The translations under genes were made by a program, and so were the position numbers. From positions 30,489 to 94,488 of the forward strand of contig DUPN01000100.1 in NCBI GenBank assembly GCA_012838305.1: a stretch of DNA of 64,000 nucleotides, in the 5' to 3' direction. The notes beneath the pieces were generated by a model that was not told where the DNA came from, did no database searches, and worked only from the letters and a program-made list of their open reading frames with translations. The DNA comes from Bacillota bacterium (GTDB lineage Bacteria > Bacillota > Limnochordia > Darwinibacteriales > Darwinibacteriaceae). Positions 1 through 64,000 of the stretch are shown in pieces (position 1 is the first letter of the stretch; every line of letters begins with the position of its first letter).

Positions 1-430
1 CAGAAGCCTTCTGCGGAGATGTCTGCGTCCTTTGAAAGGATCAAGGATGTTCTGGGCCAGGGGGTCGTAGGCCAGAGCGTTAATGGTGAAGTCCCGCCGG
101 CTCAGATCCTGTTCTAGCTCGGTTGTGAACGTAATATAATCAGGATGTCGACGGTCGCTGTAGGGGCCGTCACTGCGCATGGTCGTGATCTCCACCTGTC
201 CATCCTCCAAGAGGACAGTGATCGTGCCAAATTCTCGTCCCGTGGGAATGGATCGGGGAAAAAGGGATTCTATCTCCTGCGGTGTCGCATCTGTGACAAT
301 GTCCCAGTCTGTGGGATCGAAGCCGAGCAGGCTATCACGGATCGCTCCACCCACCAGGTATGCTTGAAATCCATGCTCCCGCAAGACCTTACAGCCCGCC
401 AGAGCGAAGGGGGGCACCGGGATGGCCATG
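1..430 (-). CDS. cca: CCA-adding tRNA nucleotidyltransferase, N-terminal part (gene runs off the left edge)
   Basis: Absent from the ORF track because no stop lies in the window. Own reverse-strand translation from ATG 430-428 gives MAIPVPPFALAGCKVLREHGFQAYLVGGAIRDSLLGFDPTDWDIVTDATP...RRDFTINALAYDP, with the GGxxRD and RRDFTIN motifs of the CCA/polyA polymerase head domain. GAGGAGG Shine-Dalgarno at 443-437. Confidence 0.85.
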
Positions 431-548
431 GTCAATCCTCCTCTCCTGCAGATAGTTTCGCCATGATTCGGTCCTTTTCCTATAGGGCGAAGGAATGTTG
501 CCTTGGATGGGGAATTGTATAAGAACCAGTCTTGCAGGGGGTGCTGAA

Positions 549-1271
549 GTGACGAAGCCTGTATCCATAGAATTCGGCGATCTGGTTGAAGCTCTCTTTC
601 TGGAGCGTCCCAACCGCTTTCTCGTTGTCTGCCGGCTCCAGGAGACAGGTGAAGAAGTCCTGGCACATCTGGCTGACCCAGGCCGCCTCAAAGAACTGCT
701 CCTCCCCGGTGCCAAGCTTTTCTTACGTTTCGCGCACCATCCCCGGCGCAAGACGAAATGGTCTGTGGTGTTGGTCCAAACACCGGATGAAACGACCTAT
801 GTGTCTTTACACGCTGCCATGGCCAACCAGCTCACGTCGGAAGCTCTCCAGGCGGGGGTGATCGCCGATCTCGCCCATTGGGACATAGAACGCCAGGAAT
901 ACACCTACGGCGGCAGCCGCTGGGACTTTCTCCTGCAAAGGGACCAGGGGCTCATGCTCCTGGAAGTGAAGAGCTGTACCTTAGTTCAAGATGGAATGGC
1001 CATGTTTCCCGATGCTGTCACCGCTCGAGGCCGGCGGCATGTGCAGGAATTAACCGCCTTGGTGTCCAAAGGTAAATTTGCAGGTGCGGTGCTCTTTGTT
1101 ATCCAGAGAGAGGATGCCGCAGCCTTTAGGCCCGCCGGCCACATCGATCCGGATTTTGCAGAAGCCCTAAAGAGAGCTGATCAGCATGGAGTCAAGCTCT
1201 TTGCGTATAATTGTCAAGTGCGTCCCGGAAGCATCACGTGGGGACAAGAGCTTCGTATGGAACTTTCCTAG
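549..1271 (+). CDS. sfsA: SfsA family sugar fermentation stimulation protein / nuclease-fold DNA-binding protein
   Basis: Track ORF 495-1271. FLERPNRFLVVC, LAHLADPGRL, LLEVKSCTL and FPDAVTARGRRH resemble SfsA. Start moved to in-frame GTG 549 behind a G-rich RBS, giving about 240 aa as in E. coli SfsA. Confidence 0.8.
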   Translation: MTKPVSIEFGDLVEALFLERPNRFLVVCRLQETGEEVLAHLADPGRLKELLLPGAKLFLRFAHHPRRKTKWSVVLVQTPDETTYVSLHAAMANQLTSEALQAGVIADLAHWDIERQEYTYGGSRWDFLLQRDQGLMLLEVKSCTLVQDGMAMFPDAVTARGRRHVQELTALVSKGKFAGAVLFVIQREDAAAFRPAGHIDPDFAEALKRADQHGVKLFAYNCQVRPGSITWGQELRMELS

Positions 1272-1283
1272 GAGGTTGGCGAA

Positions 1284-2267
1284 ATGGCTTCGAACATTTT
1301 TACCCAGACAAATATCGCTGTGATTTGGGATTTCGACAAAACGCTGATTCCCGGCTATATGCAGGATCCTTTGTTCCGATACTACCATGTTGACGGACGC
1401 ACCTTCTGGCGTGAAGTCAACGCCCTTCCCAAATACCTCAGGCGAGAAGGGCATGAAATGGTGGCAGAAGACAGTATTTACCTAAACCACATCTTAGCCT
1501 ATGTTCGGGCAGGGATTTTTAAGGGACTGAGTAACCGTTTACTGCGGGAGCTAGGAGCTGAACTGAAGTTCTATCCCGGACTGCCCGAATTCTTTCCTGC
1601 GGTGAAAGAGCACGTGGCCAAGAATCCCCACTTTAGTAAATATGATCTGAAAGTGGAACACTATATTGTTAGTACAGGTTTGCGCCAAATGATTCTGGGG
1701 AGTAAGATCGCAGAACACACCGACGGGATTTGGGCCTGCGAATTTGTAGAATGTCAGCTGCCGCCGGGCTACCTCACGCAAGGCAGGCCCGAAAGTGCAG
1801 ACGAAGAAATTACGATTCGCGATATCAGCTACACCATTGACAATACCACCAAGACCCGGGCCATCTTTGAGATCAACAAGGGTGTTAACAAGATCAGTAC
1901 GATTGACGTTAATACCAATATTCCCAGAGAGGATCGGCGTATTCCATTTGAGAACATGATCTATGTGGCCGATGGCCCCAGTGACGTTCCCGTTTTTTCC
2001 CTGGTGAATCAAAATGGAGGAAGGACTTTTGGTGTCTATTCCAGTGGAGCAAAGGATGAGTTTGCTCAGGTGAATGAACTGCAGAAGCAAAGGAGGATTC
2101 ACTCGTTTGGGGAGGCGGATTACAGGCCCAATACCCACACCTATATGTGGATCATGAATGCGGTGGATGAGATTGGGACCGAGATCGTAAAGCACCGGGA
2201 ATGGGTTCTGAAAAACAGGGTGGGTGAATCACCGCGGCACCTAGATGGACAGGGGGAGCAAGTGTGA
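1284..2267 (+). CDS. HAD-superfamily hydrolase (phosphatase-like)
   Basis: 327 aa. HAD motif I WDFDKTL (DxDxT) and motif IV YVADGPSDVP. AGGAGG RBS before the ATG. Confidence 0.7.
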   Translation: MASNIFTQTNIAVIWDFDKTLIPGYMQDPLFRYYHVDGRTFWREVNALPKYLRREGHEMVAEDSIYLNHILAYVRAGIFKGLSNRLLRELGAELKFYPGLPEFFPAVKEHVAKNPHFSKYDLKVEHYIVSTGLRQMILGSKIAEHTDGIWACEFVECQLPPGYLTQGRPESADEEITIRDISYTIDNTTKTRAIFEINKGVNKISTIDVNTNIPREDRRIPFENMIYVADGPSDVPVFSLVNQNGGRTFGVYSSGAKDEFAQVNELQKQRRIHSFGEADYRPNTHTYMWIMNAVDEIGTEIVKHREWVLKNRVGESPRHLDGQGEQV

Positions 2268-3202
2268 AAAATGTTCTTGGACAGTGGGGTCCAGAGTTTG
2301 TCGAGGCCAAGTTGGCGCCTTTAGTGGATGGGGTGTGGCGATGCGAGCTCGACCGGGACATCTATATTCTCAAACGTAGGACCAACCGGACACGGGTCTG
2401 GGAAGAATATGATCTCCTGCAGTGGCTGAAAGACAGCGGTCAGCCCATTTCGCTGCTGCTTCGTACTCAAGAAGGGGTTCCCTGGGCCGAAGCCCCAGGC
2501 GGCTTCTATATACTCTACCCTTACCTGCAGGGAACACCAGGCAATGAACTAGGGGTCTTCAGCGGTGAACATGCCGGAGAAATGGGGCGAGGTCTGGCAA
2601 GATTGCACCAAGCCCTGGCCGCTTACCAAGCCAGCGATGTGTTTCCAGGATTCGACTTGTTCCACGATGTGGCCAGTTATGCCTGGAAGACGGTGCGGGG
2701 CTATTCGGGGATGAAGTTTCACCATCGCCTGCACCATCTCCAAGCGGACATCAGTGAGCAGTTGGTCAATCCCTATGAAGCCTTGCCCAGGCAATTGATC
2801 CATCGGGACTTCCATCCTGGTAATTTGATTTTTGTCCAGGGACAGCTGGGGGGCATTCTCGATTTTGATCGGGTCCGCATCGGTATCCGCCTCTTTGATC
2901 TATGTTATCTATCCACAGCGGTATTAAGCAGTGGTTTCAGTGATCCCCGCAAGAGGGAAGACTGGGTCGATTTTGTACAGGCTCTACTGGAAGCCTATGG
3001 AACAGTACAACCCCTTGAAAAAACAGAAGGGCACGCTTTCTTATACATCATCTACCTGATCCAACTACTCTTTACCGCTTACCATCTCGATAATGGTAAC
3101 AGCACCCTGGCCGATTTGAACCTGGCCATGCTCTTTTGGATCTATGATCAACATGACTATCTGCGGCCGCGACTGGAGAAGTCTGCGGCTGGCCAATTCT
3201 AG
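2264..3202 (+). CDS. APH/choline-kinase-fold phosphotransferase
   Basis: 312 aa. Catalytic loop LIHRDFHPGNLIF followed by ILDFDRVRIG. GTGA start/stop overlap with the HAD gene. Confidence 0.7.
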   Translation: MKNVLGQWGPEFVEAKLAPLVDGVWRCELDRDIYILKRRTNRTRVWEEYDLLQWLKDSGQPISLLLRTQEGVPWAEAPGGFYILYPYLQGTPGNELGVFSGEHAGEMGRGLARLHQALAAYQASDVFPGFDLFHDVASYAWKTVRGYSGMKFHHRLHHLQADISEQLVNPYEALPRQLIHRDFHPGNLIFVQGQLGGILDFDRVRIGIRLFDLCYLSTAVLSSGFSDPRKREDWVDFVQALLEAYGTVQPLEKTEGHAFLYIIYLIQLLFTAYHLDNGNSTLADLNLAMLFWIYDQHDYLRPRLEKSAAGQF

Positions 3203-3213
3203 GATGTGACATT

Positions 3214-4401
3214 GTGACCACAGCGGCTGAATTCGCGCCCTTACTCCATGACATCCTCCAGGTCCAGGCCTTACTGGGCTGTTCGTTGAGCAAGAAACGA
3301 AGAAAGGAGACACCGTGTGAAAAGGTGTCTTTGCGCCCTTTGGTGCTCAAGGGTGACGTGCATTACCAACTGACCTATCATTATGGCCGCCAGGAGTCCC
3401 ACGAAAACCTGCCGCCCCAGGCAGCAGCTGAGCGCGTGTTGCAGCTCCTGGAGACCGACTTTCGCCAAGGATACTTCTTTACCCCAAAGGCTGATTGGCA
3501 GGTCTTAGTGAGCAAGAAAGGGGTTTGGAAGGTACTCAGGCACCCACCGTCCCGCGCCGCACAGGAGCTTAAAGGCGGGCATGACCGGCCTAAAAAGTAT
3601 CTGCTGCAAACAGGCACTCCCTATCCTTTCCTAGTGGAGCTTGGCGTGATGAATGCAGCGGGTAAAGTCTTGGCCAAGCGCTACCACAAGTTTAGGCAAC
3701 TCAACCGGTACTTGGAGATCGTCCAAGACTGTCTGCCCTATCTGGAAGAACGGCGGGGAAGGGGGCCCTTGCGGATTGTGGACTTCGGTAGCGGTAAGGC
3801 CTATCTAACCTTTGCCCTCTATCATTACCTGGTGGAGCAAGTTGGACTCGATGTGGAGCTGGTGGGACTGGATTTGAAGGAGGAGGTTGTCTCCTTCTGC
3901 AACAATGTAGCCAGAAAGCTGAATTTTGACAGCCTGCATTTTTACCACCAGGATATCCGAGATTTCCAGGCCCAGGGTCAAGTGGATATGGTGGTGTCGT
4001 TACATGCCTGTGATGTGGCTACAGATTATGCTCTGGCCCAAGCCATCGCTTGGCAGGCCCAAGTTATCTTGGCCGTCCCCTGTTGCCAGCATGAGATTTT
4101 GACGCAGCTTGATCCCAAGTTGGAGCCGGTTCTCTTAGAGCATGGCATTCTCAAGGAGCGCTTCGCTTCCTTGCTAACCGATGCCGCCCGGGCGAAACTG
4201 GTGGAGAGGGAGGGATATGCGGTGCAGGTGATGGAGTTTATTGACCTGGAGCACACTCCCAAGAACCTGTTGATCCGGGCCTTCCGCCAATTGGGGCGCC
4301 CAAGTGGCCCAGCGGACAGAGAATATGACCTGTTCAAGACGTCTTGGGGTCTTACCCCAACACTCGAAGTGCTCCTAGGGGAGCGCGGGGGTAGTGCTTG
4401 A
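3214..4401 (+). CDS. class I SAM-dependent methyltransferase
   Basis: 395 aa. SAM motif I IVDFGSGKAYLTF, acidic loop LVGLDL, post-I HQDI, and HACDVATD. Confidence 0.7.
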   Translation: MTTAAEFAPLLHDILQVQALLGCSLSKKRRKETPCEKVSLRPLVLKGDVHYQLTYHYGRQESHENLPPQAAAERVLQLLETDFRQGYFFTPKADWQVLVSKKGVWKVLRHPPSRAAQELKGGHDRPKKYLLQTGTPYPFLVELGVMNAAGKVLAKRYHKFRQLNRYLEIVQDCLPYLEERRGRGPLRIVDFGSGKAYLTFALYHYLVEQVGLDVELVGLDLKEEVVSFCNNVARKLNFDSLHFYHQDIRDFQAQGQVDMVVSLHACDVATDYALAQAIAWQAQVILAVPCCQHEILTQLDPKLEPVLLEHGILKERFASLLTDAARAKLVEREGYAVQVMEFIDLEHTPKNLLIRAFRQLGRPSGPADREYDLFKTSWGLTPTLEVLLGERGGSA

Positions 4402-4425
4402 CAGTTTATGTAATTGTGCTAAAGT
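4398..4425 (+). promoter_or_regulatory. candidate sigma-A promoter for glnS (TTGACA-16-TGcTAAAGT)
   Basis: TTGACA at 4398-4403 and TAAAGT at 4420-4425 with a TGn extension. Confidence 0.35.
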
Positions 4426-4457
4426 GAACAGAGAGACGCTAAGGGAGAGGATTGCTG

Positions 4458-6125
4458 ATGGACACGAAGACAAATAGCCCATCCAACTTTATTCGGAATA
4501 TTATTGATGAGGATTTGGCCTCAGGTAAACACAAAGCCATTGTCACTCGTTTCCCCCCCGAGCCTAACGGCTATTTGCACATTGGGCATGCCAAATCGAT
4601 CTGCCTGAACTTCGGTATCGCCCGGGACTACGGCGGCACCTGCCATCTACGTTTTGATGATACTAACCCTGAGAAGGAAGAGATCGAGTATATCGAGAGC
4701 ATCCAGGAGGATGTGCGCTGGCTCGGTTTTGACTGGGGTGAGCATCTTTACTTCGCCTCAGATTATTTCGAACAGCTCTACAATTTGGCGGTGGAGCTCA
4801 TTAAGCAGGGTAAGGCCTATGTCTGTGAACTAAGTGCTGATCAGATTCGCCAATACCGGGGAACCCTGACCGAGCCCGGTAAGGACAGCCCTTACCGCAA
4901 CCGTTCGGTGGAAGAGAATTTGGACCTGTTTGAGCGGATGCGCCGCGGAGAGTTTGAGGAAGGAAGCCATGTTCTGAGGGCCAAGATTGACATGTCGGCG
5001 GCCAATATTGTGATGCGCGATCCGACCTTGTATCGCATCCGCAAAGTATCCCATCACCGCACAGGCGATGCCTGGTGCATCTATCCCATGTATGATTTTA
5101 CGCACTGCCTTTCTGACGCCATTGAATCCATCACCCATTCCATCTGCACCTTAGAATTTGAAAACAATCGAGCCCTCTATGAGTGGATCTTAGAGCAGGT
5201 CTATCCCCAGCCCCATCCACGTCAGATTGAGTTTGCTCGTTTGAACCTAAGCTACACTATGATGAGCAAGCGCAAACTGCTCGAGCTGGTGAATGAAGGG
5301 ATTGTGAAGGGCTGGGATGACCCGCGCATGCCCACACTCTCTGGACTGCGCAGAAGGGGCTATACACCTGCGGCTATTCGGGACTTCGCGGATCGCATCG
5401 GTGTATCTAAGGCCAATAGCATGGTTGACTACTCCTTTTTGGAGCACTGTCTCCGGGAGGATTTGAACCAAAGCTCACCAAGGACCATGGCGGTCCTGCG
5501 GCCTTTGAAGGTTGTGATCGAGAACTACCCCGAAGGTCAGGTGGAGCAGCTTGAAGCGGTGAACAACCCACAGGATCCCAAAGCCGGCACGCGTCTGATT
5601 CCTTTTGCCCGGGAGATTTATATCGAACAAGAGGATTTCATGATGGATCCTCCCAAGAAGTTCTTCCGTCTGGCCCCAGGCCGCGAGGTACGCTTGCGCT
5701 TTGCCTACTTCATAACCTGCACCGACGTCATCTACGATGCAGAGGGAAACATTGTGGAAATTCGCGCCACCTATGATCCCGAGACCAAGGGAGGCTCAGC
5801 CCCTGATGGTCGCAAGGTCAAGTCTACCCTGCATTGGGTGGCAGCTGAACAGTCCTTGCAGGCAGAAATCCGTCTCTATGATCACCTCTTCACGACGGAG
5901 GACCCCAGTGAGGGAGATTTAGAGGACATTTTGAATCCCAACTCCCTGGAGGTTCTGGAGGGAGCCCGAGTGGAGCTGAATCTCCAGGATGTGCAGCCGG
6001 GGGATAGATTCCAATTCGAACGGATAGGGTACTTCTGCGTGGATCCAGATTCATCCCCGACTCATCTCGTCTTTAACCGGACCGTATCCTTGCGGGATAC
6101 CTGGTCCAAGCTGCAGCAGAAATAG
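4458..6125 (+). CDS. glnS: glutamine--tRNA ligase
   Basis: Class I signatures LHIGHAKS (HIGH) and MMSKRK (KMSKS). FDDTNPEKE and [11 protein letters not shown] blocks and about 555 aa length are typical of GlnRS. Start set to ATG 4458 behind AAGGGAGAGGA. Confidence 0.95.
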
Positions 6126-6132
6126 ATGCGAG

Positions 6133-6161
6133 AAAAAAGGGTGCCTGGGGCACCCTTTTTT
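6133..6161. terminator. bidirectional intrinsic terminator between glnS and luxS
   Basis: A6-GGGTGCC-tgg-GGCACCC-T6. The perfect 7-bp GC-rich stem is flanked by an A-run and a T-run. Confidence 0.7.
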
Positions 6162-6612
6162 ACGCGTATTTTGGCTTGAGGCCCTGCAGAACCTGGCGGG
6201 CGTACTCCTTGGCCCCGAACAAGGAGATGTCGCGATAGTTTCCGCATTGGATGGCGTTGCGAGCGGGAACACTCGCTGCTCCCAGAACCTTCTCCAAGGA
6301 GCGGATCAGGGCGGCGGCGATTTCGCCTTCTTCCATCTGTCCCAGGAGAATCAGGTAGAAACCTGTGCGGCAGCCCATGGGCGAAAGATCAATCACTCCA
6401 GGCAACTCTTCCCGCAGGTATCCGGCTAAAAGATGCTCGAGGGCATGGACCGTTGCAGTGGGCATAATATCCTGGTTGGGCTGGGTGAAACGGAGATCAT
6501 ACTTGGTGATCACATCGCCCCCTGGTGTCTGAAACACTTCGGCCTGGCGTACATGGGGGGCTTGGACTTGGGTATGGTCTAAAGAAAAACTCTCAACCTT
6601 AATTGTCGTCAT
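6160..6612 (-). CDS. luxS: S-ribosylhomocysteine lyase
   Basis: 150 aa. FSLDHT, metal-site motif HALEHLLAG and GCRTGFY are as in LuxS. Confidence 0.95.
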   Translation of the reverse strand: MTTIKVESFSLDHTQVQAPHVRQAEVFQTPGGDVITKYDLRFTQPNQDIMPTATVHALEHLLAGYLREELPGVIDLSPMGCRTGFYLILLGQMEEGEIAAALIRSLEKVLGAASVPARNAIQCGNYRDISLFGAKEYARQVLQGLKPKYA

Positions 6613-7301
6613 AGGCTTACCTCCGCTTCGCCTGCCATCATGCGCTCAAGCTCCCGGATGAGATTTCTGACATTCCTGTTCGACGCTGGACGCGCCAGCA
6701 TTTCGGCTGGAGTGAGCTCTTGGTTCCAATAGACTTGATTGGCATTGACACTGTTGTCGATGGAAGCCCCTTCCAGCGAGGCCCCAATAAAGGCGCCCTT
6801 GCTGATGGAGTAACTGTACATCACTGCATCAAGCGTGAGGTTGGTTCCAGCCTCTGCAGAGCGTCCCAAGGGACCGGCGGCCACGGAGAGGTTGCCGCCT
6901 AGGGTGATCTGACCTTCTTCCAGGCTGCGTAAACCTTCCTCGGCCGTCATCACCAGAACAAGGGAGGTTTTTTGGACGCCGATCTGCAGTCCATAGGAAA
7001 TGCCCTTCAGCTGCACGAAATACGGTCCATACCAGCGTTCTTGAGAGGGGTCATACTTGAGAACAACGCCCTCACCGTAGCGTCCTCCCAGGCCCAATCC
7101 TGCTTTAAGCACCGAAGGGAAAACGGCTACACCGCGGGTGTTTTGCAGTACATAGCGGAAGTGTTCTGCATCCGGCTGCTCCGCAATCTCCTGGAGCACC
7201 TGCACCGCTTCGTCTATGAGCTCCCCAGGGGCCTTTGTTGCGCCGGCTGCAGAGCTGATGATCAGCAGCAAACCTAAGGTTACAATAGCAATCTGTTTCA
7301 T
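6609..7301 (-). CDS. secreted SYLF (Ysc84-like) lipid-binding domain protein
   Basis: 230 aa. N-terminal signal peptide MKQIAIVTLGLLLIISSAAGA. GLGLGGRYGEGV and YSYSISKGAFIGASLEG blocks are typical of the SYLF/DUF500 domain. 4-nt overlap with luxS. Confidence 0.7.
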   Translation of the reverse strand: MKQIAIVTLGLLLIISSAAGATKAPGELIDEAVQVLQEIAEQPDAEHFRYVLQNTRGVAVFPSVLKAGLGLGGRYGEGVVLKYDPSQERWYGPYFVQLKGISYGLQIGVQKTSLVLVMTAEEGLRSLEEGQITLGGNLSVAAGPLGRSAEAGTNLTLDAVMYSYSISKGAFIGASLEGASIDNSVNANQVYWNQELTPAEMLARPASNRNVRNLIRELERMMAGEAEVSL

Positions 7302-7384
7302 CTGCTTTCCTCCTCACTGATGGTTTTCATCTTGGTTTAGGACAACCCTTTCCTGAATATACATGGGGAAAGGGAGGGGAGAAG

Positions 7385-8128
7385 ATGCATCTGTGGCATG
7401 TGTTCGTGCTGCCAAGGCGGCTCATGGGAACGATGCTCCTGGCTGTTGCCGTCCTGATCGCATTATCCGTATATTATACCTATCCTCTTGGCATTTACAC
7501 CCTGCGCTTGGTAAAGCAGGATATTCTGTATGACATTATGCTTGACCCCGGGCATGGAGGCATTGATCCAGGAGCGATTGGAGCCGGGGAGATCTACGAG
7601 AAACACTACGTTTTGGATATTGTGCTGCAGATGGCGGAAATCCTGCGCTCCCATGGACTCAAGGTGGGATTGACCAGGGAAACAGACCGCGATGTGAGCC
7701 ACCTTGTGAGTGAGGGTACACGGCATCGCAGAGATCTTCTAGGTCGGTTCAAGCTCATGGACCAGGCCCAGATGGGAATGAGTGTGCACACCAACTCCAC
7801 CAAGAACAAAGAAGAATCCGGAGCCATCGTCTTTTATATGAACGACCAGTATGTGGATGAAATCTACGCGCAAATCGTTCTGGAAGAACTGGAAAAGGTG
7901 CAGGTACTCAATGAACCTCGTCCCATTCCCCGCAGTACCCTCTTGCTCCTGAAGGCGAAACCGCCTGTGATCTTAGTTGAACTTGGCTTCATGTCCAACC
8001 CCACGGATCTGGCGAAGCTCGGGGATCCTGCTTTTCGCGGCAATGTGGCCCAGGCTCTCTGCAGCGGCATCCTGCGCTTTATCGATTGGCGCTATGGCGA
8101 GCAGAGCGAGTCCGGTTCACCCATCTGA
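7385..8128 (+). CDS. cwlD: N-acetylmuramoyl-L-alanine amidase, CwlD-like (germination-specific)
   Basis: 247 aa. N-terminal TM helix, then LDPGHGGIDPGA, SVHTNS and VELGFMSNP (Amidase_3 zinc ligands). The architecture matches B. subtilis CwlD. Confidence 0.72.
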   Translation: MHLWHVFVLPRRLMGTMLLAVAVLIALSVYYTYPLGIYTLRLVKQDILYDIMLDPGHGGIDPGAIGAGEIYEKHYVLDIVLQMAEILRSHGLKVGLTRETDRDVSHLVSEGTRHRRDLLGRFKLMDQAQMGMSVHTNSTKNKEESGAIVFYMNDQYVDEIYAQIVLEELEKVQVLNEPRPIPRSTLLLLKAKPPVILVELGFMSNPTDLAKLGDPAFRGNVAQALCSGILRFIDWRYGEQSESGSPI

Positions 8129-8837
8129 TCAGCAGCCTAGCAAGGATGCGGTTTAGGACGGGAACGATCTTTGTAATAAATTGTTCAAAGTCCTGGGGAG
8201 CGCTGTCATCGGCCAGGTCCGAGATGGCGCGGATGATCAAATGTGGTACCTCGTTCGCCGTGGCCACCTGCGCAATGGCGGCCCCTTCCATTTCCACGCA
8301 GAGCGCATCAGGGAAAAACTCGAGGATCTCTTCTTTCTTTTCCTTTGAACCAATAAACTGATCGCCCGTGACAATGAGTCCTTGATGGACTTTGCCTGCA
8401 GGCAGCATATCTCTAGCAGCGTGAAAAGCAACTTCCAGCAAATTGGGATCGCCCTGAAAGACACTGGTGGGCAAACGGGGAATGATCCCTCTAGGTCGGC
8501 CAAACTCCCCTAGATCGAAGTCATGCTGCATGGAACTGGTGCCAAGGACGATATCGCCTATCTGCATCTTTTTGCTGGCTCCGCCTGCGATACCGCTGTT
8601 GATGATCGCCGTCGGGCGGTACTGATCGATGATGTATTGCGTGGCCATGGCGGCGTTCACTTTGCCAATCCCGCAGCGGCAAACGACAACCGCCTGCCGG
8701 CCCAGGTTGCCGGTGGAGAGAGGTAGATTTGGCAAGGGGGTGCAGACAGGCCCTCGGTCCGTCAGGGACTCTCTCAATTCTTCTACTTCTTCGTCCATAG
8801 CTCCGATGATGGCAATCGGTTTATCCATCTGGATCAC
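8079..8837 (-). CDS. mtnN: 5'-methylthioadenosine/S-adenosylhomocysteine nucleosidase
   Basis: 252 aa. IAIIGAMDEEV, GIGKVNAA, CVEMEGAAIAQV and IRAISD are as in Pfs/MtnN. It has a C-terminal tail about 20 aa longer than usual that overlaps the cwlD 3' end. Confidence 0.9.
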   Translation of the reverse strand: MIQMDKPIAIIGAMDEEVEELRESLTDRGPVCTPLPNLPLSTGNLGRQAVVVCRCGIGKVNAAMATQYIIDQYRPTAIINSGIAGGASKKMQIGDIVLGTSSMQHDFDLGEFGRPRGIIPRLPTSVFQGDPNLLEVAFHAARDMLPAGKVHQGLIVTGDQFIGSKEKKEEILEFFPDALCVEMEGAAIAQVATANEVPHLIIRAISDLADDSAPQDFEQFITKIVPVLNRILARLLIRWVNRTRSARHSANR

Positions 8838-8937
8838 CTCGCCTCTAGTTTATCACAAAGGGCATTCTAGGGGAAGGTAACACAGATGCCATGTCGTATT
8901 CTTACATAGCTCGCAATGTTCTACGAGGAGGATCTAC

Positions 8938-10287
8938 ATGAAACAACTGGATTTCCGTTTCAATTATGCAGCACCCTTTGTGTCTCCAAGGGAGATGGAT
9001 GCCTTGGCGCCGTCCGTTGCCCTGGCCCACCGGCAGCTCCATGAGGGCAGCGGCTTAGGCAGCGATTTTCTGGGCTGGCTCGATCTGCCCAGACACTATG
9101 ACCGGGAGGAACTGGCCGCAGTCAAAGAGGCGGCCCAGCGCATTCAAGCGGACTCCGATGTCCTAATTGTCATTGGAATCGGAGGCTCTTACCTCGGGGC
9201 CAAGGCCGCTCTGGAGATGCTCACACACTCTTTCTACAATCTGTTAGGCAAAAAGGAGCGGCGGACTCCCCGGGTTTTCTTCGCGGGACATGCCATCAGC
9301 GGAACCTATTTACAGGACCTGATTGAGCTCATAGGGGACCAGGATTTTTCCGTGAATGTCATTTCCAAGTCGGGGACGACGACGGAGCCGGCCATTGCCT
9401 TTCGCATCTTTAAGGACCTCCTGGAAGAGAAATATGGTGTGGAGGGGGCAAAAAAGCGCATCTACGCCACAACCGATGCCAAGAGAGGTGCACTCAAAGA
9501 GATGGCCACAAGCGAAGGCTATACCACCTTCGTCATTCCAAACGATGTGGGGGGCCGCTTTTCGGTCTTAACGCCCGTGGGACTTTTGCCCATGGCTGTT
9601 TGCGGTATCGATCTGGACCAGATCATGGCCGGGGCGGCCGCGGCATGGGACTGGTACCAGAATCCTAATCTAGGGGAAAATGCTGCCTACCAGTACGCTG
9701 CGCTGCGGAACATCCTCTACCGAAAAGGAAAAAACATCGAAATACTGGTCAATTATGAACCGTCCCTGCAGTATTTTAGCGAGTGGTGGAAACAGCTTTT
9801 CGGCGAAAGTGAAGGAAAGGACCAAAAGGGCATATTCCCTGCCAGTGTCAATTTCACCACCGATCTGCACTCCCTGGGACAATTCATTCAAGATGGTTTT
9901 CGCTCCATCTTTACCACCACCCTGTGGGTGGAGCGTACCGGGAAGGACTATGTTATTCCCAGGAGTGACGGGGATGGAGACGGTTTGAACTACTTGGCTG
10001 GCAAGACTCTGGCCCAGGTCAACGAGAGCGCTTTTCAAGGTACCATCTTGGCCCATACCGATGGGGGGGTGGCCAACCTGGCGCTGGGCATCCCAGAACT
10101 TAGTCCTTTCTATTTCGGAGCCTTGGTCTATTTCTTTGAGAAGGCTTGCGCCATCAGCGGTTACCTCCTGGGAGTGAACCCCTTTGATCAGCCTGGTGTC
10201 GAGGACTACAAAACAAATATGTTTGCCCTGCTGGGCAAGGCGGGCTTTGAAGCGCGGCAGCAACAGTTAAAGGAACGATTGGAGTAG
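8938..10287 (+). CDS. pgi: glucose-6-phosphate isomerase
   Basis: 449 aa Firmicute-type [30 protein letters not shown] and FGESEGKD. Confidence 0.95.
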
Positions 10288-10291
10288 CAGG

Positions 10292-11263
10292 ATGACTGAA
10301 AACAAGCTGTATCCATTGAAGTTTCACCCCATCTACAAGGAGAAAATCTGGGGCGGGCGGCGATTTGAGGGTCTTTTTGGCCGCTCTCTGCCCCAGGGCT
10401 TGATTGGGGAAAGCTGGGATGTGGCCGCCCATCCCCATGGCACAAATGTTGTGGCCGAGGGACCCCTCCAGGGATGGGATTTGGGGCAGCTGGTTCGCGG
10501 CTATGGCCATGACCTGGTGGACGAAGAACGATTTCCTCTCCTGCTGAAACTGATCGATGCCAATCAGGATCTCTCGGTCCAGGTTCATCCAGACGATGCC
10601 TATGTCCGCAGGCAGACCGCAGAAGCCTTCGGCAAGACGGAAATGTGGTATATTATTCATAGTGAACCCGGCGCCTGGATCATCTGGGGATTGCGCCCCG
10701 GCGTTACCAAAAAAGAGTTTTCAGCCGCTCTCCACAAGGGGGGAGCTGAGCTTTTGGCCTGCTTGAATAAGATCCAGGTGCAGCCCGGTGAGATTTATCC
10801 CATTAGCGCCGGCCTAGTTCATGCTCTGGGAGCAGGCGTGGTTGTGGCAGAAATCCAGCAGAATTCCGATACCACCTATCGAGTCTACGACTGGGATCGC
10901 CTGGACGGAGAGGGGCAAAGCCGAGAACTCCATGTAGAACAGGCACTTGATGTAATTGATTTTTCACCGGAGGCTTTGGATCGAGACTATCAGTTTGCCC
11001 GTTGTCATCAGCATTTCCAGATGGAGGTTCTCACACGGCCCCAAGGGGTGGAGCTGCATTTAAAGAGCGGGTTTCAAATTCTAACAGCCCTGGTTTCTCC
11101 GGCTGAGATTTTGTGGGCGGAGGGAACGAGTGTCTTAAGGCCGGGCGAGTCCTGCTTGCTGCCTCCTCTCTTAGGAAATTGCACTCTGCTAAGTGGTGGT
11201 GTAGTTCTACAGAGCTGCCGTAACAAACCGGCGAGTAAGGCTGGAGGGAGTGTGCGGTTATGA
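10292..11263 (+). CDS. manA: class I mannose-6-phosphate isomerase
   Basis: 323 aa. GESWDV, LSVQVHPDD, KTEMWYI and VHALGAG (zinc-ligand blocks of type I PMI). Confidence 0.85.
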   Translation: MTENKLYPLKFHPIYKEKIWGGRRFEGLFGRSLPQGLIGESWDVAAHPHGTNVVAEGPLQGWDLGQLVRGYGHDLVDEERFPLLLKLIDANQDLSVQVHPDDAYVRRQTAEAFGKTEMWYIIHSEPGAWIIWGLRPGVTKKEFSAALHKGGAELLACLNKIQVQPGEIYPISAGLVHALGAGVVVAEIQQNSDTTYRVYDWDRLDGEGQSRELHVEQALDVIDFSPEALDRDYQFARCHQHFQMEVLTRPQGVELHLKSGFQILTALVSPAEILWAEGTSVLRPGESCLLPPLLGNCTLLSGGVVLQSCRNKPASKAGGSVRL

Positions 11264-12153
11264 GAAAATGTATGTTAAGCTTGCTTGTTATCCTGCTTTT
11301 GTTAGCAGCCTATCCTGTTTTTGGTCAGGAATTGCAGGTGGTGGCGACGTTTACTATTCTGGAAGACTTCGTCAAGGCCGTTGGCGGTGAGCGGGTCGAA
11401 GTGCATGCTTTGGTGGGGCGGGGCATAGATCCCCACACCTGGGAACCTACCCCAAAAGACGCCCGCCTTGTGGCGCAGGCCGATCTTGTGGTGGCTAATG
11501 GAGCGGGCTTCGATCAGTGGCTGCTTGATTTGCTCCATAACGCTGCCGGAAGCGATACACCCATCGCTTTTGCGTCGGAGCGACTTTCGGTTTCAGCGCT
11601 TAGCCATTCCCATCACGATGAGCAAAACGGACATGGGGGAGATCCCCACTTTTGGTTAAGCGTACCGAATGCCATCTCCTATGTGCAGCAGATTACGGAG
11701 GCTCTGGTCCGCTTGTCGCCAGCTGACAGCGTGTATTTCATGGAGCGTTCCCACGCTTATATGGAAAAGCTCGCCGAACTGGATCGCTGGATGCAGGATC
11801 AGCTGGGGAAAATCCCCAAGGAAAACCGGGTCATTGTGACCTATCACAATGCCTTTAGCTATCTGGCAGAGCGCTACGACTTTGAGGTGGCAGAGTTCCT
11901 GGTCCAGAACCCCGAGGCTGAACCTTCCCCGAGAGAGCTGGCCCGTTTGGTGAATCTGTTGAAAGGCCGCGAGAAGCGAGCTCTGTTTGTGGAACCGCAG
12001 CTGAGCAGCGGTACCCGCTATATGCAAACCCTGGCCCGGGAGATTCAGGGAGAACTGTATACTCTCTACAGCGATAGTCTGACCGATTTGGTTCCCACCT
12101 ACCTGGATTTGATGAAGTACAATACAGAAACTCTAGTGGAGGCTCTGAAATAA
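11260..12153 (+). CDS. znuA: metal (probably zinc) ABC transporter substrate-binding protein, ZnuA/TroA family
   Basis: 297 aa with signal peptide. DPHTWEP, DPHFW and a His/acidic loop SHSHHDEQNGHGGDPH typical of ZnuA. ATGA overlap with manA. Confidence 0.85.
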   Translation: MRKCMLSLLVILLLLAAYPVFGQELQVVATFTILEDFVKAVGGERVEVHALVGRGIDPHTWEPTPKDARLVAQADLVVANGAGFDQWLLDLLHNAAGSDTPIAFASERLSVSALSHSHHDEQNGHGGDPHFWLSVPNAISYVQQITEALVRLSPADSVYFMERSHAYMEKLAELDRWMQDQLGKIPKENRVIVTYHNAFSYLAERYDFEVAEFLVQNPEAEPSPRELARLVNLLKGREKRALFVEPQLSSGTRYMQTLAREIQGELYTLYSDSLTDLVPTYLDLMKYNTETLVEALK

Positions 12154-12923
12154 TGTCCGTTGCGTCCGATTTGGCTTTAGACATCGAGAATTTGTCCGCA
12201 GGCTATCCCAACAATGTTGTGCTCCAAGATGTCTCCCTGCAGGTGAAAAGGGGCACACTTGTGGCGATTATTGGGCCCAATGGCGGTGGAAAATCCACCT
12301 TACTCAAGACCGCGGTGGGTCTTTTGCAGCCTCTTAGTTACACCGTGCTTGAGCTGCTCGGCCAAAACCCGCAGACGGCGCGCCGCAATATAGCCTACCT
12401 GCCCCAGCAGGAAGAAGTGGATTGGACCTTTCCCCTGACTGTGCTCGATGTGGTGCTCCAGGGGCGTCTGGTTCGGAAAGGACTATGGGGGCGTTACAAC
12501 AGCCAAGATTTTGTTTTAAGTCGGGAGGCACTGGATTTCTTTGGGTTAGGTGAGTACGAGCGAACGCAAATTGAAGCCCTCAGTGGGGGACAGAGGCAGA
12601 GAGTTTTTCTAGCTCGGGCCCTGGTTCAAGAGGCGGACCTAATTCTCTTGGATGAGCCCGCCACTGGCCTTGACGCCAAGGCACAGCATGAAATGGCCGA
12701 TCTTCTGGCCAAGTTGAGCAAGGAAGGCAAGACCATTGTCGCGGCCACCCACGACTTGAATTGCCTGACCGAGTGTTTTGATCATGTCTTGGCCCTTAAG
12801 GGGCGTGTTTTTGCCCAGGGGACACCGGAAGAAGTGCTTACAGAGGAAAATATGGTTGAGCTCTTCGCCCGCCACTTTCCCAAGGTGGGCGCCAGTGGGG
12901 AGGTGACCCTCCATGAGCATTGA
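12153..12923 (+). CDS. znuC: metal ABC transporter ATP-binding protein
   Basis: Walker A GPNGGGKST, signature LSGGQRQR and Walker B LILLDEP. Confidence 0.88.
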   Translation: MSVASDLALDIENLSAGYPNNVVLQDVSLQVKRGTLVAIIGPNGGGKSTLLKTAVGLLQPLSYTVLELLGQNPQTARRNIAYLPQQEEVDWTFPLTVLDVVLQGRLVRKGLWGRYNSQDFVLSREALDFFGLGEYERTQIEALSGGQRQRVFLARALVQEADLILLDEPATGLDAKAQHEMADLLAKLSKEGKTIVAATHDLNCLTECFDHVLALKGRVFAQGTPEEVLTEENMVELFARHFPKVGASGEVTLHEH

Positions 12924-13734
12924 TTTGATCCTGGAACCCTTCCAATATGGTTTTATGGTGCGAGCCTTTGTGGGCACTGGTTTGGTGGCGATTGTGGCCG
13001 CTGCGGTGGGTACCTTTGTCGTCTTAAAGGGAATCGCCTTTATGGGCGATGCCATTGCCCATACCTCCTTTACAGGAATTGCCTTGGCTTTGATCCTGGG
13101 CATCAGCGTCTATGTGGGTGCCCTGCTCTTTGCCCTTTTGACTGCCTTAGGGGTGATCTTCTTAACTCGGGTTTCCAAAGTCAACAACGACACTGCCCTC
13201 GCCATTTTGTTCACAGGGGTCTTTGCCCTGGGGATTGTGCTATTGGCAGGCACACCTGGATTCTCCGGGGATCTCAACAGTCTTCTGCTCGGTTCTGTGA
13301 TGGCCATTCAGACTCGTGAGATTCTACTGATGGCTGCCCTGGCTTTGCTCTTGGCCATCCTTTTCGTCGTTTTCTTCGAACGCTTTGTCTTGGTTTCCTT
13401 CGATCCCGTGGGCGCCGAAGCCGCGGGCTTTCCTGTGGTTTTTGTGCAAAGCCTGCTCTTGACCATTGTGGCCGCGACCATTGTCATTTCCATTCAAGCG
13501 GTAGGCGTAGTGCTTGTTGTAGCTCTGCTGATCACCCCAGCAGCCACCGCCGGCTTACTCACCAAGCGCTTGAAGCTGCTGATCCTTTTGTCGTCCGCAC
13601 TTGGCCTCTTTTCATCCTTTTGTGGTCTCTACGTCTCCTACTTCTTTGGCGCTCCCCCCGGGGCTACCGTGGTGCTTGTAGCCACGCTGGTATTTGCACT
13701 GGCCCTGGGAGTCCAAAAGCTGCGGAGAGTCTAG
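12913..13734 (+). CDS. znuB: metal ABC transporter permease (ABC-3 family)
   Basis: 273 aa and highly hydrophobic. GDAIAHTSFTG and the ITPAATA motif of ZnuB/MntB-type permeases. Confidence 0.85.
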   Translation: MSIDLILEPFQYGFMVRAFVGTGLVAIVAAAVGTFVVLKGIAFMGDAIAHTSFTGIALALILGISVYVGALLFALLTALGVIFLTRVSKVNNDTALAILFTGVFALGIVLLAGTPGFSGDLNSLLLGSVMAIQTREILLMAALALLLAILFVVFFERFVLVSFDPVGAEAAGFPVVFVQSLLLTIVAATIVISIQAVGVVLVVALLITPAATAGLLTKRLKLLILLSSALGLFSSFCGLYVSYFFGAPPGATVVLVATLVFALALGVQKLRRV

Positions 13735-13747
13735 ATGGAGGGGTACG

Positions 13748-14653
13748 ATGTTGGATCAGCGCAATGTGCTCACCACCACGGTGAGAGATGACGAGGACGG
13801 GGTGATGGTAAAAGACATCGTCTACGGCCGCCTGGATCTCAGCCGCGGACTGCTGCGACGGATGAAAAGGGGCGGCGGGATCTACCTCAACGGCCAGCGG
13901 GACTACTTGACTCGCAGGGTCAAGCCGGGCGATATTATCCAGATCGTTTTTTTTGACGAAAAGACCCGTATGGAACCGCAGAAAATTCCCCTGGACATCA
14001 TCTACGAAGATGACTATTTGTTGATTGTGAATAAAGCCGCAGGAATGGCTGCCCATCCCGCTGGGGCCTACCAAGAAGGAACTTTGGCCAATGCCCTAGC
14101 TTATTATTGGGAAGAGATCGGTCTGGCCACCAAGGTACGCCTGGTGCACCGGATCGACAGGGATACTTCCGGTCTGATCCTGGTAGCCAAAGAACCTTAT
14201 ACGCTGCAGAGGCTGCTGCGGCAGCTCAGCCGCGGTGAGTTAGTCCGGGAGTATCTTGCCATTGTCCAAGGGGTGGTAGTGCCCTCTCAGGGAGAACTGT
14301 CCATGGCCATCGGCCGATCGATGGACCATGGTGTCAAACGGGCGGTGCAGGAAGGAGGTAAAGCGGCCAGGACCAGTTACAGAGTGCTCAGCACAAGCCC
14401 CCAAGCCAGCTTGCTGAGGGCCCGCCTGGAAAGCGGCCGCACCCACCAGATTCGGGTGCACTTTGCCAACATTGGTCACCCCGTGCTCGGGGACCCTCTT
14501 TATCATCAAGCTCGGCCAGGAATCCCCGGCCAGGCACTGCATGCTTGGCGTTTGCAGTTTACCCATCCACGAACGAAGCAGACACATGAAGTACGTTGTC
14601 CTGTACCAGTAGACGTGCTAAATTTATGGAAAGAATGCCGGAAGGAGCAGTAA
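13748..14653 (+). CDS. rluD: RluA-family 23S rRNA pseudouridine synthase (RluD-like)
   Basis: HRIDRDTSGLILVAK catalytic motif, GRTHQIRVH, and an N-terminal S4-like segment. Start moved to ATG 13748 behind GGAGG. Confidence 0.85.
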   Translation: MLDQRNVLTTTVRDDEDGVMVKDIVYGRLDLSRGLLRRMKRGGGIYLNGQRDYLTRRVKPGDIIQIVFFDEKTRMEPQKIPLDIIYEDDYLLIVNKAAGMAAHPAGAYQEGTLANALAYYWEEIGLATKVRLVHRIDRDTSGLILVAKEPYTLQRLLRQLSRGELVREYLAIVQGVVVPSQGELSMAIGRSMDHGVKRAVQEGGKAARTSYRVLSTSPQASLLRARLESGRTHQIRVHFANIGHPVLGDPLYHQARPGIPGQALHAWRLQFTHPRTKQTHEVRCPVPVDVLNLWKECRKEQ

Positions 14654-14656
14654 TGC

Positions 14657-15085
14657 ATGCTTGAAGTAACGGGAAAAATGGTTTGGAAGGGGGCCAAGGC
14701 TGGACTGGATACAACCTGGGAATTAGCCAAGGTGGTGGTACCTACCGCCATCGTTGTGGCAATTTTTCGAGCTAGCGGCCTTTTAGATACCATCACCGCC
14801 TTGTTCGCTCCCTACATGGGCTTCTTTGGCCTCTCCGGTCAAACGGCCATCGTCCTTTTCAGCGGATATTTTATCAATCTCTATGCGGCGGCCGGCAGCA
14901 TCCTTGCCCTCAGCCTGCCTGTTCAGGAAATCGCCATCACCTCTGTCATGCTTGGATTATGCCATTCCCTCTTGGTGGAGTTGCCTGTGAGCCAGAAAGC
15001 CGGCAGCCCCCTTGGTTACATCTTTCTAATCCGCCTCGGCTGCTCTTTGGCCATGGGCTGGCTGTTGGGAGTGGTTTTGCCATGA
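14657..15085 (+). CDS. nucleoside-recognition (Gate) domain membrane protein
   Basis: 142 aa polytopic membrane protein, resembling the N-half of SpmA/YjiH-type Gate-domain proteins. Confidence 0.55.
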   Translation: MLEVTGKMVWKGAKAGLDTTWELAKVVVPTAIVVAIFRASGLLDTITALFAPYMGFFGLSGQTAIVLFSGYFINLYAAAGSILALSLPVQEIAITSVMLGLCHSLLVELPVSQKAGSPLGYIFLIRLGCSLAMGWLLGVVLP

Positions 15086-15516
15086 GTGTACTTTGGGAAG
15101 GTTTGCTGCAGGGGATGCGAGGTGTCGGTACCATCGCTCTGGTGGTGATCCCACTGATGATTACCTTGGAAATCGCAGAGAGCAATGGTTGGCTGCAGAA
15201 GCTAAACCGGGTAGTATCGAAGCCCTTTAGGACCATAGGTCTCAGTGAGGAAGGGGCATTTCCTGTGGTTGTGGCCATGGTTTTCGGTCTCACCTTTGGA
15301 TCGGGTGTCATCATCAACCATGTTCGCCGCGGCCAAGTAAGCCGCAAAGAAGCGCGGGTCACAGGGACCTTTATGGCCTTGGCCCACGCCTTAATTGAAG
15401 ATACCCTAATTTTCTGGGCTCTCGGTGCGCCTTTCCTGCTGCTTTTGGCACCGCGACTGCTGGTGGCCTATGCGATGGCCTACATCGTGCATAAGCTAAC
15501 GCCCGCTGAGTCCTAA
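15082..15516 (+). CDS. nucleoside-recognition (Gate) domain membrane protein, partner subunit
   Basis: In-frame ATG 15082 within track ORF 14959-15516 overlaps the upstream stop (ATGA). About 144-aa membrane protein. Confidence 0.55.
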   Translation: MSVLWEGLLQGMRGVGTIALVVIPLMITLEIAESNGWLQKLNRVVSKPFRTIGLSEEGAFPVVVAMVFGLTFGSGVIINHVRRGQVSRKEARVTGTFMALAHALIEDTLIFWALGAPFLLLLAPRLLVAYAMAYIVHKLTPAES

Positions 15517-16652
15517 CCCACAGGGACAACCTCCAGGCGGTCGATGACCCAATGATTCTGACCAGGGGATAACTCCAGGTTCAAAAGGAGCTTTGTACGT
15601 TCTGCGTGAGGTACAAAGACGGTGATGGCAAAGGGCTCTAAGACAGCATACTCAACCGTCCAGGGTACCACAGGGTTCAGGCTCAGCAAAAATTGGAGGA
15701 CATCCCCCTGGCCCTGGGCGATGCTAGGGTTAAGTAAGGAGAGGAGCCTGTCTTCGTTGGCGGCCTGCACCGCCAAGCGCATCGCACCGACAAACTCTTC
15801 CACAGAGTGCAGCACTTCCCTGGGAAGGTCTGGCCCTTGGGGGGTCAGGGCGAAGGATACGAGCTCCAGACGGTCGCCCCGCTCCTGCCAGAGCACGGAC
15901 GCCTGATAGCGGAAACCTCTGTCTGTGGAAAACAAGATCGTATGCTCATCCTGGGCTGAACTCGTGACCCTTCCATAGGAGCTGGGCAGGCTGGCCAGGT
16001 ATTGCCCCAATCCGGCCTGGCGCAGAGGGTGGCTCAGCAGAGCCTCGATTTCCCCCACATTTCTCTGATTGATGGAGTTGGTCAGCCTGGTTACCTGCAT
16101 CTGCATCCTGGACGCTCCTGCCCGCGTAGGTGGATCAACGAGCGGGGGCGTTTCTGTCAGGGGCTGATCGGCCGCTGCAAGGGCAGTACTCCTCACGGTG
16201 AGCGCTGGATAGAAGGGGGGCTCGCTCTGCCAGGAGACCAGGCTCCAATCGTCCGGCAATGTGAAATGAATCTGGGGGCTTTCAATGGCAAAAGAGAACT
16301 CTGGAAACCAGAGACTGTCCCGATCCAACAAAACCTCGCTGTTTCTTGGGCTCAAGAACCCTTCGTAGGAGAGATTTAAGGTCTGCCGCCGGACTTGCTG
16401 CAGTGACAAGGTGACCACTGTGCCATGTGCGCTCCGCTGGATATTGTACTCGCGCAGTTCGTCGGCCCACAACTCCGTAATCTGGGCTGAGGGGAAGAGC
16501 AAAAAGGATGGCGCCGCACTTCCTGGTTCCATGGTGACTTCAAGCTGAACCCGGAGGAAACCGCTCTCCGGCAGGAAGAAGACCTCCGCTTGGGCCAGGG
16601 CCGATGTGCTCCATAAAAGAAGTAACAACAGACAGTAGACGCTTTTTCTCAT
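15513..16652 (-). CDS. secreted hypothetical protein
   Basis: 379 aa. Cleavable signal peptide MRKSVYCLLLLLLWSTSALAQA. I recognise no family. Start overlaps the GNAT stop. Confidence 0.55.
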   Translation of the reverse strand: MRKSVYCLLLLLLWSTSALAQAEVFFLPESGFLRVQLEVTMEPGSAAPSFLLFPSAQITELWADELREYNIQRSAHGTVVTLSLQQVRRQTLNLSYEGFLSPRNSEVLLDRDSLWFPEFSFAIESPQIHFTLPDDWSLVSWQSEPPFYPALTVRSTALAAADQPLTETPPLVDPPTRAGASRMQMQVTRLTNSINQRNVGEIEALLSHPLRQAGLGQYLASLPSSYGRVTSSAQDEHTILFSTDRGFRYQASVLWQERGDRLELVSFALTPQGPDLPREVLHSVEEFVGAMRLAVQAANEDRLLSLLNPSIAQGQGDVLQFLLSLNPVVPWTVEYAVLEPFAITVFVPHAERTKLLLNLELSPGQNHWVIDRLEVVPVG

Positions 16653-17098
16653 TGATCCCTCTCCTCGATTTCCCTGATCTGGCGACGCATGGTGCGGTGG
16701 GGGATACCGCCGTCTAGAAACACGGCTCCTTCTGCCTTGAAACCTAGCTTCACATAGAAATCCAAGGCCTGAAGCTGAGCGGCTAACACGAATTCGTTAC
16801 GACCCGCGGCCGCCCCTGCGGCCATGAGAGCCTGAAGCAGCCCGCGGCCGAAACCCCGACCCCGAAACTCGGGCAGAATGGCCAAACGTCCTATCAGGCC
16901 CACCCCGTCTTGAAGCACCAAACGACCCGTACCAACCAAGCGGCCGTCCAGAAAGCCGCCAAAGTGACGAGCGGTTAAGTCCAGACTATCGTGCTCCTCT
17001 TCCAGGGGCACCTTTTGTTCCTCCACAAAAACCTGAATACGGATCCTCATAGCGGCAGAAAGTTCCTGCTGCTGCAACTCACGATAGACGGCTGGCAC
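16649..17098 (-). CDS. GNAT family N-acetyltransferase
   Basis: Acetyl-CoA motif A block ILPEFRGRGFGRGLLQAL. I moved the start to GTG 17098 (GGGAGG 7 nt upstream), because the longer track ORF would cover a strong divergent promoter. Confidence 0.7.
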   Translation of the reverse strand: MPAVYRELQQQELSAAMRIRIQVFVEEQKVPLEEEHDSLDLTARHFGGFLDGRLVGTGRLVLQDGVGLIGRLAILPEFRGRGFGRGLLQALMAAGAAAGRNEFVLAAQLQALDFYVKLGFKAEGAVFLDGGIPHRTMRRQIREIEERDQ

Positions 17099-17144
17099 GG
17101 ACAAACCTCCCAAAATGTTCCTATGGTATGTTTTGTCTTTTTTC

Positions 17145-17173
17145 TTGAAATCCCTGCCAAGGGTTGCTATAAT
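17145..17173 (+). promoter_or_regulatory. sigma-A promoter of the aminotransferase-reductase fusion gene (TTGAAA-17-TGcTATAAT)
   Basis: TTGAAA at 17145-17150, 17-bp spacer, extended -10 TGcTATAAT ending at 17173. Confidence 0.55.
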
Positions 17174-17178
17174 TAGCG

Positions 17179-17201
17179 TGTGCACAGTTTGTGCTCACAA
17201 A
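17179..17201. promoter_or_regulatory. tandem palindromes at the transcription start (candidate operator)
   Basis: Perfect palindromes TGTGCACA (17179-17186) and TTTGTGCTCACAAA (17188-17201) lie between the -10 and the RBS. Confidence 0.3.
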
Positions 17202-17217
17202 TTTGGGGAGGTCAAGG

Positions 17218-19827
17218 ATGCATCCATACATAGAATTTGTCAACCCTCATTTAGGCAAATTATTGACCGAAATTGGCCTGGACAAACGTTTTGTGCGTGG
17301 GAGTGGGGCTTACCTATATGACGATGAACAGCAAGAGTACCTTGACTGTATTGCAGCCTACGGTGCCTTGCCCTTTGGTTATAATCCCCCCGAAATCTGG
17401 CAGGTACTCCATAATCTAGAATCTAACCAAGAGCCAAGTTTTATACAACCCTCCTTGCTGGAAGCCGCCGGGGACTTAGCTGCGGGACTGATTGCAGCGG
17501 CACCCCCGGGTTTGAAGCAAGTGACATTCGCCAACAGCGGTGCTGAAGCTGTGGAAGCCGCCTTTAAGCTTTGCCGGGCCAAAAGTGGCAAGATGACAAT
17601 TCTGTCCACGACAAACAGTTTTCATGGTAAGACCCTGGGCGCTCTGTCCGCAACGGGAAATCCTGACTACCAAAGAGTATTTGGAGCCCCGGTGGCGGGT
17701 TTTCAGCATGTGCCCTATGGGGATATCCCAGCTCTAGAGGCTTATTTAGAGGAATATGCCCAGGATACAGCGGCCTTTATCGTGGAGCCTATTCAAGGCG
17801 AGGGTGGTATTATCGAAGCTCCCCGGGGCTATCTTGGCGAGGTACAAAAGCTTTGTGCCAAGCACGGCGTATTGACAATATTCGACGAGATCCAGACAGG
17901 GTTGGGGAGAACAGGTGCCATGTTCGCCTGTGAACGGGAAGAGGTCACCCCCGACTGTTTAGTCGTGGCCAAGGCCCTCGGGGGCGGACTCATCCCCATT
18001 GGCGCTGTGCTGTGTAAAGAAGATGTCTACAGTGAGGACTTTGGCCTCAAACATTCTTCCACCTTTGCCGGCAACGCCCTTGGCTGCCGAGTTGGTCTGG
18101 CCGTTTTGGATCGCTTGACCCAAGATGACCACATGCTCCTCCGGGAAATCCGCCGCAAGGGCCGCAAGCTCAAGGCTGCTCTCGTGGCGGTGGCGGATCG
18201 CTATCCCCACATCGTCCAAGGGGTGCGGGGAGAGGGATTGATGCTCGGTCTGGAGTTTGTCCATTGCAGAGAGCCGTTCCCCCATAGCCTCTTGGGGGTC
18301 ATGGCTGAGCTTGAACTCTTAACGCCCATGGTGGCATCCTATTTATTGAATGTGGAGAGAGTACGAGTGGCTCCAACGCTTAACGGTGCTAGCGTAATCC
18401 GGATTGAGCCGCCCTTGATCATCACGGATGCCCAGATTGATCGCGTGATTGAGGCCGTGGAAAACACCGTGGCCATGTTGGCCCAACGAAACACCGCCGC
18501 CTTCCTGGGGCACTTGGTGGGCTATGGCTTTTCTCTGAACCAAGCTACTCCCAAGGCAGAAGAGGTGGTCAAGGTTGAGCCCCGGCCTGAAGATGGACGT
18601 TTTGCTTTTTTGGTGCATCCGGTGGACCTGCACAACTATACGGAGTTTGATGCCAGCTTAGGCAGTCTAAGCCCTGAACAGCTCGCCGATCTCAGTTCCC
18701 GGTGGAATGACATGGTAGAGCCCTTTGTAGTCAGCAGCTCCAGGATCGTGGACCATCTGGGGCAAAGTGCCTATGGTGATTTTATCTGTGTTCCCAAAAC
18801 AGCCCAGCAGCTCTTGGCCGACCCCGAGGGGGCTTTGCAGGAAATCGCATCCGCGGTGCAGTTAGCCGCTGAGAGGGGTGCCAAAATTGTTGGCTTAGGA
18901 GCCTATACCTCCGTTGTGACCATGGGCGGCCGGCAGCTTTTGCCTCATACCAAGGTGGCCCTGACGACGGGAAACAGTTATACTGTCGTCTCGGGTGTGG
19001 AAGCTCTGCTAGAAGCTGCCAAACGCCTAGAGATCGATGTGCACTGTGCAACCGGCGTCGTGGTTGGCGCGGGGGGAGCTATCGGCAAGGCCCTGGCACT
19101 GCTTCTATCCGAACAGGTCCAGAAGCTGATTCTGGTGGGAAATCCGGCACGTCCAAAAAAGAGTGAGTACCGCATGCTCAAGGTAGTGGCGGAGATCATT
19201 GGCCATCTTAAGGAGATGGGCGAGGCTGGCCATTCCTTCGCAGAAGATAGCCTAGGAGCCTGGGTGCAGAGCTTAAGGGGTATTCCATCAAGTGCAGATT
19301 CCCTAACGAAATGGGTCGACTATGTGCAAGAGCTTCTGAACAAACCCTCGCCTGTGAGGATTACTATTAGCCGTGAAGATGCAGTACCCAAGGCCGACCT
19401 ATTGATGGTCGCAACCAGCAGCTTGGAAGCCTTAATCACGCCGGAACTTCTGAAACGGGGGGCCGTTGTGTGTGATCTGTCCCGACCTAGCAATGTGAGT
19501 GAAGCGGTCCTTAGGGAACGTCCTGACGTCCTGGTCATCGACGGCGGGATTGTCGCCATGCCGAACTCCCCCGATTTGGGATGGAACTTCGGTTTTGAAA
19601 AGGGAACAGGATTCGCCTGCATGTCGGAGACGATCATGCTGGCCTTGGAGAAACGTTATGAGCATACGAGCTTGGGGGCGGATCTGAATGTGAAACAGCT
19701 GGCGCTGTTCCGGGACCTAGCAGCGCAGCAAGGTTTTACCCTGGCCGGGTTCCGGAATCTGGATCGGCCGCTCGATCCCGCTCTGTGGGAACGTGTGCGA
19801 GCATTCAGGCTCACGTCCAGCGCCTAA
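17218..19827 (+). CDS. fusion protein: class-III PLP aminotransferase (N) + acyl-ACP-reductase-like NAD(P)-binding domain (C)
   Basis: N-half: FANSGAEAVEAA, DEIQTGLGRTG, VVAKALGGG (PLP lysine), HSSTFAGN. C-half from about residue 450: FAFLVHP, GLGAYTSVV, LTTGNSYTV, VVGAGGAIG (Rossmann) and GFACMSE. From memory these track the cyanobacterial AAR blocks GLIGH, LGGFTSII, FTTGNTHTA, VVGATGDIG and MFACFAE. ATG 17218 chosen behind GGGGAGG. Confidence 0.85.
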   Translation: MHPYIEFVNPHLGKLLTEIGLDKRFVRGSGAYLYDDEQQEYLDCIAAYGALPFGYNPPEIWQVLHNLESNQEPSFIQPSLLEAAGDLAAGLIAAAPPGLKQVTFANSGAEAVEAAFKLCRAKSGKMTILSTTNSFHGKTLGALSATGNPDYQRVFGAPVAGFQHVPYGDIPALEAYLEEYAQDTAAFIVEPIQGEGGIIEAPRGYLGEVQKLCAKHGVLTIFDEIQTGLGRTGAMFACEREEVTPDCLVVAKALGGGLIPIGAVLCKEDVYSEDFGLKHSSTFAGNALGCRVGLAVLDRLTQDDHMLLREIRRKGRKLKAALVAVADRYPHIVQGVRGEGLMLGLEFVHCREPFPHSLLGVMAELELLTPMVASYLLNVERVRVAPTLNGASVIRIEPPLIITDAQIDRVIEAVENTVAMLAQRNTAAFLGHLVGYGFSLNQATPKAEEVVKVEPRPEDGRFAFLVHPVDLHNYTEFDASLGSLSPEQLADLSSRWNDMVEPFVVSSSRIVDHLGQSAYGDFICVPKTAQQLLADPEGALQEIASAVQLAAERGAKIVGLGAYTSVVTMGGRQLLPHTKVALTTGNSYTVVSGVEALLEAAKRLEIDVHCATGVVVGAGGAIGKALALLLSEQVQKLILVGNPARPKKSEYRMLKVVAEIIGHLKEMGEAGHSFAEDSLGAWVQSLRGIPSSADSLTKWVDYVQELLNKPSPVRITISREDAVPKADLLMVATSSLEALITPELLKRGAVVCDLSRPSNVSEAVLRERPDVLVIDGGIVAMPNSPDLGWNFGFEKGTGFACMSETIMLALEKRYEHTSLGADLNVKQLALFRDLAAQQGFTLAGFRNLDRPLDPALWERVRAFRLTSSA

Positions 19828-19842
19828 GACATGATTCGAAAG

Positions 19843-19866
19843 ACCGGGAGAATTCTCCCGGTTTTA
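19843..19866 (+). terminator. intrinsic terminator after the fusion gene
   Basis: Perfect 20-nt palindrome ACCGGGAGAATTCTCCCGGT followed by TTTTA. Confidence 0.55.
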
Positions 19867-19945
19867 CATATTATAGCTTGGAGAGAACCGATGACAGGAT
19901 TTCGGCCAAGGATCAAGAACAGATAGGAATGGAGTCGAGGAAAGA

Positions 19946-21229
19946 ATGGGGATGAAAAGTATGGACGAACTAGCTCTCCACGGTGGACAGCCGGTACGCA
20001 CGAAGCCGTGGGTTTCGAAATACTTGGGTAGTGAAGAGGTGGGGGCCGAGGAAAAGGATCGGGTTTTACAGGTCTTAAACAAGAAACGTATCTTCCGTTA
20101 CCTGCCTGCGGCGATAGAAACCTCGGAATGCAGCGCTTTGGAAGAAGAGTACAAGGCATTTCTGGGCACCAAGTACGCCTTAGGCGTCAATTCGGGCACA
20201 TCGGCCTTGATCTGTGCGCTGGTGGCGGCAGGTGTGGGCCCTGGAGATGAGGTGCTTCTTCCCGCCTACACTTGGGTGGGCAGCGCCGCCGCGATCACCC
20301 TGGTGGGGGCAGTACCTGTTCTCTGCGAGATTGATTCCAGTCTGACCTTGGATCCAAACGACATGGCCAAAAAAGTTACTGCCCACACCAAAGCGGTCTT
20401 GGTCGTTCATATGCGGGGAATCTCGGCGGATATGGATGCTATTATCGCCGTGGCCCAAGAGCGGGGGATCAGGGTGATTGAGGATGTGGCCCAAGCCAAT
20501 GGCGGAACCTATCGGGGGCGGATGCTCGGGTCCATCGGTGATCTCGGCTGCTTTAGTCTGCAACAGTCAAAAGTGATTACAGCAGGCGAAGGAGGCATGC
20601 TGGTCACGCAGGGCGAAGAGCTGTGGCAGCGCGCTGTTTTGTATCATGATGGCGCCGGGTATCAATTTCGCTTTACTGAAAGGAAAATTCCAGCCTTTCC
20701 TGGGCAAAACTATCGTTTAACCGAATTGCAGGCAGCCCTCTGCTTAGGGCAGCTGGGGAAGCTGCCGGCTATCTTGGAGAGGACTAAGGCGAACAAACAG
20801 CAGCTGGTCCATGCTTTACGCCAGGTATCGGGTATTGAGCTCTCCCCGGTTTTCGGCACCGAGCGTGATCTGGGTGTAAGCTTGATTTTCTACGTCAAGG
20901 ACGGTACAAGCGCCCATTGGGTGTCCCGGGCCCTAACGGCAGAGGGCATCCCCGCCTTTCATGTCTATGATCCGCAGGAGAAGGATCAACACATCTACAC
21001 TAACTGGGAATTCCTTGTGGGGAAGCGTGATCCCTGGGGAGGCAGTTATCCTTGGAGTCTGCATCCCGCACGGGAGATGGACTATTCCCAGGATAGCTGC
21101 CCACGCTCTCTGGGCCTTCTGAACAGGGCGGTACAAATTCATTTGAATCATTTGGCCACAGAGGAAGATCGGAAGGATATTCTTGCTGCGATCCGCAAGG
21201 TCACAGCCCACTTGGGCTCACGGCGATGA
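19946..21229 (+). CDS. DegT/DnrJ/EryC1/StrS family PLP aminotransferase
   Basis: 427 aa. GVNSGTSAL, VVHMRG, EDVAQANG, and FSLQQSKVITAGEGG (lysine in the usual position). Confidence 0.85.
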   Translation: MGMKSMDELALHGGQPVRTKPWVSKYLGSEEVGAEEKDRVLQVLNKKRIFRYLPAAIETSECSALEEEYKAFLGTKYALGVNSGTSALICALVAAGVGPGDEVLLPAYTWVGSAAAITLVGAVPVLCEIDSSLTLDPNDMAKKVTAHTKAVLVVHMRGISADMDAIIAVAQERGIRVIEDVAQANGGTYRGRMLGSIGDLGCFSLQQSKVITAGEGGMLVTQGEELWQRAVLYHDGAGYQFRFTERKIPAFPGQNYRLTELQAALCLGQLGKLPAILERTKANKQQLVHALRQVSGIELSPVFGTERDLGVSLIFYVKDGTSAHWVSRALTAEGIPAFHVYDPQEKDQHIYTNWEFLVGKRDPWGGSYPWSLHPAREMDYSQDSCPRSLGLLNRAVQIHLNHLATEEDRKDILAAIRKVTAHLGSRR

Positions 21230-22068
21230 GGAGGATGGATGTGAAGTTCACCAAGTACCATGGGTTAGGTAACGACTTTATTCTTGTCCAGGACCTTGGA
21301 GGAATCCTCGTACCTCGAGGAGAAATGCTTGCTCAGGCCCTTTGTCATCGCCAGTTTGGCATTGGAGCTGACGGCTTGGTTTTGATCACAAAAGAGTCCG
21401 ATTGGTACAAGATGCGGATCTTCAATGCTGATGGCAGCGAGCCGGAAATGTGCGGCAATGCCATTCGATGCGTGGCAGACTATCTGCTGCAAGAGGGTCT
21501 GGCCCAAGGACCTTTGATCCCCATTGATACCTTAAGCGGGTTGAAAGAAGTACGCCGTGCGGGTGATCTGTATCTCGTGGACATGGGAGAACCGGACTTT
21601 TCCTTCATGCGGGGACAATCGGTGGAGATTGCCCTTTTGGGCGTGACCTGGACCGTATACCCTGTATCCATGGGCAATCCCCATGGCGTTGTCTTTGTGG
21701 ATGACCTGGATGAAATCGACCTTATGTTTTGGGGACCACGTCTCGAATCAGCCCCGGTCTGGCCCCATGGAGCCAACATCGAGTTTACGCAAGTACTAGA
21801 TGCAGACAGCCTGCAGGTACGTGTTTGGGAAAGGGGAGCAGGACCCACTTTGGCCTGCGGGACAGGGGCTTGTGCTGCGGCTGCGGTCGCGGCGAAACAG
21901 GGCTTGACCCGGGATCTCAAAACGGGGGCCACTACAGTATCTCTGCCCGGGGGGGATCTCACCATCCAAGGGGGAGAAGAAAACAGGGTCTCCATGCTGG
22001 GACCGGCAGAAAGAGTCTTTGAAGGACAAATTGACATTTCGAGGTTAGAGAGGGAGAGAAAGCTATGA
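21226..22068 (+). CDS. dapF: diaminopimelate epimerase
   Basis: YHGLGNDF, MCGNAIRC and LACGTGACA (the two catalytic Cys). The true start is possibly ATG 21235 or GTG 21241. Confidence 0.9.
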   Translation: MRRMDVKFTKYHGLGNDFILVQDLGGILVPRGEMLAQALCHRQFGIGADGLVLITKESDWYKMRIFNADGSEPEMCGNAIRCVADYLLQEGLAQGPLIPIDTLSGLKEVRRAGDLYLVDMGEPDFSFMRGQSVEIALLGVTWTVYPVSMGNPHGVVFVDDLDEIDLMFWGPRLESAPVWPHGANIEFTQVLDADSLQVRVWERGAGPTLACGTGACAAAAVAAKQGLTRDLKTGATTVSLPGGDLTIQGGEENRVSMLGPAERVFEGQIDISRLERERKL

Positions 22069-22775
22069 TCGTTATGGCACACCGCGGATATTCAAGTAAG
22101 GCACCGGAAAACACGATGCCCGCCTTTGAGCTGGCCCTAGAGGTTGGTTCCGGCGGCATCGAATTGGATGTTCATCTGAGCAAGGATGGAGAGATTGTCG
22201 TCATCCATGATAGTACCCTCAACCGAACAACCAATGGCAGCGGCCCTGTGAGCGAGCTGACCATGGCCGAACTCCGGGAGCTGGACGCAGGGTCTTGGTT
22301 CTCACCGGAATTTAAGGGAGAAAAGTTGCTCACGCTGGGCCAGGTCTTGGAACTGATTAAGAATCATGATATCTTACTCAATGTGGAGACAAAGATGGCC
22401 CTTGGATTTGAGCAGCTTAACGAAAAAGTGGCTGCCCTTCTCGACGAGTATGCGCTCTGGGAGAGGACGATTATTTCCTCCTTCAACCACTACGCTTTGC
22501 TCCATTTTAAACAAATTCGATCGCAGGCCCGCACCGGTATTCTCTATAATTGCGGGATGGTCAATCCCTGGATCTATGCTCAGAGTATTGGTGCCTCAGC
22601 CCTCCATCCCAATCACCTAACGATTATTCCCGAACTTGTGGCAGAGGCTCAGCAAAACGGAATGATGGTCAATGTGTGGACGGTGGATGCATCGGCTGAT
22701 ATTGAGCGCGTCAAAATGGCCGGGGTGGACAGCATCATTACCAATAATCCTGAACGAGTGCAGAGTTTGCTTTAG
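22065..22775 (+). CDS. glycerophosphodiester phosphodiesterase
   Basis: 236 aa. MAHRGYSSKAPENT, ELDVHLSKDGEIVVIHD, and the GDPD fold. Confidence 0.85.
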   Translation: MIVMAHRGYSSKAPENTMPAFELALEVGSGGIELDVHLSKDGEIVVIHDSTLNRTTNGSGPVSELTMAELRELDAGSWFSPEFKGEKLLTLGQVLELIKNHDILLNVETKMALGFEQLNEKVAALLDEYALWERTIISSFNHYALLHFKQIRSQARTGILYNCGMVNPWIYAQSIGASALHPNHLTIIPELVAEAQQNGMMVNVWTVDASADIERVKMAGVDSIITNNPERVQSLL

Positions 22776-22946
22776 GAGGTAGGGAGGGGAAGGGTTTGAC
22801 GATTCCAAGGACATTCACAAGCAGGCAGCCTATGTCCGGGGTGAAGTCCAATGGTGGCCCAATTTGATCAAGCACAGGCGCTGGAACGCTCTGAGCCTGA
22901 TCTCACGAAATAAGCCCATTACTGTAGGAAGGATATTCCATCCCAC

Positions 22947-22977
22947 AAAAAAAGCCGTCAGCAAGACGGCCTTTTTT
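22947..22977. terminator. bidirectional intrinsic terminator
   Basis: A7-GCCGTC-agcaa-GACGGC-CTTTTTT between convergent glpQ-like and M42 genes. Confidence 0.7.
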
Positions 22978-22990
22978 GTATCTTTCTAGT

Positions 22991-23989
22991 TTAGCATATT
23001 CCGGTGAGATCCACTTTGGCTAGGGCAACGACCAGATCTACACAGGCCTGCACATCGCGGATATCCACCATCTCCGAAGGAGAGTGTACATAGCGGGTTG
23101 GAATGGATATGGCTCCCGAAGGGACTCCTGCCTTAGTTAGGTGAATGGCCCCCGCATCGGTACCGCCCCGCTCCAAGACTTCCATCTGATAGGGGATAGA
23201 GTTCTCTTCGGCCAGCTGCACCAAGAGATCCTTCACCTTCGGATGAACAACGAGGGAGGAGTCTTTAACCTTAATGGCCGCACCTTTGCCCAGGGCCACC
23301 TCCATGCGCATCGCTTCCGGCATATCACCGGTTAAGGTCACATCCAGGGCAATACCCAAATCGGGATCGATGCCATAGGCTGCCGTTCTGGCGCCGCGTA
23401 AGCCCACTTCCTCCTGGGCTGTAAACACGAAGTACAAAGTGTTTTTGGGATTTTGGATTTTCTTCAGGGCCTCGATTAAGACTACGCACCCGATGCGATC
23501 ATCCATGGCCTTGGCTATCAGTCGATTCCCCAGGTCGGTAAATTCGCGGTGGAAGATCCCGAACTCCCCAAGACGGACCATCTTCTGTGCTTCCTCTTTT
23601 GTTTCCGCACCAATATCGATGTAGAGCTTATCTAAGGTGAGATCCTTCCATGCTCCTTTTTCTTGATAGATGACGCCTATCGCGCCTCCAGCAAAACGGA
23701 CCCGATTGCCCACCAAGGTGGATACGCTAACGCCTCCCACATTGGCGAAACGAAGGAAGCCCTTGTCATCAATGAAGGTGACCACGAGTCCTATTTCGTC
23801 GGTGTGGGCAGCAAACATCACGTCCCGCCCCTCCTGAGAGCCTTTCTTAATGGCAATGACATTGCCCAGTACATCGGTTCTGACCTCATCGGCATAGGCT
23901 TCCACCATCTCCTTGATCAGGTCGGTTACTTCGGTTTCATAGCCGGAAGGCCCAAAGGCCTCGGTCAGTTGTTGAATTACGGTCTTCAT
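22991..23989 (-). CDS. M42 family metallo-aminopeptidase (TET/FrvX/YsdC-like), paralog 3
   Basis: 332 aa. AHTDEIG, KAMDDRIG, FTAQEEVGLRGA, and the RYVHSPSE block. Confidence 0.9.
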   Translation of the reverse strand: MKTVIQQLTEAFGPSGYETEVTDLIKEMVEAYADEVRTDVLGNVIAIKKGSQEGRDVMFAAHTDEIGLVVTFIDDKGFLRFANVGGVSVSTLVGNRVRFAGGAIGVIYQEKGAWKDLTLDKLYIDIGAETKEEAQKMVRLGEFGIFHREFTDLGNRLIAKAMDDRIGCVVLIEALKKIQNPKNTLYFVFTAQEEVGLRGARTAAYGIDPDLGIALDVTLTGDMPEAMRMEVALGKGAAIKVKDSSLVVHPKVKDLLVQLAEENSIPYQMEVLERGGTDAGAIHLTKAGVPSGAISIPTRYVHSPSEMVDIRDVQACVDLVVALAKVDLTGIC

Positions 23990-25011
23990 GCGTTCTCTCC
24001 CCTTTCTTGGAGCCGTTTCAAATAGCCTTTGATCAGCTGGTATGCCCCTTCATAGTCAGTCTTGCTCAGAACCGATACGGGTGAATGGATGTAGCGGCAA
24101 GGTACGGCAATGGTTGCAACCTTGACGCCTGCTTCGGACATCTGGATTTGGCCGGCATCAGTTCCCCCAGCCGTATTCCGGCGAACCTGAACCTTGATTC
24201 CTTCGTCCTCAGCAAGGGAAAAAAGTTCCTGTACCAAGGGAGGATGGGGAATAGAGGTACGATCCATCACTGTAATCGCCGGTCCTTGACCCAGGGAGGT
24301 GGCATGTTTGTGATCATCGGTTCCTGGTACATCCGACGCGGTTGTGCCTTCCAAAACCAAGGCTATATCGGGTTTAACCTGATAGGTTGCCACGCCGGCG
24401 CCACGCAAGCCCACCTCTTCTTGGACCGTAAAGGCGGCAACCAGGGGGAAGGGATATGTGTCTTGCAGTAGACGGATGGCCAGTGCGCAACCGACCCGAT
24501 CATCCAGGGCTTTCGCTTTCACCTTGCCCTCGCCGAACTCCTGGTACTTAGTGCTGAAATAAGCGCATTCACCTAGGCTGACCAGGCGTTCCGCTTCTTC
24601 CTTATTCTTGGCGCCGATATCAATCAGTAACTCTTCCATGGTGAAGGCCCGCTCTCTCTCGGGAGGCCGTTGGAGGTGGATGGGCTTGCTGCCAATTACG
24701 CCCGCTATCTTCTTGGATCCAACAACCACGCTCTTGGCCACGAGCACCCGGGGATCCACGCCGCCAATGGGGCGTACCTTCAAGAAACCGTTGCTCTCTA
24801 TACCAACGATCATGAGAGCTACTTCATCCATGTGGGCCGCCAGCATGACCTTCGGTCCTGGGGCATCGGGATTTTTGATGGCGATCAGGTTTCCCAATGC
24901 ATCGGTCTTAATCTCCTGTACATGGGGCTGGATTTCTGTACGGATTAACTCACGCACTTCGCCCTCTTGTCCCGGCGCACCATTTGCTTCTGTTAATCGG
25001 GCTAAAAGCAT
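23986..25011 (-). CDS. M42 family metallo-aminopeptidase, paralog 2
   Basis: 341 aa. AHMDEVA, KALDDRVG, FTVQEEVGLRGA, RYIHSPVS. 4-nt overlap with paralog 3. Confidence 0.9.
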   Translation of the reverse strand: MLLARLTEANGAPGQEGEVRELIRTEIQPHVQEIKTDALGNLIAIKNPDAPGPKVMLAAHMDEVALMIVGIESNGFLKVRPIGGVDPRVLVAKSVVVGSKKIAGVIGSKPIHLQRPPERERAFTMEELLIDIGAKNKEEAERLVSLGECAYFSTKYQEFGEGKVKAKALDDRVGCALAIRLLQDTYPFPLVAAFTVQEEVGLRGAGVATYQVKPDIALVLEGTTASDVPGTDDHKHATSLGQGPAITVMDRTSIPHPPLVQELFSLAEDEGIKVQVRRNTAGGTDAGQIQMSEAGVKVATIAVPCRYIHSPVSVLSKTDYEGAYQLIKGYLKRLQERGENA

Positions 25012-26060
25012 GTTAATCCCTCCACAAATTCATTGTCGACCCCAGCGATAAACATGGCCATCAAACGTCCCGTACGTTTAACGTCCTCATAGTCAAGGGT
25101 TTCGATGGGGGTGTGCATATAACGCAGCGGGATGGACAGTAGAATCGTGGGCACGCCTCCCCGGGCCACTTGTATGGCGTAGGCGTCTGTTCCTCCGGGA
25201 TAGGGAGAGGGGTCCAAGGAATAGGGTATATTCCATTCTTTCGCCGTCTCAACCATTCGCTTATGGACCTTGGGATGTACATGCGGCCCAATGGCAACAC
25301 CGGGGCCTTGGCCAAGCTTAATGGTGTCGCTCTCCGCCAGGCCTGGGGAGTCGCCGAAACCGACGTCAATGGCGATGCCGATATCGGGGACAATTCCATA
25401 TGTACTGGTGATTGCTCCCCGCAATCCCACTTCCTCCTGGACAGTGGCTACACCGTATACATCGGCCGCATGATTCACTTGCGCCAGGAGACGAAAACAC
25501 TCTAGGATAGCGGCCACACCTGCCCTGTCGTCAAAGGACTTGCCCGCCATGAGAGAGGCCTGCAGATCCACAACATCCCGCTTCAGCGTGACAAGATCCC
25601 CTACGGACACTTGTTTTTGGGCTTCCGCTTGGCTGTCAAAACCCACGTCAATAAAAAGATCCTCCATCTTCACAGCCTTGCTCTGCTCGCCAGGGGCCTG
25701 AATGTGAGGAGGCTTTGCTCCAATGACACCCGTGAGGGGGTTTTTGGAATGGACCACGACCTCTTGGGCCAGCAGCACTCGTTGGTCAAAACCGCCGATG
25801 GTGCCGAACCGCAAAAAGCCGTCCTTCTCAATTTTGGTAATAATGAGGCCAATTTCGTCCATGTGGCCGGCCAACATGATTTTGGGCTTAGGGCCTGTTC
25901 CGTGGCCCTTTTTCAGCATGATCAAGTTACCTAACTTGTCCGTTCTGCTCTCATCGGCCCAAGGGCAGCCTTCCTGAATGGATGAGGCCAAGCCGTGTTC
26001 GTAGCCGGACACACCTGAGGCTTCGCTCAGGTTTTTAAAGACTTGCTTTATTTCCACCAA
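25002..26060 (-). CDS. M42 family metallo-aminopeptidase, paralog 1
   Basis: 352 aa. GHMDEIG, KSFDDRAG, ATVQEEVGLRGA, RYMHTPIE. 10-nt overlap with paralog 2. Confidence 0.9.
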   Translation of the reverse strand: MVEIKQVFKNLSEASGVSGYEHGLASSIQEGCPWADESRTDKLGNLIMLKKGHGTGPKPKIMLAGHMDEIGLIITKIEKDGFLRFGTIGGFDQRVLLAQEVVVHSKNPLTGVIGAKPPHIQAPGEQSKAVKMEDLFIDVGFDSQAEAQKQVSVGDLVTLKRDVVDLQASLMAGKSFDDRAGVAAILECFRLLAQVNHAADVYGVATVQEEVGLRGAITSTYGIVPDIGIAIDVGFGDSPGLAESDTIKLGQGPGVAIGPHVHPKVHKRMVETAKEWNIPYSLDPSPYPGGTDAYAIQVARGGVPTILLSIPLRYMHTPIETLDYEDVKRTGRLMAMFIAGVDNEFVEGLTCF

Positions 26061-26161
26061 TTTCCCTCCTTTGGCATTTTGGTTCTATTATTTCTCGCTA
26101 ATCAAAGGAAAAACCTGCATAACCTAGAATAAATGTGCAGGGAGAAGGAGGATCTGGCAAC

Positions 26162-26623
26162 GTGGGTAACAAAGGCGTCTATGTCATATGGCTGCATCTT
26201 CCCAAGCGTATGGGCATTGCCATTGGCAAGCTTGGAACCTTTGACTTTGAACCGGGCATCTATGCCTATGCCGGGAGCGCCCAGCGCAATCTGGAACAAA
26301 GGGTGGCCAGACATAGTCATCTCGATAAGAAGCTGCACTGGCACATTGACTACCTCAGGGCCAAGGCCGAGTTTCTGGGCGCCGCCCTGTTCTATAATCA
26401 GACGAAGATTTCCGAATGCTGGCTGGCCCAGGCCTTGCTGCGCCTGCCCGGGGCTACCTTGCCCGCAGCGGGATTCGGCTCATCGGACTGCCGCTGTAGG
26501 GCTCATTTGGTCCAGGTGCCCTTGGCACTCCTCCAATCGAGGTTAGTACTTCTTAGCGATTCGATTCATGATATTGATTTGGGTGCGGCACAGACGCTCG
26601 CACTCCTCAATGCTGGAGATTAA
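26162..26623 (+). CDS. DUF123-type GIY-YIG superfamily protein
   Basis: GVYVIWLHL, GIYAYAGSA, LHWHIDYL and GFGSSDCRC are the DUF123 hallmarks. GTG 26162 chosen behind GAAGGAGGA. Confidence 0.65.
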   Translation: MGNKGVYVIWLHLPKRMGIAIGKLGTFDFEPGIYAYAGSAQRNLEQRVARHSHLDKKLHWHIDYLRAKAEFLGAALFYNQTKISECWLAQALLRLPGATLPAAGFGSSDCRCRAHLVQVPLALLQSRLVLLSDSIHDIDLGAAQTLALLNAGD

Positions 26624-26698
26624 GTCGGCGTTCTGCTTCGGGTGGAGATCGCGGATGCTTTCATCACAGAGCCTTTGTAGTTCACCGAGTCGATCCAT
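26543..26698 (-). CDS. small helical hypothetical protein (51 aa)
   Basis: In-frame ATG 26698 behind GGAGG within track ORF 26543-26737. No recognisable family. Overlaps the DUF123 3' end by 81 nt. Confidence 0.3.
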   Translation of the reverse strand: MDRLGELQRLCDESIRDLHPKQNADLISSIEECERLCRTQINIMNRIAKKY

Positions 26699-26796
26699 TA
26701 ACCTCCAAATGATATCACTTGGAACCATGCTGAACATCCTTTCTTATGATGGGATCATTTCTACAATTATAACACAGAGAAGAGGGAGGGTTTCCA

Positions 26797-28188
26797 TTGC
26801 TTGCAGAGGGTTTGGCAAGAGATGTTATCCTGGCTGCTTTATCCACCGGTGGCGATTTTGCCGAGATTTTTATGGAAGATACGCGGGGTACCCAGATCCG
26901 CATGCTCAACGGTGGGGTAGAAGAAGGGGTAACCGGCCGCGACTGGGGAGTAGGTATTCGCATATTCCAAGGATTTCGCAGTGTTTACGCCTTTACCAAT
27001 GACACCAGCGGAGCCAATTTGCTTAAGGTGGCAGGCGAAGCTGCGGCTGCTCTGAGCGGCGCGCCCCAGGAGGGCACCTTGCATCTTCAGCGATTGCGCC
27101 TGGAGCCGCTGCATCCCATACGCCTGGACCCCAAGACCATTGGCCACAGGGATAAGGTGGAGATGATGAAAAGGGCGCATTGGGCTGCGGCAAATTATGA
27201 TCCCCAAATCACCCAAGTAGCCATTACTTATATGGATACGGATCAGAATGTGTTCATCGCTAACTCCGAGGGACTGCTCACCGAGGATCGCAGAGTTCGC
27301 ACTCGGCTGGGTATCCATGCAGTTGCGTCCAAGGGCAGCGAGAAACAGTCCGCGTTTCGGGGGCCCGGTCGTCACATGGGCTTTGAGCTCTTTGATCACA
27401 TCGATGTGGAGGAGATTGCGCGGGATGCGGCCCGAAGTGCAGTGACGATGGTCAATGCAGACTACGCCCCCAGCGGACGCTATCCGGTTATTATCGACAA
27501 TGAATTTGGTGGTGTCATTTTCCACGAGGCCTGCGGTCATGGGCTTGAGGCCACCAGTGTGGCTAAGGGAGCTTCCGTTTTCAGCGGCAAATTGGGGCAG
27601 AAGGTCGCCAGCGAGCTTGTGACTGCGGTGGATGACGGCACCATCGCCAATGCCTGGGGTTCTCTTACCATGGATGATGAAGGAACCAGGACCAGAAGAA
27701 ATGTGTTGATCGAAAAAGGTATTCTAACTGGTTACCTGATTGACAAACTTAACGCCCGCCGCATGGAAATGGAACCAACGGGGAGCAGCCGACGACAATC
27801 GTACAAGTTTGCGCCCACGTCCCGCATGACCAACACATTTATCTGTGCAGGGGAGTCCACCAAGGACGAGATCATTGCCAACACCGAATATGCCCTCTTT
27901 GCCAAACACATGGGTGGAGGTTCGGTCAATCCCGCAACCGGCGAGTTCAACTTCGCAGTGGCAGAAGGCTACATCGTACGCAATGGATCCATCGAAAAGC
28001 CGGTGCGCGGTGCCACCTTAATTGGTCAGGGTGCAGAGATTCTGCAGAGGATCGATATGGTCGCTAATAACCTAGCCACTGGACAGGGAATGTGCGGTTC
28101 CCTTAGCGGCTCGATCCCGACCGATGTGGGTCAACCCACCATTCGGGTGCAAGAGATTACTGTAGGTGGACGAAAGGGGGCTAACTAA
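26797..28188 (+). CDS. tldD: TldD metalloprotease
   Basis: 463 aa. HEACGHGLE zinc motif and GGSVNPATGEF. Confidence 0.9.
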   Translation: MLAEGLARDVILAALSTGGDFAEIFMEDTRGTQIRMLNGGVEEGVTGRDWGVGIRIFQGFRSVYAFTNDTSGANLLKVAGEAAAALSGAPQEGTLHLQRLRLEPLHPIRLDPKTIGHRDKVEMMKRAHWAAANYDPQITQVAITYMDTDQNVFIANSEGLLTEDRRVRTRLGIHAVASKGSEKQSAFRGPGRHMGFELFDHIDVEEIARDAARSAVTMVNADYAPSGRYPVIIDNEFGGVIFHEACGHGLEATSVAKGASVFSGKLGQKVASELVTAVDDGTIANAWGSLTMDDEGTRTRRNVLIEKGILTGYLIDKLNARRMEMEPTGSSRRQSYKFAPTSRMTNTFICAGESTKDEIIANTEYALFAKHMGGGSVNPATGEFNFAVAEGYIVRNGSIEKPVRGATLIGQGAEILQRIDMVANNLATGQGMCGSLSGSIPTDVGQPTIRVQEITVGGRKGAN

Positions 28189-29543
28189 TGGATATCGGTG
28201 AGTTTAGAGAAAAGGTATTCGCGGCTGGAACCCGATCTGGCCTTGGTGAGATGGAGATCTATGTTTCCCGCTCAGAGAACTTCCGTGTGCGTGTCTTCCA
28301 AAAGGAAATTGATGACTACAGCCTTAGTGTAGAGCAAGGCGTAGGCTTTCGGGCCGATTATCGGGGCAAAGTAGGTTACGCCTATGTGGAAACCTTGGAT
28401 GAAGAATCCGTCAACGTACTGGTGGAGGGTGCCAAGGCCAATGCCCAGATCATCGATTCCGATGACGAGATTCAGTTTTTCGCAGGTTCGCCGGCGTACC
28501 CCGATGTCTCGACCTATGACGAGACGCTGAATCGAGTTTCGCCCCAAGAGAAAATTGAATTTACCAAAGCGTTAGAAGCAGAAGCTTTTGCCGCCGATCC
28601 CCGTGTATCCATGGTCAACTGGGCCATGACAGGCTCCGCGCAAAGTGAAGTCCATATTGCCAATACAAAGGGGCTGGATCAACACTTTATCCGTAACGGC
28701 GCCTATAGCTTTATTTCGGCGGTGGCTCGGGAGAAAGACGCAGTGAAGACCGCAGCGCGTTTCTTCGTTGATCATGATTGGCGGAGGTTTGATGCTAAGA
28801 AACTGGCGCAGGAGGCCGTGCACGAAGCCACATCCCTTTTGGGGGCCACCAGTTTGGAATCTGGCAATTATCGCGCCTTGTTGCGCCACGATGTAGCCAA
28901 CGATCTCTTAGCCACATTTTCCTCGGTGTTTTCCGCGGAAGCGGTACAGAAGGGCCTATCCCTCTTGGGTGGTAAGATGGGGCAGCAGATTGCCAGCCCT
29001 CTGGTGAACATAACAGATGACCCCCTCTTGAGCAACATGGGTGCGTCCCGACCCTTTGATGGGGAGGGGGTGGCTGCTCGCACCAAAAAAGTTGTGGAGC
29101 AGGGCCAGTTGACCACCTTTCTGCATAATCTGAAAACAGCGAAAAAGGACGGGATTGCCTCCACCGGAAACGCTTCTAGAGCTTCCTTTAAGTCGCCTGT
29201 GGGGATTTCTCCCACGAACTTCTTCATTGAATCTGGCGGGACCGAGTACGTGGATCTGGTGAAGAAACTTGGTGATGGCATCATTATCATCGATGTGCAA
29301 GGCCTCCATTCAGGTGCAAATCCCGTCTCCGGAGACTTTTCCTTGGGTGCCTACGGCTACTTGGTGGAAAAAGGGCAGATCGTTCGAGCCGTTGAACAGA
29401 TTACAGTGGCAGGTAACTTCTTCAGACTGCTGGAATCGGTAGAAGAGATCGGGGCGGATCTGGAATTCGGAAGCCTGGGCCAGGGTGGGCATTTTGGCTC
29501 CCCATCGCTGCTCATTCGTGAACTGTCTATTGCAGGTATGTAG
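28188..29543 (+). CDS. pmbA: PmbA/TldE, partner of TldD
   Basis: 451 aa TldD/PmbA-fold protein lacking the HExxxH motif. 1-nt start/stop overlap with tldD. Confidence 0.85.
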   Translation: MDIGEFREKVFAAGTRSGLGEMEIYVSRSENFRVRVFQKEIDDYSLSVEQGVGFRADYRGKVGYAYVETLDEESVNVLVEGAKANAQIIDSDDEIQFFAGSPAYPDVSTYDETLNRVSPQEKIEFTKALEAEAFAADPRVSMVNWAMTGSAQSEVHIANTKGLDQHFIRNGAYSFISAVAREKDAVKTAARFFVDHDWRRFDAKKLAQEAVHEATSLLGATSLESGNYRALLRHDVANDLLATFSSVFSAEAVQKGLSLLGGKMGQQIASPLVNITDDPLLSNMGASRPFDGEGVAARTKKVVEQGQLTTFLHNLKTAKKDGIASTGNASRASFKSPVGISPTNFFIESGGTEYVDLVKKLGDGIIIIDVQGLHSGANPVSGDFSLGAYGYLVEKGQIVRAVEQITVAGNFFRLLESVEEIGADLEFGSLGQGGHFGSPSLLIRELSIAGM

Positions 29544-29554
29544 GAGGACCCAGA

Positions 29555-30082
29555 ATGCGTTTGAACACTCGACAGGCAGCCAACCTCGGTCTTTTGACTG
29601 CGGTCTCTATCGTGCTGACCCGCGTTTTTGGATTTGTTCTCCCCATTGCGGGAGTAGGTGCCCTCCGCTTGAGTTTCGGAGAAATCCCCATCCTCTTGGC
29701 TGGGGTGCTTTTCGGCCCTGCCGGGGGGGCGCTGACGGGGCTCGCATCGGACCTAATCGGTTATATGATCAACTCCCATGGAGGAGCTTTTTTCCCTGGA
29801 TTCACCTTAAGTTCTGCCCTTACCGGATGTATCCCCGGCTGGATTTTGTATCAACGGAAGGCTTCTTTCGATCTCTGGCAAGTGGGGGCCACGGTCTTAC
29901 TTACGGACCTGGTTACGGGTGTCTTCCTGAACACGCTCTGGCTGACCATTCTCTACGGACAGGGTTTCTTTGTAATTCTGCCCATGCGGCTTTTGGCTCG
30001 CCTGGTGACGCTGCCCGTCTATACTGTGGTGGTGTTTTTGATTAGCCGGGCCTACCGATCGTATCGACGGGGGCTCACTTAG
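29555..30082 (+). CDS. folT: ECF transporter S component, folate (FolT)-like
   Basis: 175 aa, 5-6 TM. LRLSFGEIPILLAGVLFGPAGGALTGLASDLIGY resembles the FolT family. Confidence 0.6.
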   Translation: MRLNTRQAANLGLLTAVSIVLTRVFGFVLPIAGVGALRLSFGEIPILLAGVLFGPAGGALTGLASDLIGYMINSHGGAFFPGFTLSSALTGCIPGWILYQRKASFDLWQVGATVLLTDLVTGVFLNTLWLTILYGQGFFVILPMRLLARLVTLPVYTVVVFLISRAYRSYRRGLT

Positions 30083-30098
30083 GGCCTTTTGCTTAGGA

Positions 30099-30127
30099 TT
30101 GCGTTGTTTGAGCTTTTGTGCTATGAT
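30099..30127 (+). promoter_or_regulatory. candidate sigma-A promoter (TTGCGT-17-TGcTATGAT)
   Basis: Hexamers at 30099-30104 and 30122-30127 with a TGn extension, upstream of the 75-aa ORF. Confidence 0.45.
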
Positions 30128-30163
30128 AGTCTAAATTCTGAACACATGGAGTGAGAGATCCTA

Positions 30164-30391
30164 ATGGATATCGAACCGCCAAGACGGTGGCATACACTAA
30201 AGTTAGCACTCTTGTGGCGGAGACCTCAAGAGCCGCGCAAGAAGATCAAGATCTTCCTTCGACTAGGCGATGAGTATCTGCGTAAGGGAGAGGTTCAACT
30301 GGCCAACTATTGCTACACACTCTCCAAGAACCTGGCTGAAGAGGCGGGAACAATCCATCTCCGCAAGAAGATCGAAAATCGATTAATCTAA
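30164..30391 (+). CDS. small hypothetical protein (75 aa, basic, one TPR-like helix pair)
   Basis: Has its own promoter and a GGAG RBS. No family recognised. Confidence 0.4.
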   Translation: MDIEPPRRWHTLKLALLWRRPQEPRKKIKIFLRLGDEYLRKGEVQLANYCYTLSKNLAEEAGTIHLRKKIENRLI

Positions 30392-30417
30392 GAACGACCA
30401 GGAAAAGACTCTGGCCC

Positions 30418-30465
30418 TTGATCAGACGACCCAACTAGGATACAATAAGTTTATGAAAACTTTCA
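30418..30465 (+). promoter_or_regulatory. sigma-A promoter (TTGATC-17-TACAAT) plus TGAAA-AC-TTTCA operator-like palindrome
   Basis: Hexamers at 30418-30423 and 30441-30446. The palindrome at 30454-30465 overlaps the predicted +1 region and resembles ArsR/SmtB TGAA..TTCA operators. Confidence 0.45.
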
Positions 30466-30481
30466 CATAGGGGGATCGTCT

Positions 30482-30859
30482 ATGCAACGATTAAAGCAAT
30501 CTGCCCGGCGTTTTCAGATTCTGGCGGATCCCATTCGATTGAAGATATGTTTGCTGCTGGCCGACGGTGAGATGTGCGTTGGACAGCTGTCCGAGGTCTT
30601 GGGGCTGAACCAGCCGAAAGTGTCCTACCACTTGAAGCGGATGTACGAAGGGAATCTCATCGCCAGACGAAACGAGAACACCTGGAGTTACTATTCCCTC
30701 CGTACCGATTTGCGAACCTGGGTAAATAGGGAACTTGACAGTATGCTCAACGGCCAGAGCAGGGGGGTTGCAATTGAAGGATCTAAAGACGCTCACCGGA
30801 GCCCCATCTCTGTGGACCGCGGTGCGCTTGATATGGCAAGCAGGACTGGCCGCCATTAG
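30482..30859 (+). CDS. ArsR/SmtB family transcriptional regulator
   Basis: LADPIRLKICLLL...GEMCVGQLSEVLGLNQPKVSYHLKRM winged-helix core. Confidence 0.85.
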   Translation: MQRLKQSARRFQILADPIRLKICLLLADGEMCVGQLSEVLGLNQPKVSYHLKRMYEGNLIARRNENTWSYYSLRTDLRTWVNRELDSMLNGQSRGVAIEGSKDAHRSPISVDRGALDMASRTGRH

Positions 30860-31094
30860 GGAGAGGACAAGGGTTGAAGAACTGCAGGCTGATCGAGTCC
30901 GATTCGAGCAGGAACTCTTGGAGCTGTCTCGTTTGGTTCATGACTACGAGACGAAAATTCACAACAATGTCAGAGAGAATAAAGAGCTAACCCGGAAGAA
31001 CAAGGAGCTGCAATGGGGATTTCGTGCCCTGCGCCGGGAGAACCAGTGGCTGAAGGAAGAGATTTTTAAGCTGAAGGGCAAACCATTAACTTAA
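30774..31094 (+). CDS. coiled-coil hypothetical protein
   Basis: A different frame overlapping the ArsR tail. Candidate TTG starts at 30735, 30768 and 30774, behind AGGGGGG. The C-terminal heptad-rich region reads ELQADRVRFEQELLELSRLVHDYETKIHNNVRENKELTRKNKELQ. Confidence 0.4.
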   Translation: MKDLKTLTGAPSLWTAVRLIWQAGLAAIRERTRVEELQADRVRFEQELLELSRLVHDYETKIHNNVRENKELTRKNKELQWGFRALRRENQWLKEEIFKLKGKPLT

Positions 31095-31097
31095 ACC

Positions 31098-31141
31098 GAG
31101 GAGTCAGGGTGCGGATAACGTGATCGACTCCTCTTTTTTTG
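31098..31141 (+). terminator. intrinsic terminator
   Basis: GAGGAGTC ... GACTCCTC stem followed by T8. Confidence 0.75.
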
Positions 31142-31169
31142 AGAAGGACAAAGCAGGGGAGTGGAGTAG

Positions 31170-31646
31170 ATGAATTCCAAAAAAATGGTCCTGACTGCAC
31201 TGTTAATTGCTGTGGTAACTGTGACAACCATGGTTGTCAACATCCCCCTGCCTGGAGTCAAGGGTTATGTCAATATCGGCGATACCGTTGTGCTTTTAGC
31301 AGGCTTGATCTTTGGACCCACTGTGGGGGCCACTTGCGGCGCCTTGGGATCCAGCCTCGCCGACCTCTTTTTGGGCTATGCCTACTGGGCGCCATGGACT
31401 TTTGTCATTAAGGGACTAGAAGGGTTCTTGGCAGGTTGGGTTGCGCAGCGTTATCGACGGGCCACAGCGCAGGGGGCTGTTTTGGCAGCGGTGATCATGG
31501 TCTTGGGCTATTTGGGTGTAGGCATCCTCTATTACGGCCTGGGGCCTGCCCTCGCCTCGCTTCCCGGGGATTTGACCCAAGGGGCCGTCAGCGTGGCTCT
31601 GGCCTTGCTTTCGGTTCGCCCCCTCAGGAAGTATTTAAGTTTGTAG
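31170..31646 (+). CDS. ECF transporter S component, substrate unknown
   Basis: 158 aa, 5 TM. NIGDTVVLLAGLIFGPTVGATCGALGSSLADL is typical of ECF S components. Confidence 0.65.
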   Translation: MNSKKMVLTALLIAVVTVTTMVVNIPLPGVKGYVNIGDTVVLLAGLIFGPTVGATCGALGSSLADLFLGYAYWAPWTFVIKGLEGFLAGWVAQRYRRATAQGAVLAAVIMVLGYLGVGILYYGLGPALASLPGDLTQGAVSVALALLSVRPLRKYLSL

Positions 31647-31658
31647 AGTGAAACAGGC

Positions 31659-31686
31659 ACATTTCCCCAGCTGCCATCATAGAATG
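31659..31686 (+). promoter_or_regulatory. candidate mother-cell (sigma-E/K type) promoter of sigK: AC-N17-CATAGAATG
   Basis: AC at 31659-31660 and CATAGAAT at 31678-31685, compared with the AC-N17-CATAnnnTA consensus recalled for sigma-K. Confidence 0.3.
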
Positions 31687-31722
31687 AAAAGCTTGAATTC
31701 CGGCAACGAGGGGGTCTAGCTT

Positions 31723-32070
31723 GTGTTATTTTCGCTACTTAGCGCCCTGGGTCTCTGGCTGGCCGAGGGAATCGGTTTCTTAACGGGTTTTGTCACCAGC
31801 GGGAGCGCCTTCCCCAAACCTCTTAGGCCCGAAGAGGAGAAGGAACTCTTAATGCAAAAAGAAGCAGGCGACGAAGGCGCGCGCAACATCCTCATTGAGC
31901 GGAACCTTCGCCTCGTAGCACATATTGTCAAGAAGTTCGATAACACCGGCGAAGACAGTGAAGACTTAATCTCCATCGGGGTAATCGGTTTGATTAAAGC
32001 GATCAACACCTTCAATCCGAGCAAAAACACCCGTTTGGCTACTTACGCAGCCAGGTGCATTGAGAATGAG
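31723..32070 (+). CDS. sigK: sporulation sigma factor SigK, 5' segment (pro-sequence and regions 1.2-2.4; spoIVCB-like), interrupted
   Basis: GTG start behind GAGGGGG. AFPKPL pro-sequence junction, [45 protein letters not shown]. After codon 116 the track ORF continues into 25 unrelated codons inside the element. Confidence 0.92.
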
Positions 32071-32081
32071 AATTCACTGTC
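32058..32081 (+). repeat. attL junction: CATTGAGAAT-GA-GAATTCACTGTC
   Basis: The sigK-side arm and the element-side arm flank the GA (32068-32069) of the shared GAGA core. Confidence 0.6.
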
Positions 32082-34377
32082 AAGCGGGGAGCCCAATCCG
32101 AATTTCTCCCCCCTCTTTGAGGGTGTGGATTTGCCCGTAAAGGAGTAGTTCGAAAGGCGAACCTTCGATCTGGCTCACCGCAACTTCGTTAGCGCTGACC
32201 CGAACGATTAAGTGGTGGCCGCGGAACAGGACTCTAAAGGAGTAACCATTCCACTTTGTGGGAGCAAAGGGCCTCAGTGAAAGGTGATCGTCTTCCATGC
32301 GCAGGCCGCCAAAGCCATAGACAACAGACATCCAGGTCCCTGCCATGCTCGTAATATGCAGACCGTCATCAGTATCGTTATTGTAATTATCCAGATCCAG
32401 CCGAGCAGTACGCAGATAGAGCTCGTAGGCTTTGCTTTTGTAGCCGATTTCAGCAGCCATAATCGCATAGACACAGGGTGACAACGACGATTCATGGACG
32501 GTCATAGGTTCATAAAAATCGAAGTTGCGTTTTTTTGTGTCCAAATCGTAGCGATCGCCGAAAAAGAAGAGTCCCTGCAGTACATCGGCCTGTTTAATGA
32601 AGCACGAACGCAAAATGCGATCCCAGGACCAGTGCTGGTTGAGGGGCAGTTCGCTGCGGGGGATTGCATCCACACTCAAGAGTTCCTTATCCATAAACCC
32701 ATCTTGCTGTGCAAAGACCCCCAGATCAGGCAGGAGGGGATAGTACATGTTCTGCACAATGTCTTCCCACATGTGGAGCTCCTTTGGATCCGGTCTCAAA
32801 TGACCCGGAATCTTGGCCCCTAGCTCTTCTAGGACCTCCAGGGTATATTCAAGGCACCAGGAGGCGATGCGGTTGGTGTACCAGTTGTTGTTGACATTGT
32901 TCTCATACTCATTGGGGCCGGTCACGCCCAAAATCATATAGACGCCCTTTCTAGGCTGAAACGTCACCCTGCTGGCCCAGAACCGGCAAATTTCTACCAG
33001 GACGTCCAGACCGTACTGGACGAGGTAGTCCTGATCGCCAGTGTAACGGACGTAGTTGAAAATGGCGTAGGCAATGGCGCCATTGCGGTGGATTTCCTCA
33101 AAGGTAATTTCCCATTCGTTATGGCACTCTTCGCCCGTCATGGTCACCATGGGGTAGAGGGCTCCTTTCAGCCCCAGCCTGGCCGCGTTTTCCTGCGCTT
33201 TTTCCAGATGATGATACCGATACATCAGCAGATTCCTGGCAATCTGGGGGTCCCGGGTGCTCAGATAGAAGGGGAGGCAATAGGCTTCCGTATCCCAGTA
33301 GGTGCTGCCGCCATATTTCTCGCCGGTGAATCCCTTCGGTCCAATATTGAGGCGGGGATCCTCGCCCGTATAGGTCTGATGCAGATGGAAAATGTTAAAG
33401 CGGATGCCTTGCTGGGCGGCCACATCACCGGTGATTTGGATATCGCTGTCCTCCCAAACCCGGGCCCATTGCGCGGCGTGGTCCTGGAATAGTTCGCTGT
33501 AGGGCCTTTTGTGTTGCTGCAAGAGGCCAATGGCCTGATCGGATACTGTCTGGGCCGGGTGATCGCGGCTCGTGGTCACAGCAACCACTTTCTCCAAACG
33601 AAGACTGTCTCCCCTCTGCAGTACTGTGCTGATTTCCCCCTGAGCATAGCGGGGGGAGGCAGTGTACGCAGCTTGGAGGTCCGTAACTTCCTGGTCGTTC
33701 AAGTAGAGAGAAAAGGAACTGGCCGCGGCCACCACAAAACCAGACTTCTTCGTCTCCATGGTAACCAGCTGCACACCGGGTGCGCTGGATTGGTCCAGTG
33801 CCTGCCAAAAGTCCTCTCCGTAATTTGCATCTTCATTGACAATATTTCCATCCAGATAGGGGGTGAAGGTGACGGCCGCCCCCTTGTTAGTGGGATCGTC
33901 TTCCAGAGTGATCTTGTAGCTGATACAAGCCAGCTCTCGCCGGGCTTTGCTCACGAAACGCCGGGTGAGAATGGAGAACGTGCGTCCGTCGCCGTCGACT
34001 ACCTCGAAGAGGCGGGTTAACTCTCCCTTGTGCATATCCAGGGTTCGACGAAACCTCGTTGGTTTCCAGTAATGGAGATCAAGGGGAGTCCCTCCCAGAT
34101 GCACGTTGATGCCGATAAAATTCACGGCATTGAGCACTTTGGCAAAATACTCAGGATAGCCCACCTTCCACCAACCCACTACAGTGCGATCGGGATAGTA
34201 GACTCCGGCCATATAGGTGCCCTGCAGACTGTTACCGCTGTATGCTTCTTCGAAATTACCGCGCATGCCCATATAGCCATTGCCGAGGGACATCAAACTC
34301 TCAACCACCCGGTTTTGCTCTGGACGGAATCCATCCTCAATGACCTGCCACTCATGGGTCTCTATGAATCGTTTCAA
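32080..34377 (-). CDS. GH65 family disaccharide phosphorylase (maltose/kojibiose/trehalose phosphorylase type)
   Basis: 765 aa, TTG start behind [34 protein letters not shown] (catalytic Glu block) and full-length GH65 architecture. The stop codon is 9 bp from the att core. Confidence 0.9.
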
Positions 34378-34469
34378 CGGTACCCCTCCTCATATAGCTG
34401 GGTCGATCATCATACTTTTCCTCTGGCAGCAATCGTTTGCACAAGAAAACAGAAAGGAGGCAGGAAACC

Positions 34470-35126
34470 TTAGGCAGGGAGAATTCGCAGCAGATCCTGC
34501 AGGCCAAAGGAGGCAAAACCCGTGATCACATAATGGGCCTGGGCGAGGGTGTGCTCGTCGCCTACACCGATGGCCACCATCTGGGCTCGCAGCGCCGCTT
34601 CGATCCCGGCCTGGGCATCTTCAAAGACTACCGCAGATTGGGGAGCAATGTCCAAAAGGGATGCGGAGAGTGCAAACACTTCCGGATCGGGCTTGGCTTT
34701 TGACACTAGATTCCCGTCTACGATCAAGTCGAAGTAGTCTGTCAGTTCCACTCTCTCCAGGATGGTACGGGCATTTTTGCTGGCAGAACCAAGGCTGATC
34801 TTGATACCGGCGCTTTTCAGTTCGTCCAGGAAGTCCAACACACCGGGGAGTATTTCCGAAGCGTCCATTTGGGTGATGTACTCCACATACCAGGTGTTCT
34901 TGGCCTCGGCCAGTCTTGCCTTCTCTTCGTCAGTCCTCTTTTGCCCTCCGATCTCCAGTAGTATATCCAAGGAACGCATCCGGCTCACGCCCTTGAGACG
35001 CTCATTATCCTCTTCATGAAACGCGATTCCGATGGTCTCACCCAGACGTTTCCAAGCCAAATAGTGATACTTGGCAGTGTCCACAACCACTCCGTCCAGG
35101 TCAAAAATGGCCAACTGTAAATCCAT
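34470..35126 (-). CDS. pgmB: beta-phosphoglucomutase
   Basis: AIFDLDGVVVDTAKYHYLAWKRL, LGSASKNA, SKAKPDPEVF and FEDAQAGIEA closely follow L. lactis beta-PGM. Start set to ATG 35126 (AAGAGGAGG RBS) rather than the longer track ORF. Confidence 0.9.
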   Translation of the reverse strand: MDLQLAIFDLDGVVVDTAKYHYLAWKRLGETIGIAFHEEDNERLKGVSRMRSLDILLEIGGQKRTDEEKARLAEAKNTWYVEYITQMDASEILPGVLDFLDELKSAGIKISLGSASKNARTILERVELTDYFDLIVDGNLVSKAKPDPEVFALSASLLDIAPQSAVVFEDAQAGIEAALRAQMVAIGVGDEHTLAQAHYVITGFASFGLQDLLRILPA

Positions 35127-35205
35127 GGACAGACCTCCTCTTTGCCCCATTATATCATGATTGGATTTTTCCGGCATAGTCTTGATCAAAAAGAGGTGGT
35201 AGAAG

Positions 35206-36039
35206 TTGATTGCCATCTATGCCCGGGTGAGTACAGAGGAACAGGCTAAACATGGTTTTAGCATTCCAGCTCAAATTAGGGAGTGTCAGAACCTGATTGG
35301 TCACAGGCAGGCCCTGGTCTTCTCTGACCAGGGTGTTTCCGGGGAGACTCTGATCAGACCCGCCTTAGAGGAGCTGCGCCAAAGGATCGAAGTAGGCGAG
35401 ATCAGTGCCGTCTACTGCCTGGATCCTGATCGTCTCTCCCGCAAACTCCTGCACCAGCTCTTACTGACGGAGGAGTGGGAGCGGAAGGGGATAGCCCTGC
35501 ATTTCGTGCATGGTGACTACAAGAAGACGCCGGAGGGAAATCTCTTTTATGCACTCAGGGGAGCAATTTCCGAATTCGAGAAGGCCAAGATTACCGAGCG
35601 CATGTGCCGTGGACGCAGGGAAAAGGCACGGCAGGGCCGGGTACTTAGGGACTTTCAAATCTATGGGTATGACTTTGATAGTCAACATGAACAGCTGATA
35701 ATCAATGGGAGGGAAGCGCAAACAGTGCAGCGCATCTTCCACTCTATCGCTACCGCCAAACCTGGAATGGAAAGCATATCGGCCATCGCCAGGACTCTGA
35801 CCAGGGAGGGGGTACCCACCAAACGAGGGGCCAAGATCTGGCATCGCCAGGTGGTCAGGCAGATTCTCAGTAACCGTACCTACCTGGGGGAATTCTACCA
35901 GAATAAGTGGGATGCATCAGGTGCTCGGGTTCGGCTGCGTCCCCGAGCCGAGTGGATTCTGATTCCCTGCCCGCGGATCATTGATCCGCAGCTCTTTGGG
36001 GAGGTCCAGGAGGTTCTGTCAGTGAACTCGAGATCTTAA
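35206..36039 (+). CDS. serine recombinase (SpoIVCA-like) with only the catalytic and recombinase domains, 277 aa
   Basis: TTG start behind GAGGTGG. IAIYARVSTEEQ (Ser nucleophile), CLDPDRLSR, LRGAISEFEKAKITER (helix E), then recombinase-domain blocks YGYDF, RIFHSI, WHRQVVRQILSNRTYLGE and PRIIDPQLFGEVQEVL. It ends where the zinc-ribbon domain normally begins. Confidence 0.85.
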   Translation: MIAIYARVSTEEQAKHGFSIPAQIRECQNLIGHRQALVFSDQGVSGETLIRPALEELRQRIEVGEISAVYCLDPDRLSRKLLHQLLLTEEWERKGIALHFVHGDYKKTPEGNLFYALRGAISEFEKAKITERMCRGRREKARQGRVLRDFQIYGYDFDSQHEQLIINGREAQTVQRIFHSIATAKPGMESISAIARTLTREGVPTKRGAKIWHRQVVRQILSNRTYLGEFYQNKWDASGARVRLRPRAEWILIPCPRIIDPQLFGEVQEVLSVNSRS

Positions 36040-36041
36040 TG
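36018..36041 (+). repeat. attR junction: GTCAGTGAACTC-GA-GATCTTAATG
   Basis: The element-side arm lies inside the recombinase 3' codons. The sigK-side arm contains the recombinase TAA and the sigK codons ILM. Confidence 0.6.
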
Positions 36042-36386
36042 CATCTGCGCACCACAAAGCGGGTCCGTCAGGAAATCAAACTTTACGAGCCCATTGGCTC
36101 GGACCGGGACGGCAATGAGATCAGCCTGATGGATATTCTCAGTTCCGATGAAGACGAGGTTTTAGACACCGTGGTTTTGAACATGGACCGCAGTCTCTTA
36201 AAGGACCGTTTTCACTGTTTATCCCCGCGGGAACAAACGGTATTGGAATTAAGATTCGGTCTAGGCGATCATGAAAAGCTGACCCAGCGGCAGATTGGCC
36301 GTCATCTCGGGATCTCCCGTTCCTACGTCTCCCGCATCGAAAAGAGGGCTTTGGGCAAACTACTGCATGAAATGGGACCGTCTTAA
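36033..36386 (+). CDS. sigK: sporulation sigma factor SigK, 3' segment (regions 3-4; spoIIIC-like)
   Basis: (I)LMHLRTTKR..., LYEPIGSDRDGNEISLMDIL, and the region 4.2 HTH TQRQIGRHLGISRSYVSRIEKRALGKL. It continues the frame of the 5' segment after element removal. Confidence 0.92.
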   Translation: MLMHLRTTKRVRQEIKLYEPIGSDRDGNEISLMDILSSDEDEVLDTVVLNMDRSLLKDRFHCLSPREQTVLELRFGLGDHEKLTQRQIGRHLGISRSYVSRIEKRALGKLLHEMGPS

Positions 36387-36409
36387 CTGCCAAGTTAAGG
36401 ACGTTTTTT
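36379..36409 (+). terminator. intrinsic terminator of sigK
   Basis: CGTCTTAAC-tgccaa-GTTAAGGACG (one bulge) followed by T6. The stem includes the sigK stop codon. Confidence 0.6.
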
Positions 36410-36479
36410 CCAGGGCACATACAGCTGGGGCTAGATCTATGGTATAATTGGTTGAAATCAAGAAAACGGAGTTGCACTG

Positions 36480-37016
36480 ATGAATATGCTGGTTCCAGAC
36501 GTGATTTGTGAGAGTGTCTTTGCCATTGACTTTGGCCAGTTGAAAAACCGGGGGATTCGCGGCCTCTTAATTGACATTGACAACACTTTGGTCCCCTGGG
36601 GTGAGCCTCAGATGGAAGAGGCGTTTGTGGCCTGGGTTAAGAGGGCTAAGGAAGAGGGGTTCGCGCTCTGTTTGGTTTCCAATGCCATCAAAAACCGGGC
36701 CCAGAGCTTTGCCGCACTTTTGGAGATTCCCGCTGTGGGACGAGCATTGAAGCCCTTAGGGCGCGCTTTCCGCCGGGGGATGCAGGAACTGGGCCTATCT
36801 CCCAAGGAAGTAGCGGTTGTGGGCGATCAGCTCTTCACCGATGTCCTCGGCGGCAACCGCCTGGGCATTTACACAATTCTCATCAATCCCTTAAGCCGCA
36901 GTGAGCTGGGGACAACGAAATTGGTGCGCAGAATGGAATGCAGAGCGCTGGATCGCCTGGTAAAGCAGGGGAAGGTCAGCAAACAGTCGCTGCAAATCCG
37001 GCGAGGGGGCCAATAG
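36480..37016 (+). CDS. yqeG: YqeG family HAD-IIIA phosphatase
   Basis: 178 aa. LLIDIDNTLVPWG and VGDQLFTDVLGGN, with the conserved position upstream of yqeH. Confidence 0.85.
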   Translation: MNMLVPDVICESVFAIDFGQLKNRGIRGLLIDIDNTLVPWGEPQMEEAFVAWVKRAKEEGFALCLVSNAIKNRAQSFAALLEIPAVGRALKPLGRAFRRGMQELGLSPKEVAVVGDQLFTDVLGGNRLGIYTILINPLSRSELGTTKLVRRMECRALDRLVKQGKVSKQSLQIRRGGQ

Positions 37017-37017
37017 G

Positions 37018-38115
37018 ATGGACCAGGACTATTGTCTCGGATGTGGGGCTGCGCTGCAAAGCAGCGAACCAGGACAGTTCGGTTTTGTTCCGGAGCATCT
37101 CAGGGCCGATGGGGCCCGTCTTTGCCAGCGCTGCTTCAGGATTACCCACTATGGACAGGTGGAAGGCGGTCTTCTCTCCAAAGAGGAGTCGCTGGAGTCC
37201 ATTCGCGCCGGCGTGGCTTGGTCATCCGGTGTTTGCCTTGTCCTGGACTTGCTGGACTTTGAAGCTGGACTCCCCAGGGAGCTCCTTGCTTTGCTGCGGG
37301 GGAAGAAGATGATCGTGGCCATCAACAAGGTGGATCTAGTTCCCGAGCAAACACCCTTGGACGAAGTCGGTCGATGGGTGGAGGAGCGCCTGAGGCAATA
37401 TGGGCTGCCTCCGATGCAGACAGCCTTAATTAGTGCAGTTACGGGCCATGGGTTCCCGCATCTGGCCGATCTCTTGGGTGAACTGGGCCGCAAGATCATG
37501 TTTGTGGGCATCACCAATGTGGGCAAGTCCAGCGTATTGCGGCGCTTGCTGCACATGCGAATCAGCGGTGGGAAAAGGAGTAAGATCCAGCCCACCATCT
37601 CACCCTATCCAGGTACTACAGTCAATGTATCCCGCTGGCACTGTCCAGGCGGTTTAGTCTTGGCCGATTCTCCAGGTTATGTCCCCCAAGGCCGTATCAG
37701 CGATCTGGTCAGTCTAGAGTGGGCACGGAAGATCATCCCCCATAAGAAGCTCAGTTCCCATCTGTATCCCTTGCAGGCTGGTGATATTGTCTTTGTCCAA
37801 GCTCTCTGTGGGGTGGAATGTCTCTCCAGCCAGGGCCAGGGGCTGGTGTTGGGATTTACGGGCTCAGGGGTAAAGTGGCAGAAGTCGTCCAGTCGGCATT
37901 TAGACAAATGGCTGGGAAAGACCAGTGATCAGGCCCTGATCACCCACTGGGAGGAGCATCTGATCCGGCTTGAACCAGGCGAAGATCTGACCGTAAACGG
38001 ACTTGGCTGGGTCTCGGCCCGCAAAGCCCGCTACGAACTGCGGCTGCATGTCCCAGGGGGAGTGCACTTTGGTGTGCGTCCTAATTTGATTGGTCCCAAG
38101 CGCAGGAAAAACTAA
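37018..38115 (+). CDS. yqeH: ribosome biogenesis GTPase YqeH
   Basis: N-terminal zinc finger CLGCG...CQRCF, and a circularly permuted GTPase (NKVDL before GITNVGKSS). Confidence 0.9.
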   Translation: MDQDYCLGCGAALQSSEPGQFGFVPEHLRADGARLCQRCFRITHYGQVEGGLLSKEESLESIRAGVAWSSGVCLVLDLLDFEAGLPRELLALLRGKKMIVAINKVDLVPEQTPLDEVGRWVEERLRQYGLPPMQTALISAVTGHGFPHLADLLGELGRKIMFVGITNVGKSSVLRRLLHMRISGGKRSKIQPTISPYPGTTVNVSRWHCPGGLVLADSPGYVPQGRISDLVSLEWARKIIPHKKLSSHLYPLQAGDIVFVQALCGVECLSSQGQGLVLGFTGSGVKWQKSSSRHLDKWLGKTSDQALITHWEEHLIRLEPGEDLTVNGLGWVSARKARYELRLHVPGGVHFGVRPNLIGPKRRKN

Positions 38116-38141
38116 AATTCCAGCGAAATTTGGCATAAAGC

Positions 38142-38188
38142 TCGTCCTCCTTGCACATACTATTACTATCAGGGATCAAGGAGGATGA
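38142..38188 (+). promoter_or_regulatory. anti-Shine-Dalgarno hairpin (12-bp stem) masking the RBS of the downstream small ORF
   Basis: TCGTCCTCCTTG (38142-38153) pairs with CAAGGAGGATGA (38177-38188), with one G-U pair and a 23-nt loop. No T-tract follows. Confidence 0.4.
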
Positions 38189-38191
38189 CAG

Positions 38192-38398
38192 ATGGTATCG
38201 TTTGTTTACGAGACGGCTGTGCACTGCCAGTCCAGTGACGAGCTTCTTGTGGAGATTCAACAGACCGTCCGGCAGCTGAGAGACTCCCATCCAGAGCTCG
38301 AGCAATGCACCTTAGCCGATGTATCTCTCAGAAAAAGGAAAGAGGCGGTCGACGTCACACTTTTCTTTCACCCCAGTGGGGCGGTGCAACCCCATTAG
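38192..38398 (+). CDS. small hypothetical protein (68 aa)
   Basis: Strong AAGGAGGA RBS 7 nt upstream. No family recognised. Confidence 0.45.
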   Translation: MVSFVYETAVHCQSSDELLVEIQQTVRQLRDSHPELEQCTLADVSLRKRKEAVDVTLFFHPSGAVQPH

Positions 38399-38486
38399 GG
38401 GTTTTTCTTTTGCCGAGCAAGATGTTAGCAGGAGTTTCCATTGAATACATAGAAAAAGTGAACAGTATGCAAGGAGGAGGTTGATT

Positions 38487-39548
38487 ATGGAGCGAATAAC
38501 CCGAATTCGAGAGCGTCTTGACGGGGAAGGGGCCGACGTGTTCCTGGTCTCCAATCCAGTGAACAGACGTTATTTGACTGGCTTCACCGGTTCGGCGGGA
38601 TTGGTCTGGATCTCCAGCACCAGACAGGCTATTCTCACGGACTTTCGCTACTTTGAACAGGTGAAAACGCAATGCCCCGACTGGGAATTGGTGCGGATTG
38701 AGAACTACACCGATGCCCTCCAAGCCTTAATCGAAGAGGAACATGTTCAATCAATCGCTTTTGAGAAAGACCATGTGACAGTGGAGCAGATCGAAGGCTG
38801 GCAGGAAAAGCTCTCGGTACAATTCAGGGGAATCAGCGGCTGGGTGCAAGAATTGCGCATGATCAAGACAGAAGAGGAGATTGCTAACATTAGGAAGGCT
38901 GCCCAGATCGCAGATGAGGCCTTCGCTCAGCTTTTGCCCACCCTCCGTTCAGGCCTAACAGAAATCGAAGCAGCCCTGGAACTCGAGTTTTTGATGCGCA
39001 AGGCTGGGGCCTCCGGTCTGTCCTTTGATCCCATCGTGGCTTCAGGACCCCAAAGCGCTCTGCCCCACGCTAGACCAGGGGAGCGCGTCCTGAGCGTAGG
39101 TGACTTTGTGGTCTTCGACTTCGGCGCCATAGTAAACGGTTACTGCTCCGACATGACCAGAACAGTGCTCATCGGGGAACCGGAGGAAAAGCACCTGCTC
39201 ATTTACGATTTAGTGCTCAAGGCACAGGTGAGCGCATTACAGGCCGTGGCACCTGGAAAAACAGGGGCTGAGATTGATGCCATTGCCCGGGATATCATTG
39301 GTGAAATGGGCTATGGTCCGTATTTTGGGCACGGCCTGGGACACAGTCTCGGTTTGGAGGTTCATGAAAACCCCCGTCTGTCCAAGACAGATCAAACGAT
39401 TCTTGAGCCGGGTATGATCGTCACCGTCGAGCCAGGAGTGTACCTGCCGGGCTTCGGCGGCGTCAGAATCGAGGATCTGGTCCTAGTTACAGAGGATGGT
39501 CATGATGTGCTGACCTCTACGTTTAAAGAGCTGTATGTGGTAGAGTAA
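38487..39548 (+). CDS. M24B Xaa-Pro aminopeptidase (YqhT/PepP-like)
   Basis: [29 protein letters not shown] and GVRIEDLV metal-ligand blocks. ATG 38487 behind AAGGAGGAGG. Confidence 0.9.
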
Positions 39549-39558
39549 GGAGGAAGCG

Positions 39559-40116
39559 ATGATCTCGGTAAATGATTTGCGAACAGGAGTTACAGTGGAA
39601 ATCGATGGTGACATCTACAGCGTGGTGGACTTTCTCCACGTTAAGCCTGGGAAGGGAGCAGCCTTTGTCCGAACCAAACTGAAAAACATTCGCACCGGTG
39701 CAAGTGTTGAACGAACCTTTCGGGCCGGGGAGCGCATTTCCAGAGCCCATATTGAAACCAAGCAGATGCAGTACTTGTACAGCGCTGATGATGAGTATTT
39801 TTTCATGGACATGACAACCTATGATCAGATCGCTTTGCACGCGGAAGATTTAGGTGATGCCCCAAAATACCTCTTGGAGAATATGACCATCGGAATTCAG
39901 TTCTACGAGAACCAAGCTGTGGGAGTGGATTTGCCAACCACGGTGGTTTTGGAAGTAACCCACACAGAGCCGGGATTCAAAGGTGATACGGCGCAGGGGG
40001 CGACGAAGCCCGCTGTGTTGCAGACAGGTATTACAGTCCAGGTGCCCTTATTTGTGGAGCAAGGTCAGATGGTGAAGGTAGACACTAGGACAGGAGAGTA
40101 TCTCTCCCGAGCCTAA
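39559..40116 (+). CDS. efp: elongation factor P
   Basis: MISVNDLRTGVTVEIDGDIY..VVDFLHVKPGKGAAFVRTKLKN. 185 aa. Confidence 0.97.
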   Translation: MISVNDLRTGVTVEIDGDIYSVVDFLHVKPGKGAAFVRTKLKNIRTGASVERTFRAGERISRAHIETKQMQYLYSADDEYFFMDMTTYDQIALHAEDLGDAPKYLLENMTIGIQFYENQAVGVDLPTTVVLEVTHTEPGFKGDTAQGATKPAVLQTGITVQVPLFVEQGQMVKVDTRTGEYLSRA

Positions 40117-40136
40117 GCCGACAGAAAAAACAGGGG

Positions 40137-40616
40137 GTGGATTTGTTGGAAACGGTACGAGAGAAGATTGCCTATTTACGCGGGATCATTGATGGCGATC
40201 CTTCCATGGAGGAGGGACGAAACAGCTTTTTGTTCACGAAGCTTCTGCAGATTTTGGAGGATCTGGCCGATGAAGTAGAGTATTTGGCTGGAGCCCAGGA
40301 CGACTTGGACGATTATCTGCAGGAAGTAGATTTCGACCTGGCGTATCTAGAGGATGAGTTTTTCCAGGATGACGATGACAGGTTCGACTTCGACGACCAG
40401 GATGGCGACTGGGAGGATTCTGTGGAAGGCTCTCTGGTAGAAGTCGAGTGTCCAGAGTGCGAGGATATTGTCACATTCGACGAAGATTTCTTATTTGACC
40501 AAGGCGTACAAATTCGATGCCCCCGTTGCGATGCTGTCGTATTTGAAACGGATGATTTCGAGGATTTTGAAGAACTCTTTGACGAAGATATTGGTGAGAG
40601 CGAAGACGATGACTAG
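40137..40616 (+). CDS. highly acidic protein with C-terminal CxxC...CxxC zinc ribbon
   Basis: 159 aa. CPECEDIV...RCPRCDAVV, long D/E runs, located directly upstream of spoIIIA. Confidence 0.6.
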   Translation: MDLLETVREKIAYLRGIIDGDPSMEEGRNSFLFTKLLQILEDLADEVEYLAGAQDDLDDYLQEVDFDLAYLEDEFFQDDDDRFDFDDQDGDWEDSVEGSLVEVECPECEDIVTFDEDFLFDQGVQIRCPRCDAVVFETDDFEDFEELFDEDIGESEDDD

Positions 40617-40643
40617 GTAGTCAATTCGTTATGAAGCCAAGAG

Positions 40644-40672
40644 GGTTGCCCCCAGTGGGGCAACCTTTTTTT
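40644..40672 (+). terminator. intrinsic terminator
   Basis: GGTTGCCCC-agt-GGGGCAACC followed by T8. Confidence 0.8.
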
Positions 40673-40675
40673 GTG

Positions 40676-40704
40676 TCATACCTTGTCCCTCTTTTGCATA
40701 TAGT
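40676..40704 (+). promoter_or_regulatory. candidate sigma-E promoter of the spoIIIA operon (TCATACC-N14-CATATAGT)
   Basis: Close to the sigma-E consensus as I recall it (kmATATT ... CATACAMT). spoIIIA is sigma-E dependent in B. subtilis. Confidence 0.45.
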
Positions 40705-40725
40705 GTGGCAAAGGGTGAGTTAACC

Positions 40726-41622
40726 ATGGAGAAGTATCTATCTCCGACTTTGCGGGCCATTGTTCAGCAAGCTGCCTTACCTGCACTGGAAGAAATTCGG
40801 ATCCGCCTGAATCGACCCCTTATGGTCAAGAACCGGCAGGGATTCCGATTCCTATCCATCCAGGGGCAGCCGACCTCGGCTGCCCACGCTTACATTGTGA
40901 ACAGAGATGATCTAGAGCGCACCTTGCAGCTCGTGACAGAGAATTCTTGGTACGCCTGGGAACAGGAGATTCAAGGGGGGTATTTGACGCTTCCCGGAGG
41001 ACACCGGGTAGGCCTGGGAGGAAAGGCGGTGTACGCAGCGGGGAAGCTCAAGACGATCAAACATGTTTCGTCTCTTAACTTCCGACAGGCCAGGGCAGTT
41101 GTGGGTGCAGCCGATCCAATTATAGGCAAGGTGGCCCCAAAAGACAGTCCCAGGATCCTTTCCACCCTAATTGTCTCTCCCCCCGGGTGCGGCAAAACTA
41201 CATTGCTGCGGGATCTCACCCGTCAGGTGGCCAATCGGGGCTTCCAGGTGGTCGTAATCGATGAACGCTCCGAGATCGCTTCGTCCTACCGGGGTGTGCC
41301 CCAGTTGGATGTGGGCCTGCAAACCGATGTCCTGGATGGATACGATAAGGAACTCGGCGTGAACCACGCCCTGCGAGGTTTAGGCCCAGAAGTGGTGGTA
41401 ACAGATGAAATCGGTCACGGCGGGGATGCCCGCATCCTGGCAGAGCTGGCCCGCAGCGGGGTCAGGGTGATCGCCACATGCCATGGAGAGTCCTGGGAAC
41501 AGCTGCAAAGTAGAAGCTGGGCCCAGGGTTCGTTGGAGATGTTTGAGTTGGTGGTCTTCCTATCTCGACGCAGGGGTCCGGGCACTATCGAATCGGTTCT
41601 AACAGTAAACAGGGGTTCATAA
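40726..41622 (+). CDS. spoIIIAA: stage III sporulation protein AA (ATPase)
   Basis: Walker A SPPGCGKTTLLRDL, Walker B VVVIDE, and first position in an eight-gene spoIIIA array. ATG 40726 chosen. Confidence 0.9.
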   Translation: MEKYLSPTLRAIVQQAALPALEEIRIRLNRPLMVKNRQGFRFLSIQGQPTSAAHAYIVNRDDLERTLQLVTENSWYAWEQEIQGGYLTLPGGHRVGLGGKAVYAAGKLKTIKHVSSLNFRQARAVVGAADPIIGKVAPKDSPRILSTLIVSPPGCGKTTLLRDLTRQVANRGFQVVVIDERSEIASSYRGVPQLDVGLQTDVLDGYDKELGVNHALRGLGPEVVVTDEIGHGGDARILAELARSGVRVIATCHGESWEQLQSRSWAQGSLEMFELVVFLSRRRGPGTIESVLTVNRGS

Positions 41623-41643
41623 AATAAGGAGGACAGGGGTGAG

Positions 41644-42159
41644 GTGGTGAAGTTTTTTGCCGTCGGCCTTATTCTTTTCTCTTGCGGAGCCATGGGAATA
41701 CTTATAGCCCGCAGTTTCGCCCAGCGAGTGCACAATCTCCGCGAACTGATTCGGCTAGTTCAGATTTTGGAATCGGAGATTCAGTTTGCCCGAACAACCC
41801 TCCCTACGGTCATCAGTGCCCAGGCTCAGCAGTTTTCAGGTGAGGTGGGTGAATTCTTGCATACCCTGGATACAAAGCTCAAAGCAGGAACGGGCGAGTC
41901 CTTCTCCCTCATTTGGTGCGAGGGCCTGAGCACATTAGCGAAAAACGGCCTGCCCCCATTCGCCCTGGAGGATCTGCAAAACCTGGGGCCCGTGTTGGGC
42001 ACCAGTGACGCTCGGGAGCAGAGCAAACACTTGGGCGCACTGCTCAGGCGGTTGGAGCAGGCCTTAAGCCAGGCCAGAGAGGAGTGCCAAAAACAAAGCC
42101 GTCTCTGGCTGTACTTAGGTTTTTCCGCTGGCCTGCTCATTGTCTTACTTCTGCTCTAA
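41644..42159 (+). CDS. spoIIIAB: stage III sporulation protein AB
   Basis: 171 aa with TM helices at both termini. Aligns by eye with B. subtilis SpoIIIAB. Confidence 0.8.
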   Translation: MVKFFAVGLILFSCGAMGILIARSFAQRVHNLRELIRLVQILESEIQFARTTLPTVISAQAQQFSGEVGEFLHTLDTKLKAGTGESFSLIWCEGLSTLAKNGLPPFALEDLQNLGPVLGTSDAREQSKHLGALLRRLEQALSQAREECQKQSRLWLYLGFSAGLLIVLLLL

Positions 42160-42168
42160 GGAGGGAAC

Positions 42169-42369
42169 ATGGTGACCGATTTATCTCCCATTTACCGCAT
42201 CGCCGGCCTGGGCATTTTGGTGGCGGTACTCAACATTTTCCTCGTGCAGGCTGACCGCAAGGAACAGGCCCAAATGCTGAGCCTGGCCGGAGTGATCATT
42301 GTCTTGCTCTGGCTGGTCCAGATGGTGGCACAGCTTTTCTCCGATGTGGAAGCGGTTTTTAGGTGGTGA
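42169..42369 (+). CDS. spoIIIAC: stage III sporulation protein AC
   Basis: 66-aa two-TM protein at the expected position and size. Confidence 0.85.
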   Translation: MVTDLSPIYRIAGLGILVAVLNIFLVQADRKEQAQMLSLAGVIIVLLWLVQMVAQLFSDVEAVFRW

Positions 42370-42375
42370 TGGACT

Positions 42376-42768
42376 GTGCTCTGGCTTCCCATGGTGATTG
42401 GACTTGGCGTGGTGCTCACCGTCTTCCAGGCCCAGCTTCGAGAAGAACAGCCGAGTTGGGCTGTCTTGGTGGGTACTGCTTTTGTGGCCTTGATCTTCTT
42501 GGCCCTGCTGCCCCAGTTTAACAGTCTATTCCAAGCCGTCACGGCCTTGGCCAGGGAAGCCCAAGTGAGCTCACTCTATCTCAATCCTGTGCTAAAAACA
42601 ATTGGTGTGGCTTATCTAACCTCATTTGGGGCCCAGATCAGCCGAGAAGCTGGCGAAGAGGCTATTTCCGGCGTGATAGAACTGGCGGGGAAACTCGTCA
42701 TTCTCCTGATCGCCTTGCCGCTCCTACAGGCAATTTTGCACACTCTCTTTGGCATACTGGGCTTTTAG
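42376..42768 (+). CDS. spoIIIAD: stage III sporulation protein AD
   Basis: 130-aa polytopic membrane protein at the expected position and size. Confidence 0.85.
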   Translation: MLWLPMVIGLGVVLTVFQAQLREEQPSWAVLVGTAFVALIFLALLPQFNSLFQAVTALAREAQVSSLYLNPVLKTIGVAYLTSFGAQISREAGEEAISGVIELAGKLVILLIALPLLQAILHTLFGILGF

Positions 42769-43954
42769 GATGATGACGATGAAAAAAGCGATACAGGTCG
42801 TATGGATTCTTCTAATCGTTGTGGGCTGCGGGGCGCAGGGTCAGGCCCAAACCAGTGTGGAGGCAGGACCCTTTCAGGAGTCCATCCAAGCCCAGCTGGA
42901 AGCCTTGGATCTCGATGTGCTCCTGGGCTTTAAGGAACGTTTGGAAAGGGAATATCATGACTTTGTACCCAGCCTGAACTGGCAGGATCTGCTCCGAGGC
43001 GGTGGAGATACTCCTTCGCCAGCCGGATTTGTGGTCCTTCTGCTGCGGCACCTGCTCAGAGAACTCTATCTCAGCTTACATCTCCTGCGTCAACTGGTGG
43101 TGATCGGTATCTTAGCCGCCCTGCTGCAGAGACTGAGCAGCTCGTTTGGCATCCCGGGAGTGGTCGATGTAGCCTTTGCCGTTTGTTTTCTGGTCTTGGT
43201 TATCCTGGGTCTGCAGAGCTTTAAAATCGCCTCCAGTGTGGCCACAGAGGCAGTCGGGGAGATGGTGGGGTTTATGTATGCCCTCATACCCATGCTCTCG
43301 TCGCTCTTGGTCGCTGTGGGAGGCATCACATCTGCAACCGTTTTTCATCCTTTACTGTGGGCCCTGGTGGGAGGAATCGCAGGTCTGGTACAGCGCCTGC
43401 TCTTTCCAATGATTTTGCTGAGCACGGCTTTTTCACTGATGTCCCACTTCAGCGCGGATCTGCCCTTCCCACGCCTGGGAAACCTCCTGCGACAAGGAGT
43501 GATCACCCTACTGGCCCTGTTTTTTATCGTTTTCTCCGGTTTCATGGTGGTGCGGGGAGCGATTGCTCCTGTCACCGACGGAATATCGCTGCGTACCGCC
43601 AAGTACTTGACGAAGACCTTGATCCCCATCGCAGGCGGTATGTTCGCGGACACACTGGAGGTGGTGGTGGGCGGTTCTCTCCTGATTAAAAATGCAGTGG
43701 GCATTTTCGGCTTGGTGATGATCGTCTTCATGGTCGCGGCTCCGGTCCTGAAAGTCTTGGCCATGGTCCTGATTTACAAGATCGTCAGTGCGGTTCTGGA
43801 GCCCCTTTGTGACAGGCGGGTTGTCCAGGTCTTAGGCACGATGGAAGCATCCTTGACCCTGGTTCTAATCGCGCTCATCACCGTGGCTCTAATGCTGTTT
43901 TTGGCCATCGTGATTCTGGTTGGGATTGGCAACGTAGCCGTACTCATGAGGTGA
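42749..43954 (+). CDS. spoIIIAE: stage III sporulation protein AE
   Basis: About 400 aa, with a signal peptide then multiple TM helices. The start is ambiguous among ATGs at 42749-42779. Confidence 0.85.
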   Translation: MAYWAFRMMTMKKAIQVVWILLIVVGCGAQGQAQTSVEAGPFQESIQAQLEALDLDVLLGFKERLEREYHDFVPSLNWQDLLRGGGDTPSPAGFVVLLLRHLLRELYLSLHLLRQLVVIGILAALLQRLSSSFGIPGVVDVAFAVCFLVLVILGLQSFKIASSVATEAVGEMVGFMYALIPMLSSLLVAVGGITSATVFHPLLWALVGGIAGLVQRLLFPMILLSTAFSLMSHFSADLPFPRLGNLLRQGVITLLALFFIVFSGFMVVRGAIAPVTDGISLRTAKYLTKTLIPIAGGMFADTLEVVVGGSLLIKNAVGIFGLVMIVFMVAAPVLKVLAMVLIYKIVSAVLEPLCDRRVVQVLGTMEASLTLVLIALITVALMLFLAIVILVGIGNVAVLMR

Positions 43955-43960
43955 TCAGAC

Positions 43961-44455
43961 ATGTATTGGAAAGAATGGCTGCAGACACTGCTCAGTCTCG
44001 TGATCCTTGTGGGCGTAGCAGAAATGCTCCTGCCTTCTGGACGCTTGGCTAAGTTCTCCCAGCTTGTCCTGGGCCTCGCCCTCATGCTCGCAGTATTGCA
44101 GCCTCTCACTCTGCTCTTCAATGCCGACTTAAACAGCCCCGATCTGTTTGGGCCCAGTGCACTGTGGTCCGTGCCAGATTTGGAAGAACTTGCCGCAGAG
44201 ATACGGCTGGCGGCGGCGTTACCTTTTTTGCGACAGGACCAAGAGGAGCGATCCCGCCAGATGGAACAGGCTCTTCTGGGTCTGGATCTGGTGGAAGATG
44301 TCCAGGTAGATATGGGTCTTGGCGCAAGCGATGCATGTATCTATGTTTCTATTCAACCGTATACCTTAGAATTGGCAGAACAGATCCAGCAAGCGCTGGG
44401 ATCTATGGTCAGTGTACCGCCGAGAGAGATTTCTGTGCAGCGCCTGCAGAAGTAG
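43961..44455 (+). CDS. spoIIIAF: stage III sporulation protein AF
   Basis: 164 aa with two N-terminal TM helices, called from its position in the operon. Confidence 0.75.
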   Translation: MYWKEWLQTLLSLVILVGVAEMLLPSGRLAKFSQLVLGLALMLAVLQPLTLLFNADLNSPDLFGPSALWSVPDLEELAAEIRLAAALPFLRQDQEERSRQMEQALLGLDLVEDVQVDMGLGASDACIYVSIQPYTLELAEQIQQALGSMVSVPPREISVQRLQK

Positions 44456-44476
44456 TCCTAGCCTAGGAGGTGGAGC

Positions 44477-45019
44477 ATGGGTGCGTTCTGGAACCGTTTG
44501 AACGAAAAACAGAAGAAAATCGCCAGTTGGCTGGGGGTGGGAGTGATAGTCGGTGTGGGCCTTCTGCTCTTACAGCCCCCCAACTCGAGCCCCCTTCCAG
44601 CTGTTCTCCCGGCAGCGTCATCCCAGGAGCCCCAGGCATGGGCATGGAGCCAGGAAGAGTTGGTCAAGGAGCTTGAGGCCATACTTAATAGTATGCTAGG
44701 CGGCAAAGGAGCCAAGGTATTTCTCACCATGGAGCGAGGTCACCGACTCCAGATCGCCTACGATCGGACCGAGGAAGAACGCCGCAGTGCGGAAGGGGTG
44801 ACGGAAAGGCGCTGGACATCCAGCCCCGTCTTGATGCGGAACGACGCAGAGCGGAAGGAGGTGCCGCTGGTCCTGGAGGAAATCGAGCCCACAGTTCGAG
44901 GTGTGCTCGTGGTAGTGGATCAGACACCACGGGCCGAACTCCGCTTGGCCATTTCCCAGGCGGTTGCCACCGCCTTACAGGTACCCATGTATCGGATTGA
45001 GGTCTTATTCAAACAATAG
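44477..45019 (+). CDS. spoIIIAG: stage III sporulation protein AG
   Basis: 180 aa with an N-terminal TM helix. The C-terminal ring-building motif region reads VRGVLVVVD... Confidence 0.8.
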   Translation: MGAFWNRLNEKQKKIASWLGVGVIVGVGLLLLQPPNSSPLPAVLPAASSQEPQAWAWSQEELVKELEAILNSMLGGKGAKVFLTMERGHRLQIAYDRTEEERRSAEGVTERRWTSSPVLMRNDAERKEVPLVLEEIEPTVRGVLVVVDQTPRAELRLAISQAVATALQVPMYRIEVLFKQ

Positions 45020-45024
45020 GAGGG

Positions 45025-45579
45025 ATGGTGAAGATGGCAAAGTTTTATGTCTTTAGTGGAAGAAAGGCCCTTTGGAATTTGGTGATCCTTCTTTTGGTGA
45101 TTGCAGCCCTAGTCTACATGTTTCGAGTGGAAGAGGTGGTAAATTCCGGTGAGGACGTGACCACGGAGTTCGATCAAAGTCTAGCCCAGGTAGTGCTGGT
45201 GGAACCTGTCACGGTACGCACCGTTCCCACCAAGTTTAGCGAATACAAGCTGGAAAGGGAGCGTATGCGAAGCAGGCAGGTGGAACTGCTGCAGAATCTG
45301 GCCTACGACGGCCAGACCGAGGGGGAACGCAAGGCACAGGCGCAATTGGATTTGCAGGCCTTTATTCAAAAGATCGGTAGAGAAACAGAGATTGAGAATC
45401 TGTTGAAGGCCCAGGGTTATCTGGACGCACTCGTCCTTCTGGATCAGGAGGCCATCACCGTGGTCGTTCCAGTAAGCCTGATTCGAGAGGAAGCGGCGCG
45501 CATCGGAGAGATGGTTCATCGACTGACAGGAATTGGATTTGAGCGGATCACCATCGTAGATGAGACCATCGGTGCCTAG
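45025..45579 (+). CDS. spoIIIAH: stage III sporulation protein AH
   Basis: 184 aa with an N-terminal TM helix and a C-terminal YscJ/FliF-like region. Last gene of the operon. Confidence 0.75.
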   Translation: MVKMAKFYVFSGRKALWNLVILLLVIAALVYMFRVEEVVNSGEDVTTEFDQSLAQVVLVEPVTVRTVPTKFSEYKLERERMRSRQVELLQNLAYDGQTEGERKAQAQLDLQAFIQKIGRETEIENLLKAQGYLDALVLLDQEAITVVVPVSLIREEAARIGEMVHRLTGIGFERITIVDETIGA

Positions 45580-45602
45580 TTGTGGCCTTCAGCGTCAAAA
45601 GG

Positions 45603-45638
45603 GAGAACGAGCCTCAGAACTCTGGGGCTTCTCTTTTT
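45603..45638 (+). terminator. possible weak terminator after spoIIIAH
   Basis: GAGAA..GCC / GGC-TTCTC interrupted stem followed by T5. Confidence 0.3.
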
Positions 45639-45702
45639 GAAGGAGAAAGACCTAGACTAGCGAATGTAAATAGATGCTAAAGTTGAGAGAGGTGCACAAG
45701 CT

Positions 45703-46134
45703 ATGGACTTTGAGCAGATCAAAGAGTTAATCTCGCTGGTCAATTCCACCGATATTACCAATTTCGAGATAGAGCAAAACGATTTTCGCCTGTGCATAGG
45801 CAAGGAGCGAGTAGAGATTAGGCAAGCGACCCTTCCAGTCAGTGCTGCACCCGCGCCTGAAGCGCCGGCCACAGAGGAAAGGGGCCATGGCTTTGTGGAG
45901 ATTACCGCTCCCATGGTCGGCACATTCTACAGAGCGCCGGCCCCGGATGAACCCCCCTATATTCAGACAGGGGAGATGATTTCACCAGGTCAAGTTCTCT
46001 TTATCATTGAGGCTATGAAGATGATGAACGAAATTGAGGCCGAGATCAAGGGAGTTGTCAAGGAAATTCTGGTGGAAAACGGCGAACCCGTGGAATACGG
46101 GCAGCCGCTTATACTCATTGACCCCACGAACTAG
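45703..46134 (+). CDS. accB: acetyl-CoA carboxylase biotin carboxyl carrier protein
   Basis: Biotinyl motif EAMKMMNEIE. 143 aa. Confidence 0.95.
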   Translation: MDFEQIKELISLVNSTDITNFEIEQNDFRLCIGKERVEIRQATLPVSAAPAPEAPATEERGHGFVEITAPMVGTFYRAPAPDEPPYIQTGEMISPGQVLFIIEAMKMMNEIEAEIKGVVKEILVENGEPVEYGQPLILIDPTN

Positions 46135-46145
46135 GAGGTGCTATC

Positions 46146-47507
46146 TTGCGCAGAATACTCATTGCCAACCGGGGAGAGATAGCACTCCGGATTATTCGTG
46201 CCTGTCGTGAGCTCGATATGGAAACCATCGCCATTTATTCGGAAGCGGATCGGGAGTCTCTCCATGTGAAATGGGCCGATTTTGCGGTCTGTGTGGGTCC
46301 TGCAGCTTCGTCCAAGAGCTACTTAAATGCCCAGAATATTCTGGCCGCTGCCCTGTCCCATGGGGCCGACGGGATTCATCCCGGCTATGGTTACCTGAGC
46401 GAGAGCGCCCTCTTCGCGGAAATGTGTGAGGCCCATAACCTAATCTTCATCGGACCCACCGCAGGGAACATTGAGTTTCTTGGGGATAAGTCCCGGGCGA
46501 AAGCGACCATGCAGAAAGCGGGGGTACCCGTTGTGCCCGGCAGTGAAGGCGCCGTCTTGGACGAGGCCAGCCTTATTGCGATTGCGGAGGAGATCGGCTA
46601 CCCTGTGATGATCAAAGCCAGTGCTGGAGGGGGAGGCAAGGGCATGCGTCTGGCCAGGGATCGCCGGGAGTTACTGCAAGGCTATCATACGGCGAGGGCG
46701 GAAGCTTCGGCCGCCTTCGATAATGATCAGGTGTATCTGGAGAAGTTGATCGAGGCACCTCGCCATATCGAAATCCAGCTGTTGGGGGACACTTTTGGAA
46801 ATATTGTCCATTTCGGGGAAAGAGAGTGTTCCTTGCAGCGTCGCCACCAGAAACTGCTGGAGGAATGCCCCTCTGCTGTGGTCAGCGAGGCTTTGCGGGC
46901 GGAAATGGGAAGAGCCGCGGTCTTGGGGGCGAAAGCTGTAAATTACTGTAATGCGGGGACCATGGAGTTCTTGCTCGATGCCTCGGGTAACTTCTACTTC
47001 ATGGAGATGAACACCCGTATCCAGGTGGAGCATCCCGTAACCGAAATGGTCTATGGGATCGATTTGATCAAAGAGCAAATCCGCATCGCCCAAGGGCAGC
47101 GTCTTGGCTATGACCAAGGGGACATTGTTCCCCGGGGGCATGCCATTGAATGCAGAATTAATGCTGAAGAGGTTCGTGCCAACTCGCGCCCCTCTCCTGG
47201 GGTGATTGAGAAACTGATCGTCCCGGGGGGATACGGCATTCGCTGGGATAGTCATGCCTATCAAGGATATTCAATTTCGCCTTTTTACGATTCCATGTTT
47301 GCGAAGCTGATCGCCTGGGGTGCGGATCGAACTGCAGCTATAGAGACCATGCAGCGAGCCCTCGATGAGCTAACGGTGGAGGGCATCCAGACCTCAATTC
47401 CTTTTCACCGGGCCATCCTCCGGGACTTGAGGTTTCGCCAAGGACGTTTTTCCACAGACTTTATCCAGCTGTGGCTGGAGGAAACCGAATTGTCGAAGCA
47501 GGAATAG
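46146..47507 (+). CDS. accC: acetyl-CoA carboxylase biotin carboxylase subunit
   Basis: ILIANRGEIALRIIRAC, GGGGKGMR, EMNTRIQVEHPVTE. 453 aa. Confidence 0.97.
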   Translation: MRRILIANRGEIALRIIRACRELDMETIAIYSEADRESLHVKWADFAVCVGPAASSKSYLNAQNILAAALSHGADGIHPGYGYLSESALFAEMCEAHNLIFIGPTAGNIEFLGDKSRAKATMQKAGVPVVPGSEGAVLDEASLIAIAEEIGYPVMIKASAGGGGKGMRLARDRRELLQGYHTARAEASAAFDNDQVYLEKLIEAPRHIEIQLLGDTFGNIVHFGERECSLQRRHQKLLEECPSAVVSEALRAEMGRAAVLGAKAVNYCNAGTMEFLLDASGNFYFMEMNTRIQVEHPVTEMVYGIDLIKEQIRIAQGQRLGYDQGDIVPRGHAIECRINAEEVRANSRPSPGVIEKLIVPGGYGIRWDSHAYQGYSISPFYDSMFAKLIAWGADRTAAIETMQRALDELTVEGIQTSIPFHRAILRDLRFRQGRFSTDFIQLWLEETELSKQE

Positions 47508-47539
47508 TTTGGTATAATATCGCCAGGAGGTGTCGGAAG

Positions 47540-47941
47540 ATGTCGGAAAACGAAGGTCGCCGCGAGTTAGGTGAATTGAAGATCGCCAACGATGTTGTGG
47601 GGATTATTGCAGGTTTGGCCACCGTCGAGGTACCAGGAGTGGCTGGGATGAGCGGCGGTATTGCAGGCGGTATCGCTGAGATGCTTGGACACCGCAATTT
47701 GTCGAAGGGTGTCAAGGTCGAGGTCGGAGAACACGAATGCGTCGTTGATCTTTATGTCATCATCGAATATGGCTACAGTATCCCTGAAGTGGCCGGACAG
47801 ATCCAAGAGAATGTGAAACGGACGATTGAAGTGATGACAGGACTTGACGTGACGGAAGTCAATCTCCACGTCTTAGGCGTGCAGTTCCCGCAGGAGAAGA
47901 AGAGTGAAGAGGCGCCGGCTCCGGCCCCCCGGGGGAAGTAG
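47540..47941 (+). CDS. Asp23/Gls24 family envelope stress protein
   Basis: IANDVVGIIAGLATVEVPGVAGM and the DLYVIIEYGYSIPEVA pattern. ATG 47540 behind AGGAGG. Confidence 0.85.
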   Translation: MSENEGRRELGELKIANDVVGIIAGLATVEVPGVAGMSGGIAGGIAEMLGHRNLSKGVKVEVGEHECVVDLYVIIEYGYSIPEVAGQIQENVKRTIEVMTGLDVTEVNLHVLGVQFPQEKKSEEAPAPAPRGK

Positions 47942-47942
47942 T

Positions 47943-48479
47943 ATGAAACTCCTCGATCGTATTCTGCTGGGGATCTGCGCTGTGGTCCTGGCCCTCTTTG
48001 CTGGGCTCTTGCTAGCAACAATGTGGGGCAGCACCTTTGTTGTCAACTGGCTTTTGTCATCGAACGTGTTGCTTGAGGGCGGCATTGCTGTGGTCATTCT
48101 AGTCCTTTTAGCCGTCTATCTGGTGATTCTGGTGACCCGATTCGATACGAAACGTTACATTGTCTATCCCAGGGAACTGGGGGAAGTGAAGATCAGCACC
48201 GAATGCGTGGAAAGCCTGATAGTGGAAGCTGCTGGACAGATTGCCGGCGTGGAGCAAGTCAAGGCTGTGTTTACCGACGTGGTGGAGCCTAAAGTGGCCC
48301 TCAAAGTCTTGGTTTACCCTGATTACAACCTCTCCCAGTTGTCTGAGGAGCTGCAGGAAAGCGTGAGGGCGTATGTGGAGAAAACCGTCGGGATTGTTAT
48401 CCTGCAAATTGAGGTGTCCGTGGTGGGGATCGGCAAGAAGGCCAAAGAGGCGGACATCGGTCAGGATCATGTGGACTAG
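47943..48479 (+). CDS. alkaline shock response membrane anchor protein (AmaP-like)
   Basis: Two N-terminal TM helices followed by an Asp23-like fold. Conserved partner downstream of asp23. ATG 47943 chosen. Confidence 0.6.
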   Translation: MKLLDRILLGICAVVLALFAGLLLATMWGSTFVVNWLLSSNVLLEGGIAVVILVLLAVYLVILVTRFDTKRYIVYPRELGEVKISTECVESLIVEAAGQIAGVEQVKAVFTDVVEPKVALKVLVYPDYNLSQLSEELQESVRAYVEKTVGIVILQIEVSVVGIGKKAKEADIGQDHVD

Positions 48480-48485
48480 AGGGGT

Positions 48486-48707
48486 GTGGGTGTGGGTATG
48501 AAGGAGAAGTTCTTGGCAATACTCAGTACTCATTTTGGAAAAATCTTTGGAGCCATCATGGGCCTTGTGATCAGCTGGATCATCATCGCATTTGGCGTTC
48601 TCAAAGGATTATTTGTACTGCTATGTGTGGCCGTTGGGTTCTATCTGGGTTCCTATCTGGATTCGCCAGGGGAAGGCCGGAGCTTGATCAGCCGGTTTAT
48701 GAGGTGA
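48486..48707 (+). CDS. DUF2273-like small membrane protein
   Basis: About 70 aa, two TM helices, third member of the conserved asp23 cluster. The start is ambiguous (48486 or 48498). Confidence 0.55.
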   Translation: MGVGMKEKFLAILSTHFGKIFGAIMGLVISWIIIAFGVLKGLFVLLCVAVGFYLGSYLDSPGEGRSLISRFMR

Positions 48708-48713
48708 TTTTGT

Positions 48714-49121
48714 TTGAGTAGACGATTGGCAAGGCAGATCGCGTTTCAAACGCTCTTTGAAATTGATTTAGCCAAGAGTGATGTAGAGTTGGCACTGCAG
48801 CGCAGGTTGGAGGGGGAGGCTTTGAGCCCCGACAACCAGGATTATGTGCAAAGGGTGGTGCGGGGTGTGAATCGGGAGATCGCCGCCCTAGACGCCCAAA
48901 TTGGCGCCATTTCCAAGGCATGGGAGGTCCATCGCCTTGGTTATACGGATCGCAATATCTTGCGCCTGGCCATTTTCGAGATCGTGTTCATGGACGATAT
49001 TCCGGCCGGGGTTACGGTCAACGAGGCGGTGGAGTTAGCCAAAGAGTTTGGCGACGATGAATCTCCCCGCTTCGTCAATGGGCTTTTGGGCACCGTGGTT
49101 CGGGACGGCGGTTTTCGATGA
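48714..49121 (+). CDS. nusB: transcription antitermination factor NusB
   Basis: RRLARQIAFQTLFE..., AILRLAIFEI, VNEAVELAK. 135 aa. Confidence 0.9.
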   Translation: MSRRLARQIAFQTLFEIDLAKSDVELALQRRLEGEALSPDNQDYVQRVVRGVNREIAALDAQIGAISKAWEVHRLGYTDRNILRLAIFEIVFMDDIPAGVTVNEAVELAKEFGDDESPRFVNGLLGTVVRDGGFR

Positions 49122-50089
49122 AGGTGTTTCTCGGCGTTGATACGAGCAGTTATACGACATCCCTGTGTTTGCTGGGCGAAGATGGACAGATCAAAGCTGA
49201 CAAACGCAAGGTGTTGGAGGTGGCTTCTGGTTCGCGAGGTTTGCGTCAATCGGAAGCCTTGTTTTACCATATGCAAAACCTGCCATGGCTCTCCTCCCAG
49301 CTTGCTCCGTTCTTGGCAGATCATGAGCTTGTCTCCATTGGTGTGTCGGTCAAACCGCGTCCCCAGGAAGACTCTTACTTACCTGTTTTTTTAGCGGGTT
49401 CCAGTCTAGCAGAATGTCTCGCCAGTTTTCTAGGCATACCTTGTCATCCGCTCACTCACCAAGAGACCCATATTTGGGGCGGGATAGGAAGCGCTGGAGG
49501 ACCCACAGCGTCGCGTTTTTTGGCCATTCATCTCTCTGGGGGAACCACTGAATTAACCTTGGTGGAACGTGAGGAGAAAAGCCCAAGGCTCAAGATCGAG
49601 CTATTGGGGGCCACCTTAGATCTGCATGCGGGGCAGCTCGTGGATCGACTGGGCGTCAAACTCGGACTGCCATTTCCCGCCGGACCCGCCCTAGAGGAGT
49701 TAGCCGGCTTGACCGCCGACACCGCTCCCGTGCCCACGTATCATCGGGACGGGATGGTGAGTTTCTCCGGTCCCCTGACTGCTTTGGAAAAGTTTGTGGG
49801 CCAAGTCCCGCCTGCAGTTTGTGCCCGATCCTGTTTTCTGAGCATTAGCCGGACCTTGGCCAAGTGGATTGGCTGGGCCGAGCAAGCGACACCCTGCCGG
49901 GAGCTCCTCCTCGTGGGAGGAGTGGCCTCCAATGGTCTGATCCGGGCGGATTTGCAGAAGAGACTGCCCACTTGGAAGCTCTATTTCGCGGCACCGGGCC
50001 TAAGCGTTGACAATGCCTACGGAGCAGCCTATTACAGTGCTCTCGTGTGGAAAGGAGATGGTGGCCCTGCATCCGCTCTCCGTGAGTGA
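49118..50089 (+). CDS. TsaD/Kae1-like ASKHA-fold protein (glycoprotease family paralog)
   Basis: LGVDTSSYTTS (phosphate-1-like), HQETH (HxxxH spacing as in TsaD HMEGH), LSGGTTEL, GQLVDRLG..GLPFPAGPALE. Confidence 0.65.
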   Translation: MKVFLGVDTSSYTTSLCLLGEDGQIKADKRKVLEVASGSRGLRQSEALFYHMQNLPWLSSQLAPFLADHELVSIGVSVKPRPQEDSYLPVFLAGSSLAECLASFLGIPCHPLTHQETHIWGGIGSAGGPTASRFLAIHLSGGTTELTLVEREEKSPRLKIELLGATLDLHAGQLVDRLGVKLGLPFPAGPALEELAGLTADTAPVPTYHRDGMVSFSGPLTALEKFVGQVPPAVCARSCFLSISRTLAKWIGWAEQATPCRELLLVGGVASNGLIRADLQKRLPTWKLYFAAPGLSVDNAYGAAYYSALVWKGDGGPASALRE

Positions 50090-51257
50090 ATTAACGAACC
50101 AAATTAAAGCGGCCCTGACCCAGCCTGCGCTGCAAAGTGTGGCTGTACAGGGTGAAGTATCCAACTTCCTGCATCACCGTTCCGGGCACATGTATTTCTC
50201 CCTGAAGGATACCCACAGCCGGATCAAAGCAGTGATGTTTCGGGGACGGAACCAGCGCCTCAGCTTCACTCCCAAAAACGGAGATACCCTCATTGCCCTG
50301 GGCTCTGTGGGCGTTTACGAGCCGAATGGGGAATACCAGCTCTATGTAGATATGCTCTTTCCCCAGGGTATTGGAGATTTGCATCTGGCCTTTGAAGACC
50401 TGAAGGCCAAGCTAGAGGCGGAAGGTCTCTTTGATCCGGGGCGCAAGCGTTCGCTGCCCCTGCTTCCCCGGCGAGTGGGTGTGATCACATCTCCCTCAGG
50501 TGCAGCCCTGCGCGATATCCTTCATGTTCTCCGCAGGCGGCATCCTGGTGTGAATGTCCTTCTCTTTCCCGCACTGGTGCAGGGGGAAGAGGCGCCAGAG
50601 AGCCTGGTGCGGGCGCTATCTTTGGCCCAAAATACGGATGTCGATGTACTCATTATCGGTCGGGGAGGAGGCTCCTTTGAAGAACTGGCCGCGTTCAATG
50701 ATGAGGGGCTGGCTAGAGCTATTGCCCAATCAGATATCCCGGTTGTTTCCGCCTGCGGCCACGAGACGGATTTCACTCTTGCAGATTTCGTGGCGGATTG
50801 CAGAGCTCCCACCCCTTCCGCCGCGGCCGAGCTTGTGGTTCCTCTGCGGGAGGAGTTGCTGGCTGCGGTAACATCAATGCGAAACCGCATGGTGAGCGCC
50901 TTAAGGCGTCGCATAGAATCGGAACGGCGCTATCTAGGACAATTGCAGCATAGTCCCGTATTGGCGAGGCCAGAACACATGTTCCGCCAGCGTCGGCAAC
51001 GGCTGGATGAACTGTGGACAAGCCTGGGACGTTTCCAGCGCAGTGCCCTCGTCTTGAGACGGGGAAAACTCGCAGCCGCAGTGGGCAAGCTTGAATCGCT
51101 CAGTCCACTGAACACGTTGGCTAGAGGATACTCTGTTTGCCAAAATGAACGAGGGGAGATTGTACGCCAGGCGAAACAGGTTAGCCTAGGTGAGCTAGTC
51201 TATCTGACCTTACAGGAGGGATCGCTCTCCTGTCTTGTAGAGGAGAGAAAACCATGA
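50058..51257 (+). CDS. xseA: exodeoxyribonuclease VII large subunit
   Basis: LSVSELTNQIK, V.GEVSNF...SGHMYFSLKD, GVITSPSGAA, RGGGS.EEL. ATG 50058 behind AAAGGAG. Confidence 0.9.
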   Translation: MVALHPLSVSELTNQIKAALTQPALQSVAVQGEVSNFLHHRSGHMYFSLKDTHSRIKAVMFRGRNQRLSFTPKNGDTLIALGSVGVYEPNGEYQLYVDMLFPQGIGDLHLAFEDLKAKLEAEGLFDPGRKRSLPLLPRRVGVITSPSGAALRDILHVLRRRHPGVNVLLFPALVQGEEAPESLVRALSLAQNTDVDVLIIGRGGGSFEELAAFNDEGLARAIAQSDIPVVSACGHETDFTLADFVADCRAPTPSAAAELVVPLREELLAAVTSMRNRMVSALRRRIESERRYLGQLQHSPVLARPEHMFRQRRQRLDELWTSLGRFQRSALVLRRGKLAAAVGKLESLSPLNTLARGYSVCQNERGEIVRQAKQVSLGELVYLTLQEGSLSCLVEERKP

Positions 51258-51472
51258 GTGAACTGAAGTTTGAAGCAGCTCTAGCCCGTCTAGAAGAGAT
51301 CGTGCGCAGCCTCGAACAGGGTGATGCCGAGCTTGATGAGGGACTGGTGCTCTTTGAAGAAGGTGTGAAACTGGCTCGATTCTGCAACGAACAGCTCGAT
51401 CAAGCGGAAGCCAAGATTGAAATCATGATCGATCAAGGTTTGATCGAACCATTTGAGGTGAAGGAATCGTGA
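51254..51472 (+). CDS. xseB: exodeoxyribonuclease VII small subunit
   Basis: 72 aa. FEAALARLEEIVRSLEQGD..LDE.L.LFEEGV. Confidence 0.9.
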   Translation: MSELKFEAALARLEEIVRSLEQGDAELDEGLVLFEEGVKLARFCNEQLDQAEAKIEIMIDQGLIEPFEVKES

Positions 51473-52341
51473 AGGATTGGATCAGCGAAGTGGAGGCCAT
51501 TTTGGATCAAGCCTTGCCCTCAGCGGAGACTGTGCCTGAGCTTCTGCACGAGGCGATGCGCTATTCCACTTTAGGCGGAGGCAAACGTCTGCGAGCGCTT
51601 TTAACCATGGCTGCCTGTGTTGCTGTGGGCGGAAACAGGGAGGATACGGCCGCTCTAGTCGCGGCAGTGGAGATGGTGCACGCCTATTCCTTGATCCATG
51701 ATGACCTGCCTTGTATGGATGATGATCACCTGCGCAGGGGAAAACCCACCAACCATATTGTCTATGGTGAAGCTAACGCGGTGCTGGCCGGCGATGCTCT
51801 GCTCACAGAGGCCTTTGCTGTTCTGGCCAAAATGCCGGAGACAATGGGCATTTCTGCGGAGACTACAGCCTTGGTCATCTCGGAATTGGCCCAGGGAGCC
51901 GGTTCCCGGGGCATGGTGGGGGGCCAGGTCATGGATATTGCAGGGGAAGGCCAGGATCTGGACTCCGAAACTCTGCGCACAATTCACGACCACAAAACCG
52001 GTGCACTGATTCGAGCAGCCCTGAGAGGCGGAGCCCTACTCGGCGGAGCCCATCCGGAGCAGCTAGAGCAAATCACCCGTTATGCCCAGGGTTTTGGCTT
52101 GGCCTTCCAGATTACCGATGACATCCTGGACGAGGTAGGCCAGACCGAACAGCTTGGTAAGACGACTAAGAGTGATCAGCGTTTAGGTAAACAAACCTAC
52201 CCCAGACTCTATGGACTGGAGGGCGCCAAGGAAATGGCCCGCCTCTGCGTGGAGGAATGCCACAGTGCGCTCCAGGACTTCTCCCAAGACGCAGACTACC
52301 TGCGGGAGCTGGCCACCTTTATCCTCCAGCGCGACCATTAG
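51469..52341 (+). CDS. ispA: (2E,6E)-farnesyl diphosphate synthase / polyprenyl synthetase
   Basis: First DDxxD LIHDDLPCMDDD and second FQITDDILD aspartate-rich motifs. Confidence 0.9.
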   Translation: MKDWISEVEAILDQALPSAETVPELLHEAMRYSTLGGGKRLRALLTMAACVAVGGNREDTAALVAAVEMVHAYSLIHDDLPCMDDDHLRRGKPTNHIVYGEANAVLAGDALLTEAFAVLAKMPETMGISAETTALVISELAQGAGSRGMVGGQVMDIAGEGQDLDSETLRTIHDHKTGALIRAALRGGALLGGAHPEQLEQITRYAQGFGLAFQITDDILDEVGQTEQLGKTTKSDQRLGKQTYPRLYGLEGAKEMARLCVEECHSALQDFSQDADYLRELATFILQRDH

Positions 52342-52346
52342 CTTAC

Positions 52347-52376
52347 TTGCACGCAAAGAGAAAGCTGTGTTATAAT
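52347..52376 (+). promoter_or_regulatory. sigma-A promoter (TTGCAC-18-TGtTATAAT) in front of the non-coding region
   Basis: TTGCAC at 52347-52352 and an extended -10 ending at 52376. Confidence 0.55.
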
Positions 52377-52382
52377 TGAATC

Positions 52383-52995
52383 AACCTAAAGGTGAATGGC
52401 GCAGTATTCTAGTCATCAACCTAATTCTTGAAAGCGGACCTAAAAAGCCGTTGAGGGCACATCGATGAAGTCTTTGGTGGTGGCTTCCGACGCCCAGTCG
52501 GGGGTTGCTGCTGAGGGTTAAGGTTAGAGGGCGATCTGCAAGGGCATGCAGGCGTTGACCCTCTTTCCACGGAGACCCATGACTGTGGAAACATGGAGAA
52601 CGTGTTTCTACGGCTTGGGATTAAACCTGCACGCGATACGTATTCTCAGCTTGGTCGTACATCAGTGTTGGGTGCAGCGTAGCCTGTCTTGCGTGGTGAT
52701 CGGGGGATAGCGGTTATGGGTAAGGTTCTCCGGCCAGAGAACACTGCCCGTCGCAGCAGCGAAACACCCTTGAAACCTTCACTGCAAAAGAGACTAGAGA
52801 ATTTGGATTCGATGCCGAGGAAAACTCCTAGACTGTTTCTCTTGGAGAAGGTGGAATGGGGATTACGGTGTGGTCTAAGTGGTAATCCAGCCTCTGCTAT
52901 GGTGACAAGCGAAAAGATCGGAAAGGGGAAACCGCCAGTCGCGGTGACGGGCTGGAAGATCTTTGGGAAAACCTGCTGGACCTAAGCCACAATCT
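52383..52995 (+). ncRNA. ole: probable OLE (ornate, large, extremophilic) RNA; ends approximate
   Basis: About 0.65 kb without credible coding capacity between ispA and a small 4-TM gene preceding dxs, which is the published OLE/oapA context. Nested helices are visible, e.g. AGAGGG 52526-52531 / CCCTCT 52559-52564 enclosing CTGCA 52536-52540 / TGCAG 52547-52551. Not verified against a covariance model. Confidence 0.65.
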
Positions 52996-53057
52996 TTACT
53001 CATTTCACTGCCATTCACCTTAGTGTTACAACATAGGAGTATTGCCAAGGAGCGCTC

Positions 53058-53636
53058 ATGAGGATCCGTTGGAAGAAAGTACTTACATTAACGCTAACCA
53101 CATTTTTGGTGTCCTTAGCTTTTAATCTGGGTAGTAACAGCGTATTGTCGTTTGTGCCATTGACATTAAGCTTAGTGTTACTACTTTTTATTATCCTTTT
53201 GGGCGTGGTCTTCGATATTGTGGGAGTAGCGGCCACTGCGGGCGAAGAGGCCCCTTTTCATGCCATGGCATCCAACCGTTTACGCGGTGCCAAACAAGCA
53301 ATCTGGCTGGTTCGTAATGCTGACTCTGTCTCCACCTTCTGCAATGATCTCATCGGAGATGTGGCCGGGACTCTAAGCGGAGCGGTGGGTGTAGCCATTG
53401 TGCTCAATTTGGATCGTCTCTCGGCAGGACTTGGAGGGACGCTGGCCAATACATTTGTCGTGGCATTAATTGCTGCTCTAACCGTAGGAGGAAAATCACT
53501 GGGAAAAAACTTTGCCATCTCCAAGTCGACAACCATTCTGACCATCGCAGGACGCCTGCTTTATTCACTGGGACGAATCGGAATTCGCTTTGATGCAAAG
53601 ACGGCAAAAACAAGAAGAGGTAAGAACAATGGGTAG
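53058..53636 (+). CDS. oapA: OLE-associated membrane protein OapA-like
   Basis: 192 aa, about 4 TM helices, with FDIVGVAATAGEEAPFHAMAS and FCNDLIGDVAGTLSGA. It lies immediately downstream of the OLE-like region and overlaps the dxs start by 8 nt. Confidence 0.65.
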   Translation: MRIRWKKVLTLTLTTFLVSLAFNLGSNSVLSFVPLTLSLVLLLFIILLGVVFDIVGVAATAGEEAPFHAMASNRLRGAKQAIWLVRNADSVSTFCNDLIGDVAGTLSGAVGVAIVLNLDRLSAGLGGTLANTFVVALIAALTVGGKSLGKNFAISKSTTILTIAGRLLYSLGRIGIRFDAKTAKTRRGKNNG

Positions 53637-55512
53637 TAAGGGTTGGCTGGATCGGGTGAATTCGCCGGAAGACCTCAAAAAACTCGATTTGCATGCGCTG
53701 GAACTTCTGGCCGAGGAAATTCGCTCTCATATCATTTCTACCGTGGAACGTACAGGTGGTCACCTCGGCGCAAACTTGGGTGTTGTGGAATTGACTCTGG
53801 CTCTACATACGGTACTCTCTGCGCCCCGGGACAAAATCATCTGGGACGTAGGTCATCAGTGTTATCCCCACAAGTTGATCACCGGTCGCAAAGATCGCTT
53901 CCACACGCTCCGTCAATGGGGCGGGATCTCAGGGTTTCCCCATCCTGAGGAGAGCGAGTATGATCATTTTGGGGTAGGACATAGTTCTACCTCTATTTCT
54001 GCTGCCGCGGGCATGGCCATTGCCCGGGATCTGGCGGGCCAAGATCACAAAATCGTGGCCGTGATCGGTGATGGGGCTCTCACAGGGGGAATGGCCTTTG
54101 AAGCCCTCTGTCACATCGGCTCTCTGGGGAAAGATATCGTGGTGATCCTGAACGACAATGAAATGTCCATCACCAATAATGTGGGTGCCCTGAGCGATTA
54201 TCTAGGACGCATTCGCTCGGATCGGAGATTGTACAAGGCCAGGGAGGACCTCTCTCTCTTGCTGCGCCGTATACCCCTTGTGGGCAAGCCGCTTTCGCAA
54301 GTGGCACATAAATTCAAAAGCACCTTAAAGAATATGCTTCCAGGCCAGCTTTTTGAGGATCTAGGCTTTGCCTACTTAGGACCCTTTGACGGGCACAATA
54401 TTCCCCGCCTGCAAAGGGCCTTGCGAGCGGCAATTGCCCGGGGAGGACCTGTGCTCCTCCATGTCTACACCCAAAAAGGGCGGGGACATGCCTTAGCGGA
54501 GGAGAATCCCGAGCGCTACCACGGCGTAGGGCCTCTGCAGGTTGTGAACAAACGAAAAACCCTCTCCTATAGCGAAACATTCGGAAAATCGCTGGTAGCT
54601 CTGGCGGAGACCAATCCTAAGATTGTGGCTATCACAGCAGCCATGCCCGATGGAACGGGTCTCCATCACTTTGCTCGTCGTTTTCCCGACCGTTTCTTCG
54701 ATGTGGGCATTGCGGAGCAGCATGCTCTGACTTTGGCTGGAGGTATGGCCAAGGAAGGATTGCGCCCAGTGGTCGCCATCTATTCCACGTTTTTGCAGAG
54801 GGGATATGATCAGATTATCCATGATCTGGCCCTGCAAAAGCTCCCTGTAGTCATTGGTGTTGATCGGGCGGGTGTAGTAGGGGATGATGGTCCGACGCAT
54901 CATGGTGTTTTTGACATCAGTTTTTTGAGGGCTGTGCCCAATTTGACGATCTTAGCACCCCGCACAGGTCATGAACTCCAAGCTATGCTGGAGTGGGCCT
55001 TAGCCCAATCCGGACCTGTGGCCATCCGCTATCCTCGGGGTGATGCGAGCAGGCATGGGTCCCAGGCGAGTTTCGATCCCCAGCGACCGATTGGGGCCGA
55101 GCTAGTCAAATCCGGCCGGGACCTCGTGATCTTTGCTGTGGGTCCCATGGCGGAGGTAGCCCTAGAGGCCGCGCGCCTAGCTGAGCCGGAGGTCAGCTGC
55201 GGGGTGGTCAGTGTCCGCTCCATCAAACCTTTGGACGCCAACACCTTGCTAAATCAGGCGAGAAGGACACAGTCCGTCTTGACCGTTGAGGATCACGTCC
55301 TCGCGGGGGGATTTGGCAGCAGCATTCTGGAACTCCTTCAAGGCGAAGGGATCAGGATCGAGCGCCTCGGCTATCCCGACACCTTTATCCCCCAGGGAGA
55401 TCGGCATCATCTCCAGGAAGAATATGGACTCAGTGTTCAGCATGTACTGCAAACCATTCGAAAAGCGGCATCACTACGTCCGCTTCAGGCCGTGGCCAGA
55501 AAGGATCTGTAG
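53629..55512 (+). CDS. dxs: 1-deoxy-D-xylulose-5-phosphate synthase
   Basis: GGHLGANLGVVELT, WDVGHQCYPHK, GDGALTGGMAFEA (TPP motif). ATG 53629 behind AAGAGG. Confidence 0.97.
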   Translation: MGSKGWLDRVNSPEDLKKLDLHALELLAEEIRSHIISTVERTGGHLGANLGVVELTLALHTVLSAPRDKIIWDVGHQCYPHKLITGRKDRFHTLRQWGGISGFPHPEESEYDHFGVGHSSTSISAAAGMAIARDLAGQDHKIVAVIGDGALTGGMAFEALCHIGSLGKDIVVILNDNEMSITNNVGALSDYLGRIRSDRRLYKAREDLSLLLRRIPLVGKPLSQVAHKFKSTLKNMLPGQLFEDLGFAYLGPFDGHNIPRLQRALRAAIARGGPVLLHVYTQKGRGHALAEENPERYHGVGPLQVVNKRKTLSYSETFGKSLVALAETNPKIVAITAAMPDGTGLHHFARRFPDRFFDVGIAEQHALTLAGGMAKEGLRPVVAIYSTFLQRGYDQIIHDLALQKLPVVIGVDRAGVVGDDGPTHHGVFDISFLRAVPNLTILAPRTGHELQAMLEWALAQSGPVAIRYPRGDASRHGSQASFDPQRPIGAELVKSGRDLVIFAVGPMAEVALEAARLAEPEVSCGVVSVRSIKPLDANTLLNQARRTQSVLTVEDHVLAGGFGSSILELLQGEGIRIERLGYPDTFIPQGDRHHLQEEYGLSVQHVLQTIRKAASLRPLQAVARKDL

Positions 55513-55516
55513 CAGA

Positions 55517-56302
55517 ATGCGCCTGGACCAGCTCTTAGTTACGCGGGGTCTGACCCCCTCTAGGCAGCGTGCCAAAGAACTGATTCTTCAGGGGCAGGTT
55601 CTGGTGGAAGGCCGCACCAATACAAAACCCGGCACCCGCCTTAGCCCTGATGCGGAGATATCCATCCAGGGTGTTCCCCTGGCCTATCCAAGCAGGGCCG
55701 GCCTGAAGCTGGAGAAAGCGCTGAAGGTCTTTCATATTGATGTAAAAGGTCGTTCCGCCTTGGATGTGGGGGCTTCCACAGGAGGTTTCACCAGCTGCTT
55801 GCTGCAAGCGGGGGCGAAGCTCGTGATTGCGGTGGATGTGGGTCAAGACCAATTGGCGCCGGGCCTGCGATCCGATCCGAGGGTGCATGTGTTGGAGAGG
55901 ACGAACATCAGGGATTTGACCGGGGATCAACTGCCAGCTCCGGTTGATCTGGCCACGGTGGATGTGTCCTTCATCTCCTTGACTAAGGTGATGCCCGCGG
56001 TGCGCTCTCTACTGACAGACCAGGGCCAAGTGGTGGCTTTGGTGAAGCCGCAGTTTGAGACGGGGGGCGCAGGGCTAAGCAAGCACGGGGTCATCCTCAA
56101 TCAAGATGTCCATCTGAAGTATCTTCCCCCCTTAATAGACCAATTGCAGGAAGACGATTTGGCCCTTGTGGGCTTTGATTACTCCCCCATCACCGGTGGG
56201 AGAGGCAACCTGGAATTCCTGGCCCACTTTCAAATGGGAACCCCAGCCGTGGATGCCGCCGAGAGGGTTCGCAGGACGATTTCTGCTGCGTGGAACCAAT
56301 AG
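55517..56302 (+). CDS. tlyA: TlyA family 16S/23S rRNA (cytidine-2'-O)-methyltransferase
   Basis: MRLDQLLVTRGL..SRQRAKELI (S4 domain), DVGASTGGFT (SAM motif), FISL, LVKPQFE. In-frame ATG 55517 within track ORF 55286-56302. Confidence 0.9.
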   Translation: MRLDQLLVTRGLTPSRQRAKELILQGQVLVEGRTNTKPGTRLSPDAEISIQGVPLAYPSRAGLKLEKALKVFHIDVKGRSALDVGASTGGFTSCLLQAGAKLVIAVDVGQDQLAPGLRSDPRVHVLERTNIRDLTGDQLPAPVDLATVDVSFISLTKVMPAVRSLLTDQGQVVALVKPQFETGGAGLSKHGVILNQDVHLKYLPPLIDQLQEDDLALVGFDYSPITGGRGNLEFLAHFQMGTPAVDAAERVRRTISAAWNQ

Positions 56303-56323
56303 ACAAGGAGGGAGAGGCGGAGC

Positions 56324-57163
56324 ATGAAAATCGGGATAATACCGCATACGGGAAAGCCGGTTGCCATGAACCTCACGGAGGAACTAGTCGATTTCCTGGA
56401 GGGACGAGGCGTTGATTTTCAGATCATCACTGGCCCTACCCGGTCCAATGTCCGGGGTTTTGACATTATGATCGTCTTGGGAGGCGATGGCACCTTACTG
56501 AATGCCGCCCGTCTCACCAGCGAATGGCAGGTTCCGGTCTTTGGGGTTAACGTGGGCCATCTAGGCTTCTTAACCGAGGTGGAGACCGATGGGCTCTTTC
56601 CCGCCATGGATAAGCTGCTTTCAGGGGACTACCAATTGGAAGAGCGCATGCTGATCACTGCTTCCATTGAACGCGATGGTCAGGAGATTTCCAGTCACTT
56701 GGCCCTTAACGATTTTGTGATCACCCGGGGTACCTTTGCTCGCATCATCGATCTGAGCATTTTCGTGGATGAACAGCATGTCACGGACTACTGGGCCGAT
56801 GGAGTGATCATCTCCACTCCCACAGGTTCCACCGCCTACTCCCTCAGCGCTGGCGGGCCCATTGTGGAACCCCTGTTGGAGTGTGTGTGCATTACTCCCA
56901 TCTGCGCCCATTCCCTCGCCTCCAGGTCTGTTCTGACCCGGCCCGAGGCCCAGGTTTCGGTGCGGATTAACAATGCCATTGAGGCTGTGATGTTCACCAT
57001 TGATGGTCAATATGGTTTTCCCCTCCAGACTGGCGATCAGGTGACCATGAATAAGGCGGGCAAACCGGCTCTGTTCGTGAAGATCAGCGGGAGAGGATTC
57101 TTCCAGGTCTTGCATAGCAGGCTTAAAATGCCGCAGACGTGGGGTGGTATCCATGAAGAATGA
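56324..57163 (+). CDS. nadK: NAD kinase
   Basis: LGGDGTLL, GHLGFLTE, STPTGSTAYSLSAGGPI. Confidence 0.92.
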   Translation: MKIGIIPHTGKPVAMNLTEELVDFLEGRGVDFQIITGPTRSNVRGFDIMIVLGGDGTLLNAARLTSEWQVPVFGVNVGHLGFLTEVETDGLFPAMDKLLSGDYQLEERMLITASIERDGQEISSHLALNDFVITRGTFARIIDLSIFVDEQHVTDYWADGVIISTPTGSTAYSLSAGGPIVEPLLECVCITPICAHSLASRSVLTRPEAQVSVRINNAIEAVMFTIDGQYGFPLQTGDQVTMNKAGKPALFVKISGRGFFQVLHSRLKMPQTWGGIHEE

Positions 57164-57632
57164 GAGACAGGCCAAGATCCTAGAGATTGTGGGGAGCAGA
57201 AATGTGGAGACCCAGGAAGAACTGCTGTCCCTGCTCCAATTGGAGGGTCATCATATTACGCAGGCTACCGTATCCCGGGACATCAACGAGTTGCGTTTGG
57301 TGAAAATCCCCAATGGTCAGGGGGGCTATAAATACTCGGTGCAAAGCAATGTCACCAAGGGAGACCTCCTACGCCGTGCCAAGAGGATTTTCGAGGACTA
57401 TGTGCGCAGCGTAGATTTTAGCGGGACCTTGATTATGATCCGCACCTACCCAGGCGGGGCCCATGCGGTGGCGGCCATCATTGACGAGCTGGATTGGCCG
57501 GAAATGATCGGCAGTATTGCCGGTGATGATGCCATCTTAATCTTGACCCACGCTCAGGAGGAAAAACCCTTAAAACCAAGTGGTCCAACTGGAGAGCTCT
57601 TTACCAGAATTCAAGAACTGCTCAGGGGGTGA
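57153..57632 (+). CDS. argR: arginine repressor
   Basis: RQAKILEIV....ETQEEL...L...G..ITQATVSRDI and GSIAGDDAILI. ATG 57153. Confidence 0.9.
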   Translation: MKNERQAKILEIVGSRNVETQEELLSLLQLEGHHITQATVSRDINELRLVKIPNGQGGYKYSVQSNVTKGDLLRRAKRIFEDYVRSVDFSGTLIMIRTYPGGAHAVAAIIDELDWPEMIGSIAGDDAILILTHAQEEKPLKPSGPTGELFTRIQELLRG

Positions 57633-57636
57633 ATGA

Positions 57637-59319
57637 GTGCTTAGGGACTTACAGATTCGCAATTTTGCCCTAATCGAGGAACTAGAATTATCTTTCTATT
57701 CTGGATTTAGTGTCTTAAGCGGAGAGACAGGCGCGGGCAAGTCTATTATCATTGACGCCCTCGGTCTGCTCCTGGGGGCCAGAGCGTCTCTGGAGATGAT
57801 CCGCACTGGTGCGGAAAGCACTGTAATCACGGGGAGTTTTGATCCCAACGAGGGCGCCCTGGATCGGATGGACGAGTGGGGAATACCCCCCGATAGCGAA
57901 CTTGTGATCACCCGGGAGATCAACGCCTCTGGACGCAACAAATGCTGGATCAACGGCCGCCTGGTCACAGTGGGTCAACTGGCAGAGTTGGGGCCGCATC
58001 TCGTGGATATTGTAGGGCAGCATGACAGCCAGAGCTTGCTTCATCCCCAGGGACACGCCGCTCTCTTGGACAGCTATGGAGGTGCAGAGCACCTGGTCTT
58101 GCTGGCCAAGGCCGACAAATTGGCGCGCCGATGGTCTGCCCTCCAAGGGGAGCTGGCCAAACTGCAGCGGGACGAGAGGGAGAGAAATCGCCGTATCGAC
58201 CTCTTGACTTTTCAAGTGGACGAGATCAGTCAAGCGAAATTGGATCCCGGGGAAGATCAGCATTTGGAGCTGGAGCGGTCTCGTCTGACCAATCTCGACC
58301 GAATTCGCCAAGCTCTGCACTATGTCTTAGATCAAATGGGAGAGAACTATGACGATCGCACATCGCTGCTGGACAATCTGTCCTCCATGGAGGCTGAACT
58401 TCGCCGGGCCGCAACCCTCGACGCAAGCTTGGATCCATTAGTAGAGCGCTATGTCGAATTGTCCCTTGATTTCCACGACCTCTATGGCGAGTTCCGGGCC
58501 TACCTGGACGATCTTCCAGCGGATCCCGGACGCCTCCATGCCATTGAAGCGCGCCTGGATGTCCTGGACGGACTGAAACGCAAGTATGGCAGCACTGTAG
58601 AGGAGATCGAACTTTATCTGAGGCAAGCTGAATGGGAACTGGATCAGCTTCAAAACGCTACGGTTCGAGCAGGCGGAATCGAGGAAGAAAGCTGCGCTGT
58701 GCGTGACGAGTGGCAAGAAGCTGCGGCAGCGCTCACCAAAAGCCGCAAGCGCATAGCCGCGGAGCTGGAACGACAGATAGAGCAAGAACTGGGCGACTTA
58801 TCCATGGCCGCGACCAAGTTTCAGGTGCTGTTTTCCCCCAACGATCCCCAAATCCCCCACTTGGGTGGTCAAGAAGGTCTGGAATTTATGATGGCCCCCA
58901 ATGTGGGCGAGGAGTTAAAACCCTTGGCGAAAATTGCCTCAGGGGGGGAATTGTCCCGGGTGATGCTGGCCATCAAAGCGATCCTGATCGAAGCGGAACA
59001 GACACCGACCATCATCTTTGACGAAATCGATGCCGGAATCGGAGGACGGACTGCTGTGAATCTAGGCCAAAAGCTTAAGTCCCTCAGTTCTCTCAGGCAA
59101 GTCCTGTGCGTCACACACTTGCCCATTGTGGCCAGTTTTGGGGCCCACCACTATTCTGTGGAAAAGTGGTCACGAGACGAGCGCACATTGGTCAAGGCCA
59201 CCTTGCTCCAAGGGGATCAGCGTATTTTAGAACTGACCCGCATGCTTGGGGGCTCCACCGATGAGCCTGTCACGTTTGAACATGCCCGGGAGCTGTTGAA
59301 AAGGACGGGTTCCATCTAG
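57637..59319 (+). CDS. recN: DNA repair protein RecN
   Basis: LSGETGAGKSIIIDAL Walker A, long coiled coil, ASGGELSRVMLAIK signature, IFDEIDAGIGG Walker B. Confidence 0.95.
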   Translation: MLRDLQIRNFALIEELELSFYSGFSVLSGETGAGKSIIIDALGLLLGARASLEMIRTGAESTVITGSFDPNEGALDRMDEWGIPPDSELVITREINASGRNKCWINGRLVTVGQLAELGPHLVDIVGQHDSQSLLHPQGHAALLDSYGGAEHLVLLAKADKLARRWSALQGELAKLQRDERERNRRIDLLTFQVDEISQAKLDPGEDQHLELERSRLTNLDRIRQALHYVLDQMGENYDDRTSLLDNLSSMEAELRRAATLDASLDPLVERYVELSLDFHDLYGEFRAYLDDLPADPGRLHAIEARLDVLDGLKRKYGSTVEEIELYLRQAEWELDQLQNATVRAGGIEEESCAVRDEWQEAAAALTKSRKRIAAELERQIEQELGDLSMAATKFQVLFSPNDPQIPHLGGQEGLEFMMAPNVGEELKPLAKIASGGELSRVMLAIKAILIEAEQTPTIIFDEIDAGIGGRTAVNLGQKLKSLSSLRQVLCVTHLPIVASFGAHHYSVEKWSRDERTLVKATLLQGDQRILELTRMLGGSTDEPVTFEHARELLKRTGSI

Positions 59320-59414
59320 GATCACCGGTTAGGCTGGCAGCTAGTTCCTTCAATATCATCGCAGATCGCAGGGCAACCTACACCCATGAAGCAAATGAGG
59401 GGGTAGGTGGCTTT

Positions 59415-60770
59415 GTGAGAAAACTGTTGCTCCGTGTGGGGCTAACGCTAATTCTAGCTTGTCTCTTGGCCTTGGCGACCGTTCCCTATTGGGTTGCAGC
59501 TGTGGGGATTCCCAGCGAAATCAAGGTGTTTCCCGGAATGGAACTGTCTTTGGACCTTCAACCCCCCTTTCGGATCCACGATCCAACGGGACTGGAAGTG
59601 ACAGGTCTTTTTGACACCGAGAGCCTGGGGACCAGTGTTTATAGGGTAAATCTCTTTGGTTGGCTTCCCTTGACCGAAGTGGTTGTGGATGTAGTCCCCT
59701 TGGTGCGAGTGGTCCCAGGGGGTCAATCCATCGGGGTGCTGCTCAGCACCGATGGATTGATGATTGGTCAACTGGGTGCGGTTTTGGATATGGAGGGTGT
59801 AGAGCGCTTTCCAGCGAGGGATGCAGGTATTCAGCCCGGGGATATTCTCCTGGCCATCAACGGCCATCCTCTGCGACGACCAGAAGAAGTAAGCCAACTG
59901 GTGAACTCCCTAGCCCAAGAGAAATCAAGCTTGGAAATACAGGTCCGCCGTAATCATCGTATCCTGACCTTTGAAGTCCAGCCTGTTCAATCCAAGCAGG
60001 CCAATATTTTCGGACAGAGTTCTTTGATCTATCTCTTGGGCATCTATTTGGAGGATCCCGCAGCAGGGGTTGGAACGATGAGTTTTTATGATCCAGAGAC
60101 GGGACGGTTTGGTGCCTTAGGGCACACGATCACCGACAGCAGAGGTCGGCCCCTCACCATTGCCAGCGGAAGCATTGTGGAAGCCTCCATTGACAGCATT
60201 CGCTATGGAAGCCGGGGTTCTCCCGGAGAGAAAGTGGGCTTCTTCCACGGCGATCAGGACGTGCTCGGAACCATCGACTCCAATACAGGTTTTGGGATTT
60301 TTGGTCAGCTAAAGGGGGCGATCCCCTCCGGAGCCTTTTCCGAACCCATTCCGGTGGCCTTTGCCTACCAGGTAAGGCTGGGACCTGCAAAAATCTACAC
60401 TGTACTTCAGGGCAACCGCGTAGAAGGGTTTTCTGTGGAGATCGTCAAGGTCGTTAACCAGACCAGGCCAGGGGAAAAAGGGATGATCATTGAGGTCACC
60501 GATGAGAGGCTGCTCCGGGAGACCGGCGGCATCATTCAGGGCATGTCGGGCAGCCCCATTGTGCAAAATGGTATGTTGGTGGGGGCCATCACCCACGTGT
60601 TTGTTAATAATCCAACAAAAGGATATGGCAGTTTTGCTGAGTGGATGGTGTACGAAGCAGGACTGGCGCCAGAGTCAGAAATTCCCGCGAAACAATCAGC
60701 TTCGCGGGAAGGTTTTTTTTTACACATAGAGAAAGACGTTAAGGAGCGGGTCTTAAGTATGTCATCATGA
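59415..60770 (+). CDS. spoIVB: SpoIVB peptidase (S55) with PDZ domain
   Basis: N-terminal TM, PDZ block AGIQPGDILLAINGH, GALGHTITD, and catalytic serine block GIIQGMSGSPIV. Conserved position after recN. Confidence 0.9.
   Translation: MRKLLLRVGLTLILACLLALATVPYWVAAVGIPSEIKVFPGMELSLDLQPPFRIHDPTGLEVTGLFDTESLGTSVYRVNLFGWLPLTEVVVDVVPLVRVVPGGQSIGVLLSTDGLMIGQLGAVLDMEGVERFPARDAGIQPGDILLAINGHPLRRPEEVSQLVNSLAQEKSSLEIQVRRNHRILTFEVQPVQSKQANIFGQSSLIYLLGIYLEDPAAGVGTMSFYDPETGRFGALGHTITDSRGRPLTIASGSIVEASIDSIRYGSRGSPGEKVGFFHGDQDVLGTIDSNTGFGIFGQLKGAIPSGAFSEPIPVAFAYQVRLGPAKIYTVLQGNRVEGFSVEIVKVVNQTRPGEKGMIIEVTDERLLRETGGIIQGMSGSPIVQNGMLVGAITHVFVNNPTKGYGSFAEWMVYEAGLAPESEIPAKQSASREGFFLHIEKDVKERVLSMSS
60682..60721 (+). 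terminator. intrinsic-terminator-like hairpin plus T9 inside the spoIVB 3' codons
   Basis: TTCCCGCGAA (60682-60691) pairs with TTCGCGGGAA (60701-60710), with a 9-nt loop, then GG and T9 (60713-60721). The spoIVB stop is at 60768-60770. Confidence 0.5.
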
Positions 60771-60798
60771 TAGAATGGAATAGGGTGGGGGAGAATAC

Positions 60799-61209
60799 GT
60801 GGAGTCAAAAACCCTTGTTTTGGGAGTCATTGGTTCGGACGTGCATGCTGTGGGCAACAAAATCCTGGAGATCGCTTTCCGAGAAGCGGGATTTACAGTG
60901 GTCAATCTAGGGGTGCTTGTTTCCCAGAAGGAATTTGTCGAAGCGGCCGTGGAAACCAATGCAGATGCCATTATGGTGTCTTCTCTATACGGTCATGGTG
61001 AAATTGATGTTCGCGGCCTGAGAGAAGCGTTAATTGAGGCCGGTATTGGGGATATCTTGATGTATGTGGGCGGCTACCTCGTTGTGGGAAGCCAAGACTG
61101 GGCGGACGTGGAGACAAAATTTAAACAGTTGGGATTTGACCGCGTATACCCTCCAAGCACATTGCCAGAGGACGTAATACCCACATTAAAGAGCGATCTC
61201 GGTATGTAA
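60799..61209 (+). CDS. glmS: glutamate mutase (methylaspartate mutase) S subunit, B12-binding
   Basis: [18 protein letters not shown] (DxHxxG base-off/His-on motif), [10 protein letters not shown]. Near-colinear by eye with the Clostridium cochlearium GlmS sequence I recall. Confidence 0.9.
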
Positions 61210-61222
61210 TGGAGGTTTGTGC

Positions 61223-62623
61223 ATGAAGGACTTTGTGGTCTTAGTGGATATTGGGAGCACCTTTACCAAAGTGACAGGGGTGGACCTTAGGCAGAGACGG
61301 ATCACCGCACAATCCAGTGCGCCCACAACACCCCAGGACGTGAGCCTGGGGCTACAGGAAGCCCTGGAAGGATTGAAGTTACCGAGCGGACAGCAGGACC
61401 AGAAACAGGTTTTGGCCTGTTCCAGTGCTGCCGGTGGATTGCGCATGGTGGCCATCGGTTTGGTGGCGGACCTAACATCGAAGGCCGCAAAACAAGCCGC
61501 TTTGGGAGCGGGAGCCCGAGTATTGAAGACCTATTCCTTTCAGTTAACTGAGGCTGATCGGGCCGAGATTATGGAACTAGACCCCGATATTTGCCTTTTG
61601 GCCGGCGGCACCGATGGGGGAAACAGCGAGAATATCCTGCATAACGCCAAAGTCTTGGCGTCTTTACCGCGACCGGTTCCTGTGGTTATTGCCGGTAATC
61701 GATCCGTGGCTGCCGAGGTCGCCGCTCAGTTTCCAGAGACCTTCAGTACTTATGTGGCACCGAATGTGATGCCGCAGATTGGCAAGTTGCAGGTTGAACC
61801 GGCGCGGGAAGCGATTCGCCAGGTCTTTATGGAAAAAATCATCTATGCCAAAGGTCTCAGCAAAGCCAGTCGTCTCATCGACGGTATTTTTATGCCAACT
61901 CCCGCCGCCGTACTCCGCGCCGGTCAGCTGCTGAGCGAGGGGACAGCCACTGATCAAGGCTGGGGAGACTGCCTCATTGTTGACGTAGGTGGGGCCACGA
62001 CCGATGTGCATTCTCTCGGAGCGGGCAACCCGTCCGAAGCGGGCGTGGTGATGCGCGGTTTGCCCGAACCATTTGCCAAGCGTACCGTGGAAGGCGATCT
62101 GGGTGTTCGGGTCAGCGTGCTGTCCTTAGTGGAGGCTGTGGGCTTAGGAGTATTGGCCCGGGACAGCGGTTACTCCGAGGAGGACGTGGAAGAGCGGGTC
62201 CACCTTCTGACCGGCCATCCAGAGCTGCTGCCGCAAACCCCCGAAGAGGTCGTTTTCGACCAAACCTTGGGCTATGAAGCGATCCGGCTGGCAGTGGGCC
62301 GACATGTGGGCCGCCTTTCGGAGCTTTATACTCCTGCGGGACTTGTCTGGCTTCAGGACGGCAAGGATCTAACCAAAGTAAGGAAGGTAATTGGTACAGG
62401 AGGCGTCCTAATTAACAGCCAAAATCCCCTGTTCATGTTGGAAGGCGCTAAAAAGGATGCGGAGCACCCCTTGGAACTGCGCCCAGAAACTCCTGCTTAT
62501 TTCTTAGACGGTGACTATATTTTGGCTGCCATGGGACTTTTGGCACAAGAGAACCCTGAGGCGGCGTTGGCGATCATGAAAAATTCTCTAAGCGAATACG
62601 CGCTTACAGGGAGGGACAACTAG
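61223..62623 (+). CDS. glmL: glutamate mutase accessory/reactivase protein MutL (GlmL)
   Basis: About 466-aa ASKHA-like protein (VDIGSTFTKV, DVGGATTDV) in the conserved slot between the S and E subunits. ATG 61223 behind TGGAGG. Confidence 0.8.
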   Translation: MKDFVVLVDIGSTFTKVTGVDLRQRRITAQSSAPTTPQDVSLGLQEALEGLKLPSGQQDQKQVLACSSAAGGLRMVAIGLVADLTSKAAKQAALGAGARVLKTYSFQLTEADRAEIMELDPDICLLAGGTDGGNSENILHNAKVLASLPRPVPVVIAGNRSVAAEVAAQFPETFSTYVAPNVMPQIGKLQVEPAREAIRQVFMEKIIYAKGLSKASRLIDGIFMPTPAAVLRAGQLLSEGTATDQGWGDCLIVDVGGATTDVHSLGAGNPSEAGVVMRGLPEPFAKRTVEGDLGVRVSVLSLVEAVGLGVLARDSGYSEEDVEERVHLLTGHPELLPQTPEEVVFDQTLGYEAIRLAVGRHVGRLSELYTPAGLVWLQDGKDLTKVRKVIGTGGVLINSQNPLFMLEGAKKDAEHPLELRPETPAYFLDGDYILAAMGLLAQENPEAALAIMKNSLSEYALTGRDN

Positions 62624-64000
62624 TTGACGGAGCAGGTTAGTCACAACAAGTTGGAATGGAAGGAACTAAACGAAGAAAGGGAAGCGGTTCTAGCTGGTTG
62701 GCCCACAGGCCAGGAAGTGGACCTTGAGGAAGCCTTCCAGTTTCACCTCAAGCTGGCCCCAGAGTTGAACTTCGCCAAACGATTGATCCAAGCAAAGCAG
62801 CAGGGACATACCCTAGCCCAGCCCCGGGCGGGAGTGGCAGAGCTGAACAAGCATTTAGAACTCCTCCTTTTCCTGCAGAATGAAGGGGGCGCCGATCTAC
62901 TTCCTACCACCATTGACTCCTACACACGGCAAAACCGCTACGAAGAGGCGGAAAAGGGCTTGGCGGAAAGCGTCCTCGAAGGCCGCTCCCTGCTGAACGG
63001 CTTTCCTGCAGTAAACCATGGGGTACAGAACTGCCGCCGTTTGGTCGAGAGTCTGTCCGTTCCAGTGCAGGTGCGTCATGGTACACCTGATGCCCGTCTC
63101 TTGGCAGAGATCACTCTGGCAGCAGGTTTTACGGCCTATGAAGGCGGGGGCCTTTCCTACAACATTCCCTATGCCAAACGGGTACCGTTGGAGAAAAGCA
63201 TTCGGGACTGGCAGTATGTGGATCGCCTCGTTGGTTATTACCAAGAACAAGGCGTCACCATTAACCGCGAGCCCTTTGGTCCCCTGACGGGAACCTTGGT
63301 TTCTCCCTGCATCTCCCACTCGGTAGCGGTGATTGAAGCGGTACTAGCCGCCAAGCAAGGCGTGAAGAACATCACCATCGGCTATGGACAGTGTGGGAAT
63401 ATTACGCAGGATGTTGCCGCCCTGCAGACTTTGCCCGTCTTGGCCGAGGAGTACCTCCAGGCAGAAACGATCGACGATGTGGAGATAACCACCGTATTTC
63501 ATCAGTGGATGGGCGGTTTCCCTGCAGATGAAGCGAAAGCGTTCGGTGTCATTTCGCTTGGGGGAATCACGGCCGCCTTGGGCCAGGCCACCAAGGTCAT
63601 TGTCAAGACCACCCATGAGGCCCTGGGGATTCCTACCAAGGAAGCCAATGCCCAAGGCATCCGGGCCACAAAACAGGTCCTGAATATGCTCCAGGATCAA
63701 GTCTATCCCGAGAACCCCAAACTAGCTGAAGAACGGGACATCATTTTGCAGGAGACACGCCTCATTTTAGATAAGACCCTTGAACTCGGTGAGGGCGACT
63801 GGGCCTTGGGTGCGGTTCGCGCCTTTGCAGCCGGCGTAATTGACGTGCCCTTTGCCCCCAGTTCGCATAATGCTGGCCGAACCATGCCGGCGCGGGACAA
63901 TGAAGGGGCCGTGCGCTTTTTGTCCTGGGGCAGTCTTCCCTTTACCAAGGATATTCAGGATTTCCACCGGGCCAAATTGGCAGAGCGGGGCAGAGCAGAA
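62624..64000 (+). CDS. glmE: glutamate mutase E (catalytic) subunit, partial (runs off the right edge)
   Basis: Absent from the ORF track (no stop in the window). The TTG 62624 frame is open for 459 codons behind GGGAGGG. Own translation: ...LAQPRAGV..., [59 protein letters not shown]. Confidence 0.9.

Follow-up and report, generated by a model that had tools for sequence, protein, structure and literature searches.

The gene at positions 17218 to 19827 (+ strand) of the window, as we call the whole 64-kb stretch of DNA that was analyzed, encodes a TamH-type enzyme, in which a class III PLP aminotransferase (TA) is followed by a thioester reductase (TR) resembling cyanobacterial acyl-ACP reductase (AAR). 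By analogy with characterized relatives, this enzyme is probably bifunctional and would convert a carrier thioester via an aldehyde to a primary amine, with a substrate that probably lacks a carboxylate and with expression that is probably repressed at an operator. The domain identities, the catalytic residues, the collinearity with TamH, the predicted fold and the conservation of the fusion and of its promoter and operator were observed directly and are described first.

One intact gene encodes both domains

The gene was delimited by the ORF list, Pfam, profile and homologue searches and AF2. The open reading frame as listed runs from a GTG at 17191 to 19827 (+ strand) and encodes 878 aa. The ATG at 17218 gives a protein of 869 aa plus stop with the N terminus MHPY, and the same start is kept in 13 related loci. 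A ribosome-binding site, GGGGAGG (17205 to 17211, + strand), lies 6 nt ahead of this ATG and is kept in the alignment of related loci. The AF2 model of the full-length protein had a pLDDT of 89.6 and a pTM of 0.84 and was confident over both domains; the linker between them (approximately residues 426 to 458; 18493 to 18591, + strand) is partly of low confidence, with the pLDDT falling to 63 near residues 441 to 450, and is variable among the aligned homologues.

Full-length homologues from NCBI, JGI, ENA and Logan assemblies formed more than 120 clusters, with lengths of 849 to 904 aa and 97 to 100% of the query covered, and the same TA-TR fusion is present in 43 genome loci. Since more than 100 full-length homologues come from independent assemblies, a frameshift is ruled out, and the window is confirmed to contain one intact single gene. 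The first-pass annotation had described an 869-aa fusion of a class III aminotransferase with an acyl-ACP-reductase-like domain, which was borne out by Pfam, profile models, PDB matches and AF2; the frameshift or assembly error for which it had allowed is not the case, given the independent homologues and the 43 loci.

The aminotransferase domain has a lysine in place of the carboxylate-binding arginine

The TA domain, as defined by Pfam, PDB fold matches and residue alignment, comprises approximately residues 1 to 425 (17218 to 18492, + strand). Pfam Aminotran_3 spans residues 26 to 417 (E = 6e-89), the PLP lysine of AKALGGG is Lys252 (codon at 17971 to 17973), and both DEIQTG and Lys252 were invariant in an alignment of 50 full-length homologues, so that the complete omega-aminotransferase half read from these two motifs stands. 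The best PDB fold matches were PigE (4ppm) and the putrescine aminotransferase YgjG (4uox), each 40% identical. The cutoffs of the curated putrescine aminotransferase models were missed (NF008570, 326.7 versus 612 bits; TIGR03372, 289.3 versus 658.65 bits).

Lys138 of the motif FHGKT, likewise invariant in the 50 homologues, aligns with Lys183 of YgjG and with the lysine in FHGK(T/S) of PigE, whereas OAT, AcOAT and GABA-AT have the carboxylate-binding arginine at this position; the function of this Lys/Arg position is taken from published work (PMC4244111). The lysine in place of the arginine suggests that the aldehyde lacks a carboxylate. Conversion of malonate or succinate semialdehyde to β-alanine or GABA was considered and dropped because of the invariant Lys138. 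As judged from the conserved motifs and the YgjG residue set (PMC4244111), Glu195 and Arg395 appear to correspond to the Glu235/Arg413 pair with which OAT handles 2-oxoglutarate.

The reductase domain has the predicted fold and the cysteine of AAR

Profile models, PDB matches and AF2 place the TR domain at approximately residues 459 to 869 (18592 to 19824, + strand). In profile searches, residues 441 to 869 hit the PigE model in its N-terminal domain (E = 5e-49) and also hit the acyl-ACP reductase model TIGR04058 (E = 5e-21), the latter with 75.4 bits versus an equivalog cutoff of 449.7 bits. Searched against PDB chains, the TR half matched 4ppm (E = 2e-29) and AAR (6jzq; E = 1.5e-11). A model of the TR domain alone had a pLDDT of 94.8, and its best PDB folds in Foldseek were AAR 6jzu/6jzy (E = 4e-22; TM, 0.63/0.75), followed by the carmabin TAD.

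The Rossmann motif GAGGAIG (19066 to 19086) corresponds to G617xGxxG623, and the predicted acyl-accepting cysteine is Cys801 (codon at 19618 to 19620), whose surrounding FAC in GFACMSE lines up with the FAC of AAR and with the corresponding cysteine of PigE. Cys296 of PigE in turn overlays Cys294 of AAR (PMC8341465). TTGN, GAGGAIG, Lys252 and Cys801 were invariant in the 50 full-length homologues; in 40 homologues of the TR domain, GxGxxG was invariant and the cysteine nearly so. The parallels to cyanobacterial AAR that the first-pass annotation had drawn thus hold for the FAC, TTGN and Rossmann motifs in PDB and profile matches. The HMM searches and structure prediction that had been suggested for each half returned Aminotran_3 for the TA and the PigE/AAR models and the AAR fold for the TR, and the C-terminal half does not belong to a family devoid of the nucleophile, as its FAC cysteine aligns on those of AAR and PigE.

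The TR alignment, the TamH alignment and the helices predicted by AF2 revealed a helical insertion of approximately 65 to 70 aa after Rossmann strand β2 (approximately residues 643 to 712; 19144 to 19353, + strand), which is found in TA-fused reductases including TamH but is missing from standalone AAR-like proteins. An acidic residue after β2 is absent from the TR, as it is from the NADH-specific TamH. A reading of the cofactor from this residue was dropped because the NADH-specific TamH and the NADPH-using AAR look alike there.

TamH and PigE already show this architecture and the proposed chemistry

The first-pass annotation knew of no characterized member of this architecture. This is incorrect, since both PtTamH (TA-TR; PMC9594044, 2022) and PigE (TR-TA; PMC8341465, 2021) have been characterized. 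Purified PtTamH, the 941-aa omega-transaminase-thioester reductase of the tambjamine YP1 pathway of Pseudoalteromonas tunicata, uses NADH and L-glutamate to make dodecylamine from C12-acyl-ACP carried on TamA (PMC9594044). For comparison, we used its protein sequence in supplementary Figure S6, which was machine read and contains minor OCR errors; the supplementary gene sequence is OCR damaged. BLASTP aligned residues 135 to 856 with 27% identity in 755 columns (E = 1e-66), with a second segment at residues 15 to 117, and the alignment is collinear over both domains and the linker, with Lys252 on Lys340, Cys801 on Cys887 and G617xGxxG623 on the TamH motif. The two proteins have the same domain order, with the TA N terminal and the TR C terminal, and share FHGKT and the helical insertion after β2. 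They differ in an additional insertion of approximately 70 aa in the TA domain of PtTamH (TamH residues 124 to 206) and in their genetic surroundings: the PtTamH gene lies in a pigment cluster beside its adenylation-ACP partner TamA, whereas the gene studied here stands alone in housekeeping surroundings behind a regulon-specific operator.

PigE of the Serratia prodigiosin MAP pathway (NF053554; 4ppm) is homologous in both domains, and its curated model outscored all others for each half, but with the order reversed: the TA aligned to profile positions 383 to 729 and the TR from positions 1 to 193 onward. The score of 554.7 bits was below the equivalog cutoff of 850 bits. PigE has no insertion after β2, its gene belongs to a pigment cluster and its substrate is a 3-acetyloctanoyl thioester from PigD; the proposed logic of thioester to aldehyde to amine is common to both proteins. 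Its reductase step was shown to be required, and its authors drew the comparison with HemA/HemL (PMC8341465) that the first-pass annotation also made. AAR (TIGR04058; 6jzq/6jzu/6jzy), the best fold match of the TR (E = 4e-22; TMt, 0.75) at approximately 20% identity, is a standalone protein of 340 aa without the insertion and passes its aldehyde to the oxygenase ADO rather than to a transaminase. Closer to the TR than TamH, PigE or AAR are standalone AAR-like reductases of approximately 360 aa from anaerobic Bacillota, Armatimonadota and others (COG5322, "predicted amino acid dehydrogenase"; 38 to 42% identity), which have neither a TA domain nor the insertion; since they are uncharacterized, they provide no functional anchor.

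In one locus of Myxococcota, a FAAL-like adenylation domain and a carrier domain precede the same TA-TR in a fusion protein, and a TA-TR variant of 1,406 aa has an added AMP-binding domain. These fusions point to carrier thioesters derived from carboxylic acids as the likely substrates. The enzyme is of the TamH type; such an architecture and chemistry had already been demonstrated for TamH and PigE, so that the fusion as such does not count as new.

The gene has its own promoter and a conserved operator

A promoter scan identified a TG-extended, sigma-70-type promoter, TTGAAA-17-TATAAT (17145 to 17173, + strand), with 11 of 12 matches, and across 13 related loci the two hexamers vary little or not at all. 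Directly after the −10 box, between promoter and gene, lies the operator-like palindrome TGTGCACAGTTTGTGCTCA (17179 to 17197), a 20-bp element in the family with the consensus TGTGCACAA-N2-TTGTGCACA; the copy in the window has two mismatches to TGTGCACAA-N1-2-TTGTGCACA and is the only one in the 64 kb. In Limnochordia-like, Halanaerobiales, Dethiobacteria and other loci, TA-TR genes are likewise preceded by the palindrome, as are the operons described in the next section; 81 sites in 77 loci were counted, versus 0 to 2 in shuffles. To our knowledge, it does not resemble the motifs of Rex, CRP/FNR, TnrA, NrdR, the Fur family or AraR. An inverted-repeat search found a terminator-like hairpin, CCGGGAGAATTCTCCCGG, followed by TTTT (19844 to 19865, + strand) 17 nt past the stop codon. 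The monocistronic unit that had been claimed, with promoter, operator and terminator of its own, is thus supported by the promoter-like site, the palindrome and the hairpin, but the terminator scan did not call the hairpin. An Rfam search near the gene found no RNA family. The operator is the most informative feature of the locus.

The operator connects the gene to an HTH-p300-reductase module

The genes next to the TA-TR gene are those that had been named in the first-pass annotation, as seen in the ORF list and by Pfam: a divergent GNAT gene upstream, whose start is most likely the GTG at 17098 (ribosome-binding site GGGAGG upstream) and not 17185, and genes for a DegT-type aminotransferase and DapF downstream. 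We rejected them as a clue to function. The DegT, DapF, GDPD and M42 peptidase genes are syntenic only among relatives with at least 65% identity, in some of which the GNAT is missing, and because this conservation is plain synteny among close relatives, the neighbors say nothing about function. Distant loci have unrelated neighbors (acpS-nnr-alr, a Glucodextran_C protein, hyf genes, GT4, homocitrate synthase, ProRS and LuxS). In the window and in 44 related loci, the surroundings of the gene contained no enzyme for adenylation, no dedicated carrier protein and no biosynthetic cluster; within 10 kb, these loci likewise had no tambjamine or prodiginine cluster with a TamA-like adenylation-ACP partner. 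The survey of distribution and neighborhood showed that the fusion spans several classes of Bacillota without a biosynthetic cluster.

The palindrome also precedes operons that encode, in this order, an HTH regulator, a protein of approximately 300 aa (p300) and an AAR-like reductase, the slot after p300 being taken by either a standalone or a TA-fused reductase. In anaerobic Bacillota, coaX-dus and greA-lysS usually flank this operon, a housekeeping context seen in 50 loci. The HTH and p300 genes are adjacent in nine loci (L050, L055, L056 and L060 to L065); tblastn searches of the 64-kb window and of the 44 related genome loci gave no homologue of the HTH protein or of p300. For p300, neither Pfam, NCBIfam and PADLOC nor PDB searches by single sequence and by profile gave a family or a fold, and the label "quinate 5-dehydrogenase" in some NCBI records found no support here. 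As a conserved partner, p300 could alter the functional picture.

The novelty of the gene is its context, that is, an operator shared with a widespread and uncharacterized HTH-p300-reductase regulon. Tentatively, we suggest that the enzyme may be one arm of this regulon of anaerobic Bacillota, and of some Armatimonadota and Myxococcota, in which a Tfx/XRE-like repressor with its 20-bp operator, the orphan p300 and an AAR-like reductase would convert a thioester to an aldehyde, or to an amine if a TA is fused, for primary metabolism or the cell envelope and not for a pigment.

Proposed reaction and alternatives

The reaction is proposed from the chemistry of TamH, PigE and AAR, and the cofactor, amino donor, carrier, chain type and regulator are suggested with it. 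The AAR-like domain would load the acyl group from a thioester, most likely on acyl carrier protein, onto Cys801; the acyl-enzyme would be reduced with NAD(P)H and the aldehyde released; and the PLP domain (Lys252) would transaminate the aldehyde to a primary amine, likely with L-glutamate/2-oxoglutarate as the donor pair. The aldehyde is probably carboxylate free; its chain would be alkyl or of some other neutral or cationic kind. Repression would probably act through the 20-bp palindrome after the −10 box, and the candidate repressor is the XRE/Tfx-like HTH protein of approximately 180 aa that heads the related operons elsewhere. Counting against this reading are the identity to TamH of just 27%, scores below the curated cutoff of every named model and the lack of adenylation, carrier and cluster genes around the TA-TR gene. 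The conversion of a thioester to an amine that the first-pass annotation had envisaged agrees with the findings on PtTamH and PigE, with channeling as a possibility, and the catalytic residues are in place; its extension to acyl-tRNA or acyl-phosphate is unsupported, with an E value of 0.014 for the best GluTR model.

The enzyme could also run in the opposite direction, with the TA deaminating a primary amine or diamine (putrescine-like or an alkylamine) and the TR oxidizing the aldehyde via a thiohemiacetal at Cys801 to an acyl-thioester on CoA or ACP, which would conserve energy in a fermentative anaerobe. The TA is no more distant from YgjG/PatA, a standalone catabolic enzyme of Escherichia coli (40% identity; TMt, 0.84), than from PigE and has the YgjG lysine in FHGK in place of the carboxylate-binding arginine, a dedicated repressor and operator suit an inducible catabolic gene, and an acid-activating partner is absent nearby. 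However, the characterized members of the reductase clade (AAR, PigE and TamH) are all reductive, the gene has no conserved neighbor that encodes a transporter, phosphotransacylase or kinase, and the adenylation and carrier domains of related fusions feed a reductive route. We regard catabolism as unlikely.

We also see little likelihood that the substrate is a polar, nonfatty activated acid, supplied by or with p300, and the product a small amine of primary metabolism (polyamine-like or cofactor related) instead of a fatty amine. Such a role would fit the operator held in common with the HTH-p300-reductase module and its housekeeping context (coaX-dus ... greA-lysS; 50 loci), a gene for S-adenosylmethionine decarboxylase directly downstream in one related locus and the retention of the family across several classes of Bacillota without a biosynthetic cluster. 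On the other hand, Lys138 is an argument against aldehydes that bear a carboxylate, for example the semialdehydes of succinate, malonate or glutamate, the nearest characterized relatives and the FAAL-like fusion of Myxococcota use fatty or alkyl chains, and p300, having no recognizable fold or family, lends no positive biochemical support.

A pair like HemA/HemL or ArgC/ArgD acting on aminoacyl-tRNA or acyl-phosphate is very improbable. GluTR and AAR belong to one overall fold class (PMC8341465), the TA scored 297 bits with the ArgD subfamily model and the related module often adjoins lysS, but the hemA model TIGR01035 matched only 45 residues (280 to 324) of the C-terminal half (E = 0.014; 14.3 bits versus a cutoff of 209.55), compared with an E value of 5e-49 for the reductase domain of PigE; ArgD, LysJ and OAT have an arginine where the protein has the invariant Lys138, and the TA score was below all ArgD and LysJ cutoffs. 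That two neighboring genes were joined by frameshift or misassembly is next to inconceivable, with nothing found in its favor and with the full-length homologues, the 43 loci and the confident model of both domains against it.

Implications

A TamH-type conversion of a thioester to an amine thus remains the preferred reading. Enzymes of this type are wanted as one-protein catalysts for making amines from fatty acids, and the present clade, with more than 100 members from moderately thermophilic anaerobic digesters, offers new and possibly more robust variants. Since a single gene is kept across several classes of Bacillota outside natural-product clusters, an amine in ordinary cell physiology is implied. 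Moreover, the operator ties the gene to a very common but functionally uncharacterized module near coaX-dus and greA-lysS. If the enzyme is an arm of this regulon, it would belong to a new pathway and would not be a copy of the route to the tambjamine tail. The regulator, the operator and the partner protein together give a concrete handle on a conserved module of anaerobic Firmicutes.

A genuine aminotransferase-reductase fusion

The gene lies in an uninterrupted ORF on the plus strand (17191 to 19827 in the ORF listing of the window). The ATG at 17218 is the real start; it follows GGGGAGG (17205 to 17211), and the ATG and the MHPY N terminus are kept in an alignment of 13 related loci. The product has 869 aa and joins an N-terminal class III aminotransferase (TA) to a C-terminal thioester reductase (TR). 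Pfam Aminotran_3 covers residues 26 to 417 (E value, 6e-89). For residues 441 to 869, Pfam gave only subthreshold NAD-binding domains, and the NCBIfam PigE model matched with its N-terminal domain (5e-49), the cyanobacterial acyl-ACP reductase (AAR) model TIGR04058 with 5e-21, and, in the PDB, PigE 4ppm with 2e-29 and AAR 6jzq with 1.5e-11. In the alignments to these PDB entries, the FAC of GFACMSE pairs with that of AAR and with the PigE Cys, TTGNSYT is aligned with TTGNTHT, and GAGGAIG is aligned with GATGDIG; by sequence alignment, the Cys shares a column with the catalytic Cys of AAR. Therefore, the motifs listed in the first-pass annotation are all real and homologous and did not arise by chance. 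K252 (AKALGGG), D223/E224/Q226, T583-N586, G617/A618/G620/G623, and C801 are invariant in a 50-member alignment.

Among 5.8 billion proteins searched, full-length homologues (849 to 904 aa, 53 to 99% identity, 97 to 100% query coverage) make up more than 120 clusters from NCBI, JGI, ENA, and Logan, and scanning a single genome for each species located the fusion at 43 loci. Labelled carriers are Limnochordia and unclassified Bacillota from anaerobic digesters, Halanaerobiales (including Halothermothrix), Dethiobacteria, Syntrophomonadaceae, and Thermosediminibacterales. With so many full-length clusters from several independent sources, an assembly artefact joining two genes is effectively excluded.

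AlphaFold2 modelled the whole chain with a pLDDT of 89.6 and a pTM of 0.84, the sole dip (to 63) being the linker around residues 441 to 450. The top PDB matches of this model were the transaminase domain of PigE and the Escherichia coli putrescine aminotransferase YgjG (each 40% identical; TM score on target, about 0.83 to 0.85), followed by acetylornithine and ornithine aminotransferases and CrmG. The reductase domain modelled by itself (pLDDT, 94.8) had the AAR fold; it matched AAR 6jzu and 6jzy first (E value about 4e-22; TM score, 0.63 on query and 0.75 on target), and ranked next was the carmabin "terminal amidation domain" of 2025, reported to resemble AAR and to have an invariant Cys adjoining NAD (bioRxiv 10.1101/2024.10.28.620694). 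The remaining matches were weaker by more than 10 orders of magnitude.

Relation to TamH and PigE

The claim that the architecture has no characterised member fails, since both PigE (TR-TA) and PtTamH (TA-TR), fusions from pigment pathways, have been characterised (PMC8341465; PMC9594044). Couturier et al. (2021, PMC8341465) showed that PigE requires a thioester intermediate, identified its N-terminal domain as AAR-like with Cys296 on AAR Cys294, and likened the two-domain protein to GluTR-GSAM, the same comparison with HemA/HemL that the first-pass annotation drew. Richardson et al. (2022, PMC9594044) purified PtTamH, whose transaminase is N-terminal and whose AAR-like reductase is C-terminal. 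Paired with TamA, an adenylation-ACP protein, PtTamH makes C12 amine from C12 acid with NADH and L-Glu; when Glu is left out it releases C12 aldehyde, and C12-CoA is not a substrate.

Aligned with the TamH sequence, which was machine-read from the supplement of PMC9594044 and contains a few errors, the window protein is 27% identical over residues 135 to 856 (E value, 1e-66), with a second segment at 15 to 117. K252 falls on TamH K340 (VVAKALGGG/TLAKSLGGG) and C801 on TamH C887 (GFACMSET/VYACCGET). The stretch after Rossmann beta-2 aligns with TamH without a large gap, whereas the HMM alignments to AAR and PigE, which lack it, break there; it is a helical insertion of about 65 to 70 aa found in TA-fused reductases but missing from standalone AAR-like proteins. 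Because of the collinear alignment and the shared insertion, the protein is, by order, linker, and insertion, a TamH-type enzyme; by score, PigE is somewhat closer to each half. At 27% identity to TamH and about 40% to the TA domain of PigE, it is distant from both, and it did not reach the curated cutoff of any named family. Both the fusion and its chemistry were already known; the window protein adds a distant member from another biological setting.

Proposed reaction and substrate

In class III aminotransferases with carboxylate-bearing substrates (OAT [Arg180], AcOAT, and GABA-AT), the carboxylate is bound by the Arg of FHGRT; in YgjG this residue is Lys183, which its authors tie to diamine preference (PMC4244111). 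The window protein has FHGKT with Lys138, invariant in the 50-member alignment, and PigE and TamH also have Lys at this position. In our reading of conserved motifs, Glu195 and Arg395 (IRIEPPL) would correspond to OAT Glu235/Arg413, the pair handling 2-oxoglutarate. Lys138 and Glu195/Arg395 fit a glutamate donor and an aldehyde lacking a carboxylate. Larger fusions agree with this. The reductase domain also occurs in TA-TR-AMP-binding proteins of about 1,400 aa (for example, L052 8001-12221, at a locus that further encodes another AMP-binding protein, a condensation domain, MMPL, and a fatty acid desaturase), in adenylation-carrier-TA-(TR) proteins of about 1,520 to 1,600 aa, and in one protein of 2,624 aa. 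A Myxococcota protein of the 1,520- to 1,600-aa class (L057 5902-10473) combines FAAL-like adenylation, carrier, and aminotransferase parts with a reductase-sized C-terminal stretch.

By analogy, the TamH mechanism is the best supported for the window enzyme: a thioester would pass its acyl group to Cys801, reduction with hydride from NAD(P)H would release the aldehyde, and PLP-dependent amination from glutamate would give the primary amine. The leading alternative, less probable but possible, is that the enzyme works catabolically, in the reverse direction. Ranking second is a polar substrate linked with p300, a protein of about 300 aa from operons with AAR-like reductases, whose gene also lies directly upstream of the Myxococcota gene. 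Of the routes to an amine first proposed, the one from thioester through aldehyde is well supported, and a tRNA or acyl-phosphate substrate is effectively excluded.

Genomic neighbourhood

ORF listing and domain search bore out the GNAT, DegT-type aminotransferase, and DapF neighbours and added GDPD and two M42 peptidases. Only relatives at least 65% identical retain this order; everything is syntenic in them, and GNAT is absent from several. Neighbours differ at 29 more distant loci. One distant group (L018, L022 to L026, and L041) has acpS, nnr, alr, an 81-aa lipoyl/biotinyl-like protein, and a Glucodextran_C membrane protein upstream of TA-TR and hydrogenase-4-like genes downstream. Its Glucodextran_C protein is SLH-like, its TA-TR has no palindrome, and a separate promoter and a hairpin lie between the upstream genes and TA-TR. 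Beside TA-TR at other distant loci are glycosyltransferases, homocitrate synthase-aconitase-IDH, ProRS, or LuxS. Neither the window nor the related loci examined showed an adenylating enzyme, a dedicated carrier protein, or a pigment cluster near TA-TR. The neighbourhood offers little on function.

The GNAT ORF as listed (16649 to 17185, minus strand, GTG at 17185) would cross the TA-TR promoter; a start at GTG 17098 with its own GGGAGG ribosome-binding site is more likely, giving about 149 aa and a divergent intergenic region of 119 bp. The DegT/DnrJ/EryC1-type aminotransferase (19946 to 21229, plus strand, 427 aa) is colinear with TA-TR only in close relatives and far under the cutoff of every named sugar aminotransferase model (best, LegC family; 175 versus 420 bits).

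Elsewhere in the window, a full-length OLE (ornate large extremophilic) RNA (52380 to 53030, plus strand; 465 bits) lies in its classic setting (flanks, 51469 to 55512), between an ispA-like prenyl diphosphate synthase (51469 to 52341) and an oapA-like membrane protein of 192 aa (53058 to 53636) followed by dxs (53590 to 55512), all three named from their translations. Two overlapping ORFs of 142 and 185 aa at 14657 to 15516 (plus strand), each with a nucleoside recognition "Gate" domain, look like an spmA/spmB-type pair; since the overlap is about 125 nt, the second probably starts further downstream than listed.

A conserved putative operator and operon

A plus-strand promoter (TTGAAA-17-TATAAT, 17145 to 17173) is directly followed by a palindromic element, TGTGCACA-N3-TGTGCTCA (17179 to 17197); the former is almost invariant and the latter equally so in 13 loci. 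Scanning with TGTGCACAA-N1-2-TTGTGCACA at up to three mismatches found the element only upstream of TA-TR, in 25 of the loci scanned, including Halanaerobiales, Dethiobacteria, Thermosediminibacterales, and Syntrophomonadaceae. In all fetched DNA (1.54 Mb), 81 copies occur in 77 loci, compared with 0 to 2 after shuffling; all but a very few lie just upstream of a lone TA-TR gene or of a gene for an XRE/Tfx-like helix-turn-helix (HTH) protein of about 180 aa.

This HTH gene is the first of the p300-reductase operons (L050 8475-9005; L053 5482-6027). At L050, where TA-TR shares 55% identity with the window protein, a tandem pair of palindromes precedes an operon of HTH (177 aa), p300 (306 aa, 9052 to 9969; nothing in Pfam, NCBIfam, or PDB), and TA-TR. 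Thermovenabulum gondwanense has an HTH and a p300 47% and 60% identical to these, then a standalone 360-aa AAR-like reductase, with the palindrome after the operon's own promoter; a gut Negativicutes contig has p300 and then reductase between dus and greA. p300, also found at L053 (6034 to 6933), L054 (6090 to 6983), and 80 metagenomic loci (L058 to L137), has more than 8,000 homologues, a few recorded as "quinate 5-dehydrogenase"; the family had no Pfam, NCBIfam, PADLOC, or PDB match, and its gene almost always comes immediately before one for an AAR-like reductase or a TA-TR fusion. Its N terminus, VSLGSSKRNH, faintly recalls what we take to be the phosphate-1 motif of acetate kinases. Among the 63 metagenomic loci with at least 1.2 kb downstream, p300 was directly followed by a standalone AAR-like gene in 47, TA-TR in 5, and neither in 11. 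The HTH gene was directly upstream in most surveyed loci, and the usual order was coaX-dus-HTH-p300-reductase-greA-lysS (names inferred from two Pfam-annotated loci). At L056, an S-adenosylmethionine decarboxylase gene (7295 to 7669) lies directly downstream of an HTH-p300-TA-TR operon, at this single, unreplicated locus a hint of a polyamine link.

Because its gene sits right behind the palindrome (TGTGCACAA-N2-TTGTGCACA), the HTH protein is likely an autoregulating repressor of the regulon. A homologue search found neither HTH nor p300 encoded in the 64-kb window; we infer that the genome may encode both at other sites, with the HTH protein as the putative repressor of the window gene. What is added here is that the TA-TR of the window, judged by sequence, is part of an operator-HTH-p300-reductase system, conserved but uncharacterised, that is widespread among anaerobic Bacillota.

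Follow-up and report, generated by a model that had tools for sequence, protein, structure and literature searches.

The 64,000-nt stretch of DNA analysed here (the window) carries a sigK gene in two parts on the plus strand, between which lies an intervening element of 3,962 bp. The 5' part (31723..32069, equivalent to spoIVCB) has a GTG start, the pro-sequence and region 2 and ends with ...CIEN plus GA, and the 3' part (36032..36386, equivalent to spoIIIC) encodes regions 3-4 up to the stop codon at 36384-36386. The preliminary description of this DNA had proposed a split sigK whose N-half reaches codon 116 and then runs into 25 unrelated codons, a GAGA tetranucleotide at both breakpoints and an in-frame 233-aa sigma factor after deletion of 3,962 bp, all of which our analysis reproduced. 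The ORF at 31723-32148 (+) encodes 116 SigK-like residues before it enters 25 unrelated codons. That at 36039-36386 (+) begins with MHLRTTKR and has ISRSYVSRIEKRAL as its region 4, and GAGA is present at 32068-32071 and 36030-36033 of the window. With sigK split at 32068/36031, removal of the 3,962 bp at the common GA yields ...ATT GAG AAT GAG ATC TTA ATG CAT... within an in-frame ORF of 702 nt, whose 233-aa product has Sigma70_r2 and Sigma70_r4 and passes the NCBIfam SigK equivalog model TIGR02846 (329.5 bits against a cut-off of 298.65; NF004471, 333.1 bits). Upstream of sigK, at 31652..31686 (+), lies a promoter-like motif composed of AACAGGCACA, 17 nt and CATAGAATG (a mother-cell CATA-type -10), which is kept as GaACAGGCACA...TCATAgAATaa in 23 aligned loci and may be read by sigma-E/K.

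The same element, sigK codon and synteny recur in approximately 25 Limnochordia-like metagenomic species, and the in-frame junction CIENEILM(H/Q)L was recovered in every independent locus holding both ends (25/25). Because both junctions in relatives (L006, L012, L032) have in common only the first GA (of AAT-GA), we narrow the GAGA of the window to a crossover dinucleotide GA at 32068-32069 and 36030-36031. Some related public scaffolds are chimeric (L005 with an N-gap, L003 with a foreign downstream flank), and the junctions described here might likewise be an assembly artefact or derive from a chimeric contig; however, base-exact junctions occur in more than 25 independent assemblies (ENA, NCBI, JGI, Logan), which diverge at the species level and have conserved flanks on both sides, making such an origin extremely improbable.

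The element itself (32070..36031, one GA copy counted) has homologs of 1,618-4,653 bp at the identical insertion site in 25 loci, and contains genes for a GH65 phosphorylase, a beta-phosphoglucomutase and a SpoIVCA-family serine recombinase. The first, on the minus strand (32080..34377), encodes a 765-aa glycoside phosphorylase of the maltose/kojibiose/trehalose-phosphorylase family (Pfam Glyco_hydro_65N/m/C; NF010380, 1138.9 bits) and is intact in relatives with a dN/dS of ~0.09-0.10. The second, pgmB (34470..35126, minus strand, start ATG at 35126-35124, 218 aa; TIGR01990, 243 bits against a cut-off of 189), is found in every relative, with its start and RBS kept in the alignment. This cargo is metabolic, unlike that of a phage.

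The most unusual feature of the locus is the recombinase, which is about half-length and comes without a zinc-ribbon/coiled-coil domain and without a directionality factor. Its gene (35206..36039, plus strand) adjoins the 3' half of sigK at the element edge and encodes 277 aa with a catalytic domain, an alpha-E helix and a recombinase domain (DBD1). Residues 2-145 match Pfam Resolvase (PF00239, 116 bits; YARVSTEEQ and DPDRLSR motifs invariant) and residues 170-272 match Pfam Recombinase (PF07508, profile positions 3-100 of 102), whereas the 277-aa protein has no match to the zinc-ribbon family PF13408; in the alignment the ORF stops at the DBD1/DBD2 boundary, and it aligns to residues 63-293 only of the 545-aa SPbeta integrase. 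The AlphaFold model (pLDDT 81) has a helix at 109-142 and then a folded domain at 155-275, and its best PDB matches are the SPbeta, Bxb1 and phiC31 integrases, with about half of each target covered. Neither a zinc-ribbon remnant downstream nor a second recombinase was found anywhere in the 64-kb window, and no Skr-like directionality-factor ORF occurs in the window or in any short-form locus. Over 276 aa the protein is 52-58% identical to the full-length SpoIVCA-type recombinases of Brevibacillus, Aneurinibacillus, Fictibacillus and others, which interrupt the identical sigK codon. An assignment to the small serine recombinases was considered and rejected: like resolvases and invertases, the protein combines a catalytic with one DNA-binding domain, half-sites of ~12-14 bp and a proposed deletion between direct repeats, but its DNA-binding domain is the ~100-aa PF07508 domain of large serine recombinases, without a resolvase helix-turn-helix, and no accessory sites or enhancer were detected at 31-37 kb.

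Both att sites consist of a short GA core between imperfect inverted repeats, as in skin-type elements. In attL (32054..32083) the crossover GA lies between the B arm GGTGCATTGAGAAT and the P' arm GAATTCACTGTCAA, and in attR (36016..36045) between the P arm CTGTCAGTGAACTC and the B' arm GATCTTAATGCATC. The P arm cTGTCAGTGAACTC matches the reverse complement of P' TTGACAGTGAATTC at 11/14 positions, and the B arm GCATTgAGA corresponds to GCATTaAGA in B'. Between 31000 and 37000 the 13-mer TGTCAGTGAAYTC has only two copies (with up to 3 mismatches), which are inverted and each directly abut a GA; this arrangement, like the recurrent in-frame junction, goes beyond what chance would give. CAkTGA stands at -10 to -5 from the crossover in all four half-sites. 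Further half-site copies or accessory sites able to drive synapsis were not found in 31-37 kb. The attP arms are conserved regardless of whether GH65 or pgmB is the neighbouring gene; in the short-form species this conservation reaches only ~14 bp, and outer-arm symmetry (2.3/10 positions) is at chance level. As had been described, both att arms lie inside coding sequence: the GH65 stop codon (TGA, minus strand, 32080-32082) falls within the P' arm, and the recombinase ORF reads through the P arm, its TAA stop overlapping the ATG of ...ILMHL.

This TAATG overlap, together with the fact that each sigK half is an intact ORF, would also fit a locus that functions without rearrangement, in which the 3' half is translationally coupled to the recombinase and the region 2 and regions 3-4 polypeptides reassemble on RNA polymerase. 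We regard this as very improbable, given that the conserved sigK codons I-L-M dictate both ATG and TAA, that the overlap is absent in long-form relatives, and that the dyad att arms, a recombinase predicted to be catalytically intact and the strict frame across the junction would be left unexplained.

Between pgmB and the recombinase gene, a divergent promoter region (35149..35182) contains ATTATATCA, which is TGATATAAT (an extended -10) on the minus strand for pgmB, and on the plus strand TCATGAT, 13 nt and CATAGTCT ahead of the recombinase. The composite motif ccATTATAwCATG-N13/14-rCATAGnnT is kept in all 25 species, with the surrounding intergenic DNA variable. Its recombinase-facing part, wCATG-N13/14-CATAGnnT, resembles motifs that precede spoIIIAA and sigK in these genomes, where a CATA-type -10 is also present, and from this resemblance we infer a mother-cell (sigma-E/K-like) promoter for the recombinase.

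Comparison of the relatives reveals a graded series of recombinases. At its long end stands a 456-aa recombinase with a Skr-like ORF in a 4.65-kb element, in the middle are recombinases of 378-385 aa without the coiled coil, and at the short end are those of 275-294 aa in elements of 4.0 kb, or 1.6 kb where GH65 was lost. Skr-like ORFs were found in L012, L011/L030 and L031 as well as in many Bacilli relatives; the coiled-coil-less intermediates occur with or without Skr, and the zinc-ribbon domain was lost at least two times independently, together with the Skr-like ORF. The recombinase tree and the host-marker tree largely agree, pointing to vertical inheritance of the element. An empty site in a related genome, proposed earlier as a check, exists in clean form in L008/L009, which have an intact syntenic sigK. 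Since 200/200 bootstrap replicates place L008 within the element-bearing clade, this empty site indicates precise loss of the element.

Selection maintains the element in more than 20 species, all of them uncultured and Limnochordia-like. Between species, both sigK halves have dN/dS values of 0.01-0.05 and the short recombinases of 0.03-0.09, with synonymous sites near saturation. Short recombinase ORFs retain RVSTE and DPDRLSR and are uninterrupted between the RVSTE motif and their stop codon; in L019, for which the start codon is ambiguous, a stop codon comes after the usual start. This stop codon, the truncated recombinase and the absence of excision products from public assemblies are what would be expected if the element were a fossil that is no longer excised, with sigK permanently split, the hosts asporogenous or using another sigK, and the recombinase in another role. 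Among JGI metagenome contigs there was indeed neither an attP-junction contig nor an attB contig of the window species, and no intact SigK protein was more than 88% identical to the joined SigK of any element-bearing species. On the other hand, preservation extends to the sigK halves and their exact in-frame junction as well as to the att arms, catalytic residues and promoter motif, the spoIIIA operon and other sporulation genes adjoining the locus are intact, and the empty-site lineage demonstrates that precise removal has happened. A fossil is thus unlikely, because a dead gene would have decayed across lineages with saturated synonymous sites.

Taken together, selection and conservation across more than 20 species make the locus look like a working, naturally minimised DNA-excision switch. 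The proposal that it follows the same gene-reconstitution logic as skin is supported by the shared codon, the serine recombinase at the element edge and the dyad-symmetric att arms, with activity inferred from conservation. The reading we consider probable is that an uncultured Limnochordia-like spore-former carries an active, vertically inherited and domesticated mini-skin, which a minimal, factor-independent recombinase removes in the mother cell. In the mother cell, the CATA-type (sigma-E/K-like) promoter would turn on the 277-aa recombinase, whose dimers would bind the four half-sites via the recombinase domain and cut the GA dinucleotides of attL and attR, so that the 3,962-bp segment would leave as a non-replicating circle and ...CIENE would be joined to ILMHL... 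in an intact pro-sigma-K gene. The GH65 and beta-phosphoglucomutase operon would be carried along and inherited via the uncut chromosome of the spore, and the benefit that it brings would disfavour losing the element from the germ line.

In large serine integrases the zinc-ribbon/coiled-coil module tells attP from attB, prevents recombination of attL with attR and docks the directionality factor. This factor contacts DBD2 and the coiled-coil hinge, and DBD1 is placed alike on all half-sites (PMC11722253). When its coiled coil is removed, LI integrase can recombine attL with attR in the absence of a directionality factor, albeit at low efficiency (PMC10754689, PMC5499577). Because the module has been lost, excision in the window species should need no directionality factor, and its direction would then depend solely on the asymmetric GA, the intramolecular site geometry and loss of the circle. 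Whether a large serine integrase was pared repeatedly (at least two times in one lineage) to a factor-free, excision-only enzyme of 275-294 aa that still executes a developmental rearrangement on ~30-bp sites is, in our judgement, about evenly balanced. In the studied integrases much of the DNA affinity comes from the zinc-ribbon domain, the coiled coil of phiC31 is essential and the coiled-coil-less LI integrase is only ~2% efficient; a protein from which the domain is missing altogether may by itself be too weak.

In an alternative reading, the short recombinase would not suffice and the element would be excised in sporulation with the help of a partner encoded elsewhere. This partner could be a full-length serine recombinase paralog with which it forms mixed complexes, a zinc-ribbon protein made from its own gene, or a host factor for DNA bending or synapsis. 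The importance or even essentiality of the zinc-ribbon domain and coiled coil in studied integrases, the many COG1961 recombinases often present in Firmicute genomes (bioRxiv 10.1101/2022.02.25.481979) and the lack of accessory sites in 31-37 kb that could replace coiled-coil-mediated synapsis all speak for such a partner. We nevertheless consider it doubtful, as neither a remnant of the domain nor another recombinase lies in the window, attP arm conservation in the short forms is confined to the inner ~14 bp, and repeated zinc-ribbon loss with co-loss of Skr suggests that the module became dispensable rather than outsourced. If the short recombinase is self-sufficient, the module would serve control of integration and direction and be dispensable for catalysis or site recognition, with the clade keeping the intermediates (full-length with Skr, coiled-coil-less with or without Skr, and zinc-ribbon-less). 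The series offers a natural experiment on which large serine integrase domains excision needs, and a means to probe the coiled-coil/directionality-factor model. If it works, a unidirectional deletase of 277 aa that uses short sites and no cofactor would also be attractive for engineering.

The closest known counterpart is the skin element of B. subtilis (SpoIVCA and Skr), in which a split sigK with a serine recombinase gene at the element edge is likewise restored by excision, with a sigma-E promoter described for both the recombinase and Skr (PMC6957869). The Bacilli relatives retrieved, B. subtilis not among them, have the same sigK codon and GA crossover as the window, and in full-length Bacilli members of the recombinase family (L053) a 64-aa ORF overlaps the recombinase start by 101 nt, exactly as published for Skr. 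In contrast to the 48 kb of prophage-like DNA, the ~500-aa recombinase with a zinc-ribbon/coiled-coil domain and the Skr of B. subtilis, the window has 3.96 kb with a sugar-phosphorylase operon, 277 aa without this domain and no Skr-like ORF. The skinCd element of Clostridioides difficile is also a sigK element excised during development by a large serine recombinase (Serrano et al. 2016, PMC5025042), yet it depends on a directionality factor, which the window element does not have; the recombination units of skin and skinCd differ, with attB sequences in different regions (PMC6957869). The gin element in gerE of Bacillus cereus (GirC and GirX) is similarly a non-prophage element excised by a recombinase in sporulation (PMC5595907), but it has another target gene, three recombinase genes and a need for the accessory GirX. 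In function, the engineered coiled-coil deletion of Listeria LI integrase, which abolishes direction control, is analogous to the natural 378-385 aa relatives. This laboratory mutant is ~2% efficient and keeps the zinc-ribbon, whereas the protein of the window is without the entire domain and has been shaped by natural selection.

Galperin et al. 2022 (bioRxiv 10.1101/2022.02.25.481979) surveyed skin elements of 2.6-48 kb and 2-67 genes in 15 species, in which, as here, only the SpoIVCA-like recombinase is common and usually lies immediately 5' of the sigK 3' half; their spoIVCA genes are ~1.5 kb long, compared with 0.83 kb in the window. None of their elements is from Limnochordia, and the present locus would extend programmed sigK reconstitution to Limnochordia-like bacteria, with an intervening element that appears to be ancient, non-viral and passed on by vertical descent, and that has a sugar operon of housekeeping type as cargo. 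The preliminary description overlooked the shortness of the recombinase, the recurrence of the locus and the selection on it, and had placed the element, if active, among the most minimal ones; it is small, but not the smallest, since published elements go down to 2.6 kb and its own relatives to 1.6 kb. These 1.6-kb sister elements fall below the published minimum and, if excised as proposed, would be the smallest developmentally excised elements known.

The split sigK and its rejoining proved to be as the preliminary description had them: the ORF at 31723-32148 encodes 116 SigK-like residues and then 25 codons that are unrelated, a second ORF (36039-36386) starts with MHLRTTKR and includes region 4, a GAGA tetranucleotide is present at both 32068-32071 and 36030-36033, and taking out 3,962 bp regains a 233-codon ORF whose product passes the NCBIfam SigK equivalog model TIGR02846 (329.5 bits, cut-off 298.65). 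The joined SigK also passed NF004471, and the SigE models stayed far under their cut-offs. With a GC content of 53.4%, compared with 54.0% for the window, the insert bears no foreign signature in its composition, which fits long residence. The skin-like reading proposed in the same description is now backed by broad comparative evidence, and the element is grouped functionally with the skin-type ones.

The element consists of a GH65 glycoside phosphorylase gene (32080-34377, minus strand, identified by profile matches), a beta-phosphoglucomutase gene, pgmB (34470-35126, minus strand, with its real start at the ATG at 35126; TIGR01990, 243 bits), and the gene for a 277-aa serine recombinase (35206-36039, plus strand, profile matches). 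The recombinase comprises a Resolvase catalytic domain and a Recombinase domain (PF07508, DBD1) with no further domain, and fails to show one defining feature of large serine recombinases, the zinc-ribbon domain (DBD2) with its coiled coil. It covers just the first 200-280 positions of the NCBIfam models for CcrA, CcrB, CcrC and XisF (442-558 aa) and matches the 545-aa SPbeta integrase over residues 63-293 of the latter. In its AlphaFold model (pLDDT 81) the catalytic fold is present, residues 109-142 make up the long alpha-E helix and residues 155-275 a folded C-terminal domain; the best PDB matches of this model, the SPbeta, Bxb1 and phiC31 integrases, are each covered over about half of their length. 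A zinc-ribbon or coiled-coil remnant, or a second recombinase, was not found in the 64-kb window by tblastn with three C-terminal halves (nothing below E = 0.05).

There is no spare DNA at either end of the element. The left inner arm contains the GH65 stop codon, and the right inner arm is read through by the recombinase ORF, whose TAA stop is made by the Leu and Met codons of sigK. The inner arms form a dyad of cTGTCAGTGAACTC (36016-36029) and TTGACAGTGAATTC (reverse complement of 32070-32083), with no further copies of the 13-mer at up to 3 mismatches elsewhere in 31-37 kb; the outer (sigK) arms form a second one (GCATTgAGA / GCATTaAGA), and CAkTGA at -10 to -5 from the crossover is common to all four half-sites. 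Accessory half-sites as in res sites were considered and rejected, as none occur in 31-37 kb. Since relatives share just the GA of AAT-GA between their two junctions, the crossover dinucleotide is GA, as is expected for a serine recombinase. Exact deletion predicts CATTGAGAATGAGATCTTAATG as attB. The TAA that ends the recombinase ORF shares bases with the ATG of ...ILMHL in TTAATG (36036-36041), so that recombinase transcripts continue directly into the sigK 3' half, which could be translated from them; both overlap codons are set by conserved sigK residues, and the overlap is missing in long-form relatives.

Dozens of recombinase homologs of 275-294 aa were found at 62-78% identity, several labelled Limnochordia by their sources. 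Gene-context look-ups, together with a scan that took one genome for each GTDB species, yielded 23 further species-level loci from Bacillota/Limnochordia metagenome-assembled genomes, many of them from anaerobic-digester assemblies. Each has the order sigK-5', [GH65], beta-phosphoglucomutase, recombinase, sigK-3' and shares the flanking synteny (TldD/PmbA and ECF-S genes upstream; yqeG, yqeH, an M24 peptidase gene, efp and the spoIIIA operon downstream). GA-to-GA deletion gives an in-frame CIENEILM(H/Q)L in 25 of 25 loci with both ends, and the attP arms are kept regardless of whether the neighbouring gene is GH65 or pgmB. The longest recombinase (456 aa) has both the zinc ribbon and the coiled coil and is encoded in the 4,653-bp, GH65-bearing element of locus L012 and, in the same form, in L034, whose left end lies off the contig. 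In L011/L030 and L031 (4,328-4,408 bp, GH65 present) the coiled coil is precisely missing from proteins of 378-380 aa, and L029 (1,932 bp, GH65 absent) likewise has a coiled-coil-less form, called as a 385-aa ORF. The short form is carried by the window and 14 other loci on GH65-bearing elements of 3,962-4,185 bp and by four loci without GH65 on elements of 1,618-1,633 bp (L006, L032, L033 and L035). The window's element, suggested to be one of the most minimal, is the smallest among GH65-bearing elements; its 1.6-kb relatives are smaller, and these also lie under the 2.6-kb minimum of a published survey of skin elements that had none in Limnochordia (bioRxiv 10.1101/2022.02.25.481979).

Some of the collected loci depart from this pattern. 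In L026 the beta-phosphoglucomutase tblastn match (~7272-7904, minus strand) did not show up in the ORF scan as an open frame of at least 180 aa, as it did in every other locus, which may reflect disruption or a sequencing error. Two scaffolds of GCA_900198705.1 (L003 and L005) carry the recombinase and the sigK 3' half, flanked on one side by foreign sequence (a non-syntenic downstream flank in L003, an N-gap upstream in L005); the assembly, which also contains a third, intact sigK (L010), seems to combine several organisms or to be chimeric. Upstream of sigK, the gene content between the ECF-S genes differs by lineage (L012, L095 and similar loci), some loci having the anaerobic ribonucleotide reductase gene nrdD, its activase and a cell-wall hydrolase and others being without them, so this neighbourhood is not completely static.

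The next-closest recombinases (52-58% identity) are full-length proteins of Brevibacillus, Paenibacillus, Aneurinibacillus, Fictibacillus, Thermoactinomycetaceae and others, most of which adjoin a sigK 3' half; their elements, of 3.0-10.2 kb, use the same sigK codon and the same GA as the window's. Many of these full-length relatives have a 64-73 aa ORF overlapping the recombinase start in the +1 frame, and in one of them (L053) the ORF of 64 aa with a 101-nt overlap is exactly like B. subtilis Skr as published (PMC6957869). Within the Limnochordia-like clade, a homologous ORF of 44-58 aa (M.[IV]....G.......C..YL) occurs only in L012, L011/L030 and L031 and was not found in L029 or any short-form locus, where the promoter motif is merely ~30 nt from the recombinase start codon. 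The window's element is without a directionality factor. A 30-aa ORF (MIGFFRHSLDQKEVVEVDCHLCPGEYRGTG; 35157-35249, plus strand) lies in the frame used by the relatives' Skr-like ORFs; its likeness to them is limited to the recombinase-overlapping tail and its ATG falls within the promoter motif, and it looks like a leftover reading frame and not a gene.

Several observations speak for a functional short form. Between the RVSTE motif and the stop codon none of the short-recombinase ORFs is interrupted by a stop, and the catalytic motifs RVSTE and DPDRLSR are present in all. Between short-form species dN/dS is 0.033-0.089 (Nei-Gojobori; dS 0.8-2.3), comparable with the values for the sigK halves (0.01-0.05) and for the cargo genes (0.06-0.11). 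In L019, one of the related loci, the usual GTG start is followed by TAA (GTG AGG TAA CTG ATT GCC, 7990-8005) and a CTG or ATT start would be needed, which could be real attenuation, early decay or a metagenome assembly error.

Upstream of the recombinase, ccATTATAwCATG-N13/14-rCATAGnnT is found in 25 of 25 species within otherwise variable intergenic DNA. Read on the minus strand, its first block is TGnTATAAT, an extended -10 correctly placed for pgmB, and its second block on the plus strand is a CATA-type -10. With the upstream regions of spoIIIAA and sigK from the same genomes as internal references, the latter block resembles both the spoIIIAA motif (GTCATAnC-N14-CATAnAGT) and the sigK motif (ACAGGCACA-N17-CATAgAATaa), a resemblance from which we infer that the recombinase promoter is probably read by a mother-cell sigma factor. 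A sigma-70 and terminator consensus scan gave no more matches than in shuffled sequence. The two promoters seem to overlap back-to-back in ~35 bp in all related loci (window 35127-35205; TGATATAAT on the minus strand, CATA-type on the plus strand), an overlap that may set vegetative cargo expression against sporulation-specific recombinase expression, with mutual interference possible.

The recombinase and a concatenation of four flanking host proteins gave largely congruent neighbour-joining trees, the host tree being rooted with the more distant Limnochordia locus L094 (intact sigK). This indicates vertical inheritance; these are distance trees on metagenome-assembled genomes, with poorly supported deep nodes within clade B. 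In the host tree two short-form groups are separated by full-length and coiled-coil-less forms, which implies at least two losses of the zinc-ribbon domain, in agreement with the differing C-terminal fusion points (...VLSVNSRS; ...ARVSVKLRF; ...SKIRH with the stop inside the arm). GH65 was lost twice. The empty site that the preliminary description proposed looking for in relatives was found as the intact, syntenic sigK of L008/L009, and since all 200 bootstrap replicates nest this lineage within the element-bearing clade, the element has been cleanly removed at least once. The unusual part is the recombinase, conserved and convergently minimised.

Excision products were searched for in JGI metagenome contigs, with 0 matches to the attP junction (degenerate query TGTCAKTKAAHTCGAGARTTCAMTGTCA) and 0 to the attB of the window species. 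The closest that any of 120 intact SigK proteins came to a joined SigK was 88% (P0123, one of these proteins, vs L021); these proteins belong to other species and are not excised alleles. The lack of an intact match is what excision restricted to dying mother cells would produce, and is equally compatible with no excision.

In large serine recombinases DBD1 sits alike on all half-sites, attP and attB are told apart by the placement of DBD2, and the DBD2 coiled coil keeps attL x attR from recombining as long as the directionality factor is not bound to DBD2 and the coiled-coil hinge (PMC11722253). Deprived of its coiled coil, LI integrase recombines attL x attR and attP x attB alike in the absence of the factor, though weakly; phiC31 integrase cannot do without its coiled coil (PMC10754689, PMC5499577). 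A resident element whose sole task is to leave the terminal mother-cell chromosome needs neither integration nor direction control. Loss of the coiled coil, then of the directionality factor and then of the whole zinc-ribbon domain is a coherent path to a transcription-gated deletase. In the mechanism proposed here, the 277-aa enzyme would be made in the mother cell from the CATA-type promoter, bind the CAkTGA half-sites through DBD1 and cleave at GA, deleting the 3,962-bp segment and restoring pro-sigma-K. Outer-arm dyad symmetry, at 3.7-4 of 10 positions in four long-form loci vs 2.3 of 10 in short forms (chance 2.5), is suggestive of a zinc-ribbon binding footprint, the loci being too few to count. 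Speculatively, the cargo might explain the long retention of the element, because pgmB and GH65 would go with it on excision in the germ line.

Elsewhere in the window, a full-length OLE (ornate large extremophilic) RNA is encoded at 52380-53030 on the plus strand (Rfam RF01071, 465 bits, model positions 1-616 of 616) and is the sole Rfam match.

Follow-up and report, generated by a model that had tools for sequence, protein, structure and literature searches.

Within the window, a 64,000-nucleotide stretch of DNA from a Bacillota bacterium, sigK is split by a 3,962-bp element whose serine recombinase is only 277 aa long, has neither zinc ribbon nor coiled-coil, and is preserved by selection. 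In large serine recombinases, site identity, synapsis control and directionality are attributed to the zinc-ribbon domain (ZD) and coiled-coil (CC). We think it probable that the element is a domesticated, excision-only mini-skin, served by a resolvase-like minimal serine recombinase acting on 28-bp sites; it is equally probable, in our judgement, that the element is vertically inherited and that a large serine recombinase has been evolutionarily reduced to catalytic domain, helix E and recombinase domain (RD). Somewhat better than an even chance is what we would give the further proposal that these three parts perform programmed deletion autonomously on 28-bp sites, needing no ZD, CC or directionality factor (RDF), and that the reduction arose convergently at least twice in one clade of sigK elements.

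The 5′ segment of sigK (spoIVCB-like; 31723-32069, plus strand) encodes the pro-sequence and region 2 (Pfam Sigma70_r2) and ends at the central GA of attL; the 3′ segment (spoIIIC-like; 36032-36386, plus strand) runs from ILMHLR through region 4 (Pfam Sigma70_r4). Joining the two in silico at the central GA restores the frame (...CIENE-ILMHLR..., judged against P0121, an intact SigK of a related lineage), and the rejoined SigK aligns to P0121 without gaps, at 79% identity and with an identical junction sequence. This colinearity agrees with a first-pass annotation of the window, which had described sigK as split and spoIIIA and spoIVB as intact; the spoIIIA operon and spoIVB are indeed intact. 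The host organisms are uncultured Bacillota, abundant in anaerobic digesters and predicted to sporulate. The insertion point, between CIENE and ILMHLR, is that of the Bacillus subtilis skin element with its recombinase SpoIVCA, and, as in skin, the recombinase gene sits at the element edge, adjoining the 3′ sigK segment; skin, however, is 48 kb and prophage-like, whereas the present element is 4 kb with metabolic cargo. We liken the mini element to skin in the latter's excision-only function and vertical inheritance (PMC6957869).

The cargo accompanying the recombinase consists of two genes on the minus strand. A 765-aa GH65 disaccharide phosphorylase (32080-34377; Pfam Glyco_hydro_65N/m/C; NCBIfam NF010380, 1139 bits), whose TGA stop lies inside the P′ arm of attL, is found in every element of about 4 kb, with dN/dS of 0.08-0.155. 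A 218-aa beta-phosphoglucomutase (bPGM; 34470-35126; true start MDLQLAIFDLDG; TIGR01990, 243.8 bits against a cutoff of 189.4) adjoins the recombinase in all related elements, those of 1.6 kb included. Between bPGM and the recombinase lies a divergent control region (35127-35205) with two candidate promoters, whose sigma factors we infer from their motifs: ATTATATCA at 35149-35157, the reverse complement of TGATATAAT, is a putative extended -10 that would serve the minus-strand bPGM/GH65 operon; and CATAGTCT at 35175-35182 is a putative sigmaE/sigmaK-like (CATA-type) -10 for the recombinase. Both -10 motifs are kept across 22 loci, while synonymous sites elsewhere are saturated.

The recombinase ORF (35206-36039, plus strand) begins at a TTG preceded by the ribosome-binding site GAGGTGG (35193-35199), and encodes a catalytic domain with nucleophile S9 in YARVSTEEQ, helix E and a complete RD. 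Pfam assigns residues 2-145 to Resolvase (E 1.7e-33) and residues 170-272 to Recombinase (the RD, or DBD1; PF07508; E 1.6e-17, model positions 3-100 of 102), and the ORF stops 5 residues past the RD; no Pfam match to Zn_ribbon_recom (the ZD, or DBD2, with its Cys ligands; PF13408) was found in the 277 residues, and the CC motif is missing along with it. This domain scan upholds the earlier claim that the ORF ends at the boundary between recombinase domain and zinc ribbon, and identifies the last ~120 aa as a genuine recombinase domain. D75, R76 and R79 (catalytic) are invariant in the aligned recombinases, and S9 is at least 90% conserved in a set that includes sequences lacking the N-terminus. 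The AlphaFold2 model has a mean pLDDT of 84.4, with the RD mostly at 75-96 and a terminal helix at 261-276; in Foldseek it best matches SPbeta integrase (9dxh), Bxb1 (9iu2), phiC31 (4bqq) and LI integrase (4kis), in each case over the catalytic and RD parts. An alignment also places the recombinase against residues 63-293 of SPbeta integrase. The C-terminal domain is an RD of ~125 aa, not the ~45-aa helix-turn-helix of small serine recombinases. The ORF passes through the P arm of attR and ends within sigK at the codons TCG AGA TCT TAA (36028-36039), so that its stop lies beyond the crossover, as first reported. The stop overlaps an ATG (36039-36041) that had first been called the sigK ATG codon; it encodes an internal Met of SigK and is not the sigK start.

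Could a frameshift or mis-join be hiding a normal SpoIVCA of ~500 aa? We found no support for such an artefact, to which we assign a negligible probability. A six-frame search with an HMM built from ZD/C-terminal regions returned nothing with E < 3 in the 64-kb window, neither a ZD-coding remnant nor a ZD concealed by sequencing error, and sigK 3′ coding sequence follows directly after the RD. The same structure recurs in 24 independent assemblies of the organism and in about 20 other species-level loci, and the exact 277-aa protein is indexed in 165 blocks of the sequence collection. The artefact explanation is therefore already refuted, and the truncation stands. Recovery of a ZD across the circle attP, in the manner of the SSV1-style split integrase, was also rejected: the junction reading is 298 aa long, antisense to GH65, and has no ZD.

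The element is bounded by two sites of 13+2+13 bp. attL (32055-32082), an inverted repeat, comprises the B half-site GTGCATTGAGAAT (32055-32067), the central GA (32068-32069) and the P′ half-site GAATTCACTGTCA (32070-32082); attR (36017-36044), which overlaps the final 8 codons of the recombinase, comprises the P half-site TGTCAGTGAACTC (36017-36029), the central GA (36030-36031) and the B′ half-site GATCTTAATGCAT (36032-36044). GAGA is common to 32068-32071 and 36030-36033, and dyad symmetry marks its first GA as the central dinucleotide. P and P′ match at 11/13 positions in the window and B and B′ at 9/13, and CAnTGA occurs in the same register in 4/4 half-sites; register and central GA are common to all 20 loci analysed, the window among them. 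The P′ consensus,.TGACA.TGAatTC, has 10 of its 13 positions conserved at 85% or more, though only the last 3 nt are coding; and the att-overlapping 6-fold codons S272 (TCA), S275 (TCG) and R276 (AGA) are identical in 17/17 loci, where 0/133 other invariant-residue columns use a single codon. Dyad symmetry in the window spans only 13 nt per arm, in contrast to attP/attB of the LSR type, which cover ~40-50 bp with ZD-motif spacing. No res-like accessory sites were seen: exact copies of the P half-site within the 64 kb are confined to the two element ends, and looser matches occur at chance frequency. Excision is predicted to give the attB junction GCATTGAGAATGAGATCTTAATGCA and the attP junction CAGTGAACTCGAGAATTCACTGTCA (k-mers GCATTGAGAATGAGATCTTAATGCATCTG and CAGTGAACTCGAGAATTCACTGTCAAGC, respectively).

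The same sigK insert, with recombinases of 277-284 aa, is present in about 20 other species-level genomes (Limnochordia-like MAGs). In 16 loci (L001-L015, L033) GH65, bPGM and recombinase lie in this order between the sigK segments, with recombinase ORFs of 277-280 aa that all end at TAA or TGA within sigK; the elements measure 3.97-4.19 kb in the 14 loci with both junctions on the contig. Those of L018-L020 are reduced to 1.62-1.63 kb, with ORFs of 280-284 aa. Orthologous elements of the same cargo and synteny form a deletion series, from ZD and CC together (L088, 471 aa; L086, 456 aa), through ZD without CC (L016 and L017, 378 aa), to no ZD. The 378-aa relatives are gapped at the CC of P0043, P0054 and P0063 (alignment A1), and a zinc ribbon is detected in relatives P0032, P0036, P0043 and P0063. 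Bootstrapped neighbour-joining trees group the window recombinase with sigK-linked recombinases, a placement by which the 277-aa enzyme is a derived SpoIVCA; the full-length sigK-linked enzymes of Paenibacillus, Brevibacillus and Alicyclobacillus are 55-58% identical to it over catalytic domain and RD. Type B recombinases cluster with L016/17 (96% bootstrap), L018-20 cluster with full-length L086 (75%), and the end-points of the ZD deletion differ between the two groups. From these clades and end-points, the ZD appears to have been lost at least twice.

The recombinase evolves under purifying selection (dN/dS 0.08-0.13 at dS 0.8-1.2), with no internal stops in 17 loci and with both domains constrained (pN/pS 0.19 in the catalytic domain and 0.25 in the RD; 0.04 in helix E). 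Since selection has conserved the stripped-down enzyme in about 20 related species, it probably still excises the insert. The sigK halves, intact in every locus, are also constrained (dN/dS 0.03-0.085; 3′ segment 0.03-0.065), and these values, together with a junction colinear with intact SigK, argue that sigK must be rejoined.

Searches for excised forms found none, and public assemblies yielded no attB or attP junction of this clade. The attP-junction pattern had 0 matches in metagenome contigs; the attB pattern had 8, all in distant Firmicutes sigK genes at 50-70% amino acid identity. Among about 15 billion proteins, no intact SigK exceeded 81% identity to the rejoined SigK, and the 90% clusters of the window recombinase, P0002 and P0026 held no circle-form length variant; 24/24 contigs read for the window recombinase carry the integrated form. 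Three intact SigK at 77-81% identity come from different species (65-78% nucleotide identity). L081 and L082 share the synteny of the window and therefore represent element-free lineages, not excised forms.

That the excised form is seen in no assembly would suit an immobile element, with sigK never rejoined and either SigK-dependent spores abandoned or the SigK fragments acting separately, the 3′ fragment from the overlapping ATG (TAATG/TGATG); the TAATG overlap of stop and start also resembles translational coupling. However, TTRATG lies in the conserved sigK codons for ILMH, and in several relatives the ORF terminates ahead of it; purifying selection on the sigK halves exceeds that on the cargo, and falls on the recombinase itself; the att arms and synonymous att sites are conserved as DNA, which an element that no longer recombines would not require; the spoIIIA operon and spoIVB have been retained; and we know of no natural split sigma factor. 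We consider immobilisation, one of three options raised by the first-pass annotation, very improbable given the constraint on the sigK halves and their integrity throughout the loci.

Other features co-vary with the ZD. Matches between P and P′ at positions 14-26 number 12/13 in L088 and 6/13 in L086; the 378-aa forms have 4-5/13 and ZD-less elements 0-6/13, chance expectation for these outer 13 nt being about 3.25/13. The inner 13 nt hold at 8-12/13; inverted-repeat symmetry of the att P arms covers 13 nt without a ZD versus 17-26 nt with one. A Skr-like ORF of 64-67 aa overlaps the 5′ end of the recombinase in most full-length Bacilli-type loci examined (in L022 and L037 the sequence lies inside longer ORFs). 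Its HMM matches L088 (E 1.4e-8) and L086 (E 1.1e-3) and finds no such ORF in any of the 20 ZD-less loci, whose representative in the window has a 79-bp intergenic region too small to hold one. This pattern suggests that ZD/CC, RDF and outer att arms constitute one dispensable directionality module, lost jointly. A moonlighting role of bPGM as the RDF would be speculation; we found no evidence in its support, and the platform for RDF binding (CC/ZD) is missing.

Beyond the observed anatomy, conservation, selection and co-variation, we infer that the truncated protein is catalytically active and excises the element, when it is expressed, and possibly that a host accessory factor aids synapsis. 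Selection on the sigK halves and on the att sites, and the conserved CATA-type -10, indirectly support excision in the mother cell during sporulation. The recombinase would be transcribed in the mother cell from its CATA-type (sigmaE/K-like) promoter, and its dimers, contacting the 28-bp attL and attR by the RD only, would come together in synapsis, cleave at the central GA and rejoin the strands after rotation, deleting a circle and leaving sigK in frame. Lacking ZD and CC, the enzyme would not distinguish attP, attB, attL and attR, and would have no need of a directionality factor; direction would be set only by intramolecular geometry and by the fate of the circle, which is lost in a terminally differentiating cell that never requires its reintegration.

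This architecture recalls the small serine recombinases (gamma-delta/Tn3 resolvase, Hin/Gin), which likewise have no ZD or CC: their catalytic domain and helix E are followed by one C-terminal DNA-binding domain, and their crossover site of ~28 bp has inverted 12-13-bp half-sites around a 2-bp centre. The small enzymes differ in total length (~180-200 aa, with a ~45-aa helix-turn-helix, versus 277 aa with a ~125-aa RD) and in their res accessory sites or enhancer, not evident here. Resolvases and invertases normally depend on accessory sites or proteins, invertases being served by Fis and HU as architectural proteins, and DNA binding is weak when the RD of a characterised large serine recombinase is taken in isolation. 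An engineered LI (A118-type) integrase without CC recombines PxB and LxR alike, weakly and without RDF (PMC5499577); this lost distinction and RDF-independent LxR deletion are the behaviour proposed for the 277-aa enzyme, and the natural 378-aa relatives are effectively delta-CC enzymes. The LI construct, however, is a laboratory product of low activity that keeps its ZD, whereas the present enzyme is natural, maintained by selection, and has lost the whole ZD. Because CC-less LI integrase dimerises more than 100-fold more weakly and yields small amounts of product (Gupta et al., PMC5499577), the ZD-less enzyme could, by analogy, be feeble.

Such weak activity and poor dimerisation, and the usual requirement of small serine recombinases of the same domain logic for accessory sites or proteins, would fit a truncated protein that is necessary but not sufficient, with a full-length paralog (in mixed tetramers or in trans) or a host architectural protein as helper; moreover, the inspected part of the genome is 64 kb only. 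A second serine recombinase was not detected in these 64 kb, whichever frame was read. A helper with a ZD would depend on the outer-arm motifs, and in all ZD-less elements these match no better than chance; accessory half-site copies are absent near the element, which has no further ORF space; and each independent loss of the ZD would require an available helper. We regard a helper as unlikely. A crippled recombinase rescued by a paralog, as the first-pass annotation had also envisaged, is disfavoured because dN/dS in a crippled gene would not stay near 0.1, and because a ZD-bearing paralog would need the lost motifs. Its remaining option, a naturally minimal recombinase, is favoured by conservation, purifying selection, constraint on att DNA and decay of ZD-dependent features.

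Compared with known skin elements, the system is strongly reduced. The 500-aa SpoIVCA has both ZD and CC and depends on Skr (64 aa), whereas here 277 aa remain, ZD and CC are missing, and the Skr-like ORF is gone. In the 15 skin elements surveyed by Galperin et al. 2022 (Table S7; 10.1101/2022.02.25.481979), none from Limnochordia, recombinases have 487-562 aa and elements measure 2.6-48 kb; these share with ours the split sigK and a SpoIVCA-like recombinase at the edge, with no other gene common to all, but the present recombinases are of 277-378 aa and the elements reach down to 1.62 kb. C. difficile skinCd (CD1231 with RDF CD1234) and B. cereus gin (GirC/GirX) are likewise small non-phage or degenerate insertions in sporulation genes that a serine recombinase removes in the mother cell; in both a separate directionality factor gives cell-type specificity (PMC5025042, PMC5595907). 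CD1231, however, has 505 aa, and such a factor or its binding platform is missing from the present element. We found no description of ZD-less skin recombinases or Limnochordia skin elements in the full-text literature, and the MBA03/Darwinibacteriales paper does not mention sporulation.

We suggest that ZD/CC, RDF and outer arms vanish jointly after an integrase has been domesticated to perform developmental excision in one direction, a loss that links the architectures of large and small serine recombinases. A selection-kept enzyme without ZD and CC, with natural orthologues of 456/471, 378 and ~280 aa on matched att sites, provides a structure-function series; if the reduced enzymes do act autonomously, it would be a living series of intermediates from "large" to "small-like" serine recombinases. 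Should the 277-aa recombinase prove active on its 28-bp sites, few known deletion systems would be as compact. Even the smallest skin of the 2022 survey (2.6 kb) is larger than the related elements of 1.6 kb. For these Bacillota, a split sigK of this kind would be annotated as a pseudogene, and their sporulation capacity would thereby be misjudged.

The window carries sigK in two parts (31723-32069 and 36032-36386) separated by a 3,962-bp insert, which holds a recombinase gene and two minus-strand genes, a GH65 phosphorylase (32080-34377) and a beta-phosphoglucomutase (beta-PGM; 34470-35126). Joined at GA, the halves restore the SigK reading frame, and the product shows no gaps against intact SigK from a related lineage; the insert is a real skin-type element. 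Its ends form an inverted repeat, with attL being GTGCATTGAGAAT-GA-GAATTCACTGTCA and attR TGTCAGTGAACTC-GA-GATCTTAATGCAT. Once reconstructed, attP forms a 13+2+13 near-palindrome whose arms match at 11/13 positions, the window's attB arms match at 9/13, and CAnTGA is common to all four half-sites at a constant distance from the central GA. Exact P half-site copies occur in the 64 kb only at the element's two ends. The palindromic attP arms also supply stop codons of the converging genes: the GH65 TGA stop corresponds to TCA in the P' arm (32080-32082), and in two relatives with 378-aa recombinases (L016 and L017) the recombinase TGA stop is provided by TGACA of the attR P arm.

The recombinase ORF (35206-36039, plus strand) begins with TTG, follows the ribosome-binding site GAGGTGG and specifies a 277-aa protein. 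Pfam placed Resolvase at residues 2-145 and Recombinase (PF07508, the recombinase domain, RD) at residues 170-272, where it spans 3-100 of the model's 102 positions, with no match to Zn_ribbon_recom; no remnant coding for the zinc ribbon (ZD) lies anywhere within the 64-kb window. An AlphaFold2 model (mean pLDDT 84.4) ends with the last RD helix, residues 261-276; its closest structural matches are the catalytic and RD parts of SPbeta integrase, Bxb1, phiC31 and LI integrase, and sequence alignment pairs the protein with SPbeta integrase residues 63-293. The final codons TCG AGA TCT TAA (36028-36039) extend the ORF into the sigK 3' part. The first-pass annotation had described just such a 277-aa ORF, without ZD and stopping in sigK-derived sequence, and codon reading and the domain scan it called for bear this out. 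The overlap it reported between this stop and a sigK ATG also stands, as TAATG in the window (36035-36041) and TGATG in relatives; the ATG is an internal Met of SigK (...CIENE/ILMHLR...). The overlap has classic translational-coupling geometry, but is probably a consequence of sigK's conserved ILMH codons; a SigK C-fragment translated separately from this ATG is an unlikely alternative.

Loss of the ZD is a clade trait. Among homologues at 62-78% identity, more than 45 are likewise about 277-295 aa long; most of those inspected end in att-derived ...LSVNSRS or close variants, and a subgroup at 64-66% identity has a different C-terminal end, as do loci L018-L020. With genomes sampled one per species, 16 loci (L001-L015, L033) share the window's layout, with 277-280-aa ORFs stopping at TAA or TGA inside sigK TTRATG and elements of 3.97-4.19 kb in the 14 with both junctions on the contig. 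The elements of L018-L020 are 1.62-1.63 kb, with beta-PGM and a 280-284-aa recombinase as sole genes. The 378-aa recombinases of L016 and L017 keep the ZD and are missing the coiled-coil (CC), and full-length orthologues L086 (456 aa) and L088 (471 aa) lie on contigs with the same cargo and chromosomal synteny. In the assembly collection's index the window's exact protein appears under 165 blocks, and its integrated context was identical in 24/24 contigs read. A sequencing error hiding a ZD extension, a possibility raised in the first-pass annotation, and one-off pseudogenisation are both excluded by these contigs, by the same truncation across related species' loci and, for the former, by the missing ZD remnant. 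A recombinase 58% identical to the window's Bacillota enzyme occurs on a 5.5-kb contig (L024, DASQNU010000291.1) binned as 'Candidatus Bathyarchaeia archaeon', likely through mis-binning or contamination.

A bootstrapped NJ tree built on the 268 shared residues placed the window-type ZD-less elements (type-B) in one clade with L016/L017 (96% support) and ZD-less L018-L020 with full-length L086 (75% support); L088 and Bacilli-type enzymes fell outside both groups. Because regain of the ZD is implausible, this tree implies at least two losses; the differing deletion end-points in the protein sequences (...VQxxLSVNSRS, ...LSSLSVNSRS, ...GQGRRRVLSVNSRS and the L018-L020 tails) agree with this.

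The extent of P-arm dyad symmetry follows recombinase domain content. At positions 14-26 the P arms match at 12/13 in L088 and 6/13 in L086 (contiguous GCCT..TT), both with ZD and CC, at 5/13 and 4/13 in L016 and L017, with ZD only, and at 0-6/13, near the 3.25 expected by chance, in the 18 ZD-less elements analysed (277-284 aa); the inner 13 nt match at 8-12/13 in all element types. The recombination directionality factor (RDF) of the B. subtilis skin element, Skr, has 64 aa, and its gene shares 101 nt with the spoIVCA 5' end, read in a different frame (PMC6957869). A Skr-sized, Skr-positioned ORF occurs in most of the full-length sigK-linked loci examined (L021-L037, L071); in L022 and L037 it is contained in a longer ORF. 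An HMM of its non-overlapping N-terminus matched L088 (E 1.4e-8) and L086 (E 1.1e-3), none of 20 ZD-less loci, and not L016; L017 has a positional remnant, and the window's 79-bp intergenic region is too short for such an ORF. In L021-L037 and L071 the ORF begins in frame +2, 109-118 nt ahead of the RVST codon. This 64-67-aa ORF (consensus MHVKFxxGExxDxxRxxCYxYLLEKFRRE...), overlapping the 5' end of full-length sigK-linked recombinases, is conserved in Paenibacillus, Brevibacillus, Aneurinibacillus, Alicyclobacillus and others; its agreement with the published account of B. subtilis Skr suggests that Skr forms a widespread family.

Nei-Gojobori dN/dS was 0.08-0.13 for the short recombinases (dS about 0.8-1.2, with most pairs saturated), 0.08-0.155 for GH65, and 0.03-0.085 and 0.03-0.065 for the sigK 5' and 3' halves. 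Recombinase pN/pS was 0.19 in the catalytic domain, 0.04 in helix E and 0.25 in the RD, both domains being constrained, and none of 17 loci had an internal stop. In 17/17 loci the three six-fold codons TCA, TCG and AGA, which lie over the P arm and core of the att site, were identical; in the gene body, 0/133 invariant-residue columns used one codon throughout. In the P' arm 10/13 positions are at least 85% conserved, though non-coding save for the GH65 stop. These patterns of sequence constraint indicate that sigK is still required as a single gene and that both the sites, as DNA, and the truncated enzyme, as protein, are kept. An immobilised element leaving sigK permanently split is hard to square with selection on both halves and on att DNA. 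Against a crippled enzyme rescued by a paralog stand the selection on its truncated gene and the decayed ZD-binding arms. We thus favour the remaining option of the first-pass annotation, a naturally minimal recombinase, given a truncated gene under selection and decayed ZD-linked arms; a helper factor may assist it.

Conservation across 22 loci marks two motifs 5' of the recombinase. The first, ATTATAnCA, gives an extended -10 (TGnTATAAT) when read on the opposite strand and is correctly positioned for the divergent beta-PGM/GH65 operon; the second, CATAG..T, about 24 nt 5' of the recombinase start codon, resembles the CATA-type -10 of sigma E/K and is putatively assigned to these mother-cell sigma factors. 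As first annotated, spoIIIA and spoIVB look intact: the SpoIIIAA (40705-41622; 281.2 bits to TIGR02858, just below the 281.3 cutoff) and SpoIVB (59415-60770; Peptidase_S55 and PDZ domains) ORFs run without interruption, consistent with a genome capable of sporulation. Elsewhere, an 878-aa ORF (17191-19827, plus strand) has a class-III aminotransferase domain limited to residues 35-426, with no domain assigned to its C-terminal half, and the adjoining 379-aa ORF (15513-16652, minus strand) has no Pfam match.

Database search found no near-identical intact SigK; three intact proteins at 77-81% identity are all from different species. Two of their contigs (L081, L082) share the window's synteny (ECF S-component, sigK, yqeG, yqeH ... 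spoIIIA operon), so some related lineages do not carry the element. Metagenome contigs held no attP or attB junctions of the window's clade, and the recombinase protein clusters no circle-form variant; missing excised junctions are weak evidence against excision because assemblies favour the majority (vegetative) form.

The 15 skin elements of a 2022 survey span 2.6-48 kb, the smallest being larger than L018-L020 (1,620-1,633 bp); their recombinases are 487-562 aa long, and Limnochordia are not represented among them. Full-text literature searches found no description of a ZD-less skin recombinase. The 277-aa enzyme departs from large serine recombinases (LSRs) on four of six listed defining tests, yet by descent is a derived member of the LSR lineage.

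An engineered LI integrase without its CC makes no distinction between PxB and LxR and needs no RDF, although it acts weakly (PMC5499577), behaviour that our reading fits. The 277-aa enzyme would act like a resolvase on a 28-bp site. The most economical reading of the sequences is that this recombinase is domesticated and excision-only, having shed the whole directionality module (CC, ZD, RDF and outer att arms); reintegration would never be required, because the germ-line copy remains in the forespore.
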